64,000 nt of DNA, taken from the UHGV virus genome UHGV-0084588. One strand, 5' to 3'. The DNA comes from a virus. Position numbers and translations under genes: made by a program. The notes under the pieces were generated by a model, which ran no database searches, was not told the origin of the DNA, and saw only the letters and a program-made list of their open reading frames with translations. Numbering within the stretch: position 1 is the first letter of the stretch; each line of letters begins with the position of its first letter. Of the stretch, positions 1 through 64,000 are shown in pieces.

Positions 1-1
1 G

Positions 2-1225
2 GTAAGAACGTTATTGATCCATCGACCCACGTACATTTCTAAATGGTTATTCGACTTAACGGAAGATCCCACCGGACTTCGTGAATCGAAAGAAGACGTC
101 TTGGTTATACAGGGCGTACAAGCGGTCTACGAAGCGCTAGAAATGGGTGAAAGTGGTGAGTTGGATAAACGTGGCATCAAAGTTATTATCGTCTCTACAG
201 TGACGCTACAGCGGTTTTTGAAAGAGTATATCAATACCGCCGCGACTAATCCGGTGAATATCGACGATTTCTATAACACGTTAGGTGTTGGGTTTTTATC
301 GATGGATGAAGTGCATGAACATTTCCACTTGGTGTACATGGCTGGAATTATGTTGAATCCGCCACCCTCTGTTGAAATGTCGGCTACACTCCAACCGGGT
401 GAATCGAAAGCGTTCTTGGCAGAACGGTATAAAGAACGTTTCCCACAAGAGGCACGTATCACCATTCCGATTATTCCTGCGGTACACGTGAAAGCGTTGT
501 ATTACCGGATTGAGAATAAACGGTTTGCGTGGTGGGCATCGAAAATGACCCCGTACAACCACAAACTATTTGAAGGGAAGTTGATTAGCGAAAACCTTCA
601 TCAGTCGTACGCGGATATGGTCTGGGATGTAATAGAACGCACGTATCTGGCAGGGTATCAACCTGGTCAGAAAGTGTTGGTGTTGTTTGCAACTGTCGCG
701 ATGTGCGAGTTCTTTACGGAGTATGTGCGAGAGAAGCTTGCACAATCCGATAAGTTCCACGCTTTGATGGTTGCGAAATATAACGCAGGAGATTCGTATG
801 ACGACTTCATTCAAGCGGATTTCTCTATTTCAACACCAGGGAAAGCGGGTACTGCGGTTGACAAACCGGGGTTGGTTCACATGTACATTACCACCCCTGT
901 GGAAGACCAGCAGTTAAACCGTCAGATGGCCGGACGCCCACGTAAGATCCTCCACAACGACTGGGGTGAACTCGATCCCGTTGTGTGGTTATTCCATTCT
1001 TACTCGATACCGAAGCATTGTAATTACTTGAATGCGCGTCAAAAATCACTGAGTGATTCTGTGTTGTCGTTTAAGATAGCCACCTCACCGTATATTGTAA
1101 GGAAAGCTGATGTTACTACCGCCGCAGCCAACAGAGCCAACCGCGCCGTATGCCGGTCTGAACTTAGCAAGTTTTCTCGAAAAAGTTTTAAAGGCGTATC
1201 CCGACGTTTTAGACGTCGTAAATAA
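2..1225 (+). CDS. SF2 helicase-like protein, 5-prime partial (runs off window start)
   Basis: Frame open from window edge; DEVH (helicase motif II-like) followed by SAT (motif III-like) and a QxxGRxR-like motif; no Walker A inside window, so tentative. Confidence 0.4.
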   Translation, partial: VRTLLIHRPTYISKWLFDLTEDPTGLRESKEDVLVIQGVQAVYEALEMGESGELDKRGIKVIIVSTVTLQRFLKEYINTAATNPVNIDDFYNTLGVGFLSMDEVHEHFHLVYMAGIMLNPPPSVEMSATLQPGESKAFLAERYKERFPQEARITIPIIPAVHVKALYYRIENKRFAWWASKMTPYNHKLFEGKLISENLHQSYADMVWDVIERTYLAGYQPGQKVLVLFATVAMCEFFTEYVREKLAQSDKFHALMVAKYNAGDSYDDFIQADFSISTPGKAGTAVDKPGLVHMYITTPVEDQQLNRQMAGRPRKILHNDWGELDPVVWLFHSYSIPKHCNYLNARQKSLSDSVLSFKIATSPYIVRKADVTTAAANRANRAVCRSELSKFSRKSFKGVSRRFRRRK

Positions 1226-1493
1226 ACTCTGCACTGATCCTGTAATGGGTGGCGCATTTCACTATTACATGGTGAATGAACACTTCGCAGGAATGCAGAT
1301 TTTCCAACGTGGTAAATGTTATTACATCACACGTAACTCCAGTATTCGTAATACCTCGTCTTATGAATTGTACAGCTGGGTTCTGTGGTCTGAAAACCCC
1401 GCAGGTAACGTAGACCAAAACCCGAAAGTGGCTTATCGGTTATACTCCGAGAAATGGCACAGTTGGGTAACCGTTCCTCATGATAACGGTTAA
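1110..1493 (+). CDS. hypothetical protein
   Basis: 127-aa ORF with AAGGA SD about 7 nt before ATG; overlaps last 116 nt of upstream frame; terminator hairpin follows at 1506-1537. Confidence 0.55.
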   Translation: MLLPPQPTEPTAPYAGLNLASFLEKVLKAYPDVLDVVNKLCTDPVMGGAFHYYMVNEHFAGMQIFQRGKCYYITRNSSIRNTSSYELYSWVLWSENPAGNVDQNPKVAYRLYSEKWHSWVTVPHDNG

Positions 1494-1505
1494 AAAGAAC
1501 AGAAC

Positions 1506-1537
1506 GGGTGTATAATGTGTACACCCTTTCTTTTTTT
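1506..1537 (+). terminator. rho-independent terminator
   Basis: Stem gggtgta/tacaccc followed by tttctttttttg. Confidence 0.7.
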
Positions 1538-1555
1538 GCTAAAGGAATATAAAAA

Positions 1556-2128
1556 ATGTCACGTCGTAAAAAGAAACCCGCTTATAACCCACGTGCTCTG
1601 GCGAAGAAAACCCTTCGTGAAAGCGTGAAGAACGTGTATAAACTGGTCATTCTGTTCGAAGACCAAATGAAAATTTTGGCTGAGCGTATCGACAAAGAAC
1701 GCGAGATTCTGGACGCGCTGCAAGAACCAGAATATAAAGAATTTGCCATTAACGCGTTAGATGAAGCGAAAGCGGCTTTCGTGGGTCTGATGGCAGAGGG
1801 GAAAGAAAAGCTGGGTGCCAAATTGATTGCGATCGATGAAGTGGCAACCAAAACCAAAACGATGTTGGAAAGCACGAATTGGTCCAACGTCAAAGAGCAA
1901 TATGAACTGGATACTTTGCTGGTGACTAACCTGGAAACTGATGCGATGTTCCTGGGTAAAGATATCCAGGGTGCCGCGATTGAGATCTTGTCACTGTACA
2001 ATAGTCGCGCCGATTTCGTAAAACGTGCAATGCAGCAAGGTAGCACGTTCGCTGAAGCGTACGAACTTCTACAGCAGGCCGAGCAGGCTGTAAAACAACC
2101 AGACACCGTCGTTGAAGCAGAGGGTTAA
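1556..2128 (+). CDS. hypothetical protein, basic N-terminus, codon-optimised
   Basis: 190-aa ORF; AAAGGAA SD; CGT/CTG/AAC-rich codon choice suggests high expression; starts right after a terminator. Confidence 0.75.
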   Translation: MSRRKKKPAYNPRALAKKTLRESVKNVYKLVILFEDQMKILAERIDKEREILDALQEPEYKEFAINALDEAKAAFVGLMAEGKEKLGAKLIAIDEVATKTKTMLESTNWSNVKEQYELDTLLVTNLETDAMFLGKDIQGAAIEILSLYNSRADFVKRAMQQGSTFAEAYELLQQAEQAVKQPDTVVEAEG

Positions 2129-2131
2129 TTA

Positions 2132-4090
2132 ATGTCAGATACTTTAGACCAACGCCCAGGCAATGGGCGTCGTCGGGCTCAGGAAGACGCACCTCATGTC
2201 GTCGTGCCCGAGGTTGACTTGTCTACGATGTCCGCCGACGATGGGATTATGGCAATCAAGCGCAGTAATCCCCAATTTTCATTCGCTCAAGCAGAAGAGA
2301 TGTATCACAATCTCGTAAAAGCGAAACCTGCTGAAGAACCCGTTCTACCTAAACCGGTTTATGAAGAAGAACCTGCTCCGGTAGTGACAATTACCGAGCC
2401 TGAACCCGTTGTCGTTGAGCCAGTTATTCAGCAAACTGGTGCTGCCCCTGCCGCACACAAACCTGAGCCTGCGGTAGAAAAGAAAGTCGAAGAACCTTAC
2501 GTTCCTCAGGCGATTGAAGGTTCGCAGATTGCCGCTGATCACGAACCTGAAGCGTCACCGGCAGTGAAAGAACAACCGGCTGAACACCATGTGAATTTCG
2601 GTACGCAAGCACCGCACGAAGAGATCAGTGAATTGCCCGAAGACGACCCAGGTCGGGTTCTGACAGAGTTCAATACACTGATTGGTTTACGTGAAGACCC
2701 TAATCTCATCGGTAGCGAGCTGAAGAAATTCTTTTCCAGCGTTCCGCGTGGTAATGACGGTCGACTCCTGTTTAAATCGGAAGAACAGCGTGACCTGTAC
2801 GAGCGTTTGTATCGTGCATTGAACATGATGCCGCCGCGTTTACAAAACCAACAGCAAGCGTTCGATGGTGCATTGTCTCGTGAAGATACCGCCTGGGAAC
2901 AGCGTGTGCAGTTGCCGGGAATGTCTAAGCCGGTCGGCTTCATTACACCGCGTAACAGCCAGCACACTGGTGCTATTGCGGCACTTCGTCGTCGCCGTAA
3001 ATCAGGTATCCCTAACTGGGTATGGCTACCCGCAACAGGCATCTTTGTAGGTTTCCGTGCACCATTAGAACGCGAAATCTGCGATTTTGATATTCAGCTG
3101 ACCCTGGAAACTGCAAAAATCGGTATGCAGACTTACGGCCTGATGTTATCCGCGTCTTCAGGTATCTATTTAAGCCATATGGTTGAATTTGCGTTACGCT
3201 TCGTCACCGACTGCACGTTGGATTGCGAAGGGAACGACATGAAGACCGTGCTGTTGGATACTATCGATCTTGCGGATTATTGGCTGTTGCTGATTGGCGT
3301 GATGCAAGCGAAATATCCGGGTGGTTTGCCGTGGACGTTAATCTGTGGTCATGAGGGTTGCGGCTATCAGGAAGATATTCGCCTGAACCTGGCCCGTTGT
3401 ATCCGCATGGGTACGTCACTTTACACAGATATGCAGCGTAGCCTGTGGGCCCAGCAGCGTGGTAAAGAAGACGTTACGATCAGTCGTTTGGAACAACGTA
3501 AGTTTGTTGAAGAACATCTGAAAGATCCGTCTGCGACATTCGTAAGCGACGGCATTACCGTTAAATTCGGTCGTTCGACGTTAGGCAAGTTCTTTGACAA
3601 TACGGAACGTTGGGTCGAAGAGAACAACACCGCGTCCACATCTGCGTTGGCTGAGAAAGGTACCGAACGCGAGCGTGAAGATCATCTCCGTCTCATTACC
3701 GAAGCACGTCGCCTAACACGTTATGCGTATATGGTGGAATCCATTACAGTAACTGAAGAAGTTGTGCAGGACGATGAAGTTCGTGAGGTAAGCACCACAG
3801 AAACGGATACCGATAAGATTATCCAGATTCTGGAGGAGCTGTCTTCCGATCGTCATTATGTGTATGAGTTTGAGGCGGCTGCGGCGAACTATAACGAACG
3901 TAGTCGTTTGGCGGTGTTCGGATATATGGGACAGAAATGTCCGTCGTGCGGCAAAACGCATGAAGGCGAGAAAGAAGGCACTTACCGTGGTATCGTGACG
4001 ATCTCACCGGACCGCGTTTTTTTCGAGCTATCTCGAGTGGTGTCCGAGATTCAGCGGTATCTGAGGGATCAATACGCCGTTATTGGCTAG
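2132..4090 (+). CDS. hypothetical protein with Pro/Glu-rich linker and C-terminal CxxC
   Basis: 652-aa ORF; about 150-aa low-complexity P/E/V/A-rich segment then globular part ending with CPSCGK motif. Confidence 0.75.
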   Translation: MSDTLDQRPGNGRRRAQEDAPHVVVPEVDLSTMSADDGIMAIKRSNPQFSFAQAEEMYHNLVKAKPAEEPVLPKPVYEEEPAPVVTITEPEPVVVEPVIQQTGAAPAAHKPEPAVEKKVEEPYVPQAIEGSQIAADHEPEASPAVKEQPAEHHVNFGTQAPHEEISELPEDDPGRVLTEFNTLIGLREDPNLIGSELKKFFSSVPRGNDGRLLFKSEEQRDLYERLYRALNMMPPRLQNQQQAFDGALSREDTAWEQRVQLPGMSKPVGFITPRNSQHTGAIAALRRRRKSGIPNWVWLPATGIFVGFRAPLEREICDFDIQLTLETAKIGMQTYGLMLSASSGIYLSHMVEFALRFVTDCTLDCEGNDMKTVLLDTIDLADYWLLLIGVMQAKYPGGLPWTLICGHEGCGYQEDIRLNLARCIRMGTSLYTDMQRSLWAQQRGKEDVTISRLEQRKFVEEHLKDPSATFVSDGITVKFGRSTLGKFFDNTERWVEENNTASTSALAEKGTEREREDHLRLITEARRLTRYAYMVESITVTEEVVQDDEVREVSTTETDTDKIIQILEELSSDRHYVYEFEAAAANYNERSRLAVFGYMGQKCPSCGKTHEGEKEGTYRGIVTISPDRVFFELSRVVSEIQRYLRDQYAVIG

Positions 4091-4206
4091 ACCCGAACGA
4101 GATTCCTTCGGATCACGTCATTAATACGCTTAAGCTTGATACCACCTCACTGTTCAAACAACGTAGCACGCGCCCGATAACTTATCAGGAAGCCCACGAT
4201 GAGCTT

Positions 4207-4512
4207 TTGGGTGCGTACGATTTATCGGTCGGACTAGATACCGGGACGAGACATGTTGGCTTATCAGATTTCGAAAACCCCGAATATGGGAGTTTGTATG
4301 AAATCTGGATGGAAGTGTATCTGCGCGAGCAGATAGGTGAGCATTTCAGAATGACCTTCGACGAGTGGTTAAATCGACCACGGTGGGAGATTTTGATGAT
4401 GCTCCGTGTGCTTAATCGTCGTAAAGCTGCGATTAAGAAAGTCATGAGTGACGTTACTGCCGGTGATCCAGAGCTACAAGGTTTGGAGAAAGAACTTAAG
4501 CTGAAAAATTAA
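4207..4512 (+). CDS. hypothetical protein (start uncertain)
   Basis: ORF begins at TTG 4207, first internal ATG further downstream; terminator 4519-4557 directly follows the stop, supporting a real gene. Confidence 0.45.
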   Translation: MGAYDLSVGLDTGTRHVGLSDFENPEYGSLYEIWMEVYLREQIGEHFRMTFDEWLNRPRWEILMMLRVLNRRKAAIKKVMSDVTAGDPELQGLEKELKLKN

Positions 4513-4518
4513 GTATAA

Positions 4519-4557
4519 GGGAGTCGTAAAGACTCCCTTAGCTTTTTCTTTTTTTTT
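4519..4557 (+). terminator. rho-independent terminator
   Basis: Stem gggagtc/gactccc, loop gtaaa, long T-run. Confidence 0.75.
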
Positions 4558-4593
4558 CGCTTTTGGTATGAACCCCTTGTATTGGAAAAGGCT

Positions 4594-5448
4594 ATGATTG
4601 ACATTTATACCGATTACGCCGCCGTTCTTACCGTCAATCGTGCGGAAGAACGTGCTGCGCCTTTCCTGGACTTAGTAACGCTGTGCATGGATTACGGTTA
4701 CGATGTTGCGTTAAGCGATGTGTATTGGCAACCGTCGTCTGATCCTGCCGACGAAACCGTAAGACTGGAAGGGATTATTGTAAAATGCGCAGTGGCGTTA
4801 GGTAACCGTTTAGGCGTTGCTTTAAACCCACAAGAAGTTTTCCGTAAACCGAAAGAGACCGTACGTATTCTAGACGGCATTACGTCTAAATTCGAAGAGT
4901 TCGAAGACACCGATACGTTATACGGTCTTGTGATGTCTGGAGAAACGCCAGAGTTTATCCTGGAAAGTATCTGCCGTTACGTGTACGGTGACGATAATAT
5001 CCATTTTGAAGATTTGGTCATTCGTGTTTCACCCCGTGTAATGACAGTGATGCGTAATTATCTCTCAGCTATGGTTGTGGATGAGCAACTCGCTGTAGGT
5101 AACGATGTACGTCTGACGCGTATTGCAGAATACTTGCGTCTTTATCCGCAAAATCCCTCTGCGTTCGTATTCTTAAACTTACCTGAAGATCCTGATTTGA
5201 CGGTTGTCCAACAATCGTTAGTCTTTGACGTCGAGGATTACAGCGAAACAGAATTGCTCGAGATGTATACGGTAGGACTTTCGATTATCGATAACGATGA
5301 CTTCGATGACGCGTATGCTGATCTTTCGACGAACTTAGAGAAACTTAATAATGATGGGTTACAACCCATTACTGTTTTACAACCTGCTTTAAAAAGCCTA
5401 CGGGTGATTTATCGGGTTGAGGAGGCAGAGCACGATGACGAGGTTTGA
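4594..5448 (+). CDS. hypothetical protein
   Basis: 285-aa ORF from first ATG (track ORF starts at TTG 4582); follows terminator; co-directional array. Confidence 0.65.
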   Translation: MIDIYTDYAAVLTVNRAEERAAPFLDLVTLCMDYGYDVALSDVYWQPSSDPADETVRLEGIIVKCAVALGNRLGVALNPQEVFRKPKETVRILDGITSKFEEFEDTDTLYGLVMSGETPEFILESICRYVYGDDNIHFEDLVIRVSPRVMTVMRNYLSAMVVDEQLAVGNDVRLTRIAEYLRLYPQNPSAFVFLNLPEDPDLTVVQQSLVFDVEDYSETELLEMYTVGLSIIDNDDFDDAYADLSTNLEKLNNDGLQPITVLQPALKSLRVIYRVEEAEHDDEV

Positions 5449-6736
5449 GTTCTTAGTAGCGGCATGTAAAGCCGAAGCATGGCGTCGCTTGGTTTGGCGC
5501 ATTGCTATCTTTAACATGTCGGTGTTTCCAACTGGGCGTGAAGAACCCGAAGCGTTTGATATTACGTACATTGACGGCTTACCGCATTATTACGCTGTAG
5601 AAGACGGCAAGGGCAGTTGGGAACCGATTACCGACGGTGTAAAGGATCAGGAGCTGTTTATCCCTGAAGAACAGTTCGAACTCCGTCCCGACGACTATCC
5701 CGGTCTAGAAGGTCCTATCCCCACGACAGTAGGGCGATACGTTTTTAACTGGATTGTTATCTGGTATGCTTTTGGTACACGTTTACCTTATCTGGCGATT
5801 TCACAAAACCCGTTGGAATACCGCAAAGAGATGCATCGGCGCTGTTTAGACCATGAATCCGATGAGCCAGAAAACGAAGGTGCGATTCGTCCGAGTATGA
5901 TTGAACGCTTTGTAAGCGGCTTACACGAACTCGCTCCTCTCACGTCAGGTATTGCACCAACCGGTACGTTACGAAGCCTTACGGTGCATCCTGATGCGTA
6001 TAAAATTCGCGATGCGTTGCTGTTGAAGCATAAGGATGAATTAGACGATCCTGCCGTTATCGTTAAGATTGAAAAAGCGTTGGATGAGTTAGACAAAGAG
6101 TGGTTGTCAGGTGACCAATCTATTGAGTTTTATAACTCGCCGAAATCACGGATGCGTCGTCGTAAATTAATGTTGATGTACGGTATTGAGTCGTCTTTTC
6201 AGGAAGGGGGACATTACACGCTCATTCCGAACGCGTTAGTTGAAGTTGATAAGGCGGGGATGGAAAACCTGGTTGCGAAATTCAACTCTATCCGTGAAGG
6301 TTCATTCTCTCGTGGTGCAGAAACAGCGAAAGGGGGTGAGCAGGTACGTATTATCCAGATGATTTTCCAGAACCATCGAATCGTCCCTGGTGACTGTGGA
6401 ACGAAACTAACGTATCCGGTTGTGATTACCGAAGATAACGTAAAACGTTACGTTGGGATGAATGCGATGGTTAATGGTAAACTGACGCCACTGACTGAGG
6501 AATATTTAAAGCAGCAGTTAGGTAAGGTGGTGCGGTTACGCCGACCCATCTTATGTCAGTATGGCCACATCGACACCTGCACAGCGTGTTCGTCAGCGAA
6601 TAAAGGGGAAGAACCTCGTGCAATCGCTGCGGATATATCCTCGGCGTTCTCTAACGTTATGTCCGTGGCAATGGCCGCGATGCACGGTAAAGAGACTGTG
6701 GTACACGAATTTAATCCATCGATCCACATTACGTAA
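5435..6736 (+). CDS. hypothetical protein
   Basis: ATG at 5435 preceded by GAGGAGG SD; overlaps upstream stop by 14 nt; 434 aa. Confidence 0.7.
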   Translation: MTRFEFLVAACKAEAWRRLVWRIAIFNMSVFPTGREEPEAFDITYIDGLPHYYAVEDGKGSWEPITDGVKDQELFIPEEQFELRPDDYPGLEGPIPTTVGRYVFNWIVIWYAFGTRLPYLAISQNPLEYRKEMHRRCLDHESDEPENEGAIRPSMIERFVSGLHELAPLTSGIAPTGTLRSLTVHPDAYKIRDALLLKHKDELDDPAVIVKIEKALDELDKEWLSGDQSIEFYNSPKSRMRRRKLMLMYGIESSFQEGGHYTLIPNALVEVDKAGMENLVAKFNSIREGSFSRGAETAKGGEQVRIIQMIFQNHRIVPGDCGTKLTYPVVITEDNVKRYVGMNAMVNGKLTPLTEEYLKQQLGKVVRLRRPILCQYGHIDTCTACSSANKGEEPRAIAADISSAFSNVMSVAMAAMHGKETVVHEFNPSIHIT

Positions 6737-6749
6737 GGATTATTAGCCA

Positions 6750-7259
6750 ATGGCAACTAAAGATATTACGACACAAGACGAGCGTACGTCAGCTGTAAGA
6801 CGTGCTGAGGAAAATACGGTAAATTACAGCCAAGATGACGCGTACCAGGTGCGACTTATTGCTACTCAGCTCGATGAGGCTGGCGCGGCAATTAGCCAAA
6901 ATAAACCGAAAGATACTCCAGAAGCTGACGATGCTTTCCGTAAGCTGCATCAATCGTTCCGTTCGTTATTTGAACTACGCGGTCAGGCGTTCATTGATGC
7001 TTTCAACGTGTTCGTTGAAGCTGCAATTAAACACAAGCGCGGTATCTTCTACTATCCGAATGTAAACTACCATTTAGATTGGTTTTACGATTCCGCCGAA
7101 CGTGAAACATACGTCGTGTTCATCAATATGTTAGTACGTTTCGCAAATTCCCAGGATAAAGCAAATTTCGCTCAGCGTGACAACGTTGGACGTTTGGTAC
7201 AACGTGTGACCGATCCAGAGCTGCAACACTTACTGGCTTACTGCTTCAACGCGGCATAA
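6750..7259 (+). CDS. hypothetical protein
   Basis: 169-aa ORF; terminator 7268-7308 follows. Confidence 0.65.
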   Translation: MATKDITTQDERTSAVRRAEENTVNYSQDDAYQVRLIATQLDEAGAAISQNKPKDTPEADDAFRKLHQSFRSLFELRGQAFIDAFNVFVEAAIKHKRGIFYYPNVNYHLDWFYDSAERETYVVFINMLVRFANSQDKANFAQRDNVGRLVQRVTDPELQHLLAYCFNAA

Positions 7260-7267
7260 AAGTATTA

Positions 7268-7308
7268 CCCTACTCCCATCGGGAGTAGGGTAACGTTTAT
7301 TTTTTTTT
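7268..7308 (+). terminator. rho-independent terminator (repeat family A)
   Basis: Stem ccctactccc/gggagtaggg then ttatttttttttac; lies between convergent genes. Confidence 0.75.
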
Positions 7309-9088
7309 ACTTTGCGGCTTTGATGTATTCAAAAGGATCGGTAATTGCTTCTCCTTGTCGACGTAGAAAGGCTTCTAAGACGTCGTTTTTATCGGGTAAT
7401 AGGAAGAAATCTGTCGCGATCTCCATTGCGTTAACGCGACCTGCAGTAAGGTTAATACCGACGCGACGCCGTACTTCTTCAGGAACACCGTGAATGCTTA
7501 ATAACTCGATTAACGTCGTCTCACGAGACTGGTTCATCATGTTTGTTGCGGATGGGTATGCCTGGGTTAAGTCAGCATCTGCGGTTTGACCACGGAAAGC
7601 CGTGTAGAAATCATCAACCTCCTTGATGATGTTTCGTAGGCCATTCTCTGCGTTCATACACGCGGTCAATGTAACAATCCAACCGTCTGTCCCAATGACT
7701 TCATTGTCAAAATCGTTACGCATCGCGCTACCCACACAGCCGATAACCAGACCTTGTTCGTAGAGGTAGTACGTGTACGCAATACAGATTCGCTTCGGCA
7801 GTGAAGGGAAGATATCGTACATCGAATAACCTGCCAACACTGAAATAGCAGAAGACAGATCGTTCGTCTTTTTATCAAGCAGAACAATCATCAGGTTATC
7901 GAAGATGTTATAAACGCAGTATTCTAACGGGAAATCTTTCTGTGCCTTTAAGTGCCATTCCAATTTTTCCTCGTAGGGTAAATCCGGTAAGTCTAACTTG
8001 TTTAAACCCAACTCGGTTTCCAGTATCGCGTTAAGTTTGTAAGAAGGACGTTGCCCTTCGTGTACACGCAATGAACGGAATAGACACATCGCATCTACAC
8101 AGTAGAATGACGCCGTACAATAAAGAATGTGCCACTGCTGTGAAGGTGCTTTTGTTAGTGACTTTGATTCCGTTTTCTTCGATGCTTCGTCTTTCTTAAA
8201 GTAGACACGACGGTACTGTTTCGGCACGTCTGGATGACAGAAGACGTCTTCCGGTGGAATGCCCGCTGCTTCTAAAGCTTCTAACATACGTGAAATATCG
8301 AACTCGTGGTTCCATGCGACAAGTAAGTCAGGGAGACGAGGGTGAATTTCCTCAAACATCCGTTGAATACAACAGCCCGAATTGAGACATTCGTAAACGA
8401 AGATTTTGTAACCGTCGATAACGTTTTTGTATTTAACGATAGGATTGTCGTTCTCGTCTTTTCCACGAAAAGCGATTTTAGAAAGCAATTCCTGAGCACG
8501 ATTGACGAGTCGCGCTTCAAAGTTTTCGCGTCCGCAGCGTGTGACGTAGTCTTTCGTAGCAAAGAAATGAATCTCGTCGTCTAAAACAAAACTCATAATC
8601 CAGGGGTCTCGAGATTTGTCTTCTTCTCGAGTTTCCACGTCGTATACACAGATGCGGTTGGGTGAAACAGCATTAGGCCATTTACGCATGTACTTTTCTT
8701 TAATCCAGCTCGTAATGGGCAAATCGGCCCAGTAAACAAACGGTGAAGTACAAACTTGGCGGAGTGGTTTCTTTTTGTCGGGAAAACGAATCCCCAAACC
8801 CATCTGTATGGTTGAGGACATCATTACATCCGTTGTTAAATATTCCTGACACTTACTACGTTCCTCGTATTCCTTCTTTTCCTTGTGGTTACGATGTTGT
8901 GGTAAAGTAATGTAGATGGGACGTTTCAGATTTTCACGCATGACAATTCGTGGGATATATCTGCCATCTTTAGTATGGACGACCTCCTTTATGAGCACGA
9001 AGTCGTTTTCTTTCTGCTGATCGGTTGCGTAAGAAACAAACTTGCACTCCTTGGCAATAACGTCTTCCGGTGCGTAATAGTTATTCAT
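7307..9088 (-). CDS. DEDDy 3-5 exonuclease, family-B DNA polymerase exonuclease-domain-like
   Basis: Ordered motifs VYDVETRE (Exo I, DxE), AWNHEFD (Exo II, NxxFD), YNIFD (Exo III, YxxxD); no YGDTDS polymerase motif seen; start set at internal ATG 9088 to avoid overlap with divergent gene. Confidence 0.55.
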   Translation of the reverse strand: MNNYYAPEDVIAKECKFVSYATDQQKENDFVLIKEVVHTKDGRYIPRIVMRENLKRPIYITLPQHRNHKEKKEYEERSKCQEYLTTDVMMSSTIQMGLGIRFPDKKKPLRQVCTSPFVYWADLPITSWIKEKYMRKWPNAVSPNRICVYDVETREEDKSRDPWIMSFVLDDEIHFFATKDYVTRCGRENFEARLVNRAQELLSKIAFRGKDENDNPIVKYKNVIDGYKIFVYECLNSGCCIQRMFEEIHPRLPDLLVAWNHEFDISRMLEALEAAGIPPEDVFCHPDVPKQYRRVYFKKDEASKKTESKSLTKAPSQQWHILYCTASFYCVDAMCLFRSLRVHEGQRPSYKLNAILETELGLNKLDLPDLPYEEKLEWHLKAQKDFPLEYCVYNIFDNLMIVLLDKKTNDLSSAISVLAGYSMYDIFPSLPKRICIAYTYYLYEQGLVIGCVGSAMRNDFDNEVIGTDGWIVTLTACMNAENGLRNIIKEVDDFYTAFRGQTADADLTQAYPSATNMMNQSRETTLIELLSIHGVPEEVRRRVGINLTAGRVNAMEIATDFFLLPDKNDVLEAFLRRQGEAITDPFEYIKAAK

Positions 9089-9159
9089 GATTTCACTCTC
9101 AAATCTAGCGGCTGCTATACTGATTTGTGGGTAATGTAATTTCTCAAAAGGAAACACAA

Positions 9160-10494
9160 ATGGGATATTGGCAAAATCACATTGCATCAGTTGCGGATGC
9201 AAAGGTTGTAGCCGCAGAATCGATTAAATTCCAAGACAAAAAGAAGCTGGCAGAATTGGCTGATGTTATTGCTAAGTTTCGTGGGGCAGGCGATTTCAGT
9301 CCTGCGGGCTACGAAAGTGCCGGGGTTTCGGATTGGGTATTTAAGAATATCGGCATTACGATTCACTTTAAGAACGGTGGCGAACTGGGTCTTGCTGACG
9401 TTGCTTTTGCAGGTGTAGAACCACCGAAATTGGATGCAAACAGCCCAATCATCGCATCGATGACTCGTGCACTGTACGCAGGTAACAAAGACCTGGATAT
9501 GTACAGTAAGTTCATCAAAGAAAACGAGTTAAACACAACAATCGATGACAGCAGTGCAAAAATCAGTGGTGACCTGAGCAAAGTGGGTTCTCCGCTTTAC
9601 CTTACCCCGGTGCTGCTGGAAAAACTAAACTTGACCGATTTGGAGATCGCTTCGGTGATTCTTCACGAGGTGGGTCACATCTACTATTATTTCCGTACGC
9701 TGATGCGCACTGTAGTGACTGATTTGCTGGCAGATGCTGCGGCTAACCGCATTATGGAAACGGAAGACCAAACTGTCCGCCTGCGTATCGTTAAAGACGT
9801 GGAAAAGATGCTGAACACGAAAGTGAATCAGCCGGAAACGATTTGTACTGAGTACAAAAAAGAAAACGTCTATATGCACTTAGTCACACAGCTGTTATTA
9901 GATCGTCCGTACATTAGCGGCAGTCAAGGTTTTGCTAACAGGACATGGGAACGTGCTGCGGATGATTTTGCTTCCCGCTTTGGCGGCGCTCCTTATCTGG
10001 CCTCGGCACTGTATAAAATGGAAACCAGCCCGTTCTATTTGCTGCGGAACTCAGCGTATATGAACATGGGTGTCCATTTGACACTAGAGCTTTTCCGCGT
10101 GACCGCACTGATAGTTTCTTCTACGATTCCAATTATTCCAGTGATCTCTGTGACATTCGGAATGATCTTAAATGACCCGGATAACACCATTTACGATCCG
10201 CCGCAGCAGCGTTTTGAGGCGATGCGTCGTACACTCGTTGAAGAACTCAATACGATTAAAGACAAGAATACGAAAGCTGCTAACGAACAACGTAAACGTA
10301 TTCTGGATGGTATTGCGGTTATCGACAAGTTGTTAGAAACGGTAAAAGACAAAGATAATCTGTATCAGTTTATCTGGAATACCTTGACGCCGAAGGGTCG
10401 TCGTTCACGTGCTGCTGTGGACTATCAGCGTGCAATCGGGAAGTACATGTCGAATGACCTTCGTATTGCTTCAGCCATGTTTAATGTCGAATAA
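9160..10494 (+). CDS. putative membrane-associated zinc metallopeptidase (HExxH)
   Basis: HEVGH motif (SVILHEVGHIYY) plus hydrophobic segment VTALIVSSTIPIIPVISVTFGMIL; ATG 9160 with AAAGGAAA SD. Confidence 0.5.
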   Translation: MGYWQNHIASVADAKVVAAESIKFQDKKKLAELADVIAKFRGAGDFSPAGYESAGVSDWVFKNIGITIHFKNGGELGLADVAFAGVEPPKLDANSPIIASMTRALYAGNKDLDMYSKFIKENELNTTIDDSSAKISGDLSKVGSPLYLTPVLLEKLNLTDLEIASVILHEVGHIYYYFRTLMRTVVTDLLADAAANRIMETEDQTVRLRIVKDVEKMLNTKVNQPETICTEYKKENVYMHLVTQLLLDRPYISGSQGFANRTWERAADDFASRFGGAPYLASALYKMETSPFYLLRNSAYMNMGVHLTLELFRVTALIVSSTIPIIPVISVTFGMILNDPDNTIYDPPQQRFEAMRRTLVEELNTIKDKNTKAANEQRKRILDGIAVIDKLLETVKDKDNLYQFIWNTLTPKGRRSRAAVDYQRAIGKYMSNDLRIASAMFNVE

Positions 10495-10508
10495 GTAAAG
10501 GTAAAATC

Positions 10509-10952
10509 ATGACGCATAAAGTTTCTTTAAACTCCTTAGTTCTGGACTTTAAACGTACGAACGAGGGTAAGGGAGTACAGGCACAGCGTGCTCTGACTGG
10601 CCTGGTTGCATTCACACTGGCGTATAACGCCGATATGCCCGATAATGGACCGCTGGGAGCGAATGAGGTAGCACAACTTAAACTTCGTCCGCTGATGAAA
10701 AACGTTGTGTCCGATGTGAATGAACTCTATTGTGTCGACCTGGGCAGCATCGAAGATTTGACCGTTGGGCTATTCTGCAACCGTTACGACAGTGCTTGGG
10801 GCGGTCGTCGCGCTATTGAGAATTTCTCTGTTCGTGAGATTTTCAATGAAGCGCTGGGCGATGATGTATGGGATACCGTTAACCTGTGGCTGGAACGCTT
10901 CATGGAAACGGTGAAATTCTATATGGATGAAACGCGAGGCAAACTGGTATGA
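10509..10952 (+). CDS. hypothetical protein
   Basis: 147-aa ORF, AAAGG SD, tightly packed with neighbours. Confidence 0.6.
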   Translation: MTHKVSLNSLVLDFKRTNEGKGVQAQRALTGLVAFTLAYNADMPDNGPLGANEVAQLKLRPLMKNVVSDVNELYCVDLGSIEDLTVGLFCNRYDSAWGGRRAIENFSVREIFNEALGDDVWDTVNLWLERFMETVKFYMDETRGKLV

Positions 10953-12619
10953 GCATGGAGATGATGGCAAACATTGCGCAACCGCAGTGGAAACTCGATG
11001 AACTTCCTGCGTTATTAGAACAACGTATGGAAGAACGAATCGATTCTGTTAGCCAACTCAATCTCTACATGCAGCGTAATGAAGCAGACCTGATCTACGG
11101 TTCTCGTCTTATCGCACAGATTGAAGCGATTCTGCGTGAAATCCGTAAAGCAGGATTGAACCGTGATGTTGCTGTAGCGACTGAATCTTTGCGTCCTGGC
11201 ACGATCCCGAAGGCTGTACAAAGTGTACTGACGTCGAATTATTCCAAAACACACCAGAAAGAAACGGTGGTGGCGTTAGAGTCTTACGCTAATTTCGGTA
11301 AGATTAGCCTTATCGTGATGGTGATGATGGGGATAATGAAAATCCTCAGTTGGATTATCAGCAACGCTGTTCCTTTTGCGGGCGCTGCGAACATTGACGG
11401 GAACGACTATCGCGAGAAACTGGAAGAGAAGTTGGCCGATGTTCCTTTCACAGAGCGCTTGAAAACTACTGTACTGAAAGAAGTTTATCTGGTACTGTCA
11501 AAAGGTTTGAAAGACAGCGAGTTAAGCAACCTGGAGTTATCTCTTTCACTGGCCGACGATGTTTTCGTGAACATGGAAGCTGAAGAGTTTCTAAATAAAC
11601 TCGCCGCCGCGTTAGGGAAATCGCCGTTTATCGATACGTTTAAGAACCACCTTAAACGACGTCAGAATGAGCTGCAGGTTATTCAGGATCTGCTAGATAC
11701 GCTGCTACGGACGAACATCGGTTACGGTGTATTTGACTTCGGGGTTGCTGAGGAAGTCTATAATGGCTTGCCACCTGATGTGAAACGTGCTGGGGTGAAC
11801 ATTCCGTCAGATATTCAGTTCAACTTAATGAGCACGATTCTTGACAGTTTTGGCGGCGCGCTTCAGGACTTAGACCAGTCGCTGAAAGACATCAAAACTT
11901 ACTACCTGTCAAATAACCCGAAGGTAGGGACGTCGCAAGAGAACCAAGTTGCTGCGGTGCATCTGGTCCGTGCGTTAGGTGAGATCAACGGTCGAATCGA
12001 ATATTCTGCTACGGAGTTCGGTCGACAGAAAGGTAGCCCGGGCCCAATTTTGCGTGTGAAAGACAAGGTTGAGCTTCTCGGTTATACCACACGTGAATTA
12101 GACAACGGTTGGATGATTGCATCAATCGGCGCTAACTCTTTCTTTGGCTCCACAACAAACCTGGAGATGATGCGCCAGGAGTTGAGCTTAAGTAACGGCG
12201 ACTATCGTGAGCTGTTAGCATGTCTGATTACGCTGGCACGTAGTGGTATCTCGGACGGTGTGGCGAATACTGCGCTGGACAAGTATAAGGTGTTGGAAAA
12301 ACGTGTCGATCAGGTTGTAAAAACGCTGAAAGAGATGGCGCGTCAGTCACGTTCTGGTGTTGACACTGAGAAATGGCAGGCGATGGAACAGGCGTTTAAA
12401 GACCAGGTGACGCGAGGGGAAAATTTTAACCTTCACGGTCGTGAATTGACCACGATGATGGTGTTAAACCCTGACCGTAATGTCTGGGATTCTGTTGCGC
12501 ACAGTGCAAACATGATTAACATGTGGTGCAAGGCTGCAGGGTCTATGGCAACGGTGTTGAAACGCGCCAAGTCCAACCCACTTGTAAAAGGCGGGAAGTT
12601 CAATAAATTAGTTGATTAA
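10949..12619 (+). CDS. hypothetical protein with one predicted transmembrane segment
   Basis: 556-aa ORF; ATGA overlap with upstream stop; hydrophobic stretch ISLIVMVMMGIMKILSWIISNAVPFAGAA; terminator follows. Confidence 0.7.
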   Translation: MSMEMMANIAQPQWKLDELPALLEQRMEERIDSVSQLNLYMQRNEADLIYGSRLIAQIEAILREIRKAGLNRDVAVATESLRPGTIPKAVQSVLTSNYSKTHQKETVVALESYANFGKISLIVMVMMGIMKILSWIISNAVPFAGAANIDGNDYREKLEEKLADVPFTERLKTTVLKEVYLVLSKGLKDSELSNLELSLSLADDVFVNMEAEEFLNKLAAALGKSPFIDTFKNHLKRRQNELQVIQDLLDTLLRTNIGYGVFDFGVAEEVYNGLPPDVKRAGVNIPSDIQFNLMSTILDSFGGALQDLDQSLKDIKTYYLSNNPKVGTSQENQVAAVHLVRALGEINGRIEYSATEFGRQKGSPGPILRVKDKVELLGYTTRELDNGWMIASIGANSFFGSTTNLEMMRQELSLSNGDYRELLACLITLARSGISDGVANTALDKYKVLEKRVDQVVKTLKEMARQSRSGVDTEKWQAMEQAFKDQVTRGENFNLHGRELTTMMVLNPDRNVWDSVAHSANMINMWCKAAGSMATVLKRAKSNPLVKGGKFNKLVD

Positions 12620-12628
12620 AAAAGATTA

Positions 12629-12669
12629 CCCTACTCCTCCGGGAGTAGGGTAACTTTTATTATTTTTTC
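12629..12669. terminator. bidirectional terminator (repeat family A)
   Basis: Near-identical hairpin ccctactcc/gggagtaggg; A-run upstream and T-run downstream; between convergent genes. Confidence 0.75.
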
Positions 12670-15624
12670 TTAATCGGCGGTAGTATCGTGGCGGTTATAA
12701 ACAATAACGATATCGTCTTTAAGCCCGATGTCGCCGCTGGCCTCAATGTCCAGCTTTTTACCTATAGTTGCTCTTGATGCTTCTGAGACAACGGTAAAGA
12801 GACGCATGTCTTTATCTGGCCCCATAGCATCGAGTTCAACACCGATAATAGACGCATCGAGGGTTTCACTCAACGCATTACCGATTTCTGTTGCAGAGAT
12901 TGTTAGATGGCTACCCAAGTAATCGTTGATAACCTGAGAAGTTTTCTTACGAATCTGCGTTAAGAGCTCGGTGTTATTGCGGTTAGCAGCTGTTAGGTAA
13001 TAGCGTACTGTGAATTGGTTTTCCGCAGGGACAGGTGTTACTACCCCGTCCTCTGTACGAGCGTCGATATACCCCATTGTTGTAATCGGCACAAAGTAAC
13101 CTTCGGTGCGTTCTAACAACATAGGCTTCAAAGTCGGGAGTATTACCGTGACGTAGTTAACGATGTTTTCGATAACTTCATTCAGATACGATTTTGCAGA
13201 AGGTGTCGTCGCGAATTTATATCGCGCATCGAACACTGCCATCTCACTCCGGAATTTGATAGAACGTGACTTCGCAATTTTCGGATTACCAAACTCGTCT
13301 TTAACTAAGTCGCCTTCACGATGTAGGACGATCTGTTCTCCAGCTTCGTCGAGTTTAGGATCGCCTTTACGATGCTCGTACGTAATCTGAAGTGGTGGAG
13401 TGCGGCCTGCATCGTAAGTATAGATTGGTACACCATTCTCATCGCGTTTAACAACATCGATCTCCCACGTTGCCATCACGTCTTGTTCGTAATACTGGTA
13501 GTTAATGCTGTCAGTAACAGCACGCGCTTTACGCCAGTAGTACGTCATTGCCTTACCCAATTCGATTTTGAAAATTTCATGGGTAATACCAATCGCGTCA
13601 CGTGATGGGGCAGTGATTAACGCATCCATTTCCGCACGTTCGTAATTGCCAGGGTAGTAACCCGTGCAGCCGTAGAACAGGTTGAAATCTGTTGTCAGTG
13701 GTACAGGCGTTTCCGTTGGCGTGCTACTACTAATACGCGTATTCGTTAGTACCAATTCGTCATTACGGTCAACGTCCAGGTTGGTTTCCAGTAGGAACTC
13801 CCATACACGTTCGCTACCCTGCTTACCGACTAACGTACCGTTGATGTACGCTAAAGTATTGTCTGCGTTACGCGGACGGAACGATAGCTGCGCAAAAACT
13901 TGGTCGTCAGTCAGTGCTTGATAAGGTGCCTCCGACTTCGTTACGGTACGCAAAACATAACCGGCTTCGGTCTTTTCGATAGTGTAGTCAGCCGTTACCA
14001 CACTGAGTTCCGTACTTACGTTAGTAGCAATAAAGCGTTTGGAGTTTAACGTCGGTTTATCTAATTGATAAATACGAACGTCGATGGCTTTATTGTTGAT
14101 ATCCACAACGTAATGGAATGGCGTAAAGAGATAACGATTAGCGTTGGCCGCGTTAATCAAATCTTCTTTACGCATGGTTTTTGCTAAGACCGTCATTTCA
14201 GCATCAACCGTCAGGCTGGTGTCGGTGAATCGATAAAGCGTATCAGGAAGAATCGTCAAGCGATTACCGTTAACCTTTACCGTCGGCAGATTAACCAATT
14301 CATTCCAGGAGAAATAGAACGGTGCCGTGATTGTCCCGATGGGAGAACTGACATTGGGAATTGTCGAATCGAGCATCGGTGCCGTTAAGAAGTATGTACG
14401 GCTAGTAACATAGTCGTTTGGTTTCGACAACGTTAGGCCGTAATCGGAAACCGTTGCTTCTAATTGCTTCTCCGTAACAGGGAGTTTTCGTGCACCTACA
14501 GCGTTATTGACCACACGTGTACGCAAGTCTTCGAACGTGAGCTGGCTACGACCACCTGATAACATTTTACCCGCTTTTGCAGCCATCTGTTTGATGGAAA
14601 AACTCTTAATCGGGTTAACGTAGTTTTCGTCGTACTCACCGTTTAAATCACGCAATGTGAACGTGTACTCATCAGACGGATAAGCCGAGATATCGACACT
14701 CAAAGGCCCTAAGGTCGTGTAGATATCCATACGAATTTCGCCACTTACCAAATTCTTCGCCATGTAGATCGAAGGGATGGTACACCGTATAACACCGTCA
14801 CCGACCTGAATCAACGCCGTTGGGGTGTTGGGGTCGTAAACGTCACGACTGTGCGTATGTTGAATTTCAACCCACTTGTTATCGTTGGTTGATTTCATCC
14901 ACACCCTTACGTAGAAAAATTTGTTAGTGTAGTGGCGGGTCATGACAAAGGTATTTTTCCCCGCAACGGTGTCACTTTCGTTCTTCACCGCATACTGCAT
15001 GACGGGGATATGGATTGCCAGCAGTTGTGAAGCCGTGGTGTTAGACGATGTCAATTCCCAGTCCAGTGCATTCGTCGAGACAGGAGAAATAGGTGACTGT
15101 GTTTCGGTAATCCATAGAACCTGAAAAGCTGGGTTTTCATTGGTGCCGTAAGGAAGTACCCTGATTTCAATCGGGTATTGGATGGCGAAGGTGTAACCTG
15201 AAACCGTGAAAATTGTGTCTCGTGGGATAACAACCTTACGCACACCCGCTATTTGCAAAGGGTACGCCTTGGAGATTAAACTGTCAACATCGATTAATAA
15301 CAACAACTCGGTGGTCGAAGGTTGGGCGAACACATCAACATAGTCTACATCGGACATATGTCGGAACAGGTCATCGTACGTTTGCGCCATCGATGGAAAA
15401 GTCTTTGGTACCGATTCTTGCAAACCCATGAGCGTCGCATGACCTAACATTGTCCCCATTTCCGCCAAGTAAACAACAGGGTCTGTTGGGTCACGTAACA
15501 GTATTTGGCCTTCGGCGTCTTCTACATCCAGAAGCTGATTCAAGAGCAGTGTTTGCATCGCTGCCGGATGGTGGGCAAACAACAGTATGTTCTTTGCCAA
15601 AGTATCGTAAGTCGTAGAACTCAT
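12670..15624 (-). CDS. large hypothetical protein (984 aa), possibly virion structural
   Basis: Long uninterrupted ORF on minus strand; size typical of phage structural proteins; no catalytic motif recognised. Confidence 0.7.
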   Translation of the reverse strand: MSSTTYDTLAKNILLFAHHPAAMQTLLLNQLLDVEDAEGQILLRDPTDPVVYLAEMGTMLGHATLMGLQESVPKTFPSMAQTYDDLFRHMSDVDYVDVFAQPSTTELLLLIDVDSLISKAYPLQIAGVRKVVIPRDTIFTVSGYTFAIQYPIEIRVLPYGTNENPAFQVLWITETQSPISPVSTNALDWELTSSNTTASQLLAIHIPVMQYAVKNESDTVAGKNTFVMTRHYTNKFFYVRVWMKSTNDNKWVEIQHTHSRDVYDPNTPTALIQVGDGVIRCTIPSIYMAKNLVSGEIRMDIYTTLGPLSVDISAYPSDEYTFTLRDLNGEYDENYVNPIKSFSIKQMAAKAGKMLSGGRSQLTFEDLRTRVVNNAVGARKLPVTEKQLEATVSDYGLTLSKPNDYVTSRTYFLTAPMLDSTIPNVSSPIGTITAPFYFSWNELVNLPTVKVNGNRLTILPDTLYRFTDTSLTVDAEMTVLAKTMRKEDLINAANANRYLFTPFHYVVDINNKAIDVRIYQLDKPTLNSKRFIATNVSTELSVVTADYTIEKTEAGYVLRTVTKSEAPYQALTDDQVFAQLSFRPRNADNTLAYINGTLVGKQGSERVWEFLLETNLDVDRNDELVLTNTRISSSTPTETPVPLTTDFNLFYGCTGYYPGNYERAEMDALITAPSRDAIGITHEIFKIELGKAMTYYWRKARAVTDSINYQYYEQDVMATWEIDVVKRDENGVPIYTYDAGRTPPLQITYEHRKGDPKLDEAGEQIVLHREGDLVKDEFGNPKIAKSRSIKFRSEMAVFDARYKFATTPSAKSYLNEVIENIVNYVTVILPTLKPMLLERTEGYFVPITTMGYIDARTEDGVVTPVPAENQFTVRYYLTAANRNNTELLTQIRKKTSQVINDYLGSHLTISATEIGNALSETLDASIIGVELDAMGPDKDMRLFTVVSEASRATIGKKLDIEASGDIGLKDDIVIVYNRHDTTAD

Positions 15625-16922
15625 CAGTTATTACCCGTCGGTAGTGAAGCGGCATTAGCGTTATCTAGTAATCCCGCTTTCTTGAGAATATGTTGGTAGT
15701 CTGCTTGGTAAACATACCAGGTAAGTTTGCGTCGTACGGAATCGATGTGTGGATAACCGTAATAGTTGAATAACGGCAGTAGTTGTGGCGCGATGGGCAC
15801 TAATTGATCACTGGCAATCGGGATAAAGTTGCCCGACTGGATAGAACCAGGTTGCGGTAACATATCCGGATTAAAAATGGAGACGGTGCGGTTAAACATT
15901 TCCATGTATAACGGATCGTTAAACCGCGCACCGATAGCTTGCCAGTTAATAGTAATCGTAACGTCATCGTTTAACTGCGGTTTGGAGTTATCAACGTTCG
16001 CCATTTGACCCGCGTTATCGTTCATTGGCCACGCGACACAAATCGTCCAGAAACGGGTGATGTTTCCCAGAGCATCGTAACGCATCCCGTAAATTCGTGA
16101 CTGATAATCGATTCTGCGTTGAATGGAGTTGCGCATCTTCGGACGGAATTTACCCATCTTCACGCCAGACATATACTCTAGCCACACGCCCATCATTTTC
16201 ATTAACGGGTCACCATAAGGGTTGTTTAATGACATGCTGATGGAAAAGCTATTGTTAACTTCGTGGGTAGAGTCAACCATCCCCCATTGTTCACGCATTA
16301 AACCTTCACTTGCCATCCAGTTATCAATCGATTGATCGGGTGCACCACTAAGGCTGATCAGTTGCGTACTGAGTATTGGTATGAACGCTTGTAGATTATC
16401 GAATTTTACTTGAGGCATAAACGGCGTACCTAAGCGATTCTTTCGTCTACCGTTTTCCATAGGTGCGTCTGTAAACCCGAGTTCAAAATCAGGGTCAAGC
16501 GCAGCTAAAATCGAATAATCTATGGAGTCCTTTGGCTGCATTGCCATGTTCGACATTTTACGTGACTTAGCAATGTTGTCGTAGCACAGGTTAAAATCGG
16601 GCCGGGTAATAAAAGTTAGTCCACCATATTCTCGGTTGATTGGCGTGGGGTTAGACGCCATCATATGGTTGAACCCCATGTAGGGGTTGGTCAAACGCTG
16701 CGCAGCAAGACCCAAACCTACAGTAAGACGGATACGATCGTTCCATGCCGTAAGTTCAGTATTAGCGTCGTAAGGCGTCGGAGGGTTAGCATTACTAATC
16801 CGTCCGTCGAAATATCCTGCGACCGAAGGCACCGCGTCCGCGTTATTCGGATTGTGGAGAGAATCGTCGTAGTCAGTATTCGGGTCATACCCCGGATCGT
16901 TCTTATCTGTCTCGTCACTCAT
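15624..16922 (-). CDS. hypothetical protein (432 aa)
   Basis: ORF with GGAG SD 6 nt upstream on minus strand; start abuts divergent gene. Confidence 0.7.
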   Translation of the reverse strand: MSDETDKNDPGYDPNTDYDDSLHNPNNADAVPSVAGYFDGRISNANPPTPYDANTELTAWNDRIRLTVGLGLAAQRLTNPYMGFNHMMASNPTPINREYGGLTFITRPDFNLCYDNIAKSRKMSNMAMQPKDSIDYSILAALDPDFELGFTDAPMENGRRKNRLGTPFMPQVKFDNLQAFIPILSTQLISLSGAPDQSIDNWMASEGLMREQWGMVDSTHEVNNSFSISMSLNNPYGDPLMKMMGVWLEYMSGVKMGKFRPKMRNSIQRRIDYQSRIYGMRYDALGNITRFWTICVAWPMNDNAGQMANVDNSKPQLNDDVTITINWQAIGARFNDPLYMEMFNRTVSIFNPDMLPQPGSIQSGNFIPIASDQLVPIAPQLLPLFNYYGYPHIDSVRRKLTWYVYQADYQHILKKAGLLDNANAASLPTGNN

Positions 16923-16948
16923 CTTTAACTCCGGAGTTCATTAGGAAA

Positions 16949-18055
16949 ATGTTAGAAAAAACGTTTGAGACAAGCGTTGTCTCTTTCCTCTCCAGACTTC
17001 CCATGCTGTTTCGTTCGCGTGCGGAGTCGATGGAGGAATTTAACTCAGTGCTCTATAACGAGCACATTACCTTAGTCGAACAAAGCCTGCTGGGTTTAGA
17101 TTACCTTCCGGGAATTCTGGAGAAAATCCAAATTTTGCTGGCAGGAAACCAATTAACGGCTATCTCACTGTTAACCGGTGTACCGGATGTTGACATTATC
17201 GGTACCCTGGATCAGGTCAGCACACGTCGTAGTGCGCTTGATAACGCAGTCCGCACCGGTTCCCGCTTAGCAGCGCTTGCAGTCGGCGAATCTGCCCGTT
17301 ATGGTTTACCATCATACGATAAAATCGGCATTGCAGTCGGCGAATCTGCCCGACGGGTCGCCCAGGAATCAAAAGGTTCGGTCAGTGGCGGGAAAGGTGA
17401 TCCGATTAAACAGCTTTTCGATCAAGAAGGGTTGTCCAACGGGAAGATGTTCTCAGTAACATTCGAACGTGACGGTAATAAAGTCGAACTCCCAATGCGC
17501 CTACGTTTGGATGTGAAATCCTTACCGACCGAACAAATTGAAACGCTGATTGCGTTCAGTGACCAGACGAAAACATTCTGGGAACGCTGGCTGCGTGCAC
17601 GTGTTGGCGCGTTGAGTTACGTAAAAGACATCGCGTTCTGTAACGACCTGGTAGAAGAATATCGTAAGAACCGTTATCGCGATAAGTCCGGTTATTACCG
17701 TAAGATGATGGAGAAGAAGAACGGTAACTGGTTGTCTGGTTTGCTGTCTCTGGCACCGTCTATCAATAACGCTTCTTCCGTCATGGTGGTCTCTCAAGAC
17801 ACAATCGACGGCTTGACCGCACAGCTAGGTGGCGAATTCGACGATTTCAATATTCGTCAACGTGTATTCAAAGACACCCTGACTGTCTACTATGTTGTTG
17901 TGGACACCACCTGGAATCGTGTCACTATTTATACCCGTGGTCAGAATGGCTCTCAGGAACTCGATAAATCTGACTTTAGTAAATCGAAGTCTGGTAGCGC
18001 CGATGTGAATAAAATCATCGAAGCGTATCGCTCTGGCGCTCAGCCAGTTCTTTAA
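16949..18055 (+). CDS. hypothetical protein
   Basis: 368-aa ORF; contains internal 20-bp direct repeat encoding AVGESAR twice. Confidence 0.7.
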   Translation: MLEKTFETSVVSFLSRLPMLFRSRAESMEEFNSVLYNEHITLVEQSLLGLDYLPGILEKIQILLAGNQLTAISLLTGVPDVDIIGTLDQVSTRRSALDNAVRTGSRLAALAVGESARYGLPSYDKIGIAVGESARRVAQESKGSVSGGKGDPIKQLFDQEGLSNGKMFSVTFERDGNKVELPMRLRLDVKSLPTEQIETLIAFSDQTKTFWERWLRARVGALSYVKDIAFCNDLVEEYRKNRYRDKSGYYRKMMEKKNGNWLSGLLSLAPSINNASSVMVVSQDTIDGLTAQLGGEFDDFNIRQRVFKDTLTVYYVVVDTTWNRVTIYTRGQNGSQELDKSDFSKSKSGSADVNKIIEAYRSGAQPVL

Positions 18056-18065
18056 GGGGTAAGGC

Positions 18066-19001
18066 ATGGCAATCCCGAATATGCTCGCTATGTTGTTGCC
18101 GAGCTTTGAAGCAACAAACTTGAAAAACCAGCTCTCATCAAACTGTGATGCGATTGGTGAACAACTTTTACCGCGTTTCCAGTCTCTGCAAGAGCTGGTA
18201 GCGTCGAAAGAAGGCAAGCCGTTTAAATCGAAAACGGTGCAGGACATGTCGGATGATTTGGTTAAGTACCTGCGGAATTCCGGTCTGGAAGCCAAAGGTC
18301 TCCGTAATCCTTCGATGCTGGAATACATCGTTGCCTCGATGGAAAACACGCTACAATTGCGTTCTTTCTTAGACCAATGTATTACACGTGACATTGGTAA
18401 AGCGTTAGTCACGTCTTCAATGACGTTTAATAAATTAACGGTGCTCAGACTGCTTGACCTGATTGATTTCTTTACAGGCTACAGTGCCACCTTACTTAAC
18501 TACGTAACCGCAGAAGAAATAGCCGCCGTAGAAGGCTCGAATATTGAAGTAAAAGGCGTCGGTCCGAATGACCTTCAATACCTCAATACTCGTTCTATTT
18601 CTTACTGCATTGCTGTCCGTGTGCTGGCAACGCCGCTGAATAAACTGAAAGCGGATTATGCGGAAATTCCTGAAGCGATCTTTAACGACGAAACTTACGG
18701 TGAGTTGGCGCAACAGTTCGGTTCGAGCTCCGTTGACCCACTGGGAATGAGCAGTGTACCGTTCCCAATCTCACTGATACTGCGCGTACGTTTAAATATC
18801 GCTGAACGGCAGATGGATAAGTACGACGAGTGTGTAGAAGCGGCGAAAGCGGCGGAACTGCGTATCTTACTTTACAAAAAGCAAGTCGCAGAAGGTAAGG
18901 GTGATGCCCACATTGAGAAACTGATTGAAATCAGTGAAAAGCATCTGATGGAACTCAAGCACAAGCGTGAGCGTCTTGAAAAGAAATACGGTTTAGCGTA
19001 A
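18066..19001 (+). CDS. hypothetical protein
   Basis: 311-aa ORF 10 nt after upstream stop. Confidence 0.7.
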   Translation: MAIPNMLAMLLPSFEATNLKNQLSSNCDAIGEQLLPRFQSLQELVASKEGKPFKSKTVQDMSDDLVKYLRNSGLEAKGLRNPSMLEYIVASMENTLQLRSFLDQCITRDIGKALVTSSMTFNKLTVLRLLDLIDFFTGYSATLLNYVTAEEIAAVEGSNIEVKGVGPNDLQYLNTRSISYCIAVRVLATPLNKLKADYAEIPEAIFNDETYGELAQQFGSSSVDPLGMSSVPFPISLILRVRLNIAERQMDKYDECVEAAKAAELRILLYKKQVAEGKGDAHIEKLIEISEKHLMELKHKRERLEKKYGLA

Positions 19002-19018
19002 ACCGTTAGGAGAGGCGA

Positions 19019-19579
19019 ATGTTTGAGCACGATAGTCCAGAATTTAATGTTGCTGTAGAGCGCATTAAATCCTACATGTCGATTTTATCGAAAAACCCAA
19101 TCGACACACACGATGACGAAGTTATTCACAAAACGCTGGAAGCCGCCGCCGTTGTTTTACCGTATTTTCGTCTGATGGCTGCGGATTCTTTGCAGCAAGT
19201 ATTATATGACGAATATCCGCAGGTCGGATTTACCTTTAATACGTTTTATAACGAAAGCGTAGCCTTCCTGCTGGATGGTAAGCGACGTAATGTGACGTTA
19301 GGGCAGTGGTCGACTTTGCTGTCGTCGTATATGAACGATGTTCGTAACACGAAGAATGTTGAACAGACGGGTGCATTAGGCTCGCGTCTGTTAGCTGCTG
19401 CGTTTGGTCGCCGAGGTACTGTACGTAATATGGGCTCCGCTCACCAATCCATTGAGTGTAGCAAACGTCTTTTATCTTATGCAGACCATGAACTGCTGGC
19501 ACGCTGGATGACACGCCCGAACGGGTTGTCCGACATGATCTCGTCGTTAGCAGTGTTTTTGAAAATCGCACGTCCCTAA
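19019..19579 (+). CDS. hypothetical protein
   Basis: 186-aa ORF, GGAGAGG SD upstream. Confidence 0.65.
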   Translation: MFEHDSPEFNVAVERIKSYMSILSKNPIDTHDDEVIHKTLEAAAVVLPYFRLMAADSLQQVLYDEYPQVGFTFNTFYNESVAFLLDGKRRNVTLGQWSTLLSSYMNDVRNTKNVEQTGALGSRLLAAAFGRRGTVRNMGSAHQSIECSKRLLSYADHELLARWMTRPNGLSDMISSLAVFLKIARP

Positions 19580-19638
19580 GGGGGCCCCTCATTCTAGGGG
19601 CGTGTAATTGGGTTATATAACCAAAGGAAATAAACGAA

Positions 19639-20910
19639 ATGGCAAATTTCGCAAAAACTCGCGCCGCTCGTGAATCGATGGAAGCGGCCGATGAAGTAAT
19701 CGACGGTATCAGCAACGTTGAACCGGCAGAAGAGAACCTGGACGTCCAACTTGCGGACGTTGCATCTATCGACGGTCAGCTCGATCAGCTGGAAACCGAC
19801 GGTGAAACCCTGGCTGCCGATACCGAGCGTACTGAAGACGCTATCGAACAGGCGGAAGAAGCCGTTGCTAACGGTGAAGAAATGCCGGAAGAAGCGGTTG
19901 CCCTGCACGAAGTGGCACAGGAATCCATCGCACGTCGTTGGTGCCTGGAACGTACTAAACTGGCTCGCGAATCCTATCGTCGTGGTCGTGGTATGACTGC
20001 TGCTGCCCAGGAAGGTTGGAAAGAAACCCTGAAAGATCTTTACGATCGTTTCATTCAGTTCTGTAAAGAAGTGATTGCGAAGATCAAAGACCTGAAACTG
20101 AAATATTTCAACGTCGGTAAGACTGCACAGAAACGTGCGAAGAAATATCAGGAAATGCTGCGTAAGCTGGGCAAACAGAAGAAAGATGAGATCTCCGGTG
20201 GCTTTATCACCAAGCTGTCCATCGAAGGTAAATTCGATGCTGCTGGCTCCATCGCTATTGCGAAAGAAGTTACCGCTGGTAAAGCTAAAGGTTCCATCAG
20301 TGTTCTGGAAAAACAAGCTGGCGAAGCTGTAACTGCTGTTGCCAAAGGTGACGATGACGCATTCAAAGCGATGCGTGGCGATCAGCCGGTAGAACTGTTT
20401 GGTAAAGCTGCGTCTAAACTGCGCTCTCTGCCGAACTTTGAAAAAGGTGATGCGTCTAAACTGCTGGCTCTGCCGGGTAACGCATACGTCCAGGCTGGTA
20501 CTAAAGAACTGGCTGGCGGCCACAAGTTCACCGCAATTGCATTCATGAGCACTGGCGACGCTTCTGACGATAAAGACGTGAAAACTCCGTCTGTTTCTGA
20601 AATGGCTGGTGCTGCTTCTGCTCTGGAAGCGATCGGTAAAGGCTTCGAAGCTGTACTGAAAGATTTCCGTGCTTATGACGCCGAAATCGTGAAGCTGCAA
20701 CAGGCTGCTGAGAAAGCTGCTAACGCGCTGAACAACGAAAAAGACGAAAGCAAATGGGATGGCCTGCGTAACGCACGTCAAGCTGCTGATTGGTCTGTTA
20801 AGAACTACCAGACCCTGAACCGCGCCGTTAGCTATGTTGCTAACACCGTTATTAGCGGTCTGAACGGCTACCTGGGTGCTGGTATCGGTGCTTACGAAAA
20901 GTCTAAATAA
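19639..20910 (+). CDS. abundant phage protein, paralog A (possible high-copy head or internal protein)
   Basis: 423 aa; codon-optimised; acidic N-terminal ~95 aa ending at conserved VAQES; paralogous to next gene (shared N-terminus, KLGKQKKDEISGGFI core, C-terminus LNGYLGAGIGAYEKSK). Confidence 0.8.
   Translation: MANFAKTRAARESMEAADEVIDGISNVEPAEENLDVQLADVASIDGQLDQLETDGETLAADTERTEDAIEQAEEAVANGEEMPEEAVALHEVAQESIARRWCLERTKLARESYRRGRGMTAAAQEGWKETLKDLYDRFIQFCKEVIAKIKDLKLKYFNVGKTAQKRAKKYQEMLRKLGKQKKDEISGGFITKLSIEGKFDAAGSIAIAKEVTAGKAKGSISVLEKQAGEAVTAVAKGDDDAFKAMRGDQPVELFGKAASKLRSLPNFEKGDASKLLALPGNAYVQAGTKELAGGHKFTAIAFMSTGDASDDKDVKTPSVSEMAGAASALEAIGKGFEAVLKDFRAYDAEIVKLQQAAEKAANALNNEKDESKWDGLRNARQAADWSVKNYQTLNRAVSYVANTVISGLNGYLGAGIGAYEKSK
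20161..20195 (+). repeat. 35-bp block identical between tandem paralogs (copy in paralog A)
   Basis: cgtaagctgggcaaacagaagaaagatgagatctc also at 21557-21591. Confidence 0.8.
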
Positions 20911-20955
20911 TAATTTAGATTCGTAGTTCCGTACAGTTCTTGAAATAAATCATCA

Positions 20956-20974
20956 GGGGAACAACGCGTTCCCC
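20956..20974 (+). promoter_or_regulatory. hairpin without T-run between tandem paralogs
   Basis: ggggaac-aacgc-gttcccc, same stem family as terminators 24801 and 58445 but no U-tract; 18 nt before paralog B start. Confidence 0.4.
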
Positions 20975-20992
20975 TTAGAGGAAAAGCTTAAA

Positions 20993-22258
20993 ATGGCGAA
21001 TTTCTACAAAAACAAAATTGCTCGTGAGTCTATGGAGTCTACCGCTACTGTAGTTCCAGACGGCATCGAACTGCCAGCAGAATCCGTAGAAGGTACTCTG
21101 GCCGATATCGAGCATGACACCAAACCGATCGAAGCCCTGGACGCTGACGCTGAACTGCTGGCAGAAGACGGCGACGAAACTGACGCTCAGCTGGATGTTC
21201 TGGATGAAGCTCAGGCCGCTGCTGACGGTGAAGGTGCTGGCGAAGACGGCGAAGACCCGATGGACGCCGAAGAAGATATGCCGGACGACGCTGCGACCGC
21301 GCTGGACGTTGCTCAGGAATCTATCCGTTCTCGTTGGAACTTCGAACACCGTTCTTCTGTTGCTCACGAATCTTACGGTTCTCGTAACCGTCGCCAGGTG
21401 GCTCGTGAATCCCTGTGGGAAGACATTAAAGCCTTCCTGGGCCGTATTCTCGATTGGCTGAAAGAACAAGGCCGTAAACTGAAAGATCGCTGGCTGAAAT
21501 TCCACAACCAGGGTAAATCTATCCAGGCGCGTGCTAAGAAATACGATGAAGTTATTCGTAAGCTGGGCAAACAGAAGAAAGATGAGATCTCTGGTGGCTT
21601 CATCAAGTCTCTGTCTATCGATGGCAAGTTCGTCGGTGATAATATTCCGAAACTGAAAGGTATCCTTAACCAGGTTTCCACATTCTATAGCGCTAAGATG
21701 CCTGCCATGGCCTCTAAAGCTGCTGAAGTGGTTTCCGATGTTACCAAAGGTAACGGTGTTAAAGTTGAAAAACTGAAAGCCGACTTTACCGAACTGTCCA
21801 AACAAGACAGTCTCCAAAACTTCAAACTCGGTAACATGGCAGTGAAAACCGAGTATGACAACGAAGGCGGCTTCAGCTCCACTTTTGTTGAAGCTGAAAA
21901 TAGCGTTGAAACTAGCGTGAAAACTCCGTCTGTTGGCGAACTGGCTAAAATCAATGCTCTCTTCAACGAAGTGGGTAAACAGATCGAGAAGAACGTTCAG
22001 GATTATCGTAAAGTCGAAAGCGCGCGGAAAACTTTTGAAGATAATATCGATAAGCTCCTGAAAGAAGTCGATAAAGTTAAGATCGACGAAAAACCGGAAC
22101 TGACCGAAGGTGTACGTGCTGCCCGTCGTTTCATCACCAGCGTTAACCAGGGCCTGTCTCTGGGTGAGAAGGTTATTGCTTCTACTCAGAAACACCTGGC
22201 CGGTGGTCTGAACGGCTACCTGAGTGCTGGTATCGGCGCTTACGAAAAATCTAAATAA
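20993..22258 (+). CDS. abundant phage protein, paralog B
   Basis: 421 aa; same architecture as paralog A, 35-nt identical DNA block and near-identical last 51 nt; strong terminator follows. Confidence 0.8.
   Translation: MANFYKNKIARESMESTATVVPDGIELPAESVEGTLADIEHDTKPIEALDADAELLAEDGDETDAQLDVLDEAQAAADGEGAGEDGEDPMDAEEDMPDDAATALDVAQESIRSRWNFEHRSSVAHESYGSRNRRQVARESLWEDIKAFLGRILDWLKEQGRKLKDRWLKFHNQGKSIQARAKKYDEVIRKLGKQKKDEISGGFIKSLSIDGKFVGDNIPKLKGILNQVSTFYSAKMPAMASKAAEVVSDVTKGNGVKVEKLKADFTELSKQDSLQNFKLGNMAVKTEYDNEGGFSSTFVEAENSVETSVKTPSVGELAKINALFNEVGKQIEKNVQDYRKVESARKTFEDNIDKLLKEVDKVKIDEKPELTEGVRAARRFITSVNQGLSLGEKVIASTQKHLAGGLNGYLSAGIGAYEKSK
21557..21591 (+). repeat. 35-bp block identical between tandem paralogs (copy in paralog B)
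   Basis: Identical to 20161-20195; last 51 nt of both genes also near-identical. Confidence 0.8.
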
Positions 22259-22276
22259 TCTCTGATTGTTTAGTAA

Positions 22277-22322
22277 GAGAACCACCCTGTAATGGGGTGG
22301 TTCTCTCTTTTCTTTTTTTTTT
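22277..22322 (+). terminator. strong rho-independent terminator
   Basis: 11-bp stem gagaaccaccc/gggtggttctc followed by tcttttcttttttttttt. Confidence 0.8.
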
Positions 22323-22339
22323 CGATTAAAAACAATTTC

Positions 22340-22378
22340 AGATATATATTACCTAGGTGAGATTACACAGTAATCTCT
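22340..22378 (+). promoter_or_regulatory. phage early-promoter-like element with downstream hairpin, copy 1
   Basis: AGATATATattacctagGTGAGA; contains TATATTAC; stem gagattac/gtaatctc; 35 nt upstream of CDS 22413; follows a terminator. Confidence 0.55.
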
Positions 22379-22412
22379 TTACGACTTGTTTATTACGTTT
22401 AGGAGAAATATC

Positions 22413-23054
22413 ATGAGCCGCATTAATTTAACTGATTTCGTTGATGGTGTTGTGTCTATGGAGAAAGGCACCGTTACGATGGTGGCACCGAATAGTAAAG
22501 TTGTTATTTTAAATCCGGTAGAACTGATTTCTATTTCTACCTGGTTGCGTTTACTTTCTGATAAGAAACCTAAAGACCAAGCGAAGGGCGGGTTGTTAGT
22601 AGGTCCACGCGAGTTTGTTTTCAAAGACATAACCCAAGATAAACTGGACAGTATTGCTAAAGAACTGAACGGCAAGCATAAAACCCGCGACATCGGGAGT
22701 ACCGAACATGACGGTGTAACGTACCATGCATTTCTTGATAGTCACGTAGCATTGCGTGAAAAAGAAAATGGGGTGTACGAATCAGTTTGTTTCTTTCATT
22801 TAATCGCACCAACAGAAAACGATGCTGTGTATGGCACTGTTGAAAAATCGGCGGAAGCTGTTATGGAAACGGTGTCAGAACTTGTAGAAGGGATGAAAAG
22901 AATCCCACGTGTGTTGAAGGTTACTGATGGTGCTATCGATTGTTTTAAATTATTGCCCTTAATAGCTAGTAAAGAATACGAAGTTGAGAACACGTTTGGG
23001 CTATTCGAAATTAGTCTTTCGGAAGCAGTTGTTACTTTCTTCGAAGCTTTATAA
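22413..23054 (+). CDS. hypothetical protein (putative early gene)
   Basis: ATG 22413 with AGGAG SD; preceded by conserved promoter-like element 22340-22378; terminator after stop. Confidence 0.7.
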   Translation: MSRINLTDFVDGVVSMEKGTVTMVAPNSKVVILNPVELISISTWLRLLSDKKPKDQAKGGLLVGPREFVFKDITQDKLDSIAKELNGKHKTRDIGSTEHDGVTYHAFLDSHVALREKENGVYESVCFFHLIAPTENDAVYGTVEKSAEAVMETVSELVEGMKRIPRVLKVTDGAIDCFKLLPLIASKEYEVENTFGLFEISLSEAVVTFFEAL

Positions 23055-23058
23055 TCAG

Positions 23059-23087
23059 AAAGCCCTCCGTAGAGGGCTTTATTTTTT
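23059..23087 (+). terminator. rho-independent terminator
   Basis: Stem aaagccctc/gagggcttt then attttttc. Confidence 0.75.
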
Positions 23088-23107
23088 CGACCTTTAGGAG
23101 AATAGAA

Positions 23108-23659
23108 ATGAACAAATTTAATATCTTAGACGCTGAAGTCGTATCTGAAACCAGCCTACAGCAGGAAATTTTCCGCATTCAGTTTGGCGATAAAACCCTT
23201 ATCGTCCCACGACCGGTAATGATTGGACTGGCTATTTTTATTAACTGCGCGCATTGTAATGGTTCTCAACTTTCCACGCTCACTTACGGCAATTACGAAT
23301 TCTATATTCCAGAGCACCTGGAATATAATCGTTTCATCGCTTTACGTCCGTTCTACAAGTTTATGTTAGACGCAGGTTATTCTACACTGACGAAAACATA
23401 CATTCGTGATTATTCGAAGCTGGAAACGTTCTATCGTCGTCGTAGTTATCGTGTTCCTGAGCCTATTGACGGTTTTCAAACCCGTGTTGTATTACTTAAA
23501 CCGCTAGAAAAAGAACTGGCTTGCTATAAACTTGATATTGAGCAGAAGTTACTGCGTGAGGATTTGTTGAATTTATACAACCAACTTTCAGTTGTACCGA
23601 AAGCCACAGTAGAAAACATTCTACCTGATTACGGAATTAGACAATATCAGGAAGGTTAA
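23108..23659 (+). CDS. hypothetical protein
   Basis: 183-aa ORF with TAGGAG SD. Confidence 0.65.
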   Translation: MNKFNILDAEVVSETSLQQEIFRIQFGDKTLIVPRPVMIGLAIFINCAHCNGSQLSTLTYGNYEFYIPEHLEYNRFIALRPFYKFMLDAGYSTLTKTYIRDYSKLETFYRRRSYRVPEPIDGFQTRVVLLKPLEKELACYKLDIEQKLLREDLLNLYNQLSVVPKATVENILPDYGIRQYQEG

Positions 23660-23660
23660 A

Positions 23661-23966
23661 ATGAAACTCAAAGCCGATGCGATATGTGTTGTTAAGTTGC
23701 CGGAAAGTAATGTGGTGTACTGCGTAAAACGGCTGGACATCCGATTACTGATACCGAGACTTAATGAACCTGGTTGGAATGGGGATTTGATGATTCCACT
23801 GATCAGACCACTTCCTACGAACGATGGTAATATAACGCATTTGCACATGGAAGCCAAAGGGCGGTACATCACCGTTTACCATTTGGCCGATCAGTACAAA
23901 ACGAGTCGGTATACCCGAAGGGATTTTATACGGCATTTAAGGGGCTCACTGGAGATAGAGAAATGA
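23661..23966 (+). CDS. hypothetical protein
   Basis: 101-aa ORF, stop overlaps DHFR start (ATGA). Confidence 0.55.
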   Translation: MKLKADAICVVKLPESNVVYCVKRLDIRLLIPRLNEPGWNGDLMIPLIRPLPTNDGNITHLHMEAKGRYITVYHLADQYKTSRYTRRDFIRHLRGSLEIEK

Positions 23967-24499
23967 CAATTACAGTTTCGATGATAGCTGCTGCTGGGTT
24001 GAATAACGAAATTGGGAAAGACAATAAACTACCGTGGCGTATTCCCGACGACTTAAAGAATTTTAAGGCACTTACATCAGGTAAAGTTATCGTGATGGGA
24101 AGCAAGACATGGGAATCGTTAGGGTATAAACCCCTACCCAATCGTCACCACGTTGTGTTAACGAGAAGACCTGGTGGTGTGCCAGAAATCGATGGGGTGC
24201 TTAACCTTAAGGGTGAAATGGGTTCGATTATTGAATTCCTCAAAACCGAGGTTGAGAAAAAGGGTTATCCTAAGGAAATCTTTATTATCGGTGGCGCAGA
24301 AATTTACCATCAGGCGTTACCTTACGTGGATAAGATTTACTTGTCACGTGTGGAGGTTAAAGTTGATGGTGCAGATGCGTTCTTTCCTGAAATCGATCGT
24401 AGCAAGTTTGGACTGGTTTATAACTTAACACACGCTTCCAAACCGGATAGCGATGTTCCACGTTGGCATTATCAGATTTGGAAAAGAGATGGGCACTGA
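23963..24499 (+). CDS. folA: dihydrofolate reductase
   Basis: Motifs in canonical order: MIAAAGLNNEIG..LPW, VIVMGSKTWESL, PLPNRHHVVLTR, IIGGAEIY, LPYVDKIYLSRV; 178 aa. Confidence 0.9.
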   Translation: MTITVSMIAAAGLNNEIGKDNKLPWRIPDDLKNFKALTSGKVIVMGSKTWESLGYKPLPNRHHVVLTRRPGGVPEIDGVLNLKGEMGSIIEFLKTEVEKKGYPKEIFIIGGAEIYHQALPYVDKIYLSRVEVKVDGADAFFPEIDRSKFGLVYNLTHASKPDSDVPRWHYQIWKRDGH

Positions 24500-24785
24500 G
24501 TTTGCAACCTTAGAAAAGCTCTTTTTAGGTAGCGTTGCGAAAAGGAAAATAGCGCGCTTCTCTTGGTATCCTTCCCCTGCAAAACACGCGTTCATACGTC
24601 GTTTACATCAAGAGAAAAGTGTCAGGCTGGTCTTGATAGTGTTGTTCGAAAACAGCCGTGGGTTGTTGATTAACAACCACCGTTTTGCGGCAGAGATTTG
24701 GGCAACCACATCTGGGGGCGAGGAAGCGTCTGTTGGCTTCGCTAACGACGAGATTATCTTTGAAGGTATACCTTATCTGTTATAG
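24489..24785 (+). CDS. hypothetical protein (short, doubtful start)
   Basis: 99-aa ORF from ATG overlapping DHFR end; terminator 24801-24832 begins 16 nt after its stop. Confidence 0.45.
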   Translation: MGTEFATLEKLFLGSVAKRKIARFSWYPSPAKHAFIRRLHQEKSVRLVLIVLFENSRGLLINNHRFAAEIWATTSGGEEASVGFANDEIIFEGIPYLL

Positions 24786-24800
24786 GTAGTTTAAACGTAA

Positions 24801-24832
24801 AAGGGGACTTCGGTTCCCTTTTATTTTTTTTT
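24801..24832 (+). terminator. rho-independent terminator (repeat family B)
   Basis: ggggac-ttcg-gttccc hairpin plus ttttattttttttt. Confidence 0.75.
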
Positions 24833-24874
24833 CATTTCGCGCCTGTGATATGACTATAACGAAGGAACAAGCCA

Positions 24875-26383
24875 ATGCAACAGTATTTTGAAATTCCGTC
24901 GTTAGACGCGACCATTCGCAAACCAATAATCGATGGTGTTATACAACGTGTACTTAATGAGTCTGGTATCGATACAGCAGCGGTTGTTTTCCTCGATGAA
25001 TTCAATAGCGCCCATCAACCAGATTCCACGTTAGGTGACGGTACTGATGTAGAGTACAGTTCACCTGAAAAGGTTTACGTTGAAGTAGAAGAAGAACGCG
25101 ATGAGTGGGCAAGAATCAACCGTCAGGTTGGTCAGCAGGCTGAACCGTACTTCTTTGAGAACCATGTCGATCAGGTACGCGCCTGGCCCGTTAGAACGAT
25201 GTATAACGTAACAGTAACGTTACGACGTACCAGTGCCTCACGTGATGAGTTATTGCGCTGGACGAACCGTTTAGACTCGTTAGTGGACATGGGTCGTTAT
25301 TCGACCATGACGGAGTCAGAAGCGTTCTATTATATCCCTAAACCTGCTTTAAAATTGTTGAATGCCTGCTACGTTGCTGCGGGAACGCGAGTACCAACGT
25401 TTGGCGATTTTAAAGCCTATTTGAAAGCGTATTTTACGCCCGATGTATTTCGCGCAGCTAATGTTGCTGGCGGTCAGGAAACCATTGCGGTACGTTACGC
25501 ACCTACGCGTTTAGAAACGGTATATGATGTTCAAACACCGGCCTGGGATAAAGATGAAAACCGCTGGGAAGCAACGTTCGTTATCCGTTTCTCTTATCAG
25601 CGTCCTGAGGAGATTGTGGTTTCGTATCCGTATATCATCAATCAGACACCACTGCCTGATGAATATTGGCCGGAGATAGATCCTCCGTGGGTATCTAACG
25701 AGGAGTTAGTTTACCGCCATCCTCAGCAACGCAATCTGGATTCGACCTGGTGGATTAACGAAACTCGTCAGTATATTCGTCTCCCGTATTTGTTATCCCC
25801 CACGGAACAGTTCCATCGTACACACTCTCCGCTTAAAGATAAACTCTTACCGATTTTTGGTACAGATGTTGTTTTTGAACCGGACAACATGTTATCGCCG
25901 AAGGTGATGTCTACGGAAGATTTACCCTACGAGTGGAACGAAGCGTTGCTGCCGTATATCGAACATTGTCGTGCGATAGACCCGACAGGACAGACGGGCG
26001 TATTCCGTGTCGAGCTGTTCGAAGAGGGACAGATTATCGAACCGCGTTTCTACCATTGGGAAGGAAATACGTTTTCGCTTAAAGGTCGTGACCTGAAAGT
26101 AAATAAGGGTTATTACTTAACCGAATCGGTTATGTTTGACTGGCGTGGAATGAACCTCTGGCCATTACAGTTATATCCGCAGGCAGCGAAAGTGTTAATT
26201 GAATGGTTGTTCCCGAAATGGGACGTTCCTGATTGGTGGTGGGATAAGCCGGTGTTACCGCCGAGTGTTATCGATGACATTAATAAACTGATTCCGAACG
26301 TAGAAGCCCGTGTGTTACTGACGATGCTGAACTCGACCATTATTACCATGCGAGGAACAGAGAATGCTCAAAGCGAAGCGTGA
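24875..26383 (+). CDS. hypothetical protein (502 aa)
   Basis: Long ORF after terminator; no motif recognised. Confidence 0.7.
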   Translation: MQQYFEIPSLDATIRKPIIDGVIQRVLNESGIDTAAVVFLDEFNSAHQPDSTLGDGTDVEYSSPEKVYVEVEEERDEWARINRQVGQQAEPYFFENHVDQVRAWPVRTMYNVTVTLRRTSASRDELLRWTNRLDSLVDMGRYSTMTESEAFYYIPKPALKLLNACYVAAGTRVPTFGDFKAYLKAYFTPDVFRAANVAGGQETIAVRYAPTRLETVYDVQTPAWDKDENRWEATFVIRFSYQRPEEIVVSYPYIINQTPLPDEYWPEIDPPWVSNEELVYRHPQQRNLDSTWWINETRQYIRLPYLLSPTEQFHRTHSPLKDKLLPIFGTDVVFEPDNMLSPKVMSTEDLPYEWNEALLPYIEHCRAIDPTGQTGVFRVELFEEGQIIEPRFYHWEGNTFSLKGRDLKVNKGYYLTESVMFDWRGMNLWPLQLYPQAAKVLIEWLFPKWDVPDWWWDKPVLPPSVIDDINKLIPNVEARVLLTMLNSTIITMRGTENAQSEA

Positions 26384-27734
26384 TAAACCGTCTTCTTTCG
26401 AACCGGTGGAACGCCCGATACCTGAGTTGAATAAACCGCAAGACGGCGTGAAGGAAACCACGAACGTGGTGACACAGCCGACCCGTACAACGGTGACGGA
26501 TTTAGAGCGTATACCGAAGCAGTACCTGATGAAATACCTGGAAGGGTCTTCCTGGACTGTTGATTTCTTTAACTTCTTGAAAGGACGTAACGACGCGAAG
26601 AAATTCTTCGATTCGAAGGTGCTTACGCCTGACCAACAAGTAGAGAAAATCATCGGGTTAGAATTGCGTGTCACTACACCGTTAGATCGTTCTCAGGACA
26701 CAACAAACAAAACGTTCACCATGTCCGGTGCCGCAACAATGGCGAACTCGGTGATTCCCAATGAAGGGTGTTTTTTCGTTGCCCCGATTGGAGACGGACG
26801 GTTTGCGTTGTTCAACGTCACTAACGTCGTGCGGATGTCCAATAACAAAATTGCAACGTATAACATCGAGTATACATTGCTGTTTGAAGTTGATCCGGGC
26901 GTTGCAGAAACCATTCGTCGCTGTACGGTTCGTGAGTATTATTACGTTTCTGAACGTGCCTGGACGGGCGGTGATACGTTACTGACACCGAAAGAATACC
27001 GTGCGTTTTTGAAAGTTGTTGATGCTATTGCGGATATTGAACAGACTTACGTAAAACGGTTTTACGATGGGGAAACGGCAACGTTGCTTTTCCCCCACGA
27101 TCGTCACAGCGATGGGTTGCGTAGTCGCGCGTATTACGATGTGTTCTTGGCACAGTTTGTACGCTCTGTAGGCTTACGGACCGTCGGTAAAGATATTCAA
27201 ATCTACCCGCACCCACCAATGCGTGTGGAAGATATTGAAACGGTCTGGACAGCATTGTTAAATCAATCGCCAACGTTCTTAGCGGATTACAAACGTGATT
27301 CCAGTGTCTGGCAGGTAAAAACCTTCCGCACGATGCAGCATCGGAATTCTGTGACCTGGTCATTAATTTCGGATACCCGATTCTTTACCGATGAATTAAA
27401 ACCGGGTTATGGGATGGCACAACGTTTTCCTGGACAGTGGCCGAAGTGGACGGAGTTTGAACCGGTTGAAGTGGAGAACTATCGGGGTAACGAAGGCGAA
27501 TCGATCCCTGCGTTTTTACCGCTGACCTACAAGCCGTATTTGTTAAGCCCAACGTTTTACGAGGGCTCGTACAGTTCGTTATTAGAATACGGTTTATATC
27601 TCTATCTGAATAAGCGACCACTGTCGACGGTAATTGCGTTGCGGTTGTTTGAAGAAGTTTACCGTTTGCCGAAGGATGCGCAATTCTATTACATCCCGAT
27701 GGTGTATTTGTTGTTACGGTATGCGAGGGATTAA
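26364..27734 (+). CDS. hypothetical protein (456 aa)
   Basis: Long ORF overlapping upstream end by 20 nt. Confidence 0.7.
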   Translation: MLKAKRDKPSSFEPVERPIPELNKPQDGVKETTNVVTQPTRTTVTDLERIPKQYLMKYLEGSSWTVDFFNFLKGRNDAKKFFDSKVLTPDQQVEKIIGLELRVTTPLDRSQDTTNKTFTMSGAATMANSVIPNEGCFFVAPIGDGRFALFNVTNVVRMSNNKIATYNIEYTLLFEVDPGVAETIRRCTVREYYYVSERAWTGGDTLLTPKEYRAFLKVVDAIADIEQTYVKRFYDGETATLLFPHDRHSDGLRSRAYYDVFLAQFVRSVGLRTVGKDIQIYPHPPMRVEDIETVWTALLNQSPTFLADYKRDSSVWQVKTFRTMQHRNSVTWSLISDTRFFTDELKPGYGMAQRFPGQWPKWTEFEPVEVENYRGNEGESIPAFLPLTYKPYLLSPTFYEGSYSSLLEYGLYLYLNKRPLSTVIALRLFEEVYRLPKDAQFYYIPMVYLLLRYARD

Positions 27735-27735
27735 C

Positions 27736-28275
27736 GTGGCTGAAAAACGTAGCGCAGCATTTATGCTGTTTCACAAGTGGGTAGGATGGCGTGTTCCTGA
27801 ATGGACGACGATTTCAACGTATATGTCTCAGGAACATGGGTTGTTCTTACCGGAAGACGAGAAAAAAGCACGCGCGATACTGCTAAATAAAAAGACCGTA
27901 TACATGCGACCTTTCGAAGTTGCGGTTTATGCAGAAACGGGTGCGGCATTAGACGTCCACGACCCACATGACGGGATTATCGTGTACGGGTATATCATGG
28001 AGCACTTAGCCGATTGGCTAAACTACATGCAGACCCCACACTTAACAACACGTAAAGTCCCTATGGAGGGCTTACGTCAGTTTAATGCGTTAGCGCGTAA
28101 ACTGTTCCCGGTAGCGAACCGTTACGGTTACTTTAAGAAACCTGAAGTAACCATGGTGGTTTCCGTACAAGCGTTATTTGGCGAAGTCCGATTGGAAACA
28201 GAACGGCATCAGTTCAACGATACGATTATGCACCGTATTGAACAGATATACCGTAGACGTGGAGGAATTCTGTAA
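27736..28275 (+). CDS. hypothetical protein
   Basis: GTG 27736 with GAGGGA SD 5 nt upstream (alternative ATG 27763); track ORF extends further upstream without SD. Confidence 0.55.
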   Translation: MAEKRSAAFMLFHKWVGWRVPEWTTISTYMSQEHGLFLPEDEKKARAILLNKKTVYMRPFEVAVYAETGAALDVHDPHDGIIVYGYIMEHLADWLNYMQTPHLTTRKVPMEGLRQFNALARKLFPVANRYGYFKKPEVTMVVSVQALFGEVRLETERHQFNDTIMHRIEQIYRRRGGIL

Positions 28276-29594
28276 TGTCGTTTGGTCGGTTACAGAACAT
28301 AGCAAACGTGCACATTGCACAAGCGGCGGGATTACCGGCCATCGACTACGTACCCCTTATTACAGTTCGTGGGGTGACGATCGACGTTTACAAAACCATG
28401 TCGATAATCCATGCCAGTAATTTCGCTCAGGATTTAACGACTATCACACATCTCAGTGTGGTAATTCCACTGAGCCAGCAACGTATTCTTACGTCGTCGG
28501 CAGAAGGGGATTTATCAGTTAAAATCCTGATGCGGACAATGAACAAGAAAACCATTGCTCAACTGAACTACCGAGGAATCGTGGTTAACAATCACGATCC
28601 CGATATGGAATCGCCCACGATGTTCTTGGGTGAGTCTGACCAAAAAGGGTTGGGCGTGGTGACGTTGGAACTGATGGACGAATCGATGTGGTTCCTTCGC
28701 TGTCGGCAGGTAGGAGGGATTTACCACGAAACAGACGGATTAAGTGTCGTTCGTGCATTGCTTGCTGATACGTTACCTACTGGGGATGCACCAGAAGGTC
28801 AGTTGGTTGGTGTGGAATACGAGGAAGAAGAACAACAGCCTTATCGTGACATTTTGATTCCCGATTCGCAAAGTTTTCTTTCGGTTTTCGATTTCATTCA
28901 GAACCGTTACGGTGTGTATAGCCAAGGATTAGGTGTCTTCTTGTATAAACACCGTTGGCATATCTTTCAACCGTGGGATTCTAAGAAATTCTCTACGGCG
29001 AAAAAGAAACTGGTGGTAATTAACCTTCCAAGAGAGAAAGTTGCCTATTTAGATAAAACGTGCCACATTGCAGGTGACGTCATTTATCTGATTTGTGGTG
29101 GCGATGTTCACACCTTCGAAGACAAAGACGCCCTTGCGCTAAATCAGGGAACGGGTTACCGCGTGGGTTCAATCCGTGCCTTAGATGGACGTGCAAGTTC
29201 TTTCTCTCCAGGCGATGTTTCGGCAACGACGTCAGATTCGTTTGTTTCAGCAGCAGACCCTACACAGTACCCTGGTGGTGTTGTTAATGCGCCTATTGAT
29301 CCAAACGAGCACTTCAGCGACACGGATAAGCCCCGTCGTTCTAAGTTGGCTGCCGCCAGAGGGACACTGACCGCAACGACCTGGAACCGTTCAGCGTATG
29401 GCTTATTGCAGCCGGGTATGGCAGTAAAATATCTGTATGCGAATAATTACGGTGTATACACTCGTTATGGGACGTTGGTTGGTGAAGTTTTCCAAGCTGC
29501 TGTTGATGGCGGTTCGATGGCGTCCCCACAATTCAATACCATTAGTCAATTGACGTTGTGGTTGACTAATGAAAAATTTACAACCGCTACGTAA
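28275..29594 (+). CDS. hypothetical protein (439 aa)
   Basis: ATG overlaps upstream stop (TAATG). Confidence 0.7.
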   Translation: MSFGRLQNIANVHIAQAAGLPAIDYVPLITVRGVTIDVYKTMSIIHASNFAQDLTTITHLSVVIPLSQQRILTSSAEGDLSVKILMRTMNKKTIAQLNYRGIVVNNHDPDMESPTMFLGESDQKGLGVVTLELMDESMWFLRCRQVGGIYHETDGLSVVRALLADTLPTGDAPEGQLVGVEYEEEEQQPYRDILIPDSQSFLSVFDFIQNRYGVYSQGLGVFLYKHRWHIFQPWDSKKFSTAKKKLVVINLPREKVAYLDKTCHIAGDVIYLICGGDVHTFEDKDALALNQGTGYRVGSIRALDGRASSFSPGDVSATTSDSFVSAADPTQYPGGVVNAPIDPNEHFSDTDKPRRSKLAAARGTLTATTWNRSAYGLLQPGMAVKYLYANNYGVYTRYGTLVGEVFQAAVDGGSMASPQFNTISQLTLWLTNEKFTTAT

Positions 29595-29626
29595 ATTATG
29601 TTGTCCGTAACCTAAAGGATTTGTTA

Positions 29627-30427
29627 ATGAGTAATCTACTTACTTTCAGAATGTCTGGCCAAACGTTAATCCAAATCGACAAGTTCGAAGAAGAGAATTT
29701 TTCGAAACCGTCGAAGTTGTTAGAACGTTGCCTTAATGTTATTCCTGGTGGCGAACAACGCCAGTTGGATTACATCATGGCGTCCAGTGCTGACAAAACG
29801 ATTTCTGTTATTTATACCGTAGACGGTGTACAGAATTGTCGCTTATTACCAATCGAAGAAAAAGGGACGTTAGGTCACTTGTTGTTCCTGCACGCGATCA
29901 CAACTGCTGTGGTGTCTGGTGCTTTAGAAGCGCAATACGGCTTTGCTTATTGTTACTTCTATGCTCAGAAATTGGCTGCAGCGGTTACCCCAGGGCAACA
30001 GGAAACCTATCCTCAGTATATTGAACGTATTCTCCCTTCACACTTTAGTGAGTCGGAAGACTATGACTTCAATGCGTTTCGTTTTACCGTAGTGGGTGAA
30101 GCCCGCGATCCTGAATACACAACAGCGGTTCGTGCGGTGGTGCGCTATTCTGTGATTTCTACAGACAGCGGTACATCAAATAACTTTAATGAAGTGTACC
30201 CGGTCTTGCAGTTAGGTCCTTATGTGACTTTCAACAGCTACGTACCATTCAGTTGCCAGCTTGTGGGTCCGCAGGATAACGATTCTATTCTCCCTGTTGC
30301 GGAAGAAAAGTCATTGTTTATTCGCGAATCTGTAGAAGCTATTAGCGATAAGCGCTTTATGATTTCTTCGAAGACGGGCATTAGCGATCCTGAAATCGCT
30401 GTAATGGATAAGATGCAAGGTCTGTAA
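29627..30427 (+). CDS. hypothetical protein
   Basis: ATG 29627 with AAGGA SD; terminator-like hairpin 30434-30470 after stop. Confidence 0.7.
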   Translation: MSNLLTFRMSGQTLIQIDKFEEENFSKPSKLLERCLNVIPGGEQRQLDYIMASSADKTISVIYTVDGVQNCRLLPIEEKGTLGHLLFLHAITTAVVSGALEAQYGFAYCYFYAQKLAAAVTPGQQETYPQYIERILPSHFSESEDYDFNAFRFTVVGEARDPEYTTAVRAVVRYSVISTDSGTSNNFNEVYPVLQLGPYVTFNSYVPFSCQLVGPQDNDSILPVAEEKSLFIRESVEAISDKRFMISSKTGISDPEIAVMDKMQGL

Positions 30428-30433
30428 AAACTT

Positions 30434-30470
30434 CCCGTTACCTCTGTGGGTAACGGGAATACCTTTTATT
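30434..30470 (+). terminator. terminator-like hairpin (weak T-run)
   Basis: Stem cccgttacc/ggtaacggg then aataccttttattt. Confidence 0.45.
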
Positions 30471-30593
30471 TATCGCTAAACGCCACGCAGAAGTCATTTC
30501 ACCATTAAGGCGACTAATTACCCTTTAAAAAGAAAATCGCGTTAGAATGCGTTTTAGAGCGTTCTAGAGGGTATATGGATTCAAAAAGATTTC

Positions 30594-30632
30594 AGATATA
30601 TATTACCTAGGTGAGAGTTTACGTAATACTCA
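30594..30632 (+). promoter_or_regulatory. phage early-promoter-like element, copy 2
   Basis: Identical 23-nt core to copy 1, followed by imperfect hairpin; upstream of small lipoprotein gene. Confidence 0.55.
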
Positions 30633-30662
30633 TTTATCGAATACCTAATTAGGAGTTATATC

Positions 30663-30806
30663 ATGATTTCTGTAAAACACAAAAAAGCTATCTTCGCTGT
30701 TGTTATCGCTGTTGTTCTGGGTTGCCTGTACCTGGACATCGACAAAGGCTACGACACTTGCATCGACAACGGTAATTCCGTTGCACAGTGCACTGGTCGT
30801 GGTTAA
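30663..30806 (+). CDS. small putative lipoprotein (47 aa), absent from the ORF track
   Basis: Hand translation MISVKHKKAIFAVVIAVVLGCLYLDIDKGYDTCIDNGNSVAQCTGRG; AGGAG SD; basic n-region, hydrophobic core, lipobox-like VLGC; optimised codons; flanked by promoter element and terminator. Confidence 0.6.
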   Translation: MISVKHKKAIFAVVIAVVLGCLYLDIDKGYDTCIDNGNSVAQCTGRG

Positions 30807-30811
30807 TGTAT

Positions 30812-30844
30812 AAGGCACCTTCGGGTGCCCTTAATTTTTTTATT
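30812..30844 (+). terminator. rho-independent terminator
   Basis: ggcacc-ttcg-ggtgcc then cttaatttttttatt; right after small lipoprotein ORF. Confidence 0.75.
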
Positions 30845-30860
30845 AATTGGAGCATAAAAG

Positions 30861-31676
30861 ATGATTACTATTAAAGATTATTTTCCGCGTGGGCTGAGCA
30901 ATGAAAACTTCGTTCCAACTGAAGACATTGCCATCGTTGCAGAGTCTAACGATAAGTCTTTTAAACTCTACTTGAGTACAGCAGCAGGAAAATCTACTCT
31001 TATCCTTCGTGAACCTGAAGTGATAAGCATCTGCTCGTTTGGGGGCGGTGTAGAAGGAACGATTAACTGGTTGAAATCCAGAATGCATCGTTTACTTATC
31101 GTGAATACCGATCCTACGATTCGATTACAGCAATTGAAATCGTTGAATGAAGTTATCGTCGGATTATTGGAACACGAAACGTTCGGTAGTGCTGAGATTG
31201 CGGAAGCGATTAAATCTGTAGAACTGATCGAGTGGAGTGATATCGAATACGAACGTGCTGCGTTATTCGCAATGTACGGTGACGATAATCCCGTTGTGTT
31301 TGCACAAACGTTGGATAATGTTACCGTGACGGCGCGCGTATTGTTCGGCTTGCAACGTGTTGAGTTTGAACTGAAACACGTTTATGTAAGTAATACTCCA
31401 GAGATGGTGGAAACGTTGACTCGTGCGTTCGCTTACCCGTTAGACGGAGAATGGGAACAGCAGATTAATGAAGCGTTAGGCGCAATGCTGTTCTTAGCAG
31501 GCACACTAAGGAAAGAAGAGAAATTAGAAGGTCGTGTCTACCCAGAATACGATTTTGTTTGTGAAGAATGTGGAGCACAGTATCAAATACGTGTTCCTTT
31601 AACCGGCCTGACAATCCCGAAAGCCAACGTGGAATGTAAAGAATGTGGCCATGTTCAATACGTAGCGACTAAATAA
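30861..31676 (+). CDS. hypothetical protein with C-terminal zinc-ribbon (CxxC..CxxC)
   Basis: 271-aa ORF; C-terminus FVCEECGAQ...ECKECGH; terminator follows. Confidence 0.7.
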   Translation: MITIKDYFPRGLSNENFVPTEDIAIVAESNDKSFKLYLSTAAGKSTLILREPEVISICSFGGGVEGTINWLKSRMHRLLIVNTDPTIRLQQLKSLNEVIVGLLEHETFGSAEIAEAIKSVELIEWSDIEYERAALFAMYGDDNPVVFAQTLDNVTVTARVLFGLQRVEFELKHVYVSNTPEMVETLTRAFAYPLDGEWEQQINEALGAMLFLAGTLRKEEKLEGRVYPEYDFVCEECGAQYQIRVPLTGLTIPKANVECKECGHVQYVATK

Positions 31677-31682
31677 AAGCAA

Positions 31683-31726
31683 CCCCTAATCCCGAAAAGG
31701 ATTAGGGGTACACTTTATTTATTTTC
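31683..31726 (+). terminator. rho-independent terminator
   Basis: 10-bp stem cccctaatcc/ggattagggg then tacactttatttattttc. Confidence 0.7.
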
Positions 31727-31756
31727 GCAAATTTCACTGAAAAGAGGAGTGAACAC

Positions 31757-31883
31757 TACTAACTAATAAAGGAGGGGCTGTTCCAGCAGCCCCTCCTCCT
31801 CGCTTTAACTTTTCGAAAGAGAAGTTAAAGCAGTAGGGACTGTATAGGCAGTCCCTACTTAGGCGGCTAACGAACTGTTAGCC
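31757..31883 (+). repeat. stem-loop module cluster 1 (four consecutive hairpins)
   Basis: TACTAACTAATAAAGG leader, then H1 ggaggggctg/cagcccctcc, H2 ctttaacttttc-gaaa-gagaagttaaag, H3 gtagggactg/cagtccctac, H4 ggctaac/gttagcc; precedes micro-ORF 31914. Confidence 0.6.
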
Positions 31884-31913
31884 TAACATTAAGACACTAA
31901 GTGAGGTATCAAA

Positions 31914-32099
31914 ATGCCTGATTTACGTAAGGAAGTTTTAAAGCAAACGAAATTATCACAGCTTAGGGAAAGTGAGTTCAAGGCACACATAAACGACTAT
32001 GTCATGCGTGGCCTGATTACTGTCCCTGGACCACAACCCAGTCGTGGGACTGTGAAGCGTAAAGCTTCGTACAGTAACCTGCCGAGATGGTGGTCGTAG
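31914..32099 (+). CDS. small hypothetical protein (61 aa), micro-ORF paralog 1
   Basis: GTGAGG SD; shares F22, D/E28-Y29-V30, G33-L34, P38 at identical positions with ORF 32256-32417; flanked by repeated stem-loops. Confidence 0.45.
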   Translation: MPDLRKEVLKQTKLSQLRESEFKAHINDYVMRGLITVPGPQPSRGTVKRKASYSNLPRWWS

Positions 32100-32108
32100 G
32101 TATAATAA

Positions 32109-32196
32109 AAAGGGGTGCACCACCACCCCTTTTCATAGCTTTAACTTTTCCAAAGAGAAGTTAAAGCAGCAGAGACTGGCGGAACAGTCTCTGCTG
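32109..32196 (+). repeat. stem-loop module cluster 2 (three hairpins)
   Basis: H1 aaaggggtg/caccccttt, H2 identical arms to cluster 1 with caaa loop, H3 cagcagagactg/cagtctctgctg (different sequence, same position and shape). Confidence 0.6.
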
Positions 32197-32255
32197 TACG
32201 GTGTCAACACATAAAGTTGTTGACGTTTTTACAACATTACGAAAGGTAATGAAAA

Positions 32256-32417
32256 ATGAACGAATATCAAATACAGATGTTCAATACCGCGATGCGAAAT
32301 CGTGAAAAACAAATTCAGTTTAACCAACGCATGGACGAATATGTTCGTCTCGGCCTCGTTGCGGCACCGAAAACGGTTAACAACCACAATGTTCAGCAAC
32401 CATCTCTAAGGAGATAA
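32256..32417 (+). CDS. small hypothetical protein (53 aa), micro-ORF paralog 2
   Basis: Hand-translated MNEYQIQMFNTAMRNREKQIQFNQRMDEYVRLGLVAAPKTVNNHNVQQPSLRR; AAAGG SD; paralogous to 31914-32099. Confidence 0.4.
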   Translation: MNEYQIQMFNTAMRNREKQIQFNQRMDEYVRLGLVAAPKTVNNHNVQQPSLRR

Positions 32418-32419
32418 GT

Positions 32420-32454
32420 TACTAACTAATAAAGGGGGTGGTGACAACACCCCC
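32420..32454 (+). repeat. stem-loop module cluster 3 (partial)
   Basis: Same 16-nt leader TACTAACTAATAAAGG followed by hairpin gggggtg/caccccc, directly after stop of micro-ORF 32256-32417. Confidence 0.5.
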
Positions 32455-32558
32455 TACTTAGTTCGGTAGTTGTTTTCCGTTCATAATTAATAGCCTTCTG
32501 TTTTTTTTGCTTTTCGAGACGCATAAGGGGTTATAGGGGGAGCCGAAGCTCCCCAGAC

Positions 32559-34121
32559 TCAAAAGAGTTCGTCACCCATGCCGCCGGTAAATACGTTAAT
32601 CGACGAGGCTGTTACAGTTTCTTCTTTATCACAATCCCATGGCAAAATGCCAACATCACGGAAAGGTATTACAGTATAATGATAAGCTTCTTTGGTATCA
32701 ATAATGGTACGGTGTTTACCGCGTTGTACTTCTAAATAGCTGTGACCGTTGACGACACGTTTGTTAAAATACATCTCACCGTCAGCTTCGTTGTCTAAGC
32801 TAGAGCAGTTGTCGTAAAGACCACGACCAGGTAAGTTCTTACAGAAACTCGCTGGGTCGAGTGCTTTTAATTTTTTGCCTTCTGGTGAGATTTGGTGTGG
32901 TGCTAACAGGAAACCACGATTACGTACCACTTGGATGTTTCGTGCGATACGATAAATTTCTTTAATGTCGCTACCCGCAATGCCGTTACCGTGCCCTGCT
33001 TTGCTGATAGTACCGAAATAGTCTCCGCGTATTCCAGCTACATGATAACCTCGACGTTTTAAATCTAAAATCAAATCATTTAAATAGTGAATTTTAAAAT
33101 CGGAGTTTGTGTGTTTTTGGAAAATATACTCCCAACCGTTCGCCCGCATTTTACTACAGAGGTAGTCTGACATTTGTGCATTATGTGACGCTTTTTCTTC
33201 GTCAGTTGCGGTTTCTGGCGCAACCATTACCGGGGCTGTACCTTCAAAGTGTCCGTAAAGTGCCTGATACGCGTAAGCCAAGTTAACATCCAATTCGTTT
33301 TCTAAACTTAAATCTAGAATAACCGGTTGTAGATCACCTTTAACATTCGCCATCACCTTTTCTGGGGTGTTGAAAACAGGAATGCTAATAGAGAGCAATA
33401 AACTGAATAATGACTTACAGTTAAAGGGGAGAGCAGGCATCAGCCAGAGTTCTTCGGTGATCCCTTTGTTACAACCGAGCATCTGGTTAATTGCTTTCCA
33501 ACCTGTACGCAACCCGTTCCCTGCCGCTTTCTTACTGATAGAGTCGAAAACGTGTACGAAAGGTGCTTTATTGTCAGTAATCAATTCCCCTACCAGAGAA
33601 GGAATCTTATTATGAGAGCGTTCACTGAACGTGGATAAGGTATCCTTAAGGTCGTTGAGCGCCGTTTGTAAATCAACGCGCGTTTCGGTACCGTTCAGTG
33701 CGCCTAACGTACGACCCAATTTTTGTTTCAGTTGTACGCCTTGAATAGCTTGACGTAACTGAAAGTAGTATTGTGCTACTTGGCGATTAAGATGCTCGAT
33801 GCGTGCTTCTGGTTCTTCTGGAATATCATCTTCCAGGAATTTGGTAATCGTATCGTATAGAGGACGTATTTGCGTAGTGGCCAGTTTCAAACGTTTCATG
33901 ACGTTTGTGTGGTCGTAAGGCATACCGCCGTCTATGATGGATGTGATGATATCCTTGATTTCGACGAGGGCGGCACGTTCGTCACCTTCCTCTGCGTAAT
34001 CAGGAAGCTTAGCCTCTAACAGCACTTTTCTTATGATGTCGTGGTCCTTTTCAGGATCGGTCAGAAGACTTTCAGCGTATAATGTGGCTAAGGCGGTTAT
34101 CAACATCATTTTGTTATTCAT
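32559..34121 (-). CDS. hypothetical protein (520 aa)
   Basis: Long minus-strand ORF with AAGGA SD; hydrophobic N-terminal segment; no catalytic motif recognised. Confidence 0.7.
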   Translation of the reverse strand: MNNKMMLITALATLYAESLLTDPEKDHDIIRKVLLEAKLPDYAEEGDERAALVEIKDIITSIIDGGMPYDHTNVMKRLKLATTQIRPLYDTITKFLEDDIPEEPEARIEHLNRQVAQYYFQLRQAIQGVQLKQKLGRTLGALNGTETRVDLQTALNDLKDTLSTFSERSHNKIPSLVGELITDNKAPFVHVFDSISKKAAGNGLRTGWKAINQMLGCNKGITEELWLMPALPFNCKSLFSLLLSISIPVFNTPEKVMANVKGDLQPVILDLSLENELDVNLAYAYQALYGHFEGTAPVMVAPETATDEEKASHNAQMSDYLCSKMRANGWEYIFQKHTNSDFKIHYLNDLILDLKRRGYHVAGIRGDYFGTISKAGHGNGIAGSDIKEIYRIARNIQVVRNRGFLLAPHQISPEGKKLKALDPASFCKNLPGRGLYDNCSSLDNEADGEMYFNKRVVNGHSYLEVQRGKHRTIIDTKEAYHYTVIPFRDVGILPWDCDKEETVTASSINVFTGGMGDELF

Positions 34122-34134
34122 GGAGCATCCTTAA

Positions 34135-34659
34135 ATGCAAATTCGTTTTAGTCCACCGTGGGAAGTTCAACCTAACATAGATAAAGGCGCTGCCGTTAAA
34201 AGTATAGAATTGCTCCAGGCAGGGTTCTTTAACTGGTTATATGACTGTCCGAATGGTTTCAGTTCTATCATCTTACCTGAAGTAAGTCGTTCTGCTATTT
34301 ATAAAGCACTGATGGCTCCGCCTGTGCTTCCAGGTAAATATTATGATCAGGTGTTACGTCTGGTCGAATCAGGCGAAAAGGTTTCCCTTGACGATTTATA
34401 TGGGGAAACAATTCCTTGTCGCGTACGTTGGGTGTTTACTCAACGTGGTGATACGATTGTGGCGTCATTTGCAGAAGCAAAGTCCGGTTCGGGTTTTTCT
34501 TCGGGTGAAGACCACGCTGCGAAAAAGATGTTCTGCGCAGAACTTTTTAAATATATGCGTACCAAGACTCGCGTCGTGGATGACTGCTTCAGTACCTCAA
34601 CGCAGTTTGCCGCTAACGAAGTGCTGACGCAATTATACGCATGTCATTTATCTCATTAA
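34135..34659 (+). CDS. hypothetical protein
   Basis: 174-aa ORF immediately upstream of putative capsid gene. Confidence 0.65.
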   Translation: MQIRFSPPWEVQPNIDKGAAVKSIELLQAGFFNWLYDCPNGFSSIILPEVSRSAIYKALMAPPVLPGKYYDQVLRLVESGEKVSLDDLYGETIPCRVRWVFTQRGDTIVASFAEAKSGSGFSSGEDHAAKKMFCAELFKYMRTKTRVVDDCFSTSTQFAANEVLTQLYACHLSH

Positions 34660-34671
34660 GGTATTAAACAA

Positions 34672-36966
34672 ATGAAAGATACCCGAATCTCTAATCTGGA
34701 GAAACTCGTACAAGCTGGTAACTCGCTGGTACAAAGCGTCATTAGTAACAACAGTGCTGGCGAAATGTGGAACACCATCGTTGCTGGTGAATCTGTACGT
34801 AGCAACACGAAAGTTTTTGGTACCCTGCGTGACGACGCTGCACAGCACTACGCAAACGCGTTTGCTGGCGGTAAGAAAATGTCCCACGCTGCGGAAGTTG
34901 CTTCTGCAATGATTCTGGGTGCTGCTGGTCACGGTATGGACCTGCAAGAAAAAGTAGCGCAAGAATACGCTAAACCAGAATTCCATAGCCGTTTTAACCT
35001 GGACGTTGCGATTCCTGGTTCCCAAGCTGGTAACGGCGACTGGGGCAAAGAGCGTATGGTTGTCGCTCAGGAATACTACACCAACAAAGACTACGACAAA
35101 AACCTGGGTCTGACCTGGACGCTGAACGTACGTGCTCTGGAAACTCAGTCTCGTTTCGCTGAGACTCTGTTCCCGACCATTACCGTTGACACCAACGATG
35201 TTGGTATTACCGTACGTACCAAAGTGACCACCGTTTCTCGCGGTGTAATGAACGCACTGCTGAGCAAAGACGTTGTTGAAGATCATCGTCGTCCGCTGCA
35301 CAACGCACTGACCGACCACACCGTTCTCCAGGACGAAGCGATCAACATCGTTCCTTACGTAATGGAAACCGGTGAAAACGCTGAATACTTCGTAAGCGAA
35401 GATCTGGTGCCGAACGAATCTGTTCGCCTGGGCCGTGTACCTCCGTACCCGACTAACTACCTGAGCTTTGCTAAAGACACTCTGAACCTGTTCCAGCTGT
35501 CTGCGCATCCGGGTATCGTTCAGGAAGGTTACGACGAAACTGATGAAATCGCACCGGGTTGTGCTCTGGGCAGCCTGCTGATTTCTGTACGTAAACCGAC
35601 CGAAGAAGCGAAAGCAGGTAAGTTCATCAAACTGCACGTTCGTGACATGCAGTTCGCAACCTTCCAGCGTCCTGCTGAAGGTGATGGCCGTGAGCTGGTA
35701 CTGCAATTCCGTCGTACTGCGTTCTCTCTGAACGCGAAAACTACCGACTGGACTGGTGCGGCTATTCCGGCACTGCAAGCGCTGGGTCAGAACTCTTACA
35801 CCCTGCGTTATGTGATCACCATCAACATGTCTCTGTTCACTACCGGTCAGTTCGGTGGTAAAGTTGACATCGCTGGTCACAAACTGGAAATCGAAGGTCT
35901 GTACGACGCTACCGGTAACAAAGTTGATACCAAATCTGGTACCGGCAAAGTTATCCTGGACGGTCTGAAACTTGAACTGATGGGCTGGCGCTTCGATGGT
36001 ACTCGTACCAACGAAAACCGTCGTACCCAGGGTCTGCTGCTTGACCCAATCTGGGAACAAGAAAACTACAAACTGCAATACGGTTCTCCGATTCTGACCA
36101 AGTCTCCGGTTGGCGTTGAATACGACGACACCGAACGTCTGGACGACCTGATTTCCGCAGTTAACATCCGTAACGAACAGCTGGCTATCACTCAGACGCT
36201 GTCTTACACCGAAGCGGTACGTAACGCTGCTGCAAGCATGATCACTCCGTGGGACAAACCGGCCATTCGTGGTCTGGGCCGTCACTGGGTTGCTCCGTGG
36301 TTCAAAGAGTCTGACTACAACGTTGATGAAGTTGTACAGTCCCTGGATACCAAAGATGCACTGATCAACGCTCGTCAGGGCCTGGTACAGCGTATCGGTA
36401 ATCAGGTAACTCAGGCTATCCAGGAATCTCGCTTCATTCCTGCGCTGCGTCTGTACACCGCCGATCCGGACATTCTGCCGAAAGTTGTTATTGCAACTGA
36501 CGAACCGACTGCATCTATGCTGCTGCTGGTACAGGGCGACCAACGTCTGCTGGGCGATCGCTACGAATACGAAGTGATCACCACCAACGATGACCGCTGG
36601 CGTATCTACAACGCAGCTGACGGTTCCTGGACTCGTCGTCTGCAATGGTTCCTGAAAGTTCCGACTGCGGACGATGGTTCCTACAACGTGCTGAACTGGG
36701 GTAACCACTTCTGGTCTCCGATCATGGTTACTAACATCAACATTCAGCGTAACGGCTCTACCTCTAAAGAGCTGGCCGTACAGCCGCGCAACGCACACAT
36801 CTGCCACTGCCCGATCACTGGTCTGATCTGGGTTAAAGGCATCACCAAACTGGTTGAAGAAAAACTGGCTTACAATGTTTCTGTTGAACAGAACGGTCAG
36901 AAGCAAACCGACGGTGGTGTAGCAGGTAACGTTGCTGGCGATGGCAAAGCTGCTGCTGGTAAGTAA
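34672..36966 (+). CDS. putative major capsid protein (764 aa)
   Basis: Strongly optimised codons imply very high expression; size fits ~750-aa capsid proteins of phiKZ-like phages; AQE motifs at aa 96-98 and 132-134; strong terminator after stop; tail sheath or shell protein not excluded. Confidence 0.5.
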   Translation: MKDTRISNLEKLVQAGNSLVQSVISNNSAGEMWNTIVAGESVRSNTKVFGTLRDDAAQHYANAFAGGKKMSHAAEVASAMILGAAGHGMDLQEKVAQEYAKPEFHSRFNLDVAIPGSQAGNGDWGKERMVVAQEYYTNKDYDKNLGLTWTLNVRALETQSRFAETLFPTITVDTNDVGITVRTKVTTVSRGVMNALLSKDVVEDHRRPLHNALTDHTVLQDEAINIVPYVMETGENAEYFVSEDLVPNESVRLGRVPPYPTNYLSFAKDTLNLFQLSAHPGIVQEGYDETDEIAPGCALGSLLISVRKPTEEAKAGKFIKLHVRDMQFATFQRPAEGDGRELVLQFRRTAFSLNAKTTDWTGAAIPALQALGQNSYTLRYVITINMSLFTTGQFGGKVDIAGHKLEIEGLYDATGNKVDTKSGTGKVILDGLKLELMGWRFDGTRTNENRRTQGLLLDPIWEQENYKLQYGSPILTKSPVGVEYDDTERLDDLISAVNIRNEQLAITQTLSYTEAVRNAAASMITPWDKPAIRGLGRHWVAPWFKESDYNVDEVVQSLDTKDALINARQGLVQRIGNQVTQAIQESRFIPALRLYTADPDILPKVVIATDEPTASMLLLVQGDQRLLGDRYEYEVITTNDDRWRIYNAADGSWTRRLQWFLKVPTADDGSYNVLNWGNHFWSPIMVTNINIQRNGSTSKELAVQPRNAHICHCPITGLIWVKGITKLVEEKLAYNVSVEQNGQKQTDGGVAGNVAGDGKAAAGK

Positions 36967-36981
36967 TCTTGCTTAAAAAGA

Positions 36982-37026
36982 GTCTAAGCCCTTCGGGGCT
37001 TAGACCTTTTATTTTTTTTTCTTTCT
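36982..37026 (+). terminator. strong rho-independent terminator after putative capsid gene
   Basis: gtctaagccc-ttcg-gggcttagac followed by cttttatttttttttc. Confidence 0.8.
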
Positions 37027-37149
37027 ATTATTTTTTGGATAGATATTATTAAAGGGAGACAGTCAGTTGGTTTTAAAGGAGTATGTATGGAAAAAATACA
37101 GTTTAAACTAAAGATATGTATCATCATTAAAATTTAGCTTGGGTCACCC

Positions 37150-38160
37150 ATGAAACGTCTTGATATTGATGTGGTGCCCAGTATCTCTGAACGCTCGTTG
37201 TATCAAACGTCAGGATTGAGGAAACTTGTTACGTTTGAAAATAACACTGGCGTACCTATTCACGTCACTGAAACCAGTGGCGGTAGCTTTATTTTAAATG
37301 CTTCGAAAAACCCCGCTGATGAGCATGGGGTTATCGTTTACGTAACGTATCAATCGTACGGAAGATGCGCGAATCTCAATGGGTTTGCTGAGCTGATGCC
37401 GGGAAAACATTTTTCTCGCTTTTGCGACCAATTGAAAGAAAAAGGGGAGGTAACGTTAGAGTATGCAGTAAACGATGTTGGCGCGTTGCTGCGAGGAGAT
37501 TTGGTTGTACTAAAGCAATTAGGGTTTGCTTTCTCAACAACACCTATACGCTTAGATAGTAAACCCCCAACTATGCGCCCTGGAGGTGAGCGCACTGAAT
37601 TTACATTGGGTGTTGTTGTTGTGCAGCGCTACGATGAGCCCGACAATTATCGGTGGCTACGTTTCTACGGTACGAAAATGAAAATCGAACCAATAACGTC
37701 ACGCTATTATGATCCGGGTGTTTACATGATAATAGGAGGTGGTACGAGGGTGGAAGGGAGTCGTATGATTCATTTTGAATTCGACGACATTACTTCACCG
37801 TTTAGATTATTTAAGGATGAGGCATCGGCGGACGCGTTTCGATGGCAAGAAGCAGTTCCCGGTCTTTATGAGATTAAGCAGCGTTTAGAGGAGCAGTACA
37901 AAGAAAAATTAGAAAGCTTGGATTCGGCAAAAGACAAGCTAGAATTGGAACACAAGAAACAACTACAGAGTATGGCTTTAGAAAAGGAGCGATTGACTTT
38001 AGCATTCAAACAACAGGAATTGGAAGCGAAGTCGCGGGCTGAGGCGCGTAAAGAATTCTACGAGACGCGTTCTTACATTCGTAAGGACGGCTCAGACCTA
38101 TTTAAATCTGTCCCTGCGTATTTGGCGGCGGGTGTCGCATTTATAGGGATGCTAACGTAA
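37150..38160 (+). CDS. hypothetical protein with coiled-coil and C-terminal membrane anchor
   Basis: 336 aa; E/K/L-rich heptad-like region near C-terminus then hydrophobic tail VPAYLAAGVAFIGMLT. Confidence 0.65.
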   Translation: MKRLDIDVVPSISERSLYQTSGLRKLVTFENNTGVPIHVTETSGGSFILNASKNPADEHGVIVYVTYQSYGRCANLNGFAELMPGKHFSRFCDQLKEKGEVTLEYAVNDVGALLRGDLVVLKQLGFAFSTTPIRLDSKPPTMRPGGERTEFTLGVVVVQRYDEPDNYRWLRFYGTKMKIEPITSRYYDPGVYMIIGGGTRVEGSRMIHFEFDDITSPFRLFKDEASADAFRWQEAVPGLYEIKQRLEEQYKEKLESLDSAKDKLELEHKKQLQSMALEKERLTLAFKQQELEAKSRAEARKEFYETRSYIRKDGSDLFKSVPAYLAAGVAFIGMLT

Positions 38161-38170
38161 GGAGCATGGC

Positions 38171-39946
38171 GTGTTTAAAGATGCAATCAAAAAGCTTAAA
38201 GAGAGTGGTAAAATAGTACCCTTTAACCGTGCGATTGCGGAAGGAGTCGGTTATACGCAAGCCAAAGATGGTATTCATGATCGCGTTCATCGAATCTTGA
38301 AACGTGAGCTAGATTACCATCCTGTAGAGAACCCTCGTGTTCCTGAAGGCTTGGCCGTGTTGGGTGTTCGTTTAATGTCGCCGTTCGAAACTTTTATCTA
38401 TAAGTTGTCTCGCTCAGAGAGCAGCAGAATGGATAAGCGTCGCGGGGTGATGTCTATCGCGAATACCGATGCGTATATGGTCATGTCGTCGTTCCGTATT
38501 CCTGGAGACTCAAGACCAATCTCAAGACCGATTAACTTGCCATTCATTCGTCGTGGTGGGTTGATGAACTATTACGGGACAACGTACCACGTTGCACCTG
38601 TTATTCATCAGCCGGGTATCTGTCGTGAGCATGGCGGGGTGTTTGTTAATTTTGACTTTAAACGTAAAGCGTCATTAAAATTCTGTAAGCATCCAGTACG
38701 TATTTTAGTGAATGGGAAGAAAGAAGAGTTGTTCTTGCCCGGAACAAACAATTTGTTTAAAGCCAAAAACGCCACACATCCTGACACGGACGAAAAACCG
38801 TTAATGTACTGGTTATTCGGACGTTATGGATTTAAGGAAGCCATCAAACGTTATACTGGCGTGGATGTGGAGATATATCCTGCATTCAAAGTACCTGAAA
38901 TCGATCTCGATAAAAAAGTAGTAATCGGTTCAGGTGAGCCTAAACATAATCGGTCGATTATGTACGTAGTGACGGTTCCTGCAGAGGCTTTACCGAATCT
39001 CGATAAAGCAGGATGGGATCAAAACGAGCACTTATTACTCGTGGCGATTTCTGCATTCTTTAAAGCAGCGCACTATTATTGCGGAAAGCAAGCGATTAAA
39101 AACGGCAACGTTGTTCCTTTACCGCCGTTGTTTACCGCTATTAACGAACTTGCAATGGAGGACGATGTTCTAAACCTGAATTCCTCCGCAATTTGGCGGG
39201 AGATTTTGGGGAGAAGTATTGTTGGACTTAAACCGTCTGATATTGAACTGGCACACAGCATGACGAAACACTATACGGAGTGTGAACGCTACGTTAACTC
39301 AACATTCCGTGGCGAGTTAATGATGTCAGATCCCGATATCCCAGACGATATGGATATGTTTGATTTCTTCTGGTACGCGACGAAGTTGATGGTGAGAACG
39401 CGCCTCACGAAACAAGGCGATATTCCGTCAATGTATGGAAAACGTCTGACCGTAACAGATTACCTGTTATTAGGTGAGCGTGGCTTTACACCTACCATTG
39501 CTGCGATTCGTTTTCACTTGGGACAAACGGAGAATAGAACACCGGAGTCTTGTGCGAACATGATACGCAGTGCGTTGAATAAAGACATTGTAACCAGCCT
39601 GGTATTGCGCAACATTACCGGTAACGGCGGTGTAAGTTATTTCAACGCTTCTACAGAGTCTATGGTGCTGGGGGTTTCAACCCATGCTATCAGCCAGACA
39701 GAAACAGAATCAAAACGTAGCAGCAAGGGCGGTAAGACGGTTAACCTTAACGACCGGACAAAACATGCCTCTGCATCTCATCTGGAATGTGGTAACGTGT
39801 ATTACATTCCGAAATCATCACCGTTCAAATCGGGCATTCTCAATCCGTATATGAAGACGAATACCCAACTGGTGATGGTGCGTAATCCAAAACTCAACGA
39901 CTTGATCCAAGCAACTGAAGAAGACATTGCGAAGATTGGCCGTTAA
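38171..39946 (+). CDS. hypothetical protein (591 aa)
   Basis: Long ORF 10 nt after upstream stop. Confidence 0.7.
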   Translation: MFKDAIKKLKESGKIVPFNRAIAEGVGYTQAKDGIHDRVHRILKRELDYHPVENPRVPEGLAVLGVRLMSPFETFIYKLSRSESSRMDKRRGVMSIANTDAYMVMSSFRIPGDSRPISRPINLPFIRRGGLMNYYGTTYHVAPVIHQPGICREHGGVFVNFDFKRKASLKFCKHPVRILVNGKKEELFLPGTNNLFKAKNATHPDTDEKPLMYWLFGRYGFKEAIKRYTGVDVEIYPAFKVPEIDLDKKVVIGSGEPKHNRSIMYVVTVPAEALPNLDKAGWDQNEHLLLVAISAFFKAAHYYCGKQAIKNGNVVPLPPLFTAINELAMEDDVLNLNSSAIWREILGRSIVGLKPSDIELAHSMTKHYTECERYVNSTFRGELMMSDPDIPDDMDMFDFFWYATKLMVRTRLTKQGDIPSMYGKRLTVTDYLLLGERGFTPTIAAIRFHLGQTENRTPESCANMIRSALNKDIVTSLVLRNITGNGGVSYFNASTESMVLGVSTHAISQTETESKRSSKGGKTVNLNDRTKHASASHLECGNVYYIPKSSPFKSGILNPYMKTNTQLVMVRNPKLNDLIQATEEDIAKIGR

Positions 39947-39985
39947 CGAATTAAATTATAGAAAAGACGTAACAGGAGTATAATA

Positions 39986-41638
39986 ATGGCAACTGTCAAT
40001 AAAGACGTAATTCGTAATCACATCTATAGCACAATCTCTAGTGGCCGCGACGAACTTTTATCATACCTTTGTAATCAAGCACGTGCTGCCGGATTGAATG
40101 ACGACAAATACATGGATAATGCCGTTACCGTCGCCACGTGGTTTGTATACAACCGTCGTCCAGATAACGAAACTGCATCGGCGATTCTGGCAACATTTAA
40201 ATCGACGCTGTATAGTGACTTACTGGGGCGTGGTATGCAGCCATTGGACCCGCGTATTCACAGCCAGCTGGAACAGGAATTCCGTACGGCGAATCAGTAT
40301 GCGGTACAAGCTAAACAGCTTATGGCGCAATCAAACACATTCGGTGGTCCAGCAATGGGCGGGTCGCCGAGCTTAGCGATGCCCGCGTCTGGCTTTCCAG
40401 GCAACGGCTATGGTAGCCCGCAACCAACGCCTGCGGTACAAGGGGGTTCTATCCCAATGTCAACTTACGATCCGCGCACAGCGGCACAGAAGCAAACAGC
40501 GCAACCGCAAGGTAACTTCGGTCAGCCTGCACAACAGCCTGCACAACAACCCGTGCAACAGGCACAGCCACAACCGACTGTTTCGCAGTCTATGGTGGAA
40601 GCTAACAAGCCGCGTGAGCTCGACGAGAAAACCATCGAAGAACTTGTCGAACGTTACAATAAACCTATCATCGACCATTTCCGGGTAGAAATTGTGGAAG
40701 ACTATTTAGATCACGAACTCAGAGAACAGATTAAGAAAAATATTCTTACGCCAAAAGAACTCAACGAACGCATCAAAAATTCACCGTATTCAAGCCACCA
40801 CAATTGGTCTGAAAAGGTTGACGAAATCATCGATAATGAAGACGTCGATTATTGCGTCTATGATGAAGCGGACGTGATGGTGAAAACCGAAAGTGAGTAT
40901 AAATTGTTCCCGATGGTAAGTACGGACTCGAGCAAAACTTACCTTCAAGAATTTTATACTGCCACCCGCCAGGCAATTGATGGTATTGAAGACATTCGCG
41001 ATATTGACGATCCAGAAGAGATGCTGAAGCGTACGATCGATGAGGTGTTCCGCATCCGTAAAATGTCTGAACGCCTACTGCAATATTTCAATACTCAGGC
41101 AGAAGAGCCGGATACACTGAAACAAAGTTGTGTGGAGTTCTGTCAACAGTTTAACGCAACACTCACTGTTTTGGTTCACAACGCGATTGCTGTTGCGACA
41201 AACTACGGTAAAGGTATTCCAGGTACGAAATTTGTGCAATTCGATTGCAACTTAAGCGATCTCGAATATTTCCGTGACACTCTGTTCCCGCGCACTATCG
41301 GTGAAAATGGCGTAACCACGGCTGCGGATTTCTTCCGCGAACTGTGCTTGCTGGTTGCACGTTCTGTTCGTAAGCTGCATTTCCGTCTGAAATCTAACGA
41401 TCGTGCTATTGAAATTTGCCGCGTAACATACACCATTCAACTGCCTGCGGATTATCCGTCTGCGAAAGGACGCAATATCGTAGAGATTTCCTCATTCGGT
41501 AATGCGTTTGAACCTATCGTCGGTATCTATGAAGCAATTAACCAACGCGCACCTGAAGCTATTGTGAAGCTGGCTACGCCGTCGGCATCGTACACGCTGC
41601 TTAGCAATGGTGAAATTACCGCGCCGGTGCGTTACTAA
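39986..41638 (+). CDS. hypothetical protein with Gln/Pro-rich disordered segment
   Basis: 550 aa; low-complexity stretch QPQGNFGQPAQQPAQQPVQQAQPQP around aa 110-200. Confidence 0.7.
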   Translation: MATVNKDVIRNHIYSTISSGRDELLSYLCNQARAAGLNDDKYMDNAVTVATWFVYNRRPDNETASAILATFKSTLYSDLLGRGMQPLDPRIHSQLEQEFRTANQYAVQAKQLMAQSNTFGGPAMGGSPSLAMPASGFPGNGYGSPQPTPAVQGGSIPMSTYDPRTAAQKQTAQPQGNFGQPAQQPAQQPVQQAQPQPTVSQSMVEANKPRELDEKTIEELVERYNKPIIDHFRVEIVEDYLDHELREQIKKNILTPKELNERIKNSPYSSHHNWSEKVDEIIDNEDVDYCVYDEADVMVKTESEYKLFPMVSTDSSKTYLQEFYTATRQAIDGIEDIRDIDDPEEMLKRTIDEVFRIRKMSERLLQYFNTQAEEPDTLKQSCVEFCQQFNATLTVLVHNAIAVATNYGKGIPGTKFVQFDCNLSDLEYFRDTLFPRTIGENGVTTAADFFRELCLLVARSVRKLHFRLKSNDRAIEICRVTYTIQLPADYPSAKGRNIVEISSFGNAFEPIVGIYEAINQRAPEAIVKLATPSASYTLLSNGEITAPVRY

Positions 41639-41682
41639 GGGGCTTCGTGCCCCCTAATCTATAGACACCACAGGACAGTATC

Positions 41683-41931
41683 ATGGCAGCCTATGTTGAT
41701 TATAGTAAAACAAAAATTGAGTTAAAGGAGATTGATACCGCCGCTCGTTTAAAACAACAACTTAATCTGGAGTTATACCAACTCCAAGTTCGGATGCACG
41801 AACGCGAACAGCTCATTGAAAAACGCCCAATTTTCATTGACGAGCGCCAAGTGAAACTGATCACTGCGGAACTGGAGGTAATGGCCGCAGAGAAATTGTT
41901 GTTAGAAGAACGCATTGCCGCTATTGTTTAA
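41683..41931 (+). CDS. small coiled-coil protein
   Basis: 82-aa ORF, helical heptad-like sequence; terminator follows. Confidence 0.55.
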   Translation: MAAYVDYSKTKIELKEIDTAARLKQQLNLELYQLQVRMHEREQLIEKRPIFIDERQVKLITAELEVMAAEKLLLEERIAAIV

Positions 41932-41941
41932 TCGCCCCCAC

Positions 41942-41975
41942 AGGAGAGCTTCGGCTCTCCTCCTTTATTTTTATT
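41942..41975 (+). terminator. rho-independent terminator
   Basis: aggagagc-ttcg-gctctcct then cctttatttttatt. Confidence 0.7.
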
Positions 41976-42019
41976 CCCCAATTTATTATAGCCGCCCACT
42001 ATAGTGAGGGAATGAGGAA

Positions 42020-42319
42020 ATGATTAAATATGTTGTTATTAATGTAAACTACGAACGTAGCCCACGTTTTCGCTTCGAATTACCTGAAACCGAAGCAACC
42101 ATGGAGTTTAATCGCTATTTATTAGAACATTCAAACACCAAAATTAATCACGGTAGATACTGGCTTATCTACTATAATGCCCGTAATGAATTACTGAAAG
42201 CCGTCAAGAAATCAGGTCAGTCGGAGCTGTTAGCGAAACTGATGGCGTACGATAACGATCCCTTAGCAATAGGAGTTATGTTAGACCTTGTTATTAAGAA
42301 AGATGAAATAGCGTGGTGA
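42020..42319 (+). CDS. hypothetical protein
   Basis: 99-aa ORF with GAGG SD; bidirectional terminator downstream. Confidence 0.55.
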   Translation: MIKYVVINVNYERSPRFRFELPETEATMEFNRYLLEHSNTKINHGRYWLIYYNARNELLKAVKKSGQSELLAKLMAYDNDPLAIGVMLDLVIKKDEIAW

Positions 42320-42378
42320 AAAAAGAAAAGCTACTCCGACCCCAGAAGGGTCGGAGTAAGCTCGAATTATTTTTTTTT
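42319..42378. terminator. bidirectional terminator between convergent genes
   Basis: Stem tactccgaccc/gggtcggagta flanked by A-run upstream and atttttttttt downstream. Confidence 0.75.
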
Positions 42379-42383
42379 GCTAT

Positions 42384-45101
42384 TTAGAGGGTTTCATCGG
42401 CGTTGTCGTCTGTACCGGTATCCGTCTCGTCTGTGCCTTCAGCAGAAACGTCTTCTTCCGTTGTCGTATCGGTTTCCGTCGTTTCATCATCAGACATGTC
42501 CAAGTCTTCATCACCGCCCATATCGTCACCTCCTAAGTCCTCATCGCCCCCTAAGCCGCCGTCGTCTTCAGACCCGCCACTGTAGTCACTACCGCCACCG
42601 AAGTTATTGGCGTCCTCAGGATTCAAATCAGCCGCTTTTGCCAAGGTTTCAACTTTACCTGTTGCACGCTTTGCTAACTGAATCAACGTTTTAGATGCTG
42701 ATGCGATTTCATCAGAAATCATCTTGACGTTTTCGCCACGTTTATCTTCGTCGTAGATCAAATCAAACAGATCGGTTTCGATGCCCTGATTGCGTAGCCA
42801 GTTACGCGTATAGAACGATTTAATCATCGTCTTGAGATCATCAGGCTGCATTTCGATACCTTCATTCTGAAGCATATTTGAAATGTCGTCGGTAACAACC
42901 AGATCCGCCAGTTTCTCAATGAACTCATAGCGTTTATCGAACAGATCCGCTTGTGAAGAAGAAGCTGATGTGTCTGGTGGTGGTAAGGTGACTTTCATGC
43001 CATTGATGAACTTCGCCAGATACTCTGACGTTTGCTTGGTCAAGTCTTCACTTGTTACGTTAGGATTTTGATTGCGAATATACTCAACGATAATACGAAT
43101 CAATTCTGCTTGTAACTTAGGAGAGGCTTGCAAACTGTTTGTCACGTAGCGTGTTAACGGCGTAGACAGGATTTCTTGTTTCTTCACGATTTGCTGAGTA
43201 ACCAGCAGTGACTTGGAATAAATCTGCGAAGCAAATTCCAGGTTTTCTGGGGTCAAAACAAGATCCGGGTCTACACACGCGATGTGGCAAGTACGGCGGA
43301 GTAAGTTTTCATCGATTTGCTGATCGGGCACTTTATACTCAGGCGTTGTGTCCGAAACGGACACTTTATGACTGGCGTAGTATTCGTTACCCGTCACGTT
43401 AAATGCAATCCCGGCATTAGCCCCCATTGACCAGGCATCGTTGATATCGCCCCACATCGGTAAACGACGATTATAGGAGTTGAGGATATCCGATTTAACT
43501 TGGTCAACTGTTTTCTGACCGTTCATATCGTCCGGCGATAACTCAATGTCATATTGCATGTGACGCGCTGAGTTCAACACTGAAGAGTTCATTGTTGCGA
43601 ACAACAGCGCCATCCTGACCGTAGAGATGATAAAGGAACGTTCGGTGATAGACACCCCGATACCATCTTCGTTAAAGTCCGTTGCAAAGTAGCATAAGTT
43701 ATTAACCGGGATATAGACAACCTGTGTGTGACGTTTTGCGAGATGACGTGCCAGTAGAATACGACCGAAGGTTTCGGTAATTTTCATGCTGATTTCGGCA
43801 CCACCCAACGCCTGACTTAAAGCGCGGGTAAATTCGTTCTCAGCAATCTCGCTGCAACGTGCGCTTAAACGGTTGGCGATTTCAGGCGTTATACGAGAGG
43901 TATTACCCAAGCCTAAATTAGAGCGGTTGATAATACTGTCTGTCATGCCATCGTTATTAAGGTAGTTCATAAAGTTCGCGTCCCCGTAGAGTGAGGAACG
44001 TGAGTTGATGAAGTTACCCATATCGTCAATAATGGTCAGAAACCCAATAGGGTTACGAACGTCGTCACCAATAACCAACGGGGCGGTAGACTCAGCAGGG
44101 AGTAAGCATTCGAAATAGTCGATCTGGTTGTTTTCATCCATCGAAATAATCGGGATGTTACCATAAAGCTGAGTTTTTGGTGTACTTTTGTACGCTTCGT
44201 TCAGATCACCTAAGTTAATGAAACCTTTTTCAGCCGCATCACGCTGACGATCGTTAAACTGTTGATTAACTTCGTACGGCGCAGCACCTGTCGGTGTGGC
44301 TGGCTTTTCATATGCGGCTTGCTCTAATTGGCCGTAGAGACCAGTACGTGCGTTCTCATGCGCGATTCGACGATAAGCATGGGGCAGTAACGTGATACGT
44401 GGGTTGTCGGTAATCGAGATGTCCATTTCGAACTTATCTGAGAACATCTTATCATGGTTACTGAAATTGATTTTCAGTGATTGTGGTCCTTTAACAGGTC
44501 CACGGACACGGCTCAGAATAGATTCCACACCCACCCGTTGTCCGTCTTCTTGCGCGTTAATTGGGCCGAGAATACCGAGTTGTTCTTCGAAATAGGCGGC
44601 TTGAGAACGACGCATGGATTCGGTAGCGACTTTGGTGTCTAAACCGAATAGCTGGTCAAATCCATTGTCCGAGATTATCATCACTGGACTTGCGCCTTTT
44701 GTTTTTAACGCGTCGTAAATCCACTGATATAATTTCTTAGGTAATTGACGTACGTTATCATGGTAATCGCGCGTTGGCGTCAGTAAGTCATTACGTAAGT
44801 CAATTGGAATGTCTGCGATGTTGTCGTAAATCAACGTGGTGTTGATTAAGTCTTTTGTCGACAGCAAGCTCGAAGTTGCAATGGTAACAATCGTTTCGAG
44901 TTCAGGTAACGCATCAAAGATACGTTCCGCGCTTTTGATAGTACGAATACGCGAACTTACAATTCCTGCAAGTTCTTGACGTGTTGGCGTAGAACCACCC
45001 TCGCTACGCGTACCGCGTTGTTGCTGGGGTGCTGGGCCCGTAGTTTTACGAAGAATTGCAGCTACGGCGGGGTCGCCCGTTAATTTACTAATATCGTCCA
45101 T
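42384..45101 (-). CDS. hypothetical 905-aa protein with acidic C-terminal tail; portal-protein candidate
   Basis: Long minus-strand ORF; last ~90 aa are G/D/E/T-rich; size and position five genes downstream of putative capsid gene fit a jumbo-phage portal, unverified. Confidence 0.4.
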   Translation of the reverse strand: MDDISKLTGDPAVAAILRKTTGPAPQQQRGTRSEGGSTPTRQELAGIVSSRIRTIKSAERIFDALPELETIVTIATSSLLSTKDLINTTLIYDNIADIPIDLRNDLLTPTRDYHDNVRQLPKKLYQWIYDALKTKGASPVMIISDNGFDQLFGLDTKVATESMRRSQAAYFEEQLGILGPINAQEDGQRVGVESILSRVRGPVKGPQSLKINFSNHDKMFSDKFEMDISITDNPRITLLPHAYRRIAHENARTGLYGQLEQAAYEKPATPTGAAPYEVNQQFNDRQRDAAEKGFINLGDLNEAYKSTPKTQLYGNIPIISMDENNQIDYFECLLPAESTAPLVIGDDVRNPIGFLTIIDDMGNFINSRSSLYGDANFMNYLNNDGMTDSIINRSNLGLGNTSRITPEIANRLSARCSEIAENEFTRALSQALGGAEISMKITETFGRILLARHLAKRHTQVVYIPVNNLCYFATDFNEDGIGVSITERSFIISTVRMALLFATMNSSVLNSARHMQYDIELSPDDMNGQKTVDQVKSDILNSYNRRLPMWGDINDAWSMGANAGIAFNVTGNEYYASHKVSVSDTTPEYKVPDQQIDENLLRRTCHIACVDPDLVLTPENLEFASQIYSKSLLVTQQIVKKQEILSTPLTRYVTNSLQASPKLQAELIRIIVEYIRNQNPNVTSEDLTKQTSEYLAKFINGMKVTLPPPDTSASSSQADLFDKRYEFIEKLADLVVTDDISNMLQNEGIEMQPDDLKTMIKSFYTRNWLRNQGIETDLFDLIYDEDKRGENVKMISDEIASASKTLIQLAKRATGKVETLAKAADLNPEDANNFGGGSDYSGGSEDDGGLGGDEDLGGDDMGGDEDLDMSDDETTETDTTTEEDVSAEGTDETDTGTDDNADETL

Positions 45102-45112
45102 TGGGGTCTCCG

Positions 45113-47296
45113 ATGCAGAGATTTAACATATTTCGTGATCAGAACATCGCGTTGGCGAAATCACTGATTATTAAATCAGAATCAATCGCGCAACAGATGA
45201 ATCTGGCAATAACCGAGAACGGCGGTTTCGTTTCCGATAACCGTAGTACGTGGCGATACTACCTGCATTTAGCAGGACAACGTCACGAAATGGATAAACC
45301 CATTTACATAACGTCGCTCGACACGCAAGAGCAGATAGAATTAACGACAGCCAACCTGTCCCGTCATAAAAAGACCTCTAACGTTTTTCGTTCGAATGCT
45401 GAGTATATTGAGGCATTGATCGCAACTTATCCTGAATACGCGATTTATATTCGCGGCGTCTTTACGCCAATCGATTTAAACTACGCGTTACGTGTAGACG
45501 ACTGTTCTATTTTGTACTACGACAGTTCGTTGGTAGAATCACAAGAGACGTCCTTGATTAGCCGTCTGGAGGCGAGAATTCGTGCAGCCCACGTCCGTTA
45601 CATGGCTGAGGGTTGGAAGGTCCACAACGACGCGTTTGTGTTAGCTTTCTATTGCATGTTGTTTCCGCAGCTACCAGGCATAATTGGCTATATTCGTTCT
45701 TCTTTACAGCATACGACAGAAACACACTCTTTCTTCGTTACCGAATTTTTAGCTTCGCATCAGGAACTGCACGAGTTTATGCCGTACCTGACTCAGAAAC
45801 AAAAATTCATTCTTTATCGAAATATTCGATACTGGGAACGTAACTCAGGGAAAGAAGAGATCTTCGATTGGCAAATCGATGCGCTACTGACAGGTTGGGG
45901 AATGCCTGCGGTCGGGTATAATGTTGCGCAGCAGATTCACGAACCGAAAGATAACGATGATAATTCCTTAACACCGTTGCCTATCGGTTATCAGCAATCT
46001 TTAAACTACACAGAGAAAGACTCTGGACGCGATTTGGATATTGTTACTACTACGGACATAATCCAAAAAGAGGTGGGGTTAGCGTATAATAACCCGGCGT
46101 ACGAACCGGAGTATCAAGAAGACCTAGACACACGGCTGAGTCTGACACAGTATCCCAACTTAACGACGAAGCTCGTAGAAGTAACCGCCGTTGACCCAGA
46201 AGCTATTGAGCGTTTTGAATACACACATAACCTCTTTAATGAATGGGTACATTTGGTAGCGAAGGGAAAATACAGCATCTACCACGAGATTCTTAACCCG
46301 ACAAACGGCGACACGTTAAAACTGAGTTCGAAAGAGCTGTTGGCGCTGTTTTTGTACGCGACGTATAAAGGTTACTCCGATGTTGCACTTGAAGAAATCC
46401 CCGTATTTAACGTTTTTGATGTCTTGATTAAACGTTGGGTTTCGTTCGATGAAATGGAACAACATCTTATCCCGAGTTGGGAACACCGTTTCGACGCACT
46501 GATTAACTATTACACCGACACCCACACCGAAGTGGTCGGAACGATTCTCAGTGCCGATGAACTTTACGACACGGTTAATGAAATTATCTTACAGAAACGC
46601 CGTCGTTGGCGTTATAGTCAAAACCGTCGTAAGATTCCCGACCGTGCTGCGGGTTTAATGTTGTTCGATTACCACTATCGCGATTACCGATGCGATTTAA
46701 AGTTAAAGTATCGTAACTACGACGAGTTCTTTAAGACCTTCGGTTTAGACTACACACTGGTCTCCGCAGAAACGTGGCAAGATATCGCAGTCGATGCATT
46801 GAACACCGCAACAAACCTTGAAACGCGTGCAACTATTTCGCAATCTGAAATACAGCGTGCGATGGTCCGATTAATGACCAAGCTTTCGTCGTATACCGTA
46901 CATTTTGCTGCGCGGATGGGGTCAGATTCTTACGACGTTATGGACCCGCTTTGTCCGATCTTAGGGGATATCCCTATGAGTGGGGAGGGTACAGTTACCA
47001 TCATTGAACCTCTCTTAGGCGTACAGTCAGTTACGCGACACCAATACATGACGACGGACAAAGTGCTCCCCGCAGCGCCGGTGATTAAAGAGCTGTCCAT
47101 GCCGCAACACATCAAACTACGGATGAACATTTACATGGGTATCCGTGTGAGAGTGAATCAGCAAGTCGTGGTGGATATTAATGAACCGACCACCGGGGTT
47201 GTTAAGGTCAAGTCTTCACTTGACGACTGGGCGTTAAACGAACAGGTGAAAATTAACGATCTCGAAGGGTTTACGTTAGACCAGCTACCTAAGTGA
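45113..47296 (+). CDS. hypothetical protein (728 aa)
   Basis: Long ORF from ATG 45113; start region overlaps SD of the divergent minus-strand gene; no Walker A seen. Confidence 0.7.
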   Translation: MQRFNIFRDQNIALAKSLIIKSESIAQQMNLAITENGGFVSDNRSTWRYYLHLAGQRHEMDKPIYITSLDTQEQIELTTANLSRHKKTSNVFRSNAEYIEALIATYPEYAIYIRGVFTPIDLNYALRVDDCSILYYDSSLVESQETSLISRLEARIRAAHVRYMAEGWKVHNDAFVLAFYCMLFPQLPGIIGYIRSSLQHTTETHSFFVTEFLASHQELHEFMPYLTQKQKFILYRNIRYWERNSGKEEIFDWQIDALLTGWGMPAVGYNVAQQIHEPKDNDDNSLTPLPIGYQQSLNYTEKDSGRDLDIVTTTDIIQKEVGLAYNNPAYEPEYQEDLDTRLSLTQYPNLTTKLVEVTAVDPEAIERFEYTHNLFNEWVHLVAKGKYSIYHEILNPTNGDTLKLSSKELLALFLYATYKGYSDVALEEIPVFNVFDVLIKRWVSFDEMEQHLIPSWEHRFDALINYYTDTHTEVVGTILSADELYDTVNEIILQKRRRWRYSQNRRKIPDRAAGLMLFDYHYRDYRCDLKLKYRNYDEFFKTFGLDYTLVSAETWQDIAVDALNTATNLETRATISQSEIQRAMVRLMTKLSSYTVHFAARMGSDSYDVMDPLCPILGDIPMSGEGTVTIIEPLLGVQSVTRHQYMTTDKVLPAAPVIKELSMPQHIKLRMNIYMGIRVRVNQQVVVDINEPTTGVVKVKSSLDDWALNEQVKINDLEGFTLDQLPK

Positions 47297-47303
47297 GAAA
47301 ACC

Positions 47304-47831
47304 ATGGCATATCGTGTCGATTTAACGAAAGCACCTAAACAAATTTTAGTAGACCGGATTAACTACGTATTTAGTCTATCCTATACTGCTGATAACATCG
47401 AGTTTAACGCAAACGGCGTTCAACCACTAACTTTAGCAGAACGTCAACGTTACGGGCTAGAATCAAAGGTTGCTGCCGTCTTCCGTAACGGCGTTGTCGG
47501 AAACCAGGAATTCATTTTAACTCGCGTTGATTTGGCAACGTTCCTGGCCGATGAACCGGTGAGTGTACCGAAAGGCGCAGTAACGTCCAGCGAAGAGTTG
47601 GCCGATTATATCGTTGCGCAAACAGGGATTGACCTGCGTGCCGACGACATTATGATTGAGCCGATTTCAGAGGAGCTGGATTCTTATGATGTTCGTCTCG
47701 TCCCGAATCATTTGTCTTTTAAAGGAACGATTCCGGTCGTATTTACTGATTCCACTCCACGCAAATTGGCGTCTCTTGTGACGAAATTGGCGTTGGATGG
47801 GTTCCGCCCAGGAGAATTAATCAATGTCTAA
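47304..47831 (+). CDS. hypothetical protein
   Basis: 175-aa ORF. Confidence 0.65.
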   Translation: MAYRVDLTKAPKQILVDRINYVFSLSYTADNIEFNANGVQPLTLAERQRYGLESKVAAVFRNGVVGNQEFILTRVDLATFLADEPVSVPKGAVTSSEELADYIVAQTGIDLRADDIMIEPISEELDSYDVRLVPNHLSFKGTIPVVFTDSTPRKLASLVTKLALDGFRPGELINV

Positions 47832-48711
47832 TGTCAAAGTTTACGACGGTAAACTCTCGACGGTAACGCTTAATGCGATGCGTTTGGCTACCGCATTAAT
47901 TACCGGTGCTGACGTGCAATACCCACAAAAATCCACACTGAATGAGTTCTATAAACTCATGCAAACACCAGTGCCGGACGGTAAAGCGCGTCCTCATTTG
48001 CAGTACATGGCAATTGGTAACCGTGGCCATATGGTCGACACCTCTGATGTGGTGGCTGACGTTGTGCCTGTAGGTAAAGAGCCCATTGCTTCCGGGATGT
48101 TTTCCCGCGTTCCGTTTGTCCTGCGTACAAAAGACAATGATCTGTCTGACGAACAACGTCGAAACTATGCTTTTCGTACTTTGGAAACGTTTAACAAACG
48201 CGAATACTGGGCGTATTACTTAAAACGCATCGATATGCGCGCTGTAAAAACCACCGATTACGATATCAAGCGTGAGAACGGTGTTGAGACTGTCGAAGAC
48301 TTTGTATACACCGACACGGAGTTAAACCCCGTGCCGAAAGTATTGCCTGATTACGATTACGACGACGATGGCACCGTTGCAATTCCAGACGGACGTTATG
48401 TCGAATCGGGTGCTGACCTGGTTATTCCGTGGACAGACTTCGATGTTCAGGAATATATGAACGTAACGAGCATTATGCGTGGCAGCCCGCGTAGTTCAAT
48501 CATCTCTGAACTGGCACTCTGCTCAGGGTTAGACCAGGTAGCGTCCGGGGACTCTGCAACTGGGTCTAAATTCAGTTATAACGAGGCGATTGGGGTCCAG
48601 GCGCTGTACTATATTTCGATGTTTACCAACCTGGCACAGACGAATGACAAACTGTCTTTGACCATTCGCATCGGACAACCTGCGCCGTTCTTCCTGGGGA
48701 CTGCTAACTGA
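47824..48711 (+). CDS. hypothetical protein
   Basis: 295-aa ORF overlapping neighbours by a few nt. Confidence 0.65.
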   Translation: MSNVKVYDGKLSTVTLNAMRLATALITGADVQYPQKSTLNEFYKLMQTPVPDGKARPHLQYMAIGNRGHMVDTSDVVADVVPVGKEPIASGMFSRVPFVLRTKDNDLSDEQRRNYAFRTLETFNKREYWAYYLKRIDMRAVKTTDYDIKRENGVETVEDFVYTDTELNPVPKVLPDYDYDDDGTVAIPDGRYVESGADLVIPWTDFDVQEYMNVTSIMRGSPRSSIISELALCSGLDQVASGDSATGSKFSYNEAIGVQALYYISMFTNLAQTNDKLSLTIRIGQPAPFFLGTAN

Positions 48712-49355
48712 TGTTGATACCCGAGCCGAGACTTCCAGATAAGATGGTAAGAATCGCGGCAATAGACCCCGGTACGAGCCATCTTGGTATGGCAGTATTG
48801 GATTGGGAATACGGCAGCGATCAAGCCGAAGTGGTTTGGGCTGATACCATGCATGTATTAGACCCAACGCATCCAAATGCGTTCGCAGAGTGTGTCGGTA
48901 AACGTGACGATCGTTTAGTTAAGCTCGAAGCTTGTTACCGTGAATTTCTTCGGATTGCCTGCCCAACTTTCGTTGCAACTGAGACACCGTTCATGCGGAG
49001 AGCAAAACTCTCCGCTTATGAATCTGGCGTCGAACTACAATTAATGTTGCGACGTACTTTGTGGGATATTTACCCGGAGAAAATTTTACACGGCTTCAAT
49101 CCTATCATTGTAAAATCATTCGTTGGGGTGGAGGCGAAGGGGACGGATAAAACCGATATGTTTCGGGCCGTGACCAAACTCTACCGTGAACATGCTTTGT
49201 TTGATATTACAACGTTAGATGAGCACAGCATTGATGCTGTGGCGGTGGGAAATATTTTCGTCAGGGTAAATCTGTTAAACTTAAACAGCTTGCTACCGCC
49301 TAAACAAAAGTCGACCAAGACCTCCAGGCGGAGAAGGCGTCGGAGAAAACGTTAA
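48711..49355 (+). CDS. ruvC: RuvC-like Holliday junction resolvase with poly-Arg C-terminal tail
   Basis: IAAIDPGTSHLGMAVLD (cf RuvC ILGIDPGSRVTGYGVI), FVATETPFM (cf FAIEQVFM), DEHSIDAVAVGN (cf DAADALAIA); ends SRRRRRRRKR; start may be internal ATG 48744. Confidence 0.7.
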   Translation: MLIPEPRLPDKMVRIAAIDPGTSHLGMAVLDWEYGSDQAEVVWADTMHVLDPTHPNAFAECVGKRDDRLVKLEACYREFLRIACPTFVATETPFMRRAKLSAYESGVELQLMLRRTLWDIYPEKILHGFNPIIVKSFVGVEAKGTDKTDMFRAVTKLYREHALFDITTLDEHSIDAVAVGNIFVRVNLLNLNSLLPPKQKSTKTSRRRRRRRKR

Positions 49356-49933
49356 TGGAACCAAGCACACAAGCAATACCCACCGAAATACTTGACTTAC
49401 TGATTCAAGCTGGAAACAGAAAGTTAAGTAAAGAACAGTCTGAACAGTTAACGAAACTCTTGAAAGCGGCGTATGGGGATGAAGTCGATGTTGACGTCAC
49501 CCGTTCGGGAACAAAGATTCTTTCCGATCTACGACCGACGCTAATCGATAATTTAGGCAAAATATCAGAACAATTCCATCAGCAGGCAACCGATGCTGTG
49601 GAATCTCTCGGGGATGAGATTAGCAAAGAAACCATGCTAACCTTGTGGCCGAAATTAGCCGCTCCTCAGAAGTTCATTATTGCCCTCTTGACATTGGCGA
49701 CGGTTATTGTAACCGGATTCTTGGGTTACGACACGCACCAACATTTTCCAGAAGACAGTCTAGACGTTCTGATTGTGACGTTGGTACCGTTCTTTGCATT
49801 GGTTGTTTTTGCGACTTGGCCGATTAAAACGTTGGCTTATAAGTCTCTTGAGATAGCCACAAAAGTTGTTGAGAAGAAGCTTGAGAAATCAGGCCAGCTT
49901 AAGTCGAAGACAGAAAGCCCAGCAACGAAATAA
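49355..49933 (+). CDS. membrane protein (two predicted TM helices)
   Basis: 192 aa; hydrophobic segments FIIALLTLATVIVTGFLGY and LIVTLVPFFALVVFATWPI; terminator follows. Confidence 0.6.
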   Translation: MEPSTQAIPTEILDLLIQAGNRKLSKEQSEQLTKLLKAAYGDEVDVDVTRSGTKILSDLRPTLIDNLGKISEQFHQQATDAVESLGDEISKETMLTLWPKLAAPQKFIIALLTLATVIVTGFLGYDTHQHFPEDSLDVLIVTLVPFFALVVFATWPIKTLAYKSLEIATKVVEKKLEKSGQLKSKTESPATK

Positions 49934-49938
49934 TATTA

Positions 49939-49977
49939 ACCTCTACCTTCGGGTAGAGGTTACTTCTTTTTATTTTT
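49939..49977 (+). terminator. rho-independent terminator
   Basis: aacctctacc-ttcg-ggtagaggtt then acttctttttattttt. Confidence 0.75.
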
Positions 49978-50023
49978 ACAATTTTTAAACATAGTGTGAG
50001 ACTTAAAAGAAGGAGTGTTAATT

Positions 50024-50677
50024 GTGGAACCGTTACGCTTAATGACCAGAACGTTGCTGATACCTATTCAAGAGCTGAAGGTTGGGCCGTTGGTCGCCTC
50101 TAATGGGGAAATTGTTGATTTCGTTAAAGAAGAAAAAATTGTTACGACCGCTTTCCAAGAGACGGTTCATCGCTATTATCATGCAGTACCCTTATCGGGC
50201 AGTTTAGATTGCCCTGGTGTGGAGGGGAGTACATCTGCGTTAATAGTGGAGCACTTAGAAAAGAAAGGGTTTGGAGTTGGGAAGGGGCAGGTTTTTGTAG
50301 ACATCTCTAAACTGAACGAGTATCAGAAAGACCTAACGTTTCAGATAAGAAGATTACTTACCCGCTACGGTCTTTTCTCGATTAATTGTAAGTTCGACGA
50401 CGTTCGGATGTTAGACCACGGTTTTACTACCGCCCTTAAAATCTATCGCGGTAAAAGATACATTCAGTTTGCTTGGTGGGTGCCGACCCTGCGAGGTGAG
50501 AGAAAAACGGTGGAAGGGTTGTACGGTTGGGCTTTATGGAGCGAAGTTCCAGTAACGAAACTCGATGCAATTATTCCACAACATCGAAACGTTCCACTTA
50601 GCAGTTTATTTACTTCTGGTGGGAACACCACGTGGGATGAATTTGTTAAAAATGTTTTATCGATAGGGGAACAATAA
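50024..50677 (+). CDS. hypothetical protein
   Basis: GTG 50024 with AAGGAG SD 8 nt upstream (alternative ATG 50042). Confidence 0.6.
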   Translation: MEPLRLMTRTLLIPIQELKVGPLVASNGEIVDFVKEEKIVTTAFQETVHRYYHAVPLSGSLDCPGVEGSTSALIVEHLEKKGFGVGKGQVFVDISKLNEYQKDLTFQIRRLLTRYGLFSINCKFDDVRMLDHGFTTALKIYRGKRYIQFAWWVPTLRGERKTVEGLYGWALWSEVPVTKLDAIIPQHRNVPLSSLFTSGGNTTWDEFVKNVLSIGEQ

Positions 50678-51153
50678 TGCAACAGCTAGATATCACCGAA
50701 GACAAAATCTCCGCTAAATTTCCTGAATTACGTGAATATGTGAAAGATTTAAATTCGATTCGAGAAACGCCGGTTAGAATCACTTTGGCCGTTGAAGACG
50801 ATATTACACATGGGGTTGCAATCTGGGAACCGGGGAACCTTATTTATCTGGTGGTGGCCGAGGGTTCTCGTCGCAGCGGTGTAGGTTCCTTTTTACTGAA
50901 ATACGTTCAACTCAATTCAGATCGTCAAATGGTGATGTGTCGTGTTCATCCTTCAAACATCGACGGGCTGTGTTTCTTTTCCAAAAAAGGCTTCCAAATA
51001 GACCGATGGTTTATTGCCAGTGACTCCCGTCGGTATTTTCGTATGACGAACAGTAACGTTGATTCGTCATACGCCCCGCCGGAAGAAGGATATTTGGTGG
51101 ATTTTATTGAAAACACCCCCATCTTTCTCTCTGTTGCGGATAAGATTTATTAG
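50677..51153 (+). CDS. GNAT-family N-acetyltransferase-like protein
   Basis: Acetyl-CoA-site-like RRSGVGSFLL and downstream FFSKKGFQ; 158 aa. Confidence 0.6.
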   Translation: MQQLDITEDKISAKFPELREYVKDLNSIRETPVRITLAVEDDITHGVAIWEPGNLIYLVVAEGSRRSGVGSFLLKYVQLNSDRQMVMCRVHPSNIDGLCFFSKKGFQIDRWFIASDSRRYFRMTNSNVDSSYAPPEEGYLVDFIENTPIFLSVADKIY

Positions 51154-51172
51154 AAACAGTTGAGAGCCCAAA

Positions 51173-51649
51173 ATGATTCGTGTCGAATATGAGACGCGGT
51201 GCTTGGAAGGCAATAAAGCAAAAGTGTTACGTTGCGTTGAAGTTATCCCCGCACACGAGGTTGATTTATGTACAGGTCGTGTTCGGGGTGTTCCTGTAAC
51301 GATAATACAGCATAATCCTTGTTCGCAATTTAAAGAGAAGGCAACTCCAGCAGTACGTTCTCGTCGACGAGAGGACTTTTCTGATCTCCGCAAATCTTTT
51401 ACACGGCACTACCGACGCAGTAAATGGAAAGTGCTGGTATTAATTTTAGTGGATGATTTTATTAAAGACCTGGTTTGGGAGGAGGTGCTAAAAGAGCGCG
51501 GTTTTACACCCAAACCTTTCTCGTATCACTGGGAACGTTTCAAAAAGAAATATCGTGAAGCGTTATGGTTTTCGCCTAACACACGGAACATGATTCCGCG
51601 TTTAGAGTCGATGCCATGGCTACGCGATCATCTTGATGAGGTAGACTGA
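51173..51649 (+). CDS. hypothetical protein
   Basis: 158-aa ORF. Confidence 0.6.
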   Translation: MIRVEYETRCLEGNKAKVLRCVEVIPAHEVDLCTGRVRGVPVTIIQHNPCSQFKEKATPAVRSRRREDFSDLRKSFTRHYRRSKWKVLVLILVDDFIKDLVWEEVLKERGFTPKPFSYHWERFKKKYREALWFSPNTRNMIPRLESMPWLRDHLDEVD

Positions 51650-52041
51650 TGAAACGAACTGTCATTACCCTATTTCTAACGTTACTTTCATTTTCCGCGT
51701 TAGCGGAATTTAAACCGCACGATATTAGTCGTTTTGAACCTACGGTGCCAGGCGATAAACCTGTTGTATTTAAACCCACAGACGATCCAGTCGTTGCAGT
51801 TCAAAACGACGAGTTTGCCACGGTAAATTATGGCAAAACCGAACTGTGCCCAGCGGGTGGCTTCTATTTGGTAAATATCAAGCGTCGTACATATCAGTTT
51901 GTTGATCCTGGAAGCTGTTCTGCCAGTGTAAAGGTAACGTTAGAAACTGTACCCTATGCAAATAAAAGTATTAATATTCAACGTTTAACTTTTTATGTTG
52001 GTGATGAGATCACCGCACGCTACCCGTTATACGGGTATTAG
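51649..52041 (+). CDS. secreted/periplasmic protein with signal peptide
   Basis: N-terminus MKRTVITLFLTLLSFSALA then EF (AxA cleavage-like site); 130 aa. Confidence 0.6.
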   Translation: MKRTVITLFLTLLSFSALAEFKPHDISRFEPTVPGDKPVVFKPTDDPVVAVQNDEFATVNYGKTELCPAGGFYLVNIKRRTYQFVDPGSCSASVKVTLETVPYANKSINIQRLTFYVGDEITARYPLYGY

Positions 52042-52064
52042 CGATTAACCCCCGCGGAGTTTGT

Positions 52065-52703
52065 ATGTCTTTTGTAATTGATTTTGAAGTTGGCCATAGA
52101 CAGAACTTACTCAACCTCGTCAGTTACTGTAATAGCGGCAGTGTACGTAAAAAGCTTTCGGCTGAGAAAGTGGATGTTTCTTTAATAGGCGCACCCACAC
52201 CGGAAGGTCGGTATCGGGTAAAGTTAACTAACCGCAACGATATTAACGACGCGGTGATGGTATCTTACACGAAGCTTCAATTGAACGACTTTCTTGATAT
52301 TCCCGGTAAGTATCTGGATTGGTTCGATTTCGAAAACGGCCAACCGAAAAATTACGATAAATGGGCAGAGTCCGCGAAAGCGTCAGTAGAGAAGACGTGT
52401 CAGGATCGTGGTATGGTTTTGTCACGTGCATGGGATACTGGCTCGCAGTGCCATGTTGAGTATGATGAAGATCTCGAGCGCTATGCGGTAATTTACGAAT
52501 GTGATTCGTTTATTTATAGCGCACGAAATCGATTTATTCTACCGCTTCATATTGGGCAAATTATTACGAATAAAACCCTTGACGGACTTAACTACAACAA
52601 CGAACTGAATAAACGTCCTTTAGGGAGTGTAGATGGTGAGTTGGATGTCTGGATGGGCAAAGCGTTACTCGAAACTGTTGTTTTAAGTGGTTTAGAAGAG
52701 TGA
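52065..52703 (+). CDS. hypothetical protein
   Basis: 212-aa ORF; strong terminator follows. Confidence 0.65.
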   Translation: MSFVIDFEVGHRQNLLNLVSYCNSGSVRKKLSAEKVDVSLIGAPTPEGRYRVKLTNRNDINDAVMVSYTKLQLNDFLDIPGKYLDWFDFENGQPKNYDKWAESAKASVEKTCQDRGMVLSRAWDTGSQCHVEYDEDLERYAVIYECDSFIYSARNRFILPLHIGQIITNKTLDGLNYNNELNKRPLGSVDGELDVWMGKALLETVVLSGLEE

Positions 52704-52717
52704 TGACGTTGGCGATA

Positions 52718-52761
52718 GGAGAGAACCTTTTCGGGGTTCTCTCCTGCTTTCTTTTTTTTTC
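52718..52761 (+). terminator. rho-independent terminator
   Basis: Stem ggagagaacc/ggttctctcc then tgctttcttttttttt. Confidence 0.75.
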
Positions 52762-52790
52762 GCTTCACAACTTCAGTATGGAGGTGACAA

Positions 52791-53339
52791 ATGTATAAAA
52801 TTGCTATTATTGGTTCTCGAGAAACGCCCGAAGACACGATGCAAGAAATGTTGGACGTGTTGCAACGTGGATTCAAAATTCTTCGTAATAAACAGCACAA
52901 TATCGAAACCCGATCGGGGGGTTGTTATAAAGGACCAGACCAATTACAGTTTATGTTAGCACGCACTGAACCAGGTCCACACATTTGCTATTTACCTGAC
53001 GATCGTAAGTTGTGGTTACGTAAGTTACATCCGAACGTGGATTTTCGCGTTATCCCTCAAGACATTCGTTATCGTGGGATTGTGGCATCGCTTCACCCTA
53101 ATCCTGATAAGCTATCGGACATAGCTTGGGCACTGCATGGACGAAACTTAAATATTGTGTCAGGTGATTCTTTGGACGACCATGTAGACGCCGTTTATTA
53201 TTACGCCGAACACGATAAAAAGGGAAATCCAAAGGGTGGGACAGCGATGGGTGTCCGTTATGCGCAGTCGCTGAACATCCCTTGCTACTATCATGTTACC
53301 GACGCATCTAAGTGGTTAGAAGACCTACGCTTATTATGA
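52791..53339 (+). CDS. hypothetical protein, possible DprA/SLOG-like Rossmann fold
   Basis: N-terminal KIAIIGSRE resembles the IAxxGSR signature of DprA/Smf and SLOG proteins; weak evidence. Confidence 0.6.
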   Translation: MYKIAIIGSRETPEDTMQEMLDVLQRGFKILRNKQHNIETRSGGCYKGPDQLQFMLARTEPGPHICYLPDDRKLWLRKLHPNVDFRVIPQDIRYRGIVASLHPNPDKLSDIAWALHGRNLNIVSGDSLDDHVDAVYYYAEHDKKGNPKGGTAMGVRYAQSLNIPCYYHVTDASKWLEDLRLL

Positions 53340-53389
53340 AGTTAGTCAGGGCGGGCTTCTCCCCGCTTTAGCTTAAAATGGGGTAAAGG

Positions 53390-54523
53390 ATGTCAACATT
53401 AGATTCCGATTTAGAAGTCCTTTGCGATGACTACGATCGATTGGTCGCGTTAGAATCGCTTAATGTTAAAGACAATTATCCGACGGTTGTCGCTATCCGA
53501 AAACGGTGGGCTTTAGATGATGTCCACGTTGCGCTGGAGTCTGCAGCGATGATGGAACGCGCGCAATTTGTTGCGGACACCGAGCCTTACGCAGGGGTAG
53601 GTAAAGCGGTCGCACGCGCGACAGGCAGAGCGGTTAAAGGAGTTGGACGCGTTGCTGGAAAAGCAGCGGTGGCAGGAGCCAAAGCGTCTGGAAAAGTCGC
53701 AGGTAAACATTCTAAGCAGCTGGCGTTACGTTTTATCGACTTCGCGGAAGCCGCCGGTAAAGAAGTTATTAATGAACTGAAAGAAGCGACGTCCAAAGCA
53801 TCGTCGTTAGAGCGCAAGCTACAGAAGTTAGAAGCACGTTTAAGTTTACTCGGTATCAAGGACACTTTAAAACCGGTTGACTGTGACACGGGAAGTTGGA
53901 CAACCAAAGTTTGTTTAGAAGACAAACCTAACGTAAAAGCATGTATTGAGTTCAGTAAGAACCTGAGCGCAATGGATGCGATGGTCAACGAGTATACCGT
54001 TAAAACACGTACGTTAATCGGTAAGAGCAAGAAAGTTACCGAAAGCGGTTTGGAGAAAGTGGGTCGGTCAACGAACTGGGCGATTAAACGAAGCGCAGGG
54101 CTGTTCGGTATTATCGATCCGTTTAAAACGGTGAAAGCATATCCGTGGCCAGGTAACGTGGTGGTCGTTGAACACGACAGCGGTAAGATTGAGTGGGCGA
54201 TTGCCCGTGACGGTGATTTTGGTCACACGATCAAATCTCTGAACTTGCACGAAATCGGTTCAGCTCTTGATGCTGTTAGAAACATTATCCGGGCGTTACG
54301 TCAGCGTGGTACGAAACGACGTAGCGTTGGGTATACAGGAATTTATGATGAAATTCAACGTATGCGTAAGGAACTTAAGTCGCTTGAAGGGCGGGAGTTA
54401 CGCGACGCTACCGTACGTTATAAAAACGCACTGCGTTTAGAAGATGCGTTTACTACCTCGTTAGTGCGCGTTGCGGAAGGATTACTGGAATGGTGCAGGT
54501 TGTCGCTGATTGAGGTTAAATAA
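53390..54523 (+). CDS. hypothetical protein with Gly/Ala/Lys-rich repeat
   Basis: 377 aa; low-complexity GVGKAVARATGRAVKGVGRVAGKAAVAGAKASGKVAGK. Confidence 0.65.
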   Translation: MSTLDSDLEVLCDDYDRLVALESLNVKDNYPTVVAIRKRWALDDVHVALESAAMMERAQFVADTEPYAGVGKAVARATGRAVKGVGRVAGKAAVAGAKASGKVAGKHSKQLALRFIDFAEAAGKEVINELKEATSKASSLERKLQKLEARLSLLGIKDTLKPVDCDTGSWTTKVCLEDKPNVKACIEFSKNLSAMDAMVNEYTVKTRTLIGKSKKVTESGLEKVGRSTNWAIKRSAGLFGIIDPFKTVKAYPWPGNVVVVEHDSGKIEWAIARDGDFGHTIKSLNLHEIGSALDAVRNIIRALRQRGTKRRSVGYTGIYDEIQRMRKELKSLEGRELRDATVRYKNALRLEDAFTTSLVRVAEGLLEWCRLSLIEVK

Positions 54524-54990
54524 TGCGTATCACTATTATTCTCAAACCCGACAGTAAATACGGAAAGTTATATGGCGACCAGGTACTCAAACTGCACAAC
54601 ATGTTGTTCGCAGAAGAGAAGGTTCGTATTAGTCAGTTAACCGGTCGCGACACGTTCAACCCAATTGAGCACCTAGAAGAGATTTGGCCTCAAGATTATC
54701 TCTGTGCGTGTGCGGTGGACGACAACGAACAACTTTTGGGTTTCATGACGTTTTCAATGGGTTCTTGCTCAAAGGACACATTTGTTTATATTGGGAACTA
54801 CTACGTGATTCCCGAAGCGCGTTCTCAAGGAGTAGGACGTGCGCTTATGGACAAAGTCCGTGAATACGGAAAGTCCAAAGGTTGTGGTTGGATGAGTTTG
54901 GATGTGTTAGACAACAACGTTAAAGCTATCTCCTTGTATGAGAAAATGGGATTCCGTACCGAATGCAGGGAAATGATAAAGGAAATCTAA
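54523..54990 (+). CDS. GNAT-family N-acetyltransferase
   Basis: Motif A RSQGVGRALM and motif B NNVKAISLYEKMGF; 155 aa. Confidence 0.75.
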   Translation: MRITIILKPDSKYGKLYGDQVLKLHNMLFAEEKVRISQLTGRDTFNPIEHLEEIWPQDYLCACAVDDNEQLLGFMTFSMGSCSKDTFVYIGNYYVIPEARSQGVGRALMDKVREYGKSKGCGWMSLDVLDNNVKAISLYEKMGFRTECREMIKEI

Positions 54991-54991
54991 A

Positions 54992-55624
54992 ATGGCTGCA
55001 AGATTCGTACCGTTTCACGACGGGTCTAGATATACTTTTGGTGTAGAGCGTTACGCTGTGGGTTTTCGTCCTGGTTGGCGAGTGGTACGAATCGATAAGG
55101 CGTGTTGGTGTTTACCGACGGGCATTTTTGATTACTTTACACCTGAAGCTTTAACGCGGTTTGTTTCTCTGGGTTCGCCCACCCAACGTGCTGCGTGGGA
55201 AAAGAATATTCGTTGTCGTTATTTAGGTAAAACACGAAACGCCACAGCACGGGCTGTTTATCACGTTGGGAGTCGTTGGTTGCATGTCGAACCGACACAC
55301 CCACGATGTGCAGTGACGCCCTTTAATGGGGAGTATAAAGGTCAGGTATACACAGGGTTGCATTTTGCTTTTCCAGACAACCCCGAACTGAATTACTTTT
55401 TAGCCACCCCGAAGGACGTTACGTTAGCTACGTTCTATAAATACCTTTTGTTCTATCCTGCGTATGTCGTTGCAGAATTTGAACACAAAGCATTTCCTCT
55501 GCCATACGGTAGAGACAGGAGATTAGCAGGATGTTCTATCGAGAACTTCAGCAATACACCGACGCTCTCCGAAAAGCGACCATCGATGCAGACAACAACC
55601 TCAGAGATGTCGTTAGCGCTATAG
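54992..55624 (+). CDS. hypothetical protein
   Basis: 210-aa ORF; last ~30 codons overlap next gene, so true 3-prime end uncertain. Confidence 0.55.
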   Translation: MAARFVPFHDGSRYTFGVERYAVGFRPGWRVVRIDKACWCLPTGIFDYFTPEALTRFVSLGSPTQRAAWEKNIRCRYLGKTRNATARAVYHVGSRWLHVEPTHPRCAVTPFNGEYKGQVYTGLHFAFPDNPELNYFLATPKDVTLATFYKYLLFYPAYVVAEFEHKAFPLPYGRDRRLAGCSIENFSNTPTLSEKRPSMQTTTSEMSLAL

Positions 55625-55902
55625 AACAGTGTTCGGATGTATTGTATGCGGAAACGATTGAATCGCCAACTCACGATGGTGTGAAATCGCTCCAGCTACA
55701 CGTTTGTAGTAAGCACGGTAGTCTGTCGTTAAACTTCCGTGTAGGTTTAGATTATTACATGGTTCGTAAGAGCTATTTAAGTTGTGACGGCGACCTCTAT
55801 CCGGTTGTCTGGAACAACGATTATTCTAAGTTTGTTTATCCGCTTGAAGAACACCGACGCACGGTTTACGAATTTGTGAAAGCTGTTCTTGAGGGGTTCT
55901 AA
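55531..55902 (+). CDS. hypothetical protein
   Basis: 123-aa ORF with AGGAGA SD; overlaps upstream ORF by 94 nt. Confidence 0.5.
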   Translation: MFYRELQQYTDALRKATIDADNNLRDVVSAIEQCSDVLYAETIESPTHDGVKSLQLHVCSKHGSLSLNFRVGLDYYMVRKSYLSCDGDLYPVVWNNDYSKFVYPLEEHRRTVYEFVKAVLEGF

Positions 55903-55916
55903 GAGAGGGCCTTGTA

Positions 55917-56522
55917 ATGTCAGAGATGATTCTCGATTCATTACTATTGATTACAGTATCGTACATCAACAAAACGGGCAAGTTGCCTAAACGTGGCGTT
56001 ACTATCGAACGTGACGGGTTTAAACACCGCTACCCCTTAACGAAAATTTTGGATTTAGCTGCACGTTTAGCCAAGATGCGTCGACCAAATAGCGAAGCGG
56101 CACCGAAATACGTTTTGCTGGTTTTACAACGTGCGATTTCTGAGGTGCGTCGTAAACGCCGCCGCGCCGCGTTTCGATTTTATCCAAACTCGACGCAACA
56201 AGTGGTGGGGGAATATAACGATATGGTTGTTGATCTTCGTGCAGGTCGGAGTAATGTAACCGGGCTGGCGTATAACCGCCTTAAACGCATTCTGGACGAC
56301 AGTGATGCTTTAACCACACCACAGGAGGGGCAAGCGGCTCTAACGCTTCTACGTGGCGCTGAGCTCGTTATTGTAGACACCGCCGTGCAGGCAGCAAGAA
56401 TGCAACATTATCTTGCTAAACAAGGGCTAGTCTTGCTCTGCGTAACATCCGCACAGGCTGCTAACCTTACCACGCCGGAAACGTCGGAAGTGTGGAGTGA
56501 TCCGATTGTTGATCATCAATAA
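55917..56522 (+). CDS. hypothetical protein
   Basis: 201-aa ORF; terminator 56530-56566 follows. Confidence 0.65.
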   Translation: MSEMILDSLLLITVSYINKTGKLPKRGVTIERDGFKHRYPLTKILDLAARLAKMRRPNSEAAPKYVLLVLQRAISEVRRKRRRAAFRFYPNSTQQVVGEYNDMVVDLRAGRSNVTGLAYNRLKRILDDSDALTTPQEGQAALTLLRGAELVIVDTAVQAARMQHYLAKQGLVLLCVTSAQAANLTTPETSEVWSDPIVDHQ

Positions 56523-56529
56523 AACCTTA

Positions 56530-56566
56530 CCCCTACTTAACGGTAGGGGCGGGTTTCTTTTTTATT
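56530..56566 (+). terminator. rho-independent terminator
   Basis: Stem cccctac/gtagggg then cgggtttcttttttatt. Confidence 0.7.
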
Positions 56567-56570
56567 GTAA

Positions 56571-56612
56571 ATTATTACAACTGTTACTCTCATTGTGAGA
56601 GGTTTCACTTAA
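56571..56612 (+). promoter_or_regulatory. degenerate promoter-like element (variant)
   Basis: ATTATTAC then palindrome CTCTCAttgTGAGAG and shared TCACTTAAC; upstream of kinase gene; spacing differs from copies 1-3. Confidence 0.3.
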
Positions 56613-56636
56613 CGTGCGTAAAAAGGTAAAACTATA

Positions 56637-57260
56637 ATGCTTAAGACAGTATCTATTGATGGTCCTGATTTTTCTGGGAAATCAACGTTGTGTAAAATGG
56701 TAAAAGCGATGTTGGAGTCCGCAGGATTAAAAGTGTGTATTCGGAACCATCCGACGTCTGAAACCGAGGCGGGCATTCGTGCACGTAGCTTGGTTGTACA
56801 GTCTGCTTCGAAAACAAAAATTGCTGAAGCAATGTGTGATGATTTCCTTCACACGTTGGACCATGTTGTTGACGAGTACGATGTCGTTATTTTCGATCGC
56901 TTCTGTCCTTCAACGATCGTTTATCAGGGGACAGATGGTAAGGATGTGGTTTTCCAACGTAAACTAACTCGTCATTTCCACACTCCTGACCTTTATGTTT
57001 GGACAGATGTTGATTACCCAACAGCGTTAGCGCGATTTAAGAAACGCGTAGAAGAACAAGGTAAGAATTGGGATGATGAGGTACTTACTGTTAAGTATCT
57101 AAAGGACAACCAATGTTGGGATGGCTTACGCGACCATTATCGTTTCGCACATCACATCTTAACAGAAGGCGGTTGTCTTCACACGTTATTACCGGTAACG
57201 CAGAATGACGATTACCGTTTGAAAGCTGCAGAGATTGTTACGCATATTTTAGCAAACTAA
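56637..57260 (+). CDS. P-loop nucleotide kinase, thymidylate-kinase-like
   Basis: Walker A IDGPDFSGKST (cf EGxDGxGKST) and FDRF (DRx motif); 207 aa; exact substrate not determinable by eye. Confidence 0.6.
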   Translation: MLKTVSIDGPDFSGKSTLCKMVKAMLESAGLKVCIRNHPTSETEAGIRARSLVVQSASKTKIAEAMCDDFLHTLDHVVDEYDVVIFDRFCPSTIVYQGTDGKDVVFQRKLTRHFHTPDLYVWTDVDYPTALARFKKRVEEQGKNWDDEVLTVKYLKDNQCWDGLRDHYRFAHHILTEGGCLHTLLPVTQNDDYRLKAAEIVTHILAN

Positions 57261-57266
57261 CCGCTT

Positions 57267-57306
57267 AGGTACCACCCAACGGTGGTGCCTATATTTTATT
57301 TTTTCT
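57267..57306 (+). terminator. rho-independent terminator
   Basis: Stem aggtaccacc/ggtggtgcct then atattttattttttc; immediately precedes promoter-like element copy 3. Confidence 0.7.
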
Positions 57307-57307
57307 C

Positions 57308-57346
57308 AGATATATATTACTTAAGTGAGAGTTACAATTAACTCTT
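57308..57346 (+). promoter_or_regulatory. phage early-promoter-like element, copy 3
   Basis: AGATATATattacttaaGTGAGA; stem agagtt/aactct; upstream of HTH regulator gene; follows a terminator. Confidence 0.55.
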
Positions 57347-57379
57347 TACACTGAGTTGTTAACCTAAAGGAGTATTACC

Positions 57380-57739
57380 ATGGCTTACAATCACAATTCC
57401 ATCGTTCTGACAAAACGTAAATTCGGTCTTCACTTGTCTTACGTAATTCGTCATTTGACCACGAAAGATATTACTCAGCGTGAGCTTGCCCAGCTTGCGA
57501 AAGTTTCACAACCCGTTATCTCATCTATTAAGAACGATCACTCAGAACGTTTAAGCTTACCGATTATGATGAAAGTTGCTGATGCGATTCGTTTGAAGTA
57601 TCAGATTAGTTTTAATTCCGTTAAGGGTCGTTGCTCAGTAACTGTCCACGTAGAGTCCGCATTGGACTACGTTGCAAACACCTCCATTAAACGCACCACG
57701 AAGAATGTGCGTTTTATCACTAACACCGCAGCACACTAA
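57380..57739 (+). CDS. helix-turn-helix transcriptional regulator (XRE-like)
   Basis: HTH signature ITQRELAQLAKVSQPVISSIKND; preceded by conserved promoter-like element. Confidence 0.65.
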   Translation: MAYNHNSIVLTKRKFGLHLSYVIRHLTTKDITQRELAQLAKVSQPVISSIKNDHSERLSLPIMMKVADAIRLKYQISFNSVKGRCSVTVHVESALDYVANTSIKRTTKNVRFITNTAAH

Positions 57740-57760
57740 TCAACCTGAAGGAGTATTATC

Positions 57761-58432
57761 ATGCCACCGAAAATTGGTAAAACCGTAATTGAAGAAACTG
57801 TAAAGAACGAGACTAAAGCCAACGAAGTTCAACATGCTGCGAAGGTTGAACTTTTACCCTGCGTTAATGAAATACTCGGGGTGAAATTCTTAACTTTTAG
57901 CCCGTATACTGACCTGGTTTTCGATTTTTATCAAGACCAGCCTTTCAACCTATTCACACTTGTCTGCACTTATAATGGCGATGTTCTGGCAGTTGCTCCT
58001 GGTCTTAATAGAGACAAGTTACTTACAGGTACGGTTATTACTGAAATTCTTCTGCGGTTAATGCATAAGTTTGAAGGACCTGAACTTGACAAAATTGCTG
58101 TTAAGTTAGCTGACTTACTAATCAATGCTGTCACCTGGTTGAGTTTTAACCCTTCTATCTATTTCCATTTCAATACAAATATTCTTCACGCCGTAACAGA
58201 CGATGGTAAAAAGTATCGCATCTTAATTAAGGGTGGGGTGCAACAACCTTTGTTCTCTAGACAAAACTGCCATATTAAGTTTTCGCCTGACTTGGTAGAA
58301 GTTTACGGCCAGCGAGTAGCGGCTGGCCACTACGATACCCATCTCAGATTTTTCAATTACCTGTATGAAAAATTAGGGAAAGCTGGCTTGACACCCAATC
58401 TTGCTTTCACAAGTTCTGCCCCTTTTGCGTGA
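57761..58432 (+). CDS. hypothetical protein
   Basis: 223-aa ORF with AAGGAG SD; terminator follows. Confidence 0.65.
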   Translation: MPPKIGKTVIEETVKNETKANEVQHAAKVELLPCVNEILGVKFLTFSPYTDLVFDFYQDQPFNLFTLVCTYNGDVLAVAPGLNRDKLLTGTVITEILLRLMHKFEGPELDKIAVKLADLLINAVTWLSFNPSIYFHFNTNILHAVTDDGKKYRILIKGGVQQPLFSRQNCHIKFSPDLVEVYGQRVAAGHYDTHLRFFNYLYEKLGKAGLTPNLAFTSSAPFA

Positions 58433-58444
58433 TGTTTAATAATT

Positions 58445-58478
58445 GGGGAACTTCGGTTCCCCTTTCTTTTTTGTTTTT
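58445..58478 (+). terminator. rho-independent terminator (repeat family B)
   Basis: ggggaa-cttcg-gttcccc then tttcttttttgttttt. Confidence 0.75.
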
Positions 58479-58526
58479 ACAGCTTTAGCGTATTGTTTTG
58501 AGACGACCTTTTAAGGAGTAATTAAC

Positions 58527-59525
58527 ATGGCTTTTAGGAAGACTATAGAACGTACCGCCACGGATTTAACAGTAGGTCGGTTGGCACGTAGAGATATTCG
58601 CAACCCTCAACTTCAGGCTTGTTTATCGGGTCCTAACGGTGCGGTGATTCGTGAGGCGTTGTGCAATAGTGAACTGAATACGTTCTCTTTACAAAAAGGA
58701 AAAACAATTCAAGGGTTTATCATCACAAAACACATTTACGGCGACCCAACGTTACACTGCTTGTATATGCATGAGATTGTACCGGGTTGTTTGAACAAAC
58801 TGAACCTACTACTGGTACTCGACTATACCGGTTTTACGTACCTTAACCGAATTGCCAGTGGTGTAGAAGAAATCGCTGAGCTTAATGACCTGGGATTTAG
58901 ACACGCCCACTCTACGTACCGTTTAGGCACACGTAAGTTACTGGATGTCGCACTACCAACGAACGTGAAGAACATCTCTGGCGATTTTTATAAAGAGTTA
59001 ACTGCCACACAACGCGAACAGCTTATGTTGCTTTTGGGTACGAGCGTCGTTGAAAACATCAACGCTGACCCTGTGGGCCGCACACGACAAATCATGCCAC
59101 AAGTCGAAACGTTGGTGGAATTAGTACGTCACGTCAACCACCACACCTACGTTTGGATGGACGGCAACGATGTTGTGGGCGTGGTGCAAGTTAAATTGCG
59201 TAATCTTAACGAGTGTGAATTAAAAGCCATTGCGGTGAGTGAAACACACCGGGGGCGTGGTATCGGACGGACTTTGTTATACCGTGCTCTGCAGATTGCA
59301 TCGACAACAGCGGCACCATTGGAGATAGGGTGTTTCAATAACAACCCTGCATTTAGACACCTGGTCGTCGAATTATTTAAATTTCGGCCCTACGATTACG
59401 AATTTGTTTTAGTGCGCGACGATGACGTCGTCAGTTGGGAGCGTCGGAAAAATCGTGTCGAGTTGGTGTTAGGCGACGAAGTGTCATCGTTACAAGGCGG
59501 ATATAATGCGGAAACCAATTATTAA
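58527..59525 (+). CDS. two-domain protein with C-terminal GNAT acetyltransferase domain
   Basis: C-terminal HRGRGIGRTLL motif; 332 aa. Confidence 0.6.
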   Translation: MAFRKTIERTATDLTVGRLARRDIRNPQLQACLSGPNGAVIREALCNSELNTFSLQKGKTIQGFIITKHIYGDPTLHCLYMHEIVPGCLNKLNLLLVLDYTGFTYLNRIASGVEEIAELNDLGFRHAHSTYRLGTRKLLDVALPTNVKNISGDFYKELTATQREQLMLLLGTSVVENINADPVGRTRQIMPQVETLVELVRHVNHHTYVWMDGNDVVGVVQVKLRNLNECELKAIAVSETHRGRGIGRTLLYRALQIASTTAAPLEIGCFNNNPAFRHLVVELFKFRPYDYEFVLVRDDDVVSWERRKNRVELVLGDEVSSLQGGYNAETNY

Positions 59526-60321
59526 GTGGATGGGTGGGAAAACACGTGTTTTAGGGGAATTACAAAAGGTCTTACCTAAACGTACAACCTTTGTAGAACC
59601 GTTTGTGGGTGCAGGGTCTGTTTTCCTAAATACGAACTACAGCCGGTATATTTTATCGGATTCTAACCCTGATTTGATACGCTTACTTTGCGTTGCGCGT
59701 GAACAGCCTGAAGAACTGATCGCTGCGTCGCAGCCGTTGTTCTTAGACGGTAATACCACTGTAAAGTATATGGAGCGTCGTGAGCTGTTTAATAGCGGTA
59801 AAACAATGTCAGAAGTTGAACGGGCAGCGATGTTTTTATACTTAATGCGTCACGGTTATAACGGGATGTGTCGTTATAACGGTAGCGGTGGGTTCAATGT
59901 TCCGTTTGGACGTTACCCGAATGGGGTTTATTATCCGTTAGAAGAAATTCGGGATTGGGCTAAACGTTGCGCAGAAGTCGACTATCTGGAGATTGTTTGT
60001 GAGGACTTTCGTTCCGTATTAGCACGGACGCCTGAGGATGCTGTGATTTATGCTGATCCTCCGTATATTCCGTTATCGGATACCGCGAAACATGCGCAAT
60101 ACCACCGTAAAGAATTCTCACAAACGGATCATCGAGAATTAGCCAAGTTACTACAGCAGCAGGTGGAACGTGGCAACAGTGTCGTGTTGTCAAATGCAGA
60201 CACCCTGCTCACCCGAGAAATTTATTACGGTTTTGAGTGGCGCAGTATTGAGGTCGGTCGCTATATGGGTGCGTCTGGCGCTGCTCGGAAAACGGTGACT
60301 GAATTACTGGGAGTGCTCTAA
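59506..60321 (+). CDS. dam: DNA adenine methyltransferase (Dam-like, N6-adenine)
   Basis: KWMGGK, VEPFVGAGSVFLNT, FLYLMRHGYNGMCRYN..FNVPFGRY, catalytic DPPY, VLSNADTLLTRE; near-collinear with E. coli Dam. Confidence 0.9.
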   Translation: MRKPIIKWMGGKTRVLGELQKVLPKRTTFVEPFVGAGSVFLNTNYSRYILSDSNPDLIRLLCVAREQPEELIAASQPLFLDGNTTVKYMERRELFNSGKTMSEVERAAMFLYLMRHGYNGMCRYNGSGGFNVPFGRYPNGVYYPLEEIRDWAKRCAEVDYLEIVCEDFRSVLARTPEDAVIYADPPYIPLSDTAKHAQYHRKEFSQTDHRELAKLLQQQVERGNSVVLSNADTLLTREIYYGFEWRSIEVGRYMGASGAARKTVTELLGVL

Positions 60322-61094
60322 TGCGCATAGTGGATATTCACGATTATCGTAATGACCATTTAGCAATTGGTGTCGACGGGAAAATGGTTTCACTAACCCG
60401 TGTACGGAAAGGGTTACTGGAAAAGGACGTCATTCGCGAGTCTGAAGATCCGACCTTTATCATTCTTTCGAACACGAATCAGCTACAAGGAATCTTCTCC
60501 GGTCGTGTCGATGGTAAGTTTTTCTACATGTCGGCAATCGTTGTGTTTGCGAAGAAGAAAATTAATTTCGCACAACTCAAACGTTTGTTAAAAGTGGAGA
60601 TGTTTGATGTCACATACCCTGCCAACGACCTAAAACGTCGTGACCAGTTAATGGTGTATTTGGGTATGCAGCCGACGTCTATCGACTATGACCTGACGTT
60701 TACTGAAGAACCTGAAGTTCGCACCGATTTACCTGATGTAGATGATATTGAATCTCTAACGTTAGAAGAAACGTTTACGATCCCTAAGGTGGTTAATGTC
60801 AGTTTAGATACATACTGTCTGGGATTGTTAGCTATTGGGGCTGCTGAAGGGCTGTGCTGTCGTAAAGACGGTAAAGTTGAAGGTATCTTAGTCTATTCGA
60901 AAATCAACGAAAAGACGTTTGCAACCGAAGGTTTCTTTTATAACGACTGTACTTACGGGATTGCGCTCTTGACCACATACTACCGTATTGCGTATTTAAA
61001 GGGTGCAACCGTGCGTCTTACTTTTCCATACTCAGCACCTCCAGCAATGTCTGGTGTTGAGGTAGAAGCATTAACTGGCCATTTTATCTTTTAA
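60321..61094 (+). CDS. hypothetical protein
   Basis: 257-aa ORF, start overlaps dam stop. Confidence 0.65.
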   Translation: MRIVDIHDYRNDHLAIGVDGKMVSLTRVRKGLLEKDVIRESEDPTFIILSNTNQLQGIFSGRVDGKFFYMSAIVVFAKKKINFAQLKRLLKVEMFDVTYPANDLKRRDQLMVYLGMQPTSIDYDLTFTEEPEVRTDLPDVDDIESLTLEETFTIPKVVNVSLDTYCLGLLAIGAAEGLCCRKDGKVEGILVYSKINEKTFATEGFFYNDCTYGIALLTTYYRIAYLKGATVRLTFPYSAPPAMSGVEVEALTGHFIF

Positions 61095-61103
61095 GGACAT
61101 TGA

Positions 61104-61331
61104 ATGGAAATCAAGCGTATTGTAACCAAAGACAAAAAGATTACTTATGTCGCAGGTGATAACGAATTCTCGGCGGTTATTAATGACGAGAACGTGCTGA
61201 TTATCGGTTATCCGGGTAAAGTTATTACCCGCAGTCATCAGCGCGTGATTGACAAGCTTATCGCCAAAGCAAAAGCGCGCGACGGTGTTGGTTCAGTACA
61301 AACCCATACCGGGTTAACGTTGGCTCTCTAG
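61104..61331 (+). CDS. small hypothetical protein
   Basis: 75-aa ORF. Confidence 0.5.
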   Translation: MEIKRIVTKDKKITYVAGDNEFSAVINDENVLIIGYPGKVITRSHQRVIDKLIAKAKARDGVGSVQTHTGLTLAL

Positions 61332-61369
61332 CCAGCAGGTAATATGACCTCTTAACTGGAGACTTAGAG

Positions 61370-61876
61370 ATGAAAGAGACTCTGGATTTTAATCAGCTGG
61401 AGCAGCACGATTTTGATCTCGGTGTTCGCGACTTAGAAACTGACTACGAAACACGTTGTAAAGAATTCTTTAATCGCTACGGGCAATTGATTACCGGGGC
61501 ATCTGAAGACACCGAATTCTCGTTAGACGATTTCGAAAAGATTCTGTCTTGCTTTATCACCGACAGCTTAGCGAAACAGGCATTGCTGGTAGAACAGAAC
61601 CTGCAAATGGTGGAGCCTACAGATGCTCACGCTGTGCTAAAAGAATCCATTATTCCGAACGACGAAATTATGGATGCGGTAGCAGGTATTCGTGGTACGT
61701 TCGACACAGCCGTAGAAGACTATGCCGAACAGCTTCGTGAGTCTGGGCTAACGTTGTGTGCGCCTGCGGGCGAACAGCTACCTTCTGAAGAAGAAACGGA
61801 AGAAGCACGTAATCGCTTAGCGCGTTATGTGATTACTTCTGTGTTAGTAGACGATCGCGAAGAAAACGTACTGTAA
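61370..61876 (+). CDS. acidic hypothetical protein
   Basis: 168 aa, D/E-rich; terminator follows. Confidence 0.65.
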   Translation: MKETLDFNQLEQHDFDLGVRDLETDYETRCKEFFNRYGQLITGASEDTEFSLDDFEKILSCFITDSLAKQALLVEQNLQMVEPTDAHAVLKESIIPNDEIMDAVAGIRGTFDTAVEDYAEQLRESGLTLCAPAGEQLPSEEETEEARNRLARYVITSVLVDDREENVL

Positions 61877-61880
61877 ACCT

Positions 61881-61917
61881 TCCCTCTCTCCGTTTGGAGA
61901 GAGGGAGTATTTATTTT
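61881..61917 (+). terminator. rho-independent terminator (repeat family C)
   Basis: ccctctctcc-gttt-ggagagaggg then agtatttattttt. Confidence 0.7.
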
Positions 61918-61974
61918 TACGCTTTCGCGTCTAATTATGCACACGTAAACAAAATTAATTGAGGAACAGCTTAA

Positions 61975-62292
61975 ATGTGGTTAAGTGCGATTCACCGTGA
62001 TTTACCAAAACAAGAAATGGTATTTACCGTTGGGGAACCAGCAACTGTAGTAGGTGTTGCTAAGTTCGAAAGGGTGGAAGAAGGTCAATTCGTCGTAGTA
62101 GACGACAACGAGAACGAATTCATGTTGTTCCACCCTGAGGTCGATACCTCTGAAATCTGTGAGGGTTCTCTTCTGTTGTCCTGGCAAAACCCTGAAACCG
62201 GTGCATGGATGTGGTGTGTTGCTAAACCGACAAATGAAGCCGGAACCGCATACGTGTTTGGGGAAACTTATGTCGAGCCAAAACCACACTAA
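61975..62292 (+). CDS. hypothetical protein
   Basis: 105-aa ORF with GAGGAA SD. Confidence 0.6.
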   Translation: MWLSAIHRDLPKQEMVFTVGEPATVVGVAKFERVEEGQFVVVDDNENEFMLFHPEVDTSEICEGSLLLSWQNPETGAWMWCVAKPTNEAGTAYVFGETYVEPKPH

Positions 62293-62578
62293 TACCGACG
62301 AAACGAATTTACAGCGCTTGCAACGGGCACTAACTGCACCGCTAGGTGGCGAGATTCACGAACGTTGGGTAATTGCGAGGGTGGTAGAAATTGACTATTC
62401 TCAGGATCAGTTGCTGTTAAATAACTGCTCGTCGAACGTGCCTTTCACGTTACCGCGTGCTGTATTCCGCCTTACCCCCAACGTTGATGAAATACTGACT
62501 ATTGACAGGAAACTTCTATCGATAGAACTTCAGCATTTCCCGCTACCTGGTAAGTCGGTTAATATTGCGCTGTGTTAA
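62270..62578 (+). CDS. hypothetical protein
   Basis: 103-aa ORF from ATG 62270 overlapping upstream end; upstream part of track ORF treated as non-coding. Confidence 0.45.
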   Translation: MSSQNHTNTDETNLQRLQRALTAPLGGEIHERWVIARVVEIDYSQDQLLLNNCSSNVPFTLPRAVFRLTPNVDEILTIDRKLLSIELQHFPLPGKSVNIALC

Positions 62579-62597
62579 TGACAGTCTAAAAAACTTA

Positions 62598-62628
62598 AGA
62601 TATATTTCATCTATGTGAGAATTCTCAC
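62598..62628 (+). promoter_or_regulatory. promoter-like element, copy 4 (variant)
   Basis: AGATATATttcatctatGTGAGA with same N9 spacing; GTGAGAATTCTCAC perfect palindrome; upstream of CDS 62652. Confidence 0.45.
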
Positions 62629-62651
62629 TTAACTAAATGGAGTAATCTAAA

Positions 62652-62921
62652 ATGGCTAAGATTTACATTGTTGAGAAACGTGCGGGTAATGTTCTTTCTT
62701 ATTACGAAGAAGGTAAGCCTGAGAAAATCAAAACACTCAAACTCGACGGGTACGATGTGAAGAGTTTACGTAAGGGTGTGAAGATTACCTTTAAAGGTCT
62801 GGTTCGCGCAGGTAACCTACACATTGTTAAGACTGACGGTACGATGGCTGCGTTAGCACCTGTCAGTGCTGCGAAAACGACAGCAGGTCGTGGCTGCTAC
62901 GGTAGCAGTCGTAAGATTTAA
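62652..62921 (+). CDS. hypothetical protein (putative early gene)
   Basis: 89 aa; preceded by promoter-like element 62598-62628; terminator follows. Confidence 0.6.
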   Translation: MAKIYIVEKRAGNVLSYYEEGKPEKIKTLKLDGYDVKSLRKGVKITFKGLVRAGNLHIVKTDGTMAALAPVSAAKTTAGRGCYGSSRKI

Positions 62922-62928
62922 GCAGTGC

Positions 62929-62967
62929 CCCTCTCTCCGTTTGGAGAGAGGGTACTTTTATTTTTCT
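62929..62967 (+). terminator. rho-independent terminator (repeat family C)
   Basis: Identical hairpin ccctctctcc-gttt-ggagagaggg then tacttttatttttc. Confidence 0.7.
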
Positions 62968-62979
62968 TCGAGGTGTGTG

Positions 62980-63468
62980 ATGACAACGGTATTAGTAACA
63001 AAGGATTACATTTTAGCTGACCGACTTGTGGATTATGGTGGCACGGTTAAAGAATTGCCCAAACTGCACAAACACAAAAACAAGTTTGTTTTCTACACGG
63101 GAGAACGTGTACTGGACACCGAATTTTGGAAAATATCGATTACCGCTGCTATAGAAGAATATTTAGACGAGGATAAACGTCAGAAAGTTGAGCCCTTGCT
63201 TGCAGATCTTTTCGAAAAAGAGCGAATATTCGATCAAATCGTCATTTTTACGGCTAGAGAAACACATTGGTTGACATTAGTGGCAGATAAGTTTAAAACG
63301 TTTGTAATAAATAAAAATGCGGTTTGGGCAACGGGTTCTGGTGGAGGATTTGCGCGGGCTGCTTGGGCAACTGGAATATCAGAAAAGAAAATTATGCCAT
63401 TGGTAGGTTCTATTGATCCGTCTAGCTCGACCACTTACGACTTGTTTTACAGGAAGGGTTTACGATGA
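62980..63468 (+). CDS. hypothetical protein
   Basis: ATG 62980 after terminator; track ORF start 62866 lies inside terminator hairpin. Confidence 0.6.
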   Translation: MTTVLVTKDYILADRLVDYGGTVKELPKLHKHKNKFVFYTGERVLDTEFWKISITAAIEEYLDEDKRQKVEPLLADLFEKERIFDQIVIFTARETHWLTLVADKFKTFVINKNAVWATGSGGGFARAAWATGISEKKIMPLVGSIDPSSSTTYDLFYRKGLR

Positions 63469-63986
63469 AGATAAATGCGGTTTTAATCGGCGATGAAATA
63501 TTCGTGAATACAAAAACACAATATTTGTATTACGAAGGTATTACTGTAATAGACGATTATTACGGTAAATACGGTTGGTGGATTCCGTCCCCTAACTCTT
63601 TACGATTAGAAGATGCATTAACCGCCGAAAAGAACAAATTGGATACCGATTGGACTTATATCAGTTCCGTAATTGACGCCAGTGGCCGAATTAAAGATGT
63701 CTACTGGACTAAGGAGTCAGGTTGGCGCGTTACGCTTCATCAACCCGCACCGGTAAGAGTGCTGTACGATCACTCGGACAGTTCAGAATTAGCGTTTACC
63801 ATTGAGACGCTCTCGCTACGTAAAGATTTAGATAACGTAGGTAAAGGGAAGTGGTCGATTGAGCGTGTAGAGGAGATTCTCAGTCACTTTAAAGCCAACA
63901 ACAAATTTAAACGTTGGTGTACATTACCTGAGCTAGTAGAGGAGTTGAAAAAGCGGGGTTGCAAGCCGCTACCTTTTAATCCGTAG
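63465..63986 (+). CDS. hypothetical protein
   Basis: 173-aa ORF, ATGA overlap with upstream stop. Confidence 0.65.
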   Translation: MKINAVLIGDEIFVNTKTQYLYYEGITVIDDYYGKYGWWIPSPNSLRLEDALTAEKNKLDTDWTYISSVIDASGRIKDVYWTKESGWRVTLHQPAPVRVLYDHSDSSELAFTIETLSLRKDLDNVGKGKWSIERVEEILSHFKANNKFKRWCTLPELVEELKKRGCKPLPFNP

Positions 63987-64000
63987 TCTTTTTTACAACT

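Follow-up and report, generated by a model that had tools for sequence, protein, structure and literature searches.

What reads the element AGATATAT-N9-GTGAGA, and what is the purpose of the inverted repeat behind it? The question was raised by position 22340 of a 64,000-nt stretch of UHGV virus genome UHGV-0084588, which was analysed here in its full length (the window), and in which the element is present in several copies. A preliminary description, made from the letters alone, had proposed a five-member family of promoter-like sites, each followed by a structure-conserved hairpin. In the reading that we prefer, to which a probability of roughly 60% is assigned, the sites would be early promoters of an SPN3US-like nucleus-forming jumbo phage, probably read by its virion RNA polymerase (RNAP), with the RNA starting at GAGA and its 5′ stem probably protective. 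The identity of the polymerase, the start site, the early timing and the stabilising role are what we infer in this reading from comparison with related phages and known systems.

The window is syntenic with the Salmonella jumbo phage SPN3US from gp42 to gp112, and it codes for internal head proteins, the major head protein, DNA polymerase and helicase. DNA-level similarity to the Salmonella and Erwinia jumbo phages is weak (ca. 73-76% identity over 13%), and a Pfam search gave little information for most of the large ORFs of the window. Two RNAP genes were identified:

5435-6736, + strand: gene for the virion RNAP beta′M subunit, 74% identity to SPN3US gp42 over 433 amino acids
38375-39946: gene for a non-virion RNAP subunit, homologue of PHIKZ123

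SPN3US gp42 is the virion RNAP beta′M subunit (PMC5105663), and the earlier remark that the window encodes no such polymerase was wrong, as ORF 5435-6736 is its homologue. PHIKZ123 is a subunit of the solved phiKZ non-virion polymerase. The presence of both homologues places the phage in the phiKZ-type RNAP-encoding group, and, to judge from the sequence, the source of the window is a giant SPN3US-like phage of this group. The gp42 homologue would be one subunit of the enzyme proposed to read TATATTAC-type promoters; a virion RNAP of the phiKZ type had not yet been purified as of 2017 (PMC5312081).

In a pattern search of the window, AGATATAT-N9-GTGAGA was exact at 22340-22362, 30594-30616, 57308-57330 and 62598-62620 (copies 1 to 4), and the claim that all copies lie on the + strand is true of these four sites. 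With up to two mismatches, five hits were obtained against 0.32 expected, a number that was reached in none of 100 shuffles. The fifth hit, with two mismatches, is at 51143. Copies 1-3 are identical in 21 of 23 core bases, contain TATATTAC each, and have a longer near-identical stretch in common, ...ATTTC-AGATATATATTACyTArGTGAGA. Copy 4 (AGATATATTTCATCTATGTGAGA) is divergent, with three mismatches to the 21-base consensus, and it received 30.6 bits from a position weight matrix (PWM) by which the other copies scored 49-64 bits. A covariance model of promoter and hairpin, run over the window with filters off, returned copies 3, 1 and 2 at E-values between 2e-10 and 5e-6; copy 4 was a weak hit (E = 0.19). 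The sites, their hairpins and their surroundings are as follows:

22276-22306, + strand: strong intrinsic terminator of the internal-head-protein operon, 14-bp stem and T-run, 34 nt upstream of copy 1
22322-22362, + strand: copy 1 promoter, consisting of A-rich tract, TTTC, AGATA, TATATTAC, CTAGGT and GAGA; exact core, PWM 64.2 bits, covariance model 49.8 bits (E 1e-7); predicted +1 at G22359
22359-22377, + strand: copy 1 5′-leader hairpin, GAGAUUAC / ACA / GUAAUCUC, -8.2 kcal/mol
22413-23054, + strand: gene behind copy 1, 213 amino acids, ending at a terminator at 23059-23080
30432-30459: terminator before copy 2, ca. 135 nt upstream of it
30576-30616, + strand: copy 2 promoter, exact core, PWM 61.6 bits, covariance-model E 5e-6; predicted +1 at G30613
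30611-30633, + strand: copy 2 leader hairpin, imperfect and weak, (((((.(((.....))).))))) at -3.5 kcal/mol from GUGAGA
30663-30806, + strand: gene behind copy 2, 47 amino acids, phrog_8574, homologue of SPN3US gp66, followed by a hairpin at 30814-30829
57266-57291: terminator before copy 3, 17 nt upstream of it
57290-57330, + strand: copy 3 promoter, exact core, covariance model 63.8 bits (E 2e-10); predicted +1 at G57327
57327-57346, + strand: copy 3 leader hairpin, GAGAGUUA / CAAU / UAACUCUU, -6.5 kcal/mol
57380-58432, + strand: two-gene unit behind copy 3, HTH gene and ORF 57761-58432, ending at a terminator at 58445-58462
57380-57739, + strand: gene for an HTH DNA-binding protein, homologue of SPN3US gp101, the first gene behind copy 3
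62598-62620, + strand: copy 4, divergent promoter, AGATA-TATTTCAT-CTATGT-GAGA, exact to AGATATAT-N9-GTGAGA; predicted +1 at G62617
62615-62628, + strand: copy 4 short hairpin, GUGAG / AAUU / CUCAC, -5.9 kcal/mol, with two of the five pairs upstream of the predicted +1
62652-62921, + strand: gene behind copy 4, 89 amino acids, phrog_12339, homologue of SPN3US gp112, ending at a terminator at 62929-62952

Short transcription units bounded by terminators lie behind the sites, in support of the earlier proposal that these are promoter-like and launch independent units. The preliminary description had also placed three of them directly behind strong terminators, which is correct for copies 1 and 3; copy 2 lies ca. 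135 nt downstream of its terminator, and copy 4 is without one. The genes behind the copies are small and fast-evolving. No family hit was obtained for the 213-aa gene behind copy 1, and no homologue of it was found by tblastn in SPN3US; despite this, the position of the copy 1 promoter is conserved there. At the SPN3US site orthologous to copy 4, a related AGATAGATGTTAT-N6-GA was present.

The fifth proposed member, at 56571-56612, was matched by no model, and the family in the window is reduced to the four exact sites. In the whole window, with filters off, it was absent from the covariance-model output at E ≤ 10. It has more than six mismatches in the register originally chosen, only GTGAGA..CACTTAAC in common with the family, and a GTGAGAG that pairs with an upstream CTCTCA (56587-56601). 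The orthologous SPN3US spacer contains no canonical motif, only TATATTGT. As a decayed promoter (ATTATTAC-N6-TA with the hairpin at 56587-56601), the site fell below every model threshold and was rejected.

Beyond the window, the exact 21-base pattern was present in 31 IMG/VR stretches, all but three of them from contigs of 107-246 kb, including SPN3US, phiEaH2, ChrisDB and Caitlin. The aligned copies gave a longer consensus, GATTAAAAAnnATTTC-AGATATATATTACyTAGGTGAGA, and TTTC-AGATA and GATTAAAAA were conserved in the 33 training copies of the PWM. Of 50,697 phage records searched by BLAST with the 43-nt core, 67 contained it, at 284 places in total; all 67 are jumbo phages of 229-251 kb, of Salmonella, Erwinia, Escherichia (including Goslar), Vibrio and Proteus, and the sites were nearly always in unannotated intergenic DNA. 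On the complete SPN3US genome, the PWM identified about seven strong sites, all on the + strand, and those upstream of gp55, gp66 and gp101 are at the positions orthologous to copies 1, 2 and 3, respectively; the pattern [GT]ATATTA[CT]-N6-G[AC] in turn gave 19 hits, again all on the + strand. The motif is phylogenetically restricted, and it is placed close to genes and co-oriented with them. A loosened pattern, ATATATTACNNNNGTGAG, was rejected for searches over viral contigs; among the matches listed, it was swamped by chance matches in unrelated contigs.

The preliminary description had matched the TATATTAC of copies 1-3 to the core of phiKZ early promoters, and correctly so. The first 50 kb of the phiKZ genome, read directly, contain TATATTAC at seven sites, always on the + strand and intergenic, once upstream of gene 54, and each of the seven has TTTaAGATn before it and N6-G(A/C) after it. 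The extended core of copy 1 is that of the phiKZ early sites. The gene 54 promoter, P54E, serves as the early promoter in experiments, and phiKZ transcription is independent of the host RNAP (PMC4666361). In Goslar, AAAAAAATTTCAGGGT-TATATTAC-CTAGGT-GA stands ahead of the gene for the nuclear shell, which is orthologous to phiKZ gene 54. Published early promoters have an AT-rich element of ca. 10 nt centred near -10 (PMC7598289, PMC8244752, PMC11512511), with a T-rich element just upstream of -19 and conservation near -20 and -30 (PMC8244752, PMC11512511). With +1 placed at the G that follows TATATTAC by seven bases, the sites agree with these descriptions. The AT-rich core is then TATATTAC in copies 1-3 and TATTTCAT in copy 4, and the T-rich element is TTTC-AGATA, where phiKZ has TTTaAGAT at the same register.

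The phiKZ-type early promoters (Ceyssens 2014, as cited in PMC7598289), which the injected multisubunit virion RNAP reads, are like the window family in the arrangement TTTnAGATn-TATATTAC-N6-G(A/C) with an A-rich tract near -30. They are also multiple, intergenic, co-oriented with genes and limited to RNAP-encoding jumbo phages, as are the copies described here (see also PMC8244752 and PMC10914365, and PMC11512511 for 201phi2-1). According to PMC7598289, bioinformatic searches can recover an early-promoter motif from each phage of this type, and the promoter is therefore of the expected kind; a literature search on TATATTAC returned no relevant description. The window family differs from the phiKZ type in its invariant initial transcribed GTGAGA and in its covarying 5′ stem-loop, as well as in number, with about seven hairpin-class sites per 240-kb genome against ca. 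30 early promoters in phiKZ. Moreover, unlike in phiKZ, the sites are dispersed within clusters of structural genes, in insulated units of one or two genes.

SPN3US has a second, related motif class, AGATA-GATATTATCT-N-GA, which occurs on the + strand only and near genes, among them the RNAP beta gene gp34, which it precedes. Leaders of this class are generally without a hairpin (-3.1 kcal/mol versus -2.5 kcal/mol when shuffled), and the window contains one such site:

37037-37059, + strand: second-class promoter-like site with no hairpin, GGATA-GATATTAT-TAAAGG-GAGA, orthologous to SPN3US 72486

Both classes have AGATA-nATATTAy-N6-GA in common, and one polymerase could therefore read both; the hairpin class may be a subclass with distinct timing or fate.

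Folded from +1, the leader of copy 1 reached -8.2 kcal/mol (z -4.19), and none of 200 shuffles folded as well. The hairpin of copy 2 was barely stable (-2.7 kcal/mol, z -0.35), and those of copies 3 and 4 had z-scores of -1.65 (-6.5 kcal/mol) and -1.61 (-5.9 kcal/mol), respectively. From the window alone, a structure-conserved hairpin is moderately supported, only copy 1 being individually strong. The hairpin arms originally quoted were right for copies 1 and 3, the arms of copy 4 are really GTGAG/CTCAC with an AATT loop, and the hairpin of copy 2 is weak. The strong support for the hairpin comes from the copies in relatives of the phage.

Among 40 distinct leaders, a stem starting in GUGAGA was found in almost all, with a mean minimum free energy of -6.9 kcal/mol versus -2.55 kcal/mol when nucleotides 7-30 were shuffled (z = -15). 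Chimeras whose 5′ and 3′ halves came from two copies with different arms folded at -4.4 kcal/mol, against -7.1 kcal/mol for the native leaders, and the partners of leader positions 7-10 comprised four to six different pair types. When 42 distinct copies were aligned with the covariance model, 92.1% of the cells were found to pair, and five of the eight pairs as well as 47 cells change on both sides, counts that are inflated towards the structure to which such an alignment is fitted; this is the selection on pairing and not on sequence that is looked for in a stabilising stem-loop. The level of covariation in this alignment was reached by none of 500 shuffles, and slid controls gave at most 0.053 versus 0.292. 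The model was seeded from six copies of identical geometry, and an alignment-free analysis was anchored on the 5′ arm. Compensatory changes were found even inside the “invariant” GTGAGA, namely GAGC with GCU (twice), GAUA with UAUC, and GACU with AGU. Alignment of 38 leaders with MAFFT was ungapped and produced no consensus structure in RNAalifold, because the loop lengths differ. At the family level, the support for a real hairpin is strong.

The leaders contained 39 G-U pairs against two A-C mismatches, 21 of the G-U pairs being at one position and thus not independent events, and the sense strand was more stable than the antisense strand (-6.9 versus -5.2 kcal/mol). This asymmetry favours an RNA structure over a symmetric DNA site, and together with the covariation it agrees with the original suggestion of an RNA stem-loop rather than an operator with fixed half-sites. 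The stems have a median length of 7 bp, are AU-rich and modest in stability (mean -5.9 kcal/mol from +1), and close loops of 3-11 nt with no conserved sequence; the 8 nt that follow them contain a mean of 2.6 T. The median leader, counted from +1 to the start codon, is 50 nt long, and the stem lies well upstream of the SD. With so few T residues and such a leader, the element is neither terminator-like nor set to occlude the ribosome-binding site. A GC-rich stem with a U-run of at least five in eight, as in an intrinsic terminator or attenuator, was not found at the hairpins, nor were these reported by the terminator scan, and an Rfam 15 scan of the whole window gave no matches at the gathering score.

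The predicted +1, the G of GAGA, is paired in 35 of the 40 copies, and the two preceding bases in 15-21 of the 40, so that pairing turns near-universal at just this base. In many copies the pairing potential reaches 3-4 nt upstream of this position, so the predicted start is uncertain by a few bases. No general hairpin was present in phiKZ leaders (mean -2.3 kcal/mol versus -1.3 kcal/mol when shuffled, with two of seven anchored at +1) or in leaders of Goslar and Vibrio pVa-21, and by these comparisons the hairpin is specific to the SPN3US-like clade.

Could the host polymerase read the sites instead? As sigma-70 promoters, they would have TATATT as the -10 element and the A-rich tract as an UP-like element, and the conserved flanks would be incidental. 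TATATT indeed matches the -10 consensus in five of six positions at a sensible distance from GTGAGA, and copy 4, the only copy with -35 and -10 hexamers at the expected spacing of 16-18 bp, fits ATGACA-17-TATATT with 10 of 12 matches. However, copies 1-3 were not called by the sigma-70 scan because they have no -35 element, and AGATA, TAC and GTGAGA, which are irrelevant to sigma-70, are invariant across the 40 copies. With the same core in phiKZ, where transcription does not depend on the host RNAP (PMC4666361), and with the motif confined to RNAP-encoding jumbo phages, this origin is very unlikely. The two motif classes of SPN3US bring in a different division, in which AGATA-GATATTATCT would be the general early class and the hairpin sites a separate temporal or regulatory class, for instance immediate-early or middle, or dependent on a modified or non-virion polymerase. 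It is the hairpin-less class that precedes the RNAP beta gene gp34, which is necessarily expressed early, and the hairpin class has only about seven sites per genome. Yet it is the hairpin class that has the exact phiKZ early core TATATTAC with TTTnAGAT, and the Goslar shell-protein gene, orthologue of an early phiKZ gene, uses TATATTAC-CTAGGT-GA; as a single polymerase could suffice for the two classes, the division is regarded as rather unlikely, although it is the leading alternative, next to DNA-level and pausing roles of the repeat.

The inverted repeat, for its part, could act as DNA: a phage regulator, for instance the HTH protein whose gene lies behind copy 3, might bind it as an operator, or the polymerase might sense it as a downstream promoter element or a cruciform. 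The conserved GAGA/TCTY base of the repeat, the pairing potential to -4 and the palindrome that extends upstream of the predicted start in one subfamily (TTAAGTGAG/CTCACTTAA) are in line with such a function; against it, the upper arms differ in at least 14 ways between copies with pairing kept, the loop varies in length, and both the preference for G-T over A-C and the more stable sense strand are unexpected for a symmetric DNA site, which makes it highly improbable. A hairpin that acts on the polymerase while the nascent transcript leaves it, and not on stability, as a promoter-proximal pause, attenuator or escape element, would be in line with the UUU(U)A that directly follows the 3′ arm in many copies, and premature termination is frequent in phiKZ 5′ UTRs (PMC10914365). 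Such an action is nevertheless judged distinctly unlikely, since the AU-rich stems are followed by few T residues when the genuine terminators of the window are GC-rich with long T-runs. The leader was also considered as an SD-like (AGGUGA) 5′ stabiliser, and its UCUCUU arm as an anti-SD switch.

In the preferred reading, early promoters with a protective leader, the injected multisubunit virion RNAP would probably recognise an element of ca. 35 bp that is A-rich near -30, has TTTC-AGATA near -24 to -15 and carries TATATTAC at -14 to -7. Transcription would start seven bases after TATATTAC, at the first base of GAGA (22359, 30613, 57327 and 62617), a position chosen from the G(A/C) at position 7 that phiKZ and SPN3US have in common and from the onset of pairing. 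Over its first 18-25 nt, the RNA would fold into a stem of ca. 7 bp with a base-paired 5′ end, in which the invariant GAGA and UCUY would form the base and the top would be free to vary, and each promoter would drive a one- or two-gene unit insulated by terminators. Stem-loops at the 5′ terminus are established mRNA stabilisers in E. coli (PMC3997798). Here, the preferred role of the stem would be to shield the first phage mRNAs from 5′-end-dependent decay (RppH, the 5′ sensor of RNase E); as these mRNAs would be made before any phage protein exists, protection in cis would be sensible. Outside Pseudomonas phages, a homology search detected no homologues of Dip, the phiKZ inhibitor of RNase E, and one homologous hit was annotated as “dip protein” in its record. 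This restriction of Dip is weak, circumstantial support for cis protection by the stem.

A more speculative and rather doubtful possibility is that the GAGA stem-loop, beyond passive stabilisation, is a dedicated tag on one class of the earliest transcripts of SPN3US-like nucleus-forming phages, or that the virion polymerase needs it for promoter escape. As a tag, it might be recognised by a protein of the phage or virion so that the RNA is exported out of the early infection vesicle, translated selectively or protected against host defences that target RNA. The conserved GAGA/UCUY pairs at the base of the stem and the strict link to only one of the two promoter classes would then be recognition features.

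Several known systems resemble parts of the element. The leader hairpin of T7 gene 10 is a 5′-terminal stabilising stem-loop. In E. coli, the 5′ stem-loops of ompA and papA (Emory, Bouvet and Belasco, as cited in PMC3997798) are short stems at most a couple of nucleotides from the 5′ end, as the stem of the family would be if +1 is the G of GAGA. The stabilising stems of E. coli and T7 are also similar to the family in their variable stem sequence, their unconserved loop and their location upstream of an unoccluded ribosome-binding site. Unlike ompA, papA and T7, the window family has its predicted 5′ stem tied to one promoter class, which recurs ca. seven times per genome in at least 60 phages. 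The PeSL cassettes of T4-like phages (PMC2839356, PMC4122927) are likewise a repeated early promoter with stem-loop, of ca. 60-100 bp, and flank small, fast-evolving non-essential genes. They consist of a sigma-70 promoter and a terminator stem-loop, whereas the window family has a phage-RNAP-type promoter and a non-terminator stem-loop downstream of the start; no sigma-70 early promoter fused to a terminator was found at the copies. Coliphage N4 (PMC4496689) is comparable in its virion-injected polymerase and the inverted repeat at its early promoter. In N4, however, the hairpin is extruded DNA upstream of the start, specifically recognised, with a stem of 5-7 bp and a conserved 3-nt loop, whereas the repeat in the window follows the core and the predicted start, varies in its loops and admits G-U pairs. 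The polymerases are also unrelated, single-subunit in N4 and multisubunit in the window phage.

In the literature on promoters of SPN3US and Seoulvirus and on hairpins of Chimalliviridae, no description of the element was found. While the promoter is of a known kind, its coupling to a covarying 5′ stem-loop seems undescribed. Transcription by the virion polymerase in nucleus-forming jumbo phages is poorly understood, and maps of its early promoters exist for Pseudomonas and Bacillus phages only; the sites described here provide a precise, testable model of such promoters in the enterobacterial SPN3US/Erwinia clade. That phiKZ and Goslar have the core in common with this clade argues for a virion-polymerase specificity that is conserved across hosts. 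A cassette of terminator, promoter, 5′ hairpin and leader could serve as a compact expression module for phage engineering, and the covarying 5′ stem-loop on one promoter subclass gives a handle on how the first phage mRNAs survive, or are handled, at a time when phage proteins are still absent.

The preliminary description held that no polymerase of the virion type was encoded in the window, a statement contradicted by two genes within it:

5435-6736, virion RNA polymerase beta'M subunit gene, 74% identity to SPN3US gp42
38375-39946, homologue of the non-virion RNA polymerase subunit PHIKZ123

Upstream of the nuclear shell (chimallin) gene of phage Goslar lies TATATTAC-CTAGGT-GA, preceded by the same TTTCAG as the phiKZ-type early-promoter-like family of the window:

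NC_048170 172963-172998 (L149, a Goslar stretch, 151-186), reverse strand, shell-gene motif

The phiKZ orthologue of the chimallin gene has the early promoter P54E, which is in experimental use (PMC4666361), and the family motif is thereby tied to a gene with a phiKZ counterpart of this kind.

A second, related class of promoter-like sites, AGATA-GATATTAT(CT)-N-G(A/C), shares AGATA-nATATTAy-N6-GA with the family, and was found near genes and exclusively on the + strand in the window and SPN3US:

Window 37037-37059, +, second-class site
SPN3US (stretches L032-L036) 7395, 15619, 15712, 23815, 28974, 72491, 72689, 92545 and 191607, +, second-class sites

Most of these sites lack the 5′ hairpin, and one is located upstream of the SPN3US RNA polymerase beta gene gp34.

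Copy 4 of the family is overlapped by a good sigma-70-like pattern, ATGACA-17-TATATT (window 62578-62606, 10/12 matches), which copies 1-3 lack; copy 4 may be readable by the host polymerase. The site counted in the preliminary description as a fifth member, flanked by a terminator on one side and the thymidylate kinase gene on the other, was rejected as such. At this site CTCTCA and TGAGAG pair across a loop of 3 nt to form a hairpin (window 56587-56601), and the octamer ATTATTAC lies 8 nt ahead of the hairpin; the site may be a decayed promoter or a promoter of a different class.

In SPN3US, a GC-rich terminator (GGCTACCTTCGGGTAGCC and a T-run) lies within ca. 50 nt downstream of a canonical promoter with its hairpin:

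SPN3US 165687-165762 (SPN3US stretch L035 15687-15762, equal to stretch L027 8432-8507), promoter, hairpin and terminator

This close spacing suggests that the early promoter would produce a small non-coding RNA of ca. 50-60 nt. Many leaders of the Erwinia and Salmonella relatives carry the box (C)GACYAT(C/T)A..AAGGAR directly 5′ of the SD, with a weaker form at window 22383-22400:

L003 (a relative's stretch) 10345-10365, leader box
L033 (SPN3US) 15455-15480, leader box

The box is kept between paralogous sites, and could be a translational enhancer or a piece of a duplicated leader cassette. As to Dip (gp37), the RNase E inhibitor of phiKZ, tblastn against the phage genome collection returned homologues in Pseudomonas phiKZ-like phages only, and none in SPN3US/Erwinia-type jumbo phages.

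The cassette-adjacent genes at window 22413-23054, 30861-31676, 57761-58432 and 62980-63468 had no SPN3US homologue by tblastn, and their neighbours were 64-74% identical to SPN3US. Two terminators ca. 1 kb apart (window 61880-61907 and 62929-62952) have the stem CCCTCTCTCCGTTTGGAGAGAGGG in common, and the terminator itself is thus a repeated module. The cassette sites look like hot spots of gene content and recall the PeSL-mediated shuffling in T4-like phages.

What the first reader, a model, noticed from the sequence alone, without database searches (positions are those of the whole stretch)
30663..30806. Unannotated 47-aa, codon-optimised putative lipoprotein in its own promoter-to-terminator unit
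The gene is below the ORF-track length cutoff but has a good SD, optimised codons and a lipoprotein-type signal: basic n-region MISVKHKK, uncharged hydrophobic core AIFAVVIAVV and lipobox-like VLGC. The predicted 27-residue mature lipopeptide has three Cys and no Asp at +2, implying outer-membrane sorting in an enterobacterial host. It sits alone between promoter-like element copy 2 and terminator 30812-30844. Small early phage lipoproteins are known to block the receptor or exclude superinfection (T5 Llp and Cor-type proteins). A spanin role seems less likely because no endolysin or i-spanin partner is adjacent.
Basis: partly seen in the sequence, partly recalled or inferred. Interest (0 to 1): 0.55.

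Follow-up and report, generated by a model that had tools for sequence, protein, structure and literature searches.

The report
Abundant early jumbo-phage membrane micro-protein

Summary
ORF 30663-30806 has an AGGAG ribosome site, an intrinsic terminator 8 nt after the stop, and copy 2 of a four-copy promoter-like element upstream. Its codon bias is the highest in the window (Fop 0.96; CAI 0.86 against the phage's own capsid and internal head genes, 10.9 SD above other genes). It is the orthologue of SPN3US gp66 (phrog_8574, unknown function). The gene is intact and syntenic in every properly assembled relative, and within the window's own clade variable sites are 7 synonymous to 2 non-synonymous. 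The upstream element AGATATATATTAC-6N-G matches the published early promoter type read by jumbo-phage virion RNA polymerases.

The lipoprotein reading is only weakly supported. Cys21 is present in 11 of 25 distinct family peptides (Val, Ser, Thr or Phe elsewhere). The box VLGC passes only the permissive PROSITE rule. The five residues after the Cys are hydrophobic, unlike 13 true lipoproteins. E. coli MgrB, a proven 47-aa N-in/C-out membrane peptide with a dispensable membrane Cys, scores identically. Ten tail residues are invariant (Y30, C33, G37-N38-S39, C43-T44-G45-R46-G47) and the charge bias is positive-inside. Best reading: an early, abundant, single-pass inner-membrane peptide showing a disulfide loop to the periplasm. 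Its target is unknown.

The parts
30578..30616 (+). Conserved promoter-like element, copy 2 of 4 in the window (GATTCAAAAAGATTTCAGATATATATTACCTAGGTGAGA)
   Evidence: Repeat family D2 with copies at 22324, 30578, 57292 and 62582. It is the only DNA stretch here shared by megablast with SPN3US-like and Erwinia jumbo phages.
30594..30606 (+). AT-rich core AGATATATATTAC, the predicted early promoter read by the virion RNA polymerase
   Evidence: 11 of 13 positions match the AR9 early consensus AAATATATATTAT-(6N)-G+1 (PMC5312081). Such motifs mark early operons in jumbo phages that encode their own RNA polymerases (PMC7598289). The TATATTAC core occurs once in 14 of 16 relative loci, always upstream of the orthologue, and was not found in two Wellingtonvirus loci.
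30613..30613 (+). Predicted transcription start (G, 6 nt after the core); inferred, not measured
   Evidence: Spacing rule taken from phiKZ, phiR1-37 and AR9; position read.
30615..30631 (+). Small 5'-terminal hairpin of the leader (GAGU...ACUC)
   Evidence: A hairpin at or within 2 nt of the predicted +1 forms in all four leaders downstream of the promoter copies. None is individually significant against shuffles.
30651..30655 (+). Shine-Dalgarno AGGAG, 7-nt spacer to the ATG
   Evidence: Read. Every orthologue has AGGA, GAGG or AGAGG at the same distance.
30663..30806 (+). 47-aa coding sequence, orthologue of SPN3US gp66 (phrog_8574)
   Evidence: Within the window's clade, 7 synonymous against 2 non-synonymous variable sites. 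Fop 0.957 and CAI 0.858.
30663..30686 (+). Basic N-terminal flank MISVKHKK (predicted cytoplasmic)
   Evidence: Net +4 including the N-terminus; +3 or +4 in all family members, against 0 to -3 after the hydrophobic run.
30687..30734 (+). Hydrophobic segment AIFAVVIAVVLGCLYL (residues 9-24): predicted membrane anchor, or alternatively a signal peptide
   Evidence: 16-residue apolar run here, 15-22 in relatives. AlphaFold2 gives one continuous helix over residues 4-35.
30723..30725 (+). Cys21 codon (TGC), the proposed lipobox Cys
   Evidence: Cys in 11 of 25 distinct family peptides; Val, Ser, Thr or Phe in the rest. The context passes PS51257 only.
30735..30803 (+). Acidic 23-residue tail DIDKGYDTCIDNGNSVAQCTGRG (predicted periplasmic) with the invariant Cys33-x9-Cys43 pair
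   Evidence: Invariant in alignment A1: Y30, C33, G37, N38, S39, C43, T44, G45, R46, G47. The disulfide is inferred.
30814..30843 (+). Intrinsic terminator: GGCACC-UUCG-GGUGCC followed by a T-run
   Evidence: Terminator scan, fold at -12.3 kcal/mol, member of the UUCG-loop terminator family D7.

Best explanation
The ORF encodes a bitopic inner-membrane micro-protein and is the orthologue of SPN3US gp66.

Shown:
- The gene is real, conserved and under purifying selection.
- It has a strong ribosome site and the most biased codon usage in the window.
- It sits 50 nt downstream of a conserved element of the type used as early promoters by jumbo-phage virion RNA polymerases, and 8 nt upstream of an intrinsic terminator.

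Inferred:
- Right after DNA injection the virion RNA polymerase starts at about G30613 and makes a monocistronic mRNA of about 230 nt, which is translated heavily.
- The basic N-terminus stays in the cytoplasm.
- Residues about 9-24 (to 27 in relatives) insert as a signal-anchor helix, N-in and C-out.
- The roughly 20-residue acidic tail is exposed in the periplasm, where Cys33 and Cys43 form a disulfide that fixes the invariant NGNS...CTGRG loop.
- That loop binds a conserved envelope component of the enterobacterial host, or a phage protein. The architecture resembles that of MgrB, a 47-aa E. coli peptide that controls the kinase PhoQ.
- Cys21 is an ordinary membrane-helix residue, not an obligatory lipidation site.

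The most likely biological role, given early timing, abundance and periplasmic exposure, is to change the state of the envelope early in infection. Blocking entry of further phage DNA is the best-precedented such role (T4 Imm and Sp are early membrane proteins of that kind; this is from general knowledge, not tested here). The role is the weakest step.
For: Gene reality and selection:
- 63 phage records hold an orthologue in the same slot, between the gp64/gp65 orthologues and the minus-strand helicase.
- It matches phrog_8574 over its full length, E 3e-23.
- 11 metagenomic genomes of the window's own clade differ at 7 synonymous and 2 non-synonymous sites.

Expression:
- Fop 0.957 and CAI 0.858, above the capsid and internal head genes.
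- Orthologues also have raised Fop, 0.67-0.93 against a local 0.49-0.66, and all have a Shine-Dalgarno sequence.

Early promoter:
- A four-copy element matches the published vRNAP early promoter type, with a G 6 nt downstream.
- The core lies upstream of the orthologue in 14 of 16 relative loci, at -67 in SPN3US against -64 here.
- Other copies drive an HTH regulator and small unknown genes.

Topology:
- N flank +3 to +4 and C flank 0 to -3 in all members.
- Apolar run of 15-22 residues; Cys-less members have favourable 19-residue insertion sums, e.g. SPN3US -2.1 and P0004 -2.8.
- AlphaFold2 gives one helix over residues 4-35.

Against lipidation as the defining trait:
- 14 of 25 peptides lack Cys21.
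- P0006 has Cys21 preceded by Val at -1, which is not a lipobox.
- The window protein fails the stricter lipobox patterns.
- Residues +2 to +6 are hydrophobic, unlike 13 true lipoproteins, p = 2e-4.
- MgrB behaves identically in these tests and is a proven N-in/C-out peptide, with a dispensable C16 and essential C28 and C39.
Against: - No transcript, protein, topology or disulfide data exist for any family member. Literature searches found nothing on gp66.
- The window protein has the joint-shortest apolar run among the Cys-bearing members (16 residues, as in P0006; only the Cys-less pEa6, 15, is shorter), followed by D25 and D27. Its 19-residue insertion sum (+2.8) is unfavourable and close to that of real signal peptides such as Lpp (+3.0). 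In this particular phage, cleavage or lipidation is therefore more plausible than in its relatives.
- The lipobox patterns and hydrophobicity sums are crude stand-ins for LipoP, SignalP or DeepTMHMM, which were not available.
MgrB was checked against 11 residue positions named in PMC8404706.
- The AlphaFold model used a single sequence (pLDDT 76.6).
- The promoter assignment rests on analogy with AR9, phiKZ and phiR1-37, not on data from an SPN3US-like phage.
- The proposed role has no direct support.
Confidence: 0.6

Rival explanations
1. It is a true lipoprotein in this phage and in the other Cys21-bearing lineages. Lgt lipidates Cys21, signal peptidase II cleaves after Gly20, and the 27-residue lipopeptide (Leu at +2) is carried by Lol to the outer membrane, where it could mask a receptor or block entry as T5 Llp or Cor do. 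Cys-less relatives would then do the same job from a membrane-helix anchor.
For: - It meets PROSITE PS51257: Lys within the first 7 residues, an uncharged h-region, Gly at -1 and Cys at position 21.
- 10 of 11 Cys21-bearing peptides have Gly or Ala at -1.
- The window protein has the joint-shortest apolar run among the Cys-bearing members, and an insertion sum similar to those of real lipoprotein signal peptides.
- Cys21 is kept in all 12 genomes of its clade.
- Early expression would suit an exclusion function.
Against: - Cys21 is absent from 14 of 25 family peptides, including SPN3US, and its distribution across genera is patchy.
- Position -3 is never Leu, and -2 is Leu in most Cys-bearing members. 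The window protein fails DOLOP and G+LPP, which all five controls pass.
- Residues after the Cys are hydrophobic, unlike 13 true lipoproteins.
- P0006 has Val at -1.
- MgrB gives the same pattern result and is not lipid-modified in function: C16A is fully active.
- An outer-membrane location in some lineages and an inner-membrane location in others would be odd for a tail that is invariant.
- There is no similarity to Llp, Cor or entericidin families.
Confidence: 0.25
2. The hydrophobic segment is a cleavable Sec signal peptide. Signal peptidase I cuts after the small residues at -3 and -1 (VLG|C here, AFA|V in SPN3US, TFG|S in pSal-SNUABM-04), releasing a soluble 26-27-residue disulfide-bonded periplasmic peptide.
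For: - Column 20 (-1) is a small residue in 22 of 25 family peptides: Gly, Ala or Ser in 19 (the SPase I-allowed set), Thr in 3, Val in 3.
- Column 18 (-3) is usually Ala, Val, Thr or Leu.
- The basic n-region is typical of Sec signals.
Against: - There is no polar c-region before the putative site, and the apolar stretch continues for 3-7 residues beyond it.
- Apolar runs of 18-22 residues in most members are long for cleavable signals and typical of membrane anchors.
- AlphaFold2 shows no helix break.
Confidence: 0.07
3. It is not an envelope effector at all. It could be a small abundant virion or assembly component, as its structural-gene-like codon bias might suggest, or a lysis-cassette protein (holin, antiholin or spanin-like).
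For: - Its codon bias equals or exceeds that of the capsid and internal head genes.
- It lies just downstream of a structural module, gp62-gp64.
- There are weak PHROG hits to an Rz-like spanin (E 0.04) and a holin (E 0.055).
Against: - It sits behind an early-type promoter, not in a late operon.
- The weak PHROG hits cover only the hydrophobic segment.
- No endolysin or partner gene is adjacent.
- gp66 is not mentioned in the main text of the SPN3US virion and mutant study. This is weak evidence, because small hydrophobic peptides are hard to detect by mass spectrometry.
- Two invariant Cys in an acidic tail fit an oxidising compartment.
Confidence: 0.03

Closest known systems
SPN3US gp66 / phrog_8574 (uncharacterised 45-50-aa proteins of Seoulvirus, Machinavirus, Wellingtonvirus and Erskinevirus jumbo phages)
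   Same: It is the orthologue. Identity is 53% over the full length, the genomic slot is the same, the promoter lies at the same distance in SPN3US (-67 against -64), and the C-terminal motif is the same invariant one.
   Different: - The window protein carries Cys21 and has a shorter hydrophobic run with two Asp residues right after it.
- It stands alone between promoter and terminator. In most relatives it is followed, and often abutted, by other small genes.
- Its phage clade has no cultured representative in the phage collection searched.
E. coli MgrB (47-aa inhibitor of the sensor kinase PhoQ)
   Same: - Same length.
- Basic N-terminus, a single N-in/C-out helix with a Cys in an almost identical context (VVLAC against VVLGC).
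- A periplasmic tail of about 20 residues whose two Cys are the key residues.
- Identical outcome in the three lipobox pattern tests.
   Different: There is no detectable homology: hhalign probability 15%, over the membrane segment only, and no Pfam MgrB hit. The tail motifs are unrelated and the Cys spacing differs (x9 against x10). MgrB is a host feedback regulator, not a phage early gene. This is a resemblance in architecture, not membership.
T5 Llp and Cor-type phage lipoproteins (receptor-blocking superinfection exclusion)
   Same: It is a small early phage protein aimed at the envelope, and in this phage it has a lipobox-like sequence.
   Different: The Cys is not conserved in the family, the lipobox is non-canonical, the region after the Cys is hydrophobic, and there is no sequence similarity. 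No receptor-binding-protein gene is adjacent.
T4 Imm and Sp (early membrane proteins that block secondary DNA entry)
   Same: Early expression, a membrane anchor and periplasm-facing parts make these the best functional precedent for the proposed role. This comparison rests on general knowledge and was not tested here.
   Different: They are about twice as long and no similarity was detected. Exclusion by SPN3US-like phages has not been reported in the papers searched.
Early promoters of virion RNA polymerases in phiKZ-related and AR9-type jumbo phages
   Same: A conserved AT-rich element of 10-13 nt with a G start 6 nt downstream, repeated upstream of several small-gene operons. It matches the AR9 consensus at 11 of 13 positions.
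   Different: Not mapped experimentally in any SPN3US-like phage. The flanking GTGAGA and the 5' hairpin are specific to this group.

Membership tests
Bacterial/phage lipoprotein (Lgt/Lsp substrate) | Basic n-region followed by an uncharged h-region of 7-22 residues | tested here: met
   MISVKHKK followed by an apolar run over residues 9-24.
Bacterial/phage lipoprotein (Lgt/Lsp substrate) | Lipobox [LVI][ASTVI][GAS]C | tested here: inconclusive
   VLGC passes the permissive PROSITE PS51257 rule but fails DOLOP and G+LPP because of Leu at -2. Five control lipoproteins pass all three. MgrB, which is not a lipoprotein, gives the same result as the ORF.
Bacterial/phage lipoprotein (Lgt/Lsp substrate) | The +1 Cys is conserved among orthologues | tested here: not met
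   Cys in 11 of 25 distinct peptides; Val, Ser, Thr or Phe in the others.
Bacterial/phage lipoprotein (Lgt/Lsp substrate) | Polar, flexible region right after the +1 Cys | tested here: not met
   Mean KD of +2 to +6 is +1.1 to +2.3 in the family and -2.5 to +0.1 in 13 true lipoproteins, with no overlap.
Bacterial/phage lipoprotein (Lgt/Lsp substrate) | Diacylglyceryl modification and globomycin-sensitive cleavage | not testable with these tools
   Needs palmitate labelling and globomycin treatment of a tagged construct.
T5 Llp / Cor / entericidin small lipoprotein families | Sequence similarity to the family profile | tested here: not met
   No such family among Pfam hits up to E = 10, and none among PHROG hits up to E = 1, for any of 15 members.
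phrog_8574 (SPN3US gp66-like proteins) | Full-length profile match | tested here: met
   E 3.4e-23 over residues 1-47 of a 47-position profile; all 15 members match.
phrog_8574 (SPN3US gp66-like proteins) | Conserved genomic position | tested here: met
   It lies between the gp64/gp65 orthologues and the minus-strand divDNAB helicase in all loci read.
Small N-in/C-out bitopic membrane peptides of the MgrB type (architecture class) | Single hydrophobic segment with a positive-inside charge bias | tested here: met
   N flank +3 to +4 and C flank 0 to -3 in all members; apolar run of 15-22 residues; one continuous predicted helix.
Small N-in/C-out bitopic membrane peptides of the MgrB type (architecture class) | Conserved periplasmic Cys pair | tested here: met
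   C33 and C43 are invariant. The disulfide itself was not tested.
MgrB family (homology) | Sequence or profile similarity to MgrB | tested here: not met
   hhalign probability 14.7%, over the membrane segment only; no Pfam MgrB hit.
Jumbo-phage vRNAP early promoter | Conserved AT-rich element of about 10-13 nt repeated upstream of several operons, with a start site 6 nt downstream | tested here: met
   Four copies in the window. The core is upstream of the orthologue in 14 of 16 relative loci. AGATATATATTAC-6N-G compares with AAATATATATTAT-6N-G in AR9.
Jumbo-phage vRNAP early promoter | Rifampicin-resistant transcription in the first minutes of infection from that site | not testable with these tools
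   No transcript data for SPN3US-like phages were found.
Spanin (Rz/Rz1 or unimolecular) | Periplasm-spanning length, a partner or a second anchor, and a lysis-cassette context | tested here: not met
   The tail is only about 20 residues, there is no embedded or adjacent partner, the promoter is early-type, and the PHROG Rz-like hit (E 0.04) covers the membrane segment only.

The most novel reading that the evidence does not exclude
gp66-like peptides could be a phage counterpart of host micro-protein regulators such as MgrB. In this reading an abundant peptide, made immediately after injection, uses its invariant disulfide loop to bind and silence a conserved periplasm-facing host machine. 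Candidates are an envelope sensor kinase, a divisome component whose action would cut through the mid-cell phage compartment, or the DNA entry route used by competing phages. The anchor would have switched repeatedly between a plain membrane helix and a lipid anchor in different lineages.
Probability: 0.15. Interest if true: 0.65.

Novelty: new member of a known kind. Interest (0 to 1): 0.36.

Why it matters
The function of the many small genes of jumbo phages is an acknowledged open question (stated in the 2026 review PMC13282480).

This gene stands out among them:
- It is the only gene of the variable early cassette between gp65 and the helicase that BLAST recovers between this phage and SPN3US.
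- It is first, or nearly first, after an early promoter.
- Its codon bias is higher than that of the capsid gene.

Together these point to a protein needed in large amounts at the cell envelope from the first minutes of infection. That makes it a well-defined, cheap experimental target: 47 residues, three Cys, and SPN3US as a genetic model.

The analysis also gives a practical warning. A PROSITE-type lipobox match in a very short ORF is not enough to call a lipoprotein.

Tried and rejected
- **Entericidin-like lipoprotein.** I recalled a GNS-containing tail in EcnA/EcnB, but there is no Pfam hit even at E = 10.
- **Homology to T5 Llp, Cor or MgrB.** None found.
- **Spanin or holin.** Only weak PHROG hits over the membrane segment (E 0.04-0.055), and the context is wrong.
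- **Solved structures.** Only chance hits, to the CRF receptor ectodomain at E 0.03.
- **Known RNA in the leader or ORF.** Nothing; one tmRNA hit at 11 bits against an 84-bit threshold.
- **Bacterial homologues.**
  - The single genome hit lies in a shadow frame inside a 751-aa gene, so it is chance.
  - The word-indexed protein search found one near-identical metagenomic protein.
  - The exhaustive HMMER search found only six family representatives, plus a borderline 381-aa repeat protein.
- **Obligate partner gene.** The ~60-aa genes that abut the orthologue in relatives are soluble and acidic, are not universal, and are absent here.
- **Apparent truncations in SPFM phage records.** These records are locally scrambled assemblies, not frameshifts.
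- **Expression or phenotype data for gp66.** None found.
- **The 5' hairpin in the leaders.** Present in all four, but not significant individually.
- **Literature search for TATATTAC.** Not informative.

Full report
**1. What is there**

Window 30663-30806 (+) is an ATG-to-TAA ORF of 47 codons. It encodes MISVKHKKAIFAVVIAVVLGCLYLDIDKGYDTCIDNGNSVAQCTGRG.
- AGGAG lies at 30651-30655, 7 nt before the ATG.
- A GGCACC-UUCG-GGUGCC hairpin followed by a T-run starts 8 nt after the stop.
- Upstream, 30578-30616 is copy 2 of a four-copy direct repeat. The other copies are at 22324, 57292 and 62582.

**2. It is a real gene**

The window comes from a jumbo phage related to Salmonella phage SPN3US and the Erwinia Machina-, Wellington- and Erskine-viruses.
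- The helicase is a divDNAB type and the 764-aa ORF at 34672-36966 is a PhiKZ-type major capsid protein.
- The neighbours are 55-86% identical to SPN3US gp63, gp64, gp65 and gp73.
- tblastn finds the 47-aa product in 61-63 phage records. It always lies between the gp65 orthologue and the minus-strand helicase, and is annotated as a 45-47-aa hypothetical protein. The SPN3US orthologue is SPN3US_0066, i.e. gp66.
- The family is phrog_8574, function unknown, matched over its full length at E 3e-23. It has no Pfam family, no solved relative, and no bacterial homologue. The one genome hit is a shadow-frame artefact.
- An exhaustive HMMER search of 1.8 billion representative proteins found only six family representatives.
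- Eleven metagenomic contigs of the window's own clade (nine genome-length, 200-229 kb, plus two fragments) carry the gene. Seven variable sites are synonymous and two are non-synonymous, which shows selection on the protein.
- The partial matches in some SPFM phage records come from locally scrambled assemblies, not frameshifts.

**3. Expression signals**

Codon usage is the most striking feature.
- 44 of 46 scorable codons are preferred E. coli-type codons (Fop 0.957). That ranks first of 60 genes. The capsid gene scores 0.84, two internal head protein genes 0.79 and 0.77, and the mean is 0.51. Other frames score 0.27-0.41.
- The result does not depend on my E. coli codon list. With the phage's own capsid and internal head genes as reference, CAI is 0.858. 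Those genes themselves score 0.68-0.75 and the other 56 genes 0.28 +/- 0.05. None of 1543 46-codon windows in other genes reaches the ORF's value.
- Orthologues share the trait, with Fop 0.67-0.93 against a local background of 0.49-0.66, and all have a Shine-Dalgarno sequence.

The upstream element reads AGATATATATTAC-CTAGGT-G.
- Published work states that jumbo phages encoding their own RNA polymerases have a conserved AT-rich motif near -10 upstream of early operons, read by the virion polymerase (PMC7598289).
- AR9 early promoters are AAATATATATTAT-(6N)-G+1, and phiKZ and phiR1-37 also start 6 nt after the element (PMC5312081).
- The match here is 11 of 13 positions with a G at the right distance, at 30613.
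- The TATATTAC core occurs once in 14 of 16 relative loci and always upstream of the orthologue. It is at -67 in SPN3US and SEGD1 against -64 here, and further upstream with one to three small genes in between in other phages. It was not found in the two Wellingtonvirus loci.
- The other copies in the window drive an HTH DNA-binding protein and two small unknown genes.

I infer, without transcript data, a monocistronic early mRNA of about 230 nt running from about 30613 to the terminator.

**4. Lipoprotein or membrane helix?**

Across 25 distinct family peptides the alignment needs only short N-terminal offsets and one 3-residue insertion in P0004.
- Invariant residues in A1 are Y30, C33, G37, N38, S39, C43, T44, G45, R46 and G47. 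A basic N-terminus and an apolar run of 15-22 residues are also conserved.
- Column 21, the proposed lipidated Cys, is Cys in only 11 peptides. These are the window clade, ChrisDB and pEa9, Caitlin, the Kwan/Wellington group, and P0006. It is Val, Ser, Thr or Phe in the other 14, including SPN3US, and the distribution across genera is patchy.

Four further tests bear on the question.
- The window protein passes the permissive PROSITE PS51257 rule but fails the DOLOP and G+LPP lipobox patterns, because Leu occupies -2. Lpp, Pal, EcnA, EcnB and lambda Rz1 pass all three.
- P0006 has Cys21 preceded by Val, which is not a lipobox at all.
- The five residues after the Cys are hydrophobic in every Cys-bearing member (mean Kyte-Doolittle +1.1 to +2.3). 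They are polar in 13 genuine lipoproteins (-2.5 to +0.1). The ranges do not overlap, p = 2e-4.
- E. coli MgrB is a 47-aa peptide shown to be N-in/C-out. Its C16A mutant is fully active, and its periplasmic C28 and C39 are essential (PMC8404706). Its context is VVLAC against VVLGC here, and it gives exactly the same pattern results.

Other observations point the same way.
- Charge bias is positive-inside in all members: N flank +3 to +4, C flank 0 to -3.
- A single-sequence AlphaFold2 model (pLDDT 76.6) shows one helix over residues 4-35 and a short helix over 40-43.

One caveat remains. The window protein has the joint-shortest apolar run among the Cys-bearing members (16 residues), with D25 and D27 close behind. 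Its 19-residue insertion sum (+2.8) resembles that of true signal peptides such as Lpp (+3.0). Lipidation in this particular lineage therefore cannot be excluded, and I give it 0.25.

**5. Most likely mechanism**

*Shown:* a conserved, selected, very strongly codon-biased small gene with a good ribosome site. It lies behind a vRNAP-type early promoter and in front of a terminator.

*Inferred:*
- The virion polymerase transcribes it immediately and it is translated heavily.
- It inserts as an N-in/C-out signal-anchor.
- Cys33 and Cys43 form a periplasmic disulfide that presents the invariant NGNS...CTGRG loop.
- The loop binds a conserved envelope component.

The role is unknown. Early timing, abundance and periplasmic exposure best fit an early change of the envelope state. 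Exclusion of further DNA entry has the best precedent (T4 Imm and Sp, from general knowledge). Control of a host membrane machine in the manner of MgrB is the more novel alternative.

No obligate partner gene exists. The abutting ~60-aa genes in relatives are soluble and acidic, and they are absent here.

**6. Comparison with known systems**
- It is a member of phrog_8574, the gp66-like proteins.
- It resembles MgrB in architecture but is not homologous: hhalign probability 15%, over the membrane segment only.
- It is not a detectable relative of Llp, Cor, entericidins or spanins.
- The promoter belongs to the published class of jumbo-phage early promoters.

**7. Novelty and verdict**

The gene family is already catalogued as hypothetical, so this is a new member of a known kind, though an uncharacterised one.

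What is new here:
- The evidence that it is an exceptionally codon-biased, early-promoter-driven envelope micro-protein.
- The finding that the lipobox is a lineage-specific feature and probably incidental.

Interest is moderate (0.36). It is a clear and tractable candidate among the unexplained small genes of jumbo phages, but nothing in it contradicts current understanding.

Noticed in passing
window 22324-22362, 30578-30616, 57292-57330, 62582-62620: Four copies of the early-promoter-like element (AGATATAT[A/T]T..C....GTGAGA). Each is followed 64-70 nt later by a Shine-Dalgarno sequence and an ATG. The genes driven are a 222-aa unknown, the 47-aa ORF, an HTH DNA-binding protein (phrog_7126) and an 89-aa unknown. 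All four leaders begin with a GAGA...UCUC hairpin at the predicted +1, which may be a 5' stabiliser.
   Followed up: partly
window 19639-20910 and 20993-22258: Tandem paralogous genes (423 and 421 aa) matching internal head protein phrog_2497. Their codon bias is very high (Fop 0.79 and 0.77), second only to the capsid gene and the 47-aa ORF.
   Followed up: partly
window 31790-31859 and 32126-32195, with ORFs 31914-32099 and 32256-32417: A 70-nt repeat containing two hairpins precedes each of two small paralogous ORFs (61 and 53 aa, sharing a D-x-Y-V-x-x-G-L motif). Neither has a PHROG match. They occupy the slot where SPN3US has the 48-aa basic peptides gp71 and gp72.
   Followed up: no
window 24803-24832, 30814-30843, 58446-58475: A family of near-identical intrinsic terminators with a UUCG tetraloop (GGGRMC-TTCG-GKYCCC followed by a T-run) (family D7).
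   Followed up: no
window 30861-31676: The 271-aa gene just after the terminator ends in a double CxxC zinc-ribbon-like motif (CEECG...CKECG), as SPN3US gp70 does. It matches phrog_10180 only weakly and was not recovered by BLAST against gp70. gp70 appears in the SPN3US paper's table of genes that carried an amber mutation or are expected to be essential.
   Followed up: partly
P0007 (381-aa protein from the representative library), residues about 160-300: Four tandem repeats, AY-x-x-C-I-G-N-G-(N/A)-S-A-S-Q-C, resemble the family's Cys-x9-Cys loop (E 9e-4). The protein has an N-terminal signal and membrane segments, and only a sub-threshold Pfam thionin hit. The loop may be a more widespread small disulfide module.
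   Followed up: partly
L035, L036, L037 (GenBank LR535912, LR535907, LR535917; Salmonella phages SPFM14, SPFM9, SPFM20): These public records are locally scrambled around gp66 and gp67, with segments of the two genes interleaved, and the record description reads 'XXX'. This produces false truncated matches.
   Followed up: yes
L018-L020, L038-L044, L006: The window's phage clade is represented only by metagenomic assemblies (about 200-229 kb, plus two fragments). It has no near-identical record in the cultured-phage collection, where the only megablast matches to this region are the ~40-50-bp promoter element.
   Followed up: partly
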